Part shown: positions 1 to 549 of the stretch, in pieces
Layout of the letters: each line of letters begins with the position of its first letter
Position numbering within the stretch: position 1 is the stretch's first letter
NCBI RefSeq assembly: GCF_003334305.1
Contig: NZ_QOWS01000074.1
Direction: 5' to 3' (one strand)
DNA: 549 nucleotides
From: Escherichia coli
Lineage (GTDB): Bacteria; Pseudomonadota; Gammaproteobacteria; Enterobacterales; Enterobacteriaceae
Program-made: the position numbers and the translations under genes
Notes under the pieces: model-generated
What the model saw: only the letters and a program-made list of their open reading frames with translations
What the model was told of the DNA's origin: nothing
Database searches by the model: none

Positions 1-549
1 ATATCACCGGACGGTAAACGCAGCACCATCGAATATGATAAACGCGGGCGTCCGGTGAGTGTGACGGAAGGCGGTCTGACGCGCAGCATGGGGTATGACG
101 CTGCCGGGCGCATCACTGTGCTGACCAACGAGAACGGCAGCCAGTCCACGTTCCGGTATGACCCGGTCGACAGGCTGACGGAGCAGCGCGGCTTTGACGG
201 CCGGACGCAACGTTACCAGTATGACCTGACCGGAAAACTCACGCAGAGTGAAGATGAGGGGCTTATCACCCTCTGGCATTACGATGCGTCGGACCGTATC
301 ACCCGGCGCACGGTGAACGGTGAACCGGCGGAGCAGTGGCAGTATGACGACCACGGCTGGCTGACAGAAATCAGCCACCTGAGTGAAGGCCACCGTGTGG
401 CGGTCCACTACGGCTATGACGATAAAGGCCGTCTGACGGGCGAACGGCAGACTGACGGAGAAGACGGACCGCATCCCGACGGGTGTGATACGGACGGACG
501 ACGAGCGGACCCACCACTACCACTACGACAGCCAGCACCGCCTGGTGTT
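1..549 (+). CDS. Rhs-family YD-repeat protein, internal fragment of the conserved core; both ends lie outside the window. Frame 1 for 1-450, Rhs reading continues in frame 2 from about 452, so the gene is frame-disrupted and possibly a pseudogene or deletion remnant.
   Basis: Frame 1 translation of 1-450 has no stop: [150 protein letters not shown]. It carries repeated xYxYDxxGR(L/I)T motifs, the YD-repeat signature. Frame 2 translation of 437-547 is [37 protein letters not shown], which I recognise from memory as a segment of the E. coli RhsA-type core. High G+C (about 61%) is typical of Rhs cores. Assignment to a specific paralog (rhsA/B/C/D) is not possible from this fragment. Confidence 0.88.
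31..547 (+). repeat. Array of eight degenerate YD-repeat units (coding repeats, period about 60-63 nt; last unit in frame 2)
   Basis: Y-D dipeptide codons at 34-39 (EYD), 94-99 (GYD), 157-162 (RYD), 220-225 (QYD), 280-285 (HYD), 343-348 (QYD), 415-420 (GYD) in frame 1 and 524-529 (HYD) in frame 2. Spacing of the first six intervals is 60-63 nt. Most units are followed by G/D-R/K-(L/I)-T. The hexamer tatgac recurs five times at nucleotide level. Confidence 0.85.
433..458 (+). other. Frame-shift / out-of-register repeat junction within the Rhs core (frame 1 to frame 2)
   Basis: Direct 7-nt repeat ctgacgg at 433-439 and 452-458, offset by 19 nt (19 mod 3 = 1). The 19-mers 421-439 (gataaaggccgtctgacgg) and 440-458 (gcgaacggcagactgacgg) match at 14 of 19 positions. 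Frame 2 has TGA at 434-436 and then reads [12 protein letters not shown]. Frame 1 reads GRLTGERQ and then loses all YD-repeat character. Confidence 0.6.

Follow-up and report, generated by a model that had tools for sequence, protein, structure and literature searches.

A VgrG-linked rhs pseudogene of Escherichia coli, very probably produced by a 587-nt internal deletion between short direct repeats

The window, i.e., the whole stretch of 549 nt that was analysed, contains Rhs core sequence in two different reading frames, and the question raised by the locus is how these two frames came to stand next to each other. On translation, frame 1 is open across the whole window, with canonical YD-repeat sequence through positions 406-450 and a Pro/Asp/Gly-rich string thereafter. 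The original prediction had described this composition, together with a switch from frame 1 to frame 2, the closure of frame 2 by a TGA at 434-436 and YD-type sequence following in that frame. Translation bore out each of these points, the last one also by tblastn homology, and the switch was located at 444-452, within the interval first proposed. The features of the window are as follows.

1..443, + strand: 5' (left) part of the Rhs core in frame 1, with YD repeats (residues 615-762 in the intact orthologue of 1412 aa)
434..436, + strand: TGA stop in frame 2, which closes the downstream frame on its upstream side and lies within CTG ACG (Leu-Thr) in frame 1
444..452, + strand: probable deletion junction, with the lone retained copy of the 9-nt direct repeat ACGGCAGAC
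451..549, + strand: out-of-frame tail of the truncated frame-1 product, by translation, with its stop ~100 nt past the end of the window
453..549, + strand: 3' (right) part of the Rhs core in frame 2, residues about 961-992 of the intact protein

When the intact Rhs of strain SI-NP020, encoded at the same chromosomal locus, was used as tblastn query, residues 615-765 matched window positions 1-453 in frame +1 (94% identity, E 4e-96) and residues 959-992 matched positions 446-547 in frame +2 (94% identity, E 8e-18), the aligned frame changing from +1 to +2 near 446-453. Judged by this homology, the frame-2 stretch is genuine Rhs coding sequence and a chance ORF is ruled out. The curated NCBIfam model RHS_core (NF041261, 'RHS element core protein'; 1261 positions, whole-protein cut-off 2000 bits) gave the same picture, the frame-1 part of the window covering profile positions 614-763 and the frame-2 part positions 956-990. 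Since these matches lie ~193 residues apart in the profile, frame 1 and frame 2 code for separate, non-contiguous parts of the protein. Extension downstream in locus L001 placed the end of frame 1 at a stop 66 codons beyond the junction. An antisense ORF of 156 codons with an ATG start is also present on the minus strand at window positions 4-474, and a longer one of 322 aa at L001:3351-4319; both are taken to be by-products of coding-sequence composition and repetitiveness, with no sign of being genes.

The segment missing between the two parts was delimited by alignment with six intact or partial relatives, namely LH09-a, SI-NP020, K-12 rhsE, TUM1881, PEC131 and 98212. Relatives match the window as two pieces spanning 1,121-1,135 nt, as against 549 nt in the window, and the missing segment measures 572, 584 or 587 nt depending on the relative, always a length of 3n+2. 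The left parent matches up to window position 452, with GGCGAACGGCAGAC before and GGTGGAGA after the boundary, and the right parent matches from position 444, with GATGAATACGGCAGAC before and TGACGGAGAAG after it, the repeat being preceded there by GATGAAT. In the intact gene of LH09-a, ACGGCAGAC occurs at gene positions 2286 and 2873, a spacing of 587 nt (587 mod 3 = 2), and the intact gene of SI-NP020 gave the same endpoints. At the left site the 9-nt sequence reads E-R-Q-T and at the right site Y-G-R-L; the phases differ, so that two distinct YD repeats agree here by coincidence. In the profile, positions 3-764 are found in the 5' ORF and 956-1261 in the 3' ORF, while 765-955 are absent, so that ~193 codons of the YD-repeat shell are missing. 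As proposed here, an ancestor with an intact 1412-codon gene would have lost 587 nt between the two 9-nt direct repeats (one copy together with the 578-nt segment separating the two), probably by replication slippage or some other short-homology illegitimate recombination. As 587 is of the form 3n+2, the downstream part of the gene now stands in the +1 frame. Short direct repeats are abundant in the intact gene, which contains 76 pairs of at least 9 nt within 1.5 kb, as compared with 25 +/- 4 in shuffled sequences; 60 of the pairs are in phase and 16 are out of phase. It is very probable that the window is part of a pseudogene which arose by this internal deletion in the rhs gene of position 1 (see below), and that the effector was inactivated by it.

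The allele is widespread. A megablast search of 5,426 complete E. coli genomes found the window at 100% identity in many strains, with rhs matches at a median of 3 places per genome. A 91-nt junction probe was fully covered in 406 of the 5,426 genomes (about 7.5%) at 97.8-100% identity, and the remaining genomes match one half of the probe only. The same junction, always in the rhs region of the same locus, was seen in each of the eight carrier loci fetched, and these carriers come from different hosts, countries and sequencing projects. From the identical junction and the constant locus, a single origin of the deletion seems probable. PGAP annotates the gene as a pseudogene in all eight carriers, with the note 'frameshifted' in seven (under the name tssI in strain 41); the eighth, L015, was split into two partial CDS. 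The gene had thus already been labelled a pseudogene in RefSeq; newly added here are the exact lesion, the intact reference alleles and the frequency of the allele. Pseudogenes and relics at position 1 are recorded in a figure of Jackson et al. 2009 (PMC2935791). No paper was found on this particular deletion, and a literature search on ydcD and rhsE gave nothing useful.

The gene is a VgrG-linked rhs of the E. coli type VI secretion island, located between dnaQ/aspV and yafV-ivy-fadE. The dnaQ-to-fadE site is listed as 'position 1' in the rhs catalogue given by Jackson et al. 2009 (PMC2935791). The order at the locus is Hcp-VgrG-Rhs-YdcD-ISAs1x2-yafV-ivy-fadE. Hcp and VgrG adjoin tssB/tssC and are followed by rhs at a distance of 75 nt, the place of a VgrG-associated T6SS cargo gene. 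On the 3' side of rhs stand ydcD, a small antisense ORF, two decayed ISAs1 (H-repeat) transposase genes, yafV, ivy and fadE. The start of ydcD lies 17 nt ahead of the rhs stop codon, so that the two overlap (L001:4774-4790), and at its own 3' end ydcD is overlapped by an antisense ORF of 61 aa, which is yncO-like and annotated as hypothetical. In six of the eight carriers the rhs pseudogene comes immediately after hcp and a vgrG of intact length; strain 41 has a fusion of vgrG with the rhs remnant, and in MINF_2E the remnant stands behind a second rhs. The gene belongs, as a pseudogene allele, to the clade I Rhs proteins of E. coli, which are known as T6SS cargo effectors.

Consequences for the product follow from the single frame break that the gene contains at L001. 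From the normal ATG, the frame-1 ORF runs for 834 codons (L001 1127..3631) and predicts a stump of 767 native residues followed by a 66-residue nonsense tail. The stump holds the DUF6531 N-terminal region and about half of the YD shell. RHS_core positions 765-1261 are lacking from it, which comprise the remaining shell, the Rhs-associated core with the DPxGL autocleavage motif, and the toxin. YD repeats are plainly recognizable, the window's frame-1 product matching TIGR01643 at E 2.6e-16 and the full 5' ORF giving 9 PF05593 matches at E <= 0.001. A core continuous in a single frame was not found, the 5' ORF scoring 1467.6 bits and the 3' ORF 653.3 bits against the cut-off of 2000. As neither ORF reaches 2000 bits, the two are in different frames and positions 765-955 are missing, the gene is classed as a pseudogene of the family and not as a functional member. 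The toxin of Rhs proteins is freed by autocleavage at the DPxGL motif. Published Rhs structures (e.g., PMC11461821 and 10.1101/2024.02.26.582050) show a closed YD-repeat shell around the C-terminal toxin. Given an enclosed toxin and the need for autocleavage, the stump is presumably unable to act as an effector, and the deletion is predicted to have inactivated the effector through loss of function of its product. The 834-aa stump could keep some role, e.g., in binding or occupying VgrG.

The 3' part of the gene is left as a stranded cassette. Its frame-2 ORF is open for 457 codons, through the Rhs-associated core, the PxxxxDPxGL motif (present as YITPDPIGL in the SI-NP020 orthologue) and the toxin tip, and is followed by ydcD. 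The ORF is intact in all eight carriers and ydcD in seven of them. Domains detected in it are RHS_core positions 956-1261, TIGR03696 (E 8e-25), Pfam RHS PF03527 and a tip of the DUF6973 type, and the next gene belongs to the YdcD family (NF050020, E 4e-64). The Rhs-associated core and the tip are encoded in the frame-2 ORF beyond the window, and the position of ydcD marks it as the presumable cognate immunity gene. These 3' domains are untranslatable from the rhs start codon. The first possible start of the frame-2 part is a GTG at window position 485, a sequence scan revealed no sigma-70-like promoter within about 250 nt of the junction, and a terminator scan around the junction found nothing. 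The 3' segment thus appears to be an untranslated, orphan-like cassette that is probably not expressed. Selection retaining the 3' ORF was considered in view of its intactness in eight of eight carriers and was set aside, since from carrier to carrier just 0-6 sites vary over this part of the gene, which leaves too little time for decay and no power for a test; the intactness is therefore silent on selection. It is improbable, although orphan rhs genes of Salmonella offer a toxin-antitoxin-like and recombination-reserve precedent (PMC7043789, PMC3967940), that the cassette serves as a silent reserve to be re-armed by recombination or forms a TA-like pair with YdcD through weak expression from an internal start (the GTG at 485 being the first candidate), with a stump that might occupy VgrG.

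Further lesions were observed in some carriers, which is what is expected of a dead gene. In strain 41 (L002:6930-9810) a ~3-kb deletion, with its right edge near window position 1, joins the first ~940 nt of vgrG to the rhs remnant; the T6SS cluster of this strain is otherwise broken as well, a VasL-domain gene being partial and a hypothetical gene frameshifted (L002:2024-4655). ST130 (L013) carries additional frameshifts in vgrG and in rhs. In MINF_2E (L016:1-8873) the 5' end of the remnant was lost to ISAs1, ydcD is frameshifted, and the remnant sits behind a different, intact rhs with a small downstream ORF of its own; this is a live example of the displacement of an rhs copy that was already dead. 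Genes at the rhsD locus (ybbP side) are also annotated as frameshifted and incomplete, in H15 (L010:5535-9317) and in OkiPb01714 (L012:5535-9318), and Rhs pseudogenisation appears to be common at several loci.

The frame disruption, and the pseudogene or remnant status derived from it, had originally been put forward with the proviso that the base calls might be wrong and that raw reads might reveal an indel of 1 nt or of 3n+1. The break in frame stands, and with it the pseudogene status, now matched by the annotation of all eight fetched loci; the small indel does not, the lesion being one of 587 nt (3n+2). A miscalled base, a 1-nt indel in a homopolymer or a collapsed repeat could in principle imitate a frameshift, and rhs genes are repetitive, present in several copies per genome (a median of 3 places, as above) and prone to misassembly. 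However, the difference is one of 587 nt and not of 1 nt, the 9-nt repeat is too short for a collapse during assembly, and the same junction recurs in 406 complete genomes whose assemblies are independent and stem from many laboratories, hosts and years, at one locus in all eight cases examined. Since the junction is identical across the 406 genomes, an assembly or base-call artefact is excluded, and its probability is regarded as negligible. Programmed +1 (or -2) ribosomal frameshifting, by which one functional, shorter Rhs would be made, is given just as little credence. The two ORFs do overlap, frame 2 opening after position 436 and frame 1 remaining open for 66 further codons, and the 3' ORF is preserved in each of the eight carriers; but the homologues are single-frame and the two-frame state is derived from them by the 587-nt deletion, the product would lack ~193 residues of the YD shell (RHS_core 765-955), and some carriers have more inactivating lesions upstream. 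Inspection of positions 437-460 revealed neither a frame-1 stop nor a slippery run of the kind known from +1 sites such as prfB. No intact homologue was found that carries the window's sequence in one continuous frame; the intact ones have 572-587 additional nt between the two halves.

A fusion by out-of-register recombination between a resident VgrG-linked rhs and a separate orphan fragment of the rhsE type was also weighed, and is considered very improbable, if somewhat less remote than the two preceding explanations. It would account for the 97% identity of the right side and the downstream 4.4 kb to the rhsE'-ydcD-ISAs1 module that K-12 carries elsewhere, and for the right side being closer to rhsD/rhsE-type sequence than were the first position-1 alleles compared. 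The 5' half is, moreover, mosaic: in 150-nt windows the patchwork of L001:1127-3432 is 55-100% identical to other position-1 alleles, and window positions 2-452 are 100% identical to the intact rhs of TUM1881 on the pptA side (rhsE, position 6). Against a fusion, position 1 of SI-NP020 and of LH09-a is occupied by intact full-length genes that already possess this 3' module and are accompanied by ydcD, both ISAs1 relics and the flanks seen in the carriers. Both copies of the 9-nt repeat are present at the required spacing in these intact position-1 genes, so that a simple internal deletion suffices, and the mosaicism of the 5' half is explained by separate gene conversion among rhs cores. The patchwork itself suggests gene conversion between rhs cores at different loci, although exchange between rhs loci is considered infrequent where Jackson et al. 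2009 (PMC2935791) discuss it. The internal deletion of an intact position-1 gene is consequently retained as the preferred explanation.

If so, about 7% of complete E. coli genomes share a VgrG-linked Rhs effector inactivated by one and the same 587-nt deletion. The allele matters for the prediction of T6SS-1 effector repertoires and has little wider significance. The PGAP label 'frameshifted' masks the loss of 193 codons, and correction of a single base cannot repair the gene. YD-repeat coding sequence would also serve as a clean example of a repetitive source of short direct repeats for deletions.

Among known systems, the closest are the intact position-1 Rhs of LH09-a (WP_254521258.1) and SI-NP020 (WP_137564151.1), with which the window allele shares the locus, Hcp, VgrG, ydcD, the two ISAs1 relics, yafV, ivy and fadE. 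LH09-a carries, at this locus and among these neighbours, an intact rhs of 1412 codons; its sequence agrees with window positions 444-549 at 100% identity and with a carrier locus at 99.4% over the downstream 7.4 kb. The region 3' of the junction is 99.4-100% identical to the intact position-1 genes, and the order of DUF6531, YD repeats, Rhs-associated core and toxin tip is the same; unlike them, the window allele is without the 587 nt that hold profile positions 765-955 and continues out of frame. K-12 rhsE (position 6, yncG-pptA) resembles the window allele in its 3' core, tip, ydcD, yncO-like ORF and two ISAs1 (H-repeat) copies. The shared module of 4.4 kb is 97.2% identical between L001:3424-7810 (position 1) and L007:6650-11038 (K-12 rhsE, position 6), and this identity across loci implies that it was duplicated or moved as a unit. 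Both are non-functional rhs remnants with an intact ydcD, but K-12 rhsE is 5'-truncated and yet retains the 587-nt segment, whereas the window allele keeps the 5' end and the start codon and lies at a different locus, beside vgrG. The stranded cassette is also comparable to orphan Rhs modules and to C-terminal displacement (Jackson 2009, PMC2935791; Koskiniemi 2014, PMC3967940), in which a promoter-less 3' core with tip and immunity gene is found downstream of an rhs. A module of the orphan type is in principle recoverable by homologous recombination with another rhs core, and in MINF_2E the remnant does lie behind a different, intact rhs. In classical orphans a new tip was inserted and the old one displaced, whereas here an internal, out-of-frame deletion would have produced the orphan-like state.

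Follow-up and report, generated by a model that had tools for sequence, protein, structure and literature searches.

The question raised by this stretch of Escherichia coli DNA (the window, 549 nt in length, analysed as a whole and with a G+C content of 61%) is whether its regularly spaced tyrosine-aspartate (YD) dipeptides belong to an intact Rhs core or to a gene that has lost its function. Rhs YD repeats are approximately 21 residues long, with a consensus around YDxxGR[LI]T, and form beta-hairpins; in a complete Rhs protein these hairpins enclose a C-terminal toxin in a closed shell. An N-terminal domain attaches the protein to VgrG so that it can be delivered by the type VI system, and the toxin is released within the shell through cleavage by a conserved Rhs-associated core motif.

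YD repeats and family assignment

The translations of frames 1 and 2 were searched against the RHS and YD-repeat profiles, as the original prediction had proposed, and the search was positive. Five matches to Pfam RHS_repeat (PF05593) were obtained in frame 1 with an i-E of 0.001 or less (best i-E 6e-9), and TIGR01643 (YD_repeat_2x) scored 61.9 bits against a cutoff of 15.8; with repeated YD units above the thresholds of both models, the window belongs to the Rhs/YD-repeat family. The NCBIfam equivalog RHS_core (NF041261) matched residues 1-151 of frame 1 (E = 3.5e-90) and also frame 2 from nt 444 onwards (E = 8.9e-18). The assignment to an Rhs/YD-repeat core, put forward originally as a known family, was thus confirmed by all three profiles and by 100% identity to annotated E. 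coli Rhs loci. The family is already thoroughly described, and the gene itself is already flagged as a frameshifted pseudogene by RefSeq.

A total of eight YD dipeptides was found within positions 31-547, a range which had been given accurately and which encloses them all; frame 1 has seven of them (beginning at nt 34, 94, 157, 220, 280, 343 and 415) and frame 2 has one (nt 524), while no YD was found in any of the minus-strand frames. The spacing from one YD to the next is 60, 63, 63, 60, 63, 72 and 109 nt. The eight motifs had been described as recurring at about 60-63 nt, and this is correct for their number and for the first five intervals, but not for the last two (72 and 109 nt). The final 109-nt interval crosses the deletion junction and the change of frame described below, and in intact relatives the same last two YD motifs are 681-696 nt apart. 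The seven YD in 151 residues (containing 9 Y and 14 D) were matched by none of 100,000 residue shuffles, in which the maximum was 6, and the YD signal is far beyond chance.

The four-residue motif situated two residues after YD reads GRIT, DRLT, GKLT, DRIT, GWLT, GRLT and HRLV in units 2 to 8 (HRLV being in frame 2), and the first YD unit has GRPV at this position. The flank G-R-(L/I)-T, said to be conserved, is a fair consensus in that a looser pattern, [GDH]-[RKW]-[LI]-[TV] two residues past YD, fits seven of the eight units; the exact form follows YD in only two of them (nt 106 and 427). A further GRLT is present in frame 2 at nt 446, the YD of which was removed by the deletion.

A tandem repeat at the level of the DNA was considered and rejected: Tandem Repeats Finder, run on the window DNA, detected no array of 60-63 nt, its sole array being a trivial one of 7 nt at positions 310-325. 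The periodicity is therefore confined to the protein level.

On the minus strand, an ATG-initiated open reading frame (ORF) of 156 codons (window positions 4-474) runs opposite to the Rhs coding frame. It contains no YD, is absent from the annotation of every RefSeq locus inspected and is antisense to a coding region of 61% G+C; it was judged to be spurious as a gene, and the G+C-rich codon pattern is the most likely cause of its existence.

The internal deletion and its junction

The coding remnants and the junction that joins them are listed in Table 1. A frame 1 that is free of stop codons across the whole 549 nt, most of it filled by seven regular YD units, agrees with an intact, continuously translated Rhs core, but this reading is already refuted by the split profile match, since Rhs similarity in frame 1 ends at residue 151 with none beyond nt 452 and resumes in frame 2, 191 RHS_core positions (765-955) further on; furthermore, RefSeq marks the gene as frameshifted, and intact relatives have 572-587 extra nt at this point. 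The original description of the window as Rhs core sequence therefore stands, with the amendment that the core is not intact and consists of two frames joined by a frameshifting internal deletion.

Table 1. Features of the 549-nt window, with the evidence for each.
Feature	Position (nt)	Strand	Evidence
Frame 1 coding remnant, Rhs core (YD-repeat shell)	1..452	+	RHS_core positions 614-764; seven YD units; NCBIfam NF041261, TIGR01643, Pfam RHS_repeat (five matches)
Last frame 2 stop (TGA) before the junction	434..436	+	Stop-codon positions in frame 2
Deletion junction, 9-nt microhomology ACGGCAGAC	444..452	+	Comparison with the intact genes of ECONIH6, E2863 and CE0026a
Frame 2 coding remnant, Rhs core 3' of the deletion	444..549	+	RHS_core positions 956-990; eighth YD at nt 524-529; NF041261; 100% identity to the intact E2863-type gene

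Frame 2 contains ten stop codons in the window and is open from the last of them to the window end. As all ten lie upstream of the junction, frame 2 is coding only after it. Alignment with intact genes revealed that 572 nt are missing relative to ECONIH6, 584 nt relative to CE0026a and 587 nt relative to E2863. All three lengths equal 2 modulo 3, which accounts for the shift from frame 1 to frame 2. The 191 positions lost from the 1,261-position RHS_core model correspond to about nine repeat units; for the E2863 protein the loss amounts to about 196 residues, likewise approximately nine units.

The left parent sequence reads ...GGCGA ACGGCAGAC GGTGGAGAAC... and the right parent sequence reads ...GATGAAT ACGGCAGAC TGACGGAGAAG..., the 9-mer being common to both; in the window it is preceded by the left flank and followed by the right flank. 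It is read as (E)RQT in the left register and as (Y)GRL in the right register, and this difference identifies the event as an out-of-register join at a chance microhomology, as opposed to in-register recombination between YD units. The breakpoints share 9 nt exactly and 19 nt imperfectly. The missing 572-587 nt were lost between two copies of the 9-mer that belong to separate repeats and differ in codon register, probably by slippage or illegitimate recombination at the microhomology.

The left half of the allele was closest to the CE0026a core lineage (97.6% identity over 2,312 nt) and the right half to the E2863 lineage (99.6-99.9%). Within the window, CE0026a is 99.1-99.8% identical on the left side of the junction and 89.7% on the right, while E2863 is 100% identical on the right side and 90.7% on the left. 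A single intact parent identical on both sides was sought and not found among the compared genes, CE0026a fitting the left only and E2863 the right only; the allele is thus a mosaic. Because the two halves are closest to different core lineages, the junction could alternatively have originated from misaligned recombination between two rhs copies, and not from a simple intragenic deletion. Between the 3' part and the intact E2863 gene there are 2-6 differences in 1,367 nt (five of the six in A7 being synonymous), which is in keeping with an event that, on the evolutionary scale, is recent.

Searches of the literature on rhsG, on ydcD in connection with rhs and on the type VI secretion system of ECC-1470 yielded general accounts of the rhs locus and of rhs relics, none of which reports the present deletion. 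The exact lesion is now defined as an out-of-register deletion of 572-587 nt at ACGGCAGAC.

Locus context and the predicted product

The window was found, 100% identical and in one piece, in many E. coli chromosomes. RefSeq annotates the gene in A7, ECC-1470 and RM7190 as 'RHS repeat-associated core domain-containing protein, frameshifted', and in A7 the window is inside a 3,660-nt CDS. The order of the A7 locus is vgrG, intact rhs, a small gene, ISAs1, a hypothetical gene, DUF3969, the pseudogene, ydcD, two copies of ISAs1, yafV, ivy and fadE, so that the pseudogene is the second of two rhs genes in A7. In ECC-1470 and RM7190 the pseudogene is annotated directly after the vgrG of the type VI cluster and its 3' end is overlapped by ydcD; at the same place E2863 has an intact rhs of 4,239 nt, followed by ydcD. 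The type VI secretion cluster concerned lies between yafT and yafV, and the gene is its vgrG-linked rhs, with the variable C-terminal tip that precedes ydcD. With vgrG upstream and a small immunity-type gene downstream, the arrangement is that of a type VI Rhs effector locus, the immunity role of YdcD being putative. In K-12, ydcD comes after the rhsE remnant.

The two rhs genes of A7 are in tandem and in the same orientation (L001 208-4443 and 7151-10810), the pseudogene lying 2.7 kb downstream of the intact copy, and they share 94% identity over their first 2.3 kb. This tandem layout could allow replacement of the tip by recombination. The vgrG-linked rhs of this cluster has been named rhsG in a study where junction sequences were used to trace type VI loss (PMC10711316), and the type VI cluster of ECC-1470 has been reported to adjoin a repetitive rhs element (PMC5422975).

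In ECC-1470 the 5' ORF extends for 830 codons from the normal start; the match to RHS_core 1-764 (1564 bits) covers its initial 765 residues, after which comes an out-of-frame tail that ends 99 nt beyond the 3' edge of the window. In A7, strain 41 and ECC-1470 alike, the 3' ORF has 457 codons without a stop, and that of ECC-1470 matches RHS_core 956-1261 (653 bits), TIGR03696 (Rhs_assc_core) and Pfam RHS (PF03527), with a DUF6973 tip. This C-terminal tip, which is in the 3' part and outside the window, carries Pfam DUF6973 with an i-E of 2.6e-11. The intact E2863 protein matches RHS_core 1-1261 with 2663 bits, the equivalog cutoff being 2000. In the deleted allele no one polypeptide covers the whole 1,261-position model at a score of at least 2000 bits, its 1564 and 653 bits being in different frames, and the TIGR03696 cleavage motif, instead of following the YD shell in frame and leading to the toxin tip, is present only in the out-of-frame 3' ORF.

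The 830-residue product would correspond to the N-terminal domain and half of the shell (approximately 765 residues), followed by an out-of-frame tail, and would be without the remaining shell, the cleavage motif and the toxin. To judge from the sequence, the loss of 191 core positions and the shift of frame make it unlikely that the shell could close, and the product should be inactive as an effector. The window is considered, with a probability of about 93%, to be an internal piece of an E. coli vgrG-linked rhs gene which a frameshifting deletion of approximately 580 bases has left as a non-functional pseudogene remnant. Counting against this is the 3' frame, open for its 457 codons and nearly identical to E2863; its openness fits a recent event, and on its own leaves room for some residual use of the 3' part. 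The retained ydcD may still serve as an immunity gene.

It is very improbable that the deleted allele as such is still in use, whether through a +1 ribosomal frameshift (nt 437-648) giving a shortened Rhs, as a silent 'orphan' 3' toxin/immunity module reactivated by recombination, or as an 830-residue VgrG cap. Such use would be in keeping with the preserved 3' ORF, with an intact ydcD in A7, strain 41 and ECC-1470, with the frequency of the allele (406 genomes) and with the tandem layout of A7, which permits C-terminal displacement as described for rhs fragments (PMC2935791), but the frequency is explained by shared ancestry, and carriers gain further lesions, as neutral decay predicts. In addition, frame 1 has no stop in the window at which a stop-dependent shift could occur, and a programmed frameshift was set aside for want of positive support. 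A shell minus about nine repeats is, by the standard of established Rhs structures, unlikely to close. Beyond the frame 2 stop, the earliest codons in that frame from which translation could start are the GTG codons at nt 485 and 545, and the 15 nt preceding each of them contain no Shine-Dalgarno-like sequence.

It is equally hard to credit that the allele persists in approximately 7.5% of genomes because it is useful, either as a silent reservoir of the 3' ORF (with its DUF6973 tip) and ydcD or as a toxin-less VgrG cap. Were it a reservoir, recombination with another rhs core could reactivate the 3' ORF; were it a cap, the type VI apparatus would keep firing and ydcD would protect the cell against relatives with the intact toxin.

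Distribution, further decay and relation to known systems

A 71-nt query across the junction (window nt 415-485) was compared with 5,426 complete E. coli genomes, matches being counted at a coverage of at least 80%. The junction was found in one piece in 406 of these genomes (about 7.5%), while intact genes match only the right-hand 42 nt of the query, from window nt 444. Although Rhs cores are repetitive and multi-copy (the window matches a median of 3 places per genome) and can be misassembled, a spurious frame change, introduced during sequencing or assembly when repeated Rhs sequence collapses, can be dismissed, because the identical junction recurs in 406 complete genomes that come from many hosts and were sequenced in many laboratories, as befits a real and common allele, and because the homology at the breakpoints, even counting its 19 imperfect nt, is too short for assembly collapse.

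Further lesions were observed in several carriers of the pseudogene. In the A7 copy a further single nucleotide is deleted near codon 94 (after codon 93; gene nt ~281), as a result of which window frame 1 is out of frame with the gene start; this lesion is absent from the ECC-1470 copy. Strain 41 (L005 7930-10810) has a vgrG-rhs fusion with two additional deletions and a degraded type VI cluster, and in RM7190 ydcD is frameshifted according to the RefSeq annotation.

In A7 the gene start and the 3' part share one frame, and the middle, including window frame 1, is in another. The CDS of strain 41 is annotated by RefSeq as 'tssI/VgrG, frameshifted'; the fusion comprises the first ~933 nt of the tssI/VgrG CDS (with no rhs match), rhs nt 196-340, rhs nt 1844-2303 and the deleted allele, one extra junction falling at about window nt 1-6, and the type VI cluster of this strain has a partial VasL and no tssC. 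The first base of the window (A) was matched in five genomes among the matches listed (S42, A7, 41, TUM12355 and 2c3), most other carriers matching from nt 2, which makes an A7-like strain the probable origin of the window. Plasmid-borne matches to the window accounted for 14 of 10,496 places, and Rhs core sequence is thus occasionally found on plasmids. In K-12 derivatives the match starts only at nt 382 (window 382-549), which agrees with the known 5'-truncated rhsE remnant beginning inside this part of the core.

As a simple marker, the 71-nt junction identifies one particular decayed allele of a type VI effector and could be used in surveys of lineages or of T6SS decay, in the manner of the junction sequences in PMC10711316. 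Beyond correct annotation, the window is of little importance.

With respect to known systems, the window resembles the E. coli Rhs core proteins (NF041261; rhsG), having the same YD-repeat core and 100% nucleotide identity to annotated loci, and its surroundings are those of other E. coli vgrG-linked rhs loci, with vgrG upstream and with ydcD and ISAs1 (H-repeat) copies downstream, followed by yafV-ivy-fadE. The same tip and ydcD are found with rhsE of K-12. Unlike the E. coli Rhs core proteins, the gene of the window is without profile positions 765-955, is frameshifted and has two ORFs which both score below 2000 bits; it is a pseudogene derived from a member of that family.

Rhs pseudogenes, relics and displaced C-terminal fragments have been described (Jackson et al. 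2009, PMC2935791). Like the relics and orphans of that account, the present gene is a decayed copy at an rhs locus, in tandem with an intact rhs in A7, and has kept its tip and the following gene. It differs from the classic orphans, which are 5'-truncated and consist of the core end and tip only, in that its start codon and the N-terminal 765 residues have been retained, the break being an out-of-register deletion in the interior of the gene.

Among solved Rhs proteins, the intact relative matched, by sequence and over the YD shell, Tse5 of Pseudomonas (8cp6, E = 9.5e-125), RhsA of P. protegens (7q97, E = 4.4e-95), Tse15 (8uy4) and an Rhs of Salmonella bongori (8qjd), with E values from 9.5e-125 to 1e-54. 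These matches suggest that the repeats of the window would be hairpins of that shell. Unlike those four proteins, which have a complete shell, plug, cleavage motif and toxin, the deleted allele would encode the N-terminal part of the shell only. The YD shells of teneurins and of Tc toxins (TcB/TcC) are built from the same type of repeat, and teneurin-like chains match the intact relative (E = 3e-26), while the match of the window itself to Pfam TEN_YD-shell is weak (E = 0.18). The relationship to these shells is far more distant than that to the Rhs proteins of E. coli, to which the window belongs at the nucleotide level.

Follow-up and report, generated by a model that had tools for sequence, protein, structure and literature searches.

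High G+C content in an Escherichia coli sequence: a long-known Rhs-core signature in a vgrG-linked copy probably inactivated by deletion

In intact Rhs proteins a closed shell, folded from the YD repeats, surrounds a C-terminal toxin, and the N-terminal region loads the protein on the VgrG spike, the whole being fired into neighbouring cells. A small gene downstream of rhs encodes an immunity protein that protects the producer. The GC richness of Rhs cores, an anomaly known ever since Rhs elements were first characterised, has historically been taken as evidence for their acquisition, and a 1998 paper by Wang, Zhao and Hill is reportedly the primary source of the horizontal-origin interpretation. 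The general pattern, a G+C-rich core followed by an A+T-rich tip, has been set out by Jackson et al. (2009; PMC2935791), who give core and tip values of 67.7% and 46.4% GC for a Serratia clade II rhs gene. The same study inferred that rhs position 1 predates E. coli and considered recombination between cores at different loci to be infrequent (Jackson et al., 2009).

The sequence analysed here, referred to as the window, is a stretch of 549 nucleotides from E. coli containing 132 A, 158 C, 179 G and 80 T, giving a G+C content of 61.4% (337 of 549), with values of 55–66% across all 100-nt sub-windows. An earlier note, made from the letters alone, had arrived at the same 337 bases (about 61%), a count which the present one reproduces exactly. 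It had further held that this was GC-rich relative to an E. coli host at roughly 51% and fitted the known pattern of Rhs cores, while pointing out that host context was needed. That context is supplied by E. coli chromosomes matching the window at 100%, and both proposals are borne out. ECC-1470, a phylogroup B1 carrier of the deletion junction described below, has a published genome GC of 50.7% (PMC4373696). As host background, 200 kb of its chromosome were sampled from four distant parts, comprising 132 ORF-proxy genes rather than the whole annotated genome. The overall GC of this sample is 49.6%, its 549-nt windows have a mean of 0.496 (sd 0.056, maximum 0.619), and 2 of 3,960 (0.05%) reach or exceed the 61.4% of the window. 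A host of similarly high G+C, which the earlier note had named as grounds for dismissing the anomaly, was looked for and is not what was found. The anomaly is real, but it is a long-known signature of Rhs cores, and for that reason its confirmation in the window adds nothing new.

A megablast search of the window against 5,426 complete E. coli genomes recovered positions 1–549 at 100% identity in five chromosomes (S42, A7, strain 41, TUM12355 and 2c3), and positions 2–549 at 100% in hundreds more. The window lies inside an rhs gene situated immediately downstream of hcp-vgrG, in a cluster of T6SS (type VI secretion system) genes by tRNA-Asp (PMC8715443), between dnaQ and fadE. Both hcp and vgrG stand directly upstream at all inspected loci. 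In the scheme of Jackson et al. (2009; PMC2935791) the locus corresponds to rhs “position 1” (dnaQ-fadE), clade I. In every carrier inspected the PGAP label for the gene is [quoted passage not shown]. The nomenclature of the cluster, which is integrated at tRNA-Asp, is inconsistent, that of ECC-1470 being named “subtype i1 T6SS/1” in one source (PMC5422975) and “T6SS-2 genetic organization” in another (PMC8715443). Downstream of rhs come, in order, ydcD, a small gene of hypothetical product, a pair of decayed ISAs1 copies and yafV-ivy-fadE. The two ISAs1-family transposase genes, tandem and decayed, occupy the interval between ydcD and yafV (17457–19822 of one locus) and are conserved in the carriers, in PEC131 and in E24377A. 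The ISAs1 copies correspond to the “H-repeat” elements classically tied to Rhs elements. Composition along the locus changes sharply, from 50–57% GC in the T6SS and housekeeping neighbours to 61–69% in the rhs core, then falling to 31–38% in the toxin tip and 27% in ydcD, with 38–41% in the ISAs1 remnants.

The gene to which the window belongs contains two open reading frames, and the window overlaps the end of one and the beginning of the other. Positions 1–443 (plus strand, frame +1) carry the YD-repeat core of the vgrG-linked, “rhs1” type gene, corresponding to RHS_core 614–763 (NCBIfam NF041261, TIGR01643), with ORF1 codon 615 starting at nucleotide 1 of the window. On this strand lie five overlapping matches to Pfam RHS_repeat (PF05593), at approximately 34–141, 94–207, 157–246, 220–312 and 343–462, equivalent to ORF1 residues 626–661, 646–683, 667–696, 688–718 and 729–768. 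They are five of the ten such matches (E <= 0.001) in ORF1 as a whole, and on TIGR01643 a score of 59 bits is obtained for the window peptide. The N-terminal region of ORF1 carries a DUF6531 domain (residues 47–123); a PAAR domain was not called by Pfam in ORF1. Positions 453–549 (plus strand) belong to a core segment of the ydcD-linked, “rhs2” type gene, the true frame of which is +2, matching RHS_core from about position 956.

Intact rhs genes match the window as two pieces, 570–590 nt further apart than they stand here. The most informative locus is that of PEC131, where two intact rhs genes are arranged as vgrG-rhs1-(Sel1-like gene)-ISAs1-hypothetical-DUF3969-rhs2-ydcD. Compared with it, the first 2.29 kb of the gene under study are approximately 100% identical to rhs1 and the last 1.36 kb are 100% identical to rhs2; within the window, positions 1–443 differ from rhs1 at 3 sites (1, 78 and 441) and the sequence from 444 onward is 100% identical to rhs2. 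A base-level three-way alignment carries rhs1 identity up to window position 452 and rhs2 identity from 444, and the overlap at 444–452 (plus strand) is a 9-nt microhomology, ACGGCAGAC, common to both parental sites, across which the frame changes from +1 to +2. In the left parent this 9-mer reads (E)RQT and in the right parent (Y)GRL. It is found in PEC131 at position 2286 of rhs1 and twice in rhs2, at 2220 (in register) and at 2807 (587 nt downstream); the junction used the downstream rhs2 copy, leaving the joined segments 587 nt out of register. Aligned as whole loci, ECC-1470 and PEC131 are separated by a single gap of exactly 8,231 bp (mod 3 = 2) with collinear flanks of 99.0% and 99.86% identity, and their downstream gene order is identical. 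A deletion between two copies of the 9-mer brought an rhs1-type 5' core together with an rhs2-type 3' core, and in the process about 191 residues of the shell were lost and the reading frame changed.

The full gene bears the marks of such an event. ORF1 (830 aa) covers RHS_core 1–764 and ORF2 (457 aa), in the next frame, covers 956–1261, with about 191 positions of the shell model (765–955) missing between them. Only ORF2 contains the RHS-associated core domain (TIGR03696, 87 bits; PF03527) and the DUF6973 tip, and both are out of frame with the N-terminal part. Scored on NF041261, ORF1 reaches 1564 bits and ORF2 653 bits, each below the equivalog cut-off of 2000, compared with 2638 and 2549 bits for the intact PEC131 rhs1 and rhs2. 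The window is of Rhs-core origin, but the gene is a frameshifted pseudogene. The earlier note had read frame +1 as one continuous Rhs frame, and the frame-shifting junction at 444–452 had thereby been missed.

Despite the frame-shifting deletion, all 549 bases are open in frame +1, which is rich in YD-type repeats. Beyond about position 452 the frame encodes a low-complexity, out-of-frame tail, which stays open until a stop at the window-equivalent position 646–648. High-GC coding sequence is poor in wrong-frame stops, and frame +1 therefore remained open after the frameshift; an open frame here constitutes no evidence of an intact gene. A further antisense ORF of 156 codons with an ATG start (window 4–474, minus strand) is read as a shadow ORF, as expected in GC-rich coding sequence with few stops in other frames.

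The frame change also affects how the G+C excess is to be analysed at the codon level. Values for the raw frame +1 of the whole window (GC1/2/3 of 0.69/0.50/0.66) are misleading because the last 97 nt are truly read in frame +2, and mixing both frames masked the GC3 signal until the frames were separated. An initial idea, founded on these raw values, of an unremarkable GC3 and an excess due to amino-acid composition was ruled out on frame separation. With frames separated, the window gives GC1/2/3 of 0.643/0.451/0.758 against 0.578/0.399/0.529 in the 132 host proxy genes, none of which reaches the window in either GC3 or total GC, and 30 of the last 32 codons of the window in the true frame end in G or C. 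The comparison of GC and codon usage with the host, which the earlier note had proposed, thus reveals a genuine anomaly. When the window peptide is re-encoded with host codon usage, 52.8% GC is expected against 61.7% observed, the host gene mean being 50.2%; for the whole 3.7-kb core the corresponding figures are 56.1% and 64.0%. The re-encoding result assigns approximately 23% of the excess to amino-acid composition and approximately 77% to synonymous choice.

This synonymous excess is a preference for codons that end in G and are little used in E. coli. Their shares in the rhs core and in the host are, respectively, 41% and 8% for CGG, 12% and 1.4% for AGG, 59% and 26% for ACG, 34% and 14% for GGG, 69% and 35% for GCG, 70% and 33% for GTG, and 66% and 28% for GAG. 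The codon-usage distance of the core from the host pool is 0.311, in comparison with 0.167 +/- 0.050 for host genes (about 2.9 sd), and that of the 549-nt window alone is 0.305, within the top 6% of size-matched host gene chunks; the anomaly is convincing at the scale of the core and marginal for the window on its own. The excess is also asymmetric. Across the whole core (for example 7158–10847 of one locus) four-fold codons favour G over C, with ACG at 59% and ACC at only 21% and with CGG and AGG strongly raised, a preference which matches the skews of the window itself (G 179 against C 158, A 132 against T 80).

Among the features by which horizontally acquired DNA was judged, deviating base composition (61.4% against a host at 49.6–50.7%), deviating synonymous codon usage (at core scale, the window alone falling in the top 6%) and association with a tRNA and mobile elements (tRNA-Asp adjacent, two ISAs1 remnants downstream) were all found. 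A recent arrival, absent from the corresponding site of a sister species, was not, for E. albertii harbours an intact ortholog of 1,424 aa at the same locus, flanked upstream by a vgrG-like ORF and downstream by ORFs of the size of yafV, ivy and fadE. The core of this gene has a GC of 63.8% and a GC3 of 0.771, between flanks near 50%. The same anomaly in this ortholog, together with a locus that, according to Jackson et al. (2009), predates E. coli, implies that the import was ancient or that the bias is actively maintained. The signature is old and gives no evidence of recent transfer, and composition alone does not demonstrate horizontal origin. E. albertii was the only genuine cross-species relative recovered by a contig scan intended to compare core GC with host GC, the remaining hits being short, mis-binned E. 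coli-like contigs. Contigs assigned to metagenome-assembled genomes (MAGs) of Akkermansia muciniphila, Lentisphaerae and Collinsella encode Rhs cores 75–98% identical to the E. coli protein, and 4 of 5 such contigs have 61–64% GC. Their presence in unrelated gut MAGs is probably a matter of mis-binning, aided by a composition unlike that of E. coli; the anomaly is seemingly enough for E. coli rhs contigs to be binned into unrelated genomes.

The simplest reading of the high GC is that it may be the legacy of an ancient acquisition from a putative GC-richer donor, decaying slowly or maintained, and two other explanations have to be weighed against it. One holds that the composition only reflects which amino acids make up YD repeats (Gly, Arg, Asp, Thr, Ala), with no evolutionary signal in it. 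It accounts for the raised GC1 and GC2 of the window, and the GC2 of the whole core lies 2.7 sd above host genes, but most of the excess is synonymous, as the re-encoding demonstrates, and distant YD shells from low-GC hosts do not exceed their neighbours in GC. The shells used as this control are plasmid-borne Rhs/YD shells only 25–33% identical, so they control for fold and not for clade: the Nostoc shell has 42.5% GC against 42.6% in its neighbours and the Paenibacillus shell 39.1% against 42.8%, both lacking a synonymous excess, and the agreement with their neighbours indicates that the excess is not intrinsic to YD shells. The amino-acid explanation is largely refuted already by re-encoding and by the distant shells, and is judged very improbable. 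The other holds that high GC has been actively maintained since before the split of E. coli and E. albertii, for instance by GC-biased gene conversion among recombining rhs paralogs or by selection on DNA or mRNA. Persistence of the bias from before that split runs contrary to simple amelioration, a GC3 of 0.76–0.77 in both orthologs being hard to square with decay towards the host value of 0.53. Active gene conversion is indicated by cores that are mosaic, with up to 257 clustered differences between junction-bearing alleles, and by an rhs copy beside pptA that is 100% identical to window 2–452; furthermore, Rhs shells from two plasmids, one IncC and one of Burkholderia, show a moderate synonymous excess of 4–5 points over their neighbours. 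Against maintenance, the bias of four-fold codons towards G over C is a strand asymmetry, which is no simple prediction of symmetric GC-biased conversion, and the Nostoc and Paenibacillus shells carry no excess at all. Active maintenance is accordingly regarded as possible though rather unlikely. Were it true, Rhs cores at a maintained equilibrium would lend themselves naturally to testing GC-biased conversion in bacteria, and would caution against taking GC anomalies as evidence of horizontal transfer.

The copy beside pptA is found in TUM1881, where an rhs gene next to pptA/yddH (“position 6” of Jackson; 7149–11378 of the locus) contains the identical core sequence. This identity shows recent exchange of core sequence between different chromosomal loci.

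An 82-nt probe spanning the junction is present at full length in 406 of 5,426 (7.5%) complete E. coli genomes, O104:H4 C227-11 among them. All six carriers inspected have the same junction sequence, although their 5' cores are mosaic. The inter-rhs segment of PEC131 type is kept in only 28 genomes. Additional changes are seen at individual loci: vgrG is frameshifted in ST130 (1947–4090 of the locus); O39:H21 carries a truncated vgrG and an additional stop within rhs (2176–7399); and in strain 41 (10930–13810) vgrG and rhs are fused, the T6SS core being partly deleted. Further decay of vgrG and rhs in these three carriers fits relaxed selection. In the literature searched no description of the junction was found, and such an absence does not prove the junction undescribed; the detail is a modest one that had passed without remark, in a common allele of E. 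coli which automatic annotation had already flagged as “frameshifted”.

As to how the junction arose, it might be supposed that the frame change is an artefact of assembly or sequencing, or else reflects programmed frameshifting in a gene that still functions. In favour of an artefact there is only the tendency of repeated rhs cores to assemble poorly from short reads, while the identical junction recurs in 406 independently assembled complete genomes and in the six inspected loci, neighbouring genes are further decayed in some carriers and, a point which tells equally against programmed frameshifting, the roughly 191 shell positions (765–955) would be missing even with it. This supposition is considered extremely improbable. 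The number of steps taken by the deletion is a more evenly balanced matter. Loss of 8,231 bp in one deletion, starting from a PEC131-like locus, is the simplest history and is slightly favoured; it had at one time been treated as settled and was downgraded after intact single-copy chimeras such as that of E24377A were found. In the alternative, in-register recombination of the tandem rhs genes would first have yielded an intact vgrG-rhs-ydcD chimera, and a slippage deletion of 587 bp between the 9-mers would have followed. The existence of intact single-copy vgrG-rhs-ydcD genes at this locus with the same downstream arrangement makes this route mechanistically attractive, and E24377A, which possesses one, is reported as sister to the carrier ECC-1470 (PMC4373696). 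A hypothetical in-register chimera, built in silico, gives a clean open frame. Short-homology deletions are in general far commoner over hundreds of bases than over 8 kb.

The two-step route nevertheless requires that the first crossover fell inside the 587 nt later deleted, and if a PEC131-like locus underwent one deletion, no additional event has to be assumed. In the 100 nt left of the junction E24377A shares only 80% identity with the pseudogene, and it was rejected as a direct parent on that account. Among the genomes searched, no intact gene joins the rhs1-type left flank and the rhs2-type right flank exactly; the best match, at 98.9%, is JCKP02's second rhs, whose 14 mismatches over the span of the window led to its rejection as a direct parent as well. 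The JCKP02 gene (DUF3969-linked; 9199–13445 of the locus) is itself annotated as frameshifted, yet is the closest to the hypothetical in-register parent. Two steps are thus rated somewhat less probable than one, and with no exact intact parent among the genomes searched the history of the deletion is not uniquely reconstructed.

Whichever route was taken, a shell lacking about 191 positions and a toxin out of frame mean that the effector is almost certainly dead, and the product of the junction allele, as predicted from its sequence, almost certainly non-functional. Downstream of the pseudogene ydcD is intact; it is annotated as a YdcD family protein, with no significant Pfam match. It starts 17 nt before the rhs stop codon, such that the two genes overlap (16793–17375 of one locus), and a 186-nt “hypothetical protein” (WP_122985282.1) is annotated antisense over its 3' end. 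Going by its gene position, ydcD would still confer immunity. A dead effector with intact ydcD in 7.5% of complete genomes may represent a widespread state, disarmed but still immune. The junction allele would mark the loss, common and lineage-level, of a T6SS effector whose neighbour ydcD is kept, and this could matter for competition between E. coli strains.

Taken together, the window is, with high confidence, a GC-rich YD-repeat core of an rhs gene at position 1, bearing the old compositional signature of Rhs cores in a copy inactivated by deletion. It shares with the E. coli Rhs elements of clade I, position 1, the YD core, DUF6531, the RHS-associated core with PF03527, the succession from GC-rich core to A+T-rich tip and ydcD, vgrG and hcp upstream, and ISAs1 downstream, but differs from them in lacking about 191 shell positions and in having its C-terminal third, including the toxin tip, in another frame. 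The tandem rhs1/rhs2 of PEC131 and the intact vgrG-rhs-ydcD gene of E24377A (WP_000509144.1) occupy the same chromosomal locus with the same downstream genes; the 3' 1.36 kb of the window allele are 100% identical, and its 5' 2.3 kb approximately 100% identical to PEC131 rhs1. These genes are full-length and open, whereas the window allele is without 587 nt of register, or 8,231 bp relative to PEC131. Jackson et al. (2009) also described Rhs pseudogenes, relics and dissociated C-terminal fragments, with which the window allele shares a broken rhs at a conserved locus and a stranded C-terminal core-plus-tip followed by the downstream gene. Its stranded segment, however, is no displaced tip past an intact gene but was fused to the 5' core itself by a deletion at 9 nt of microhomology.
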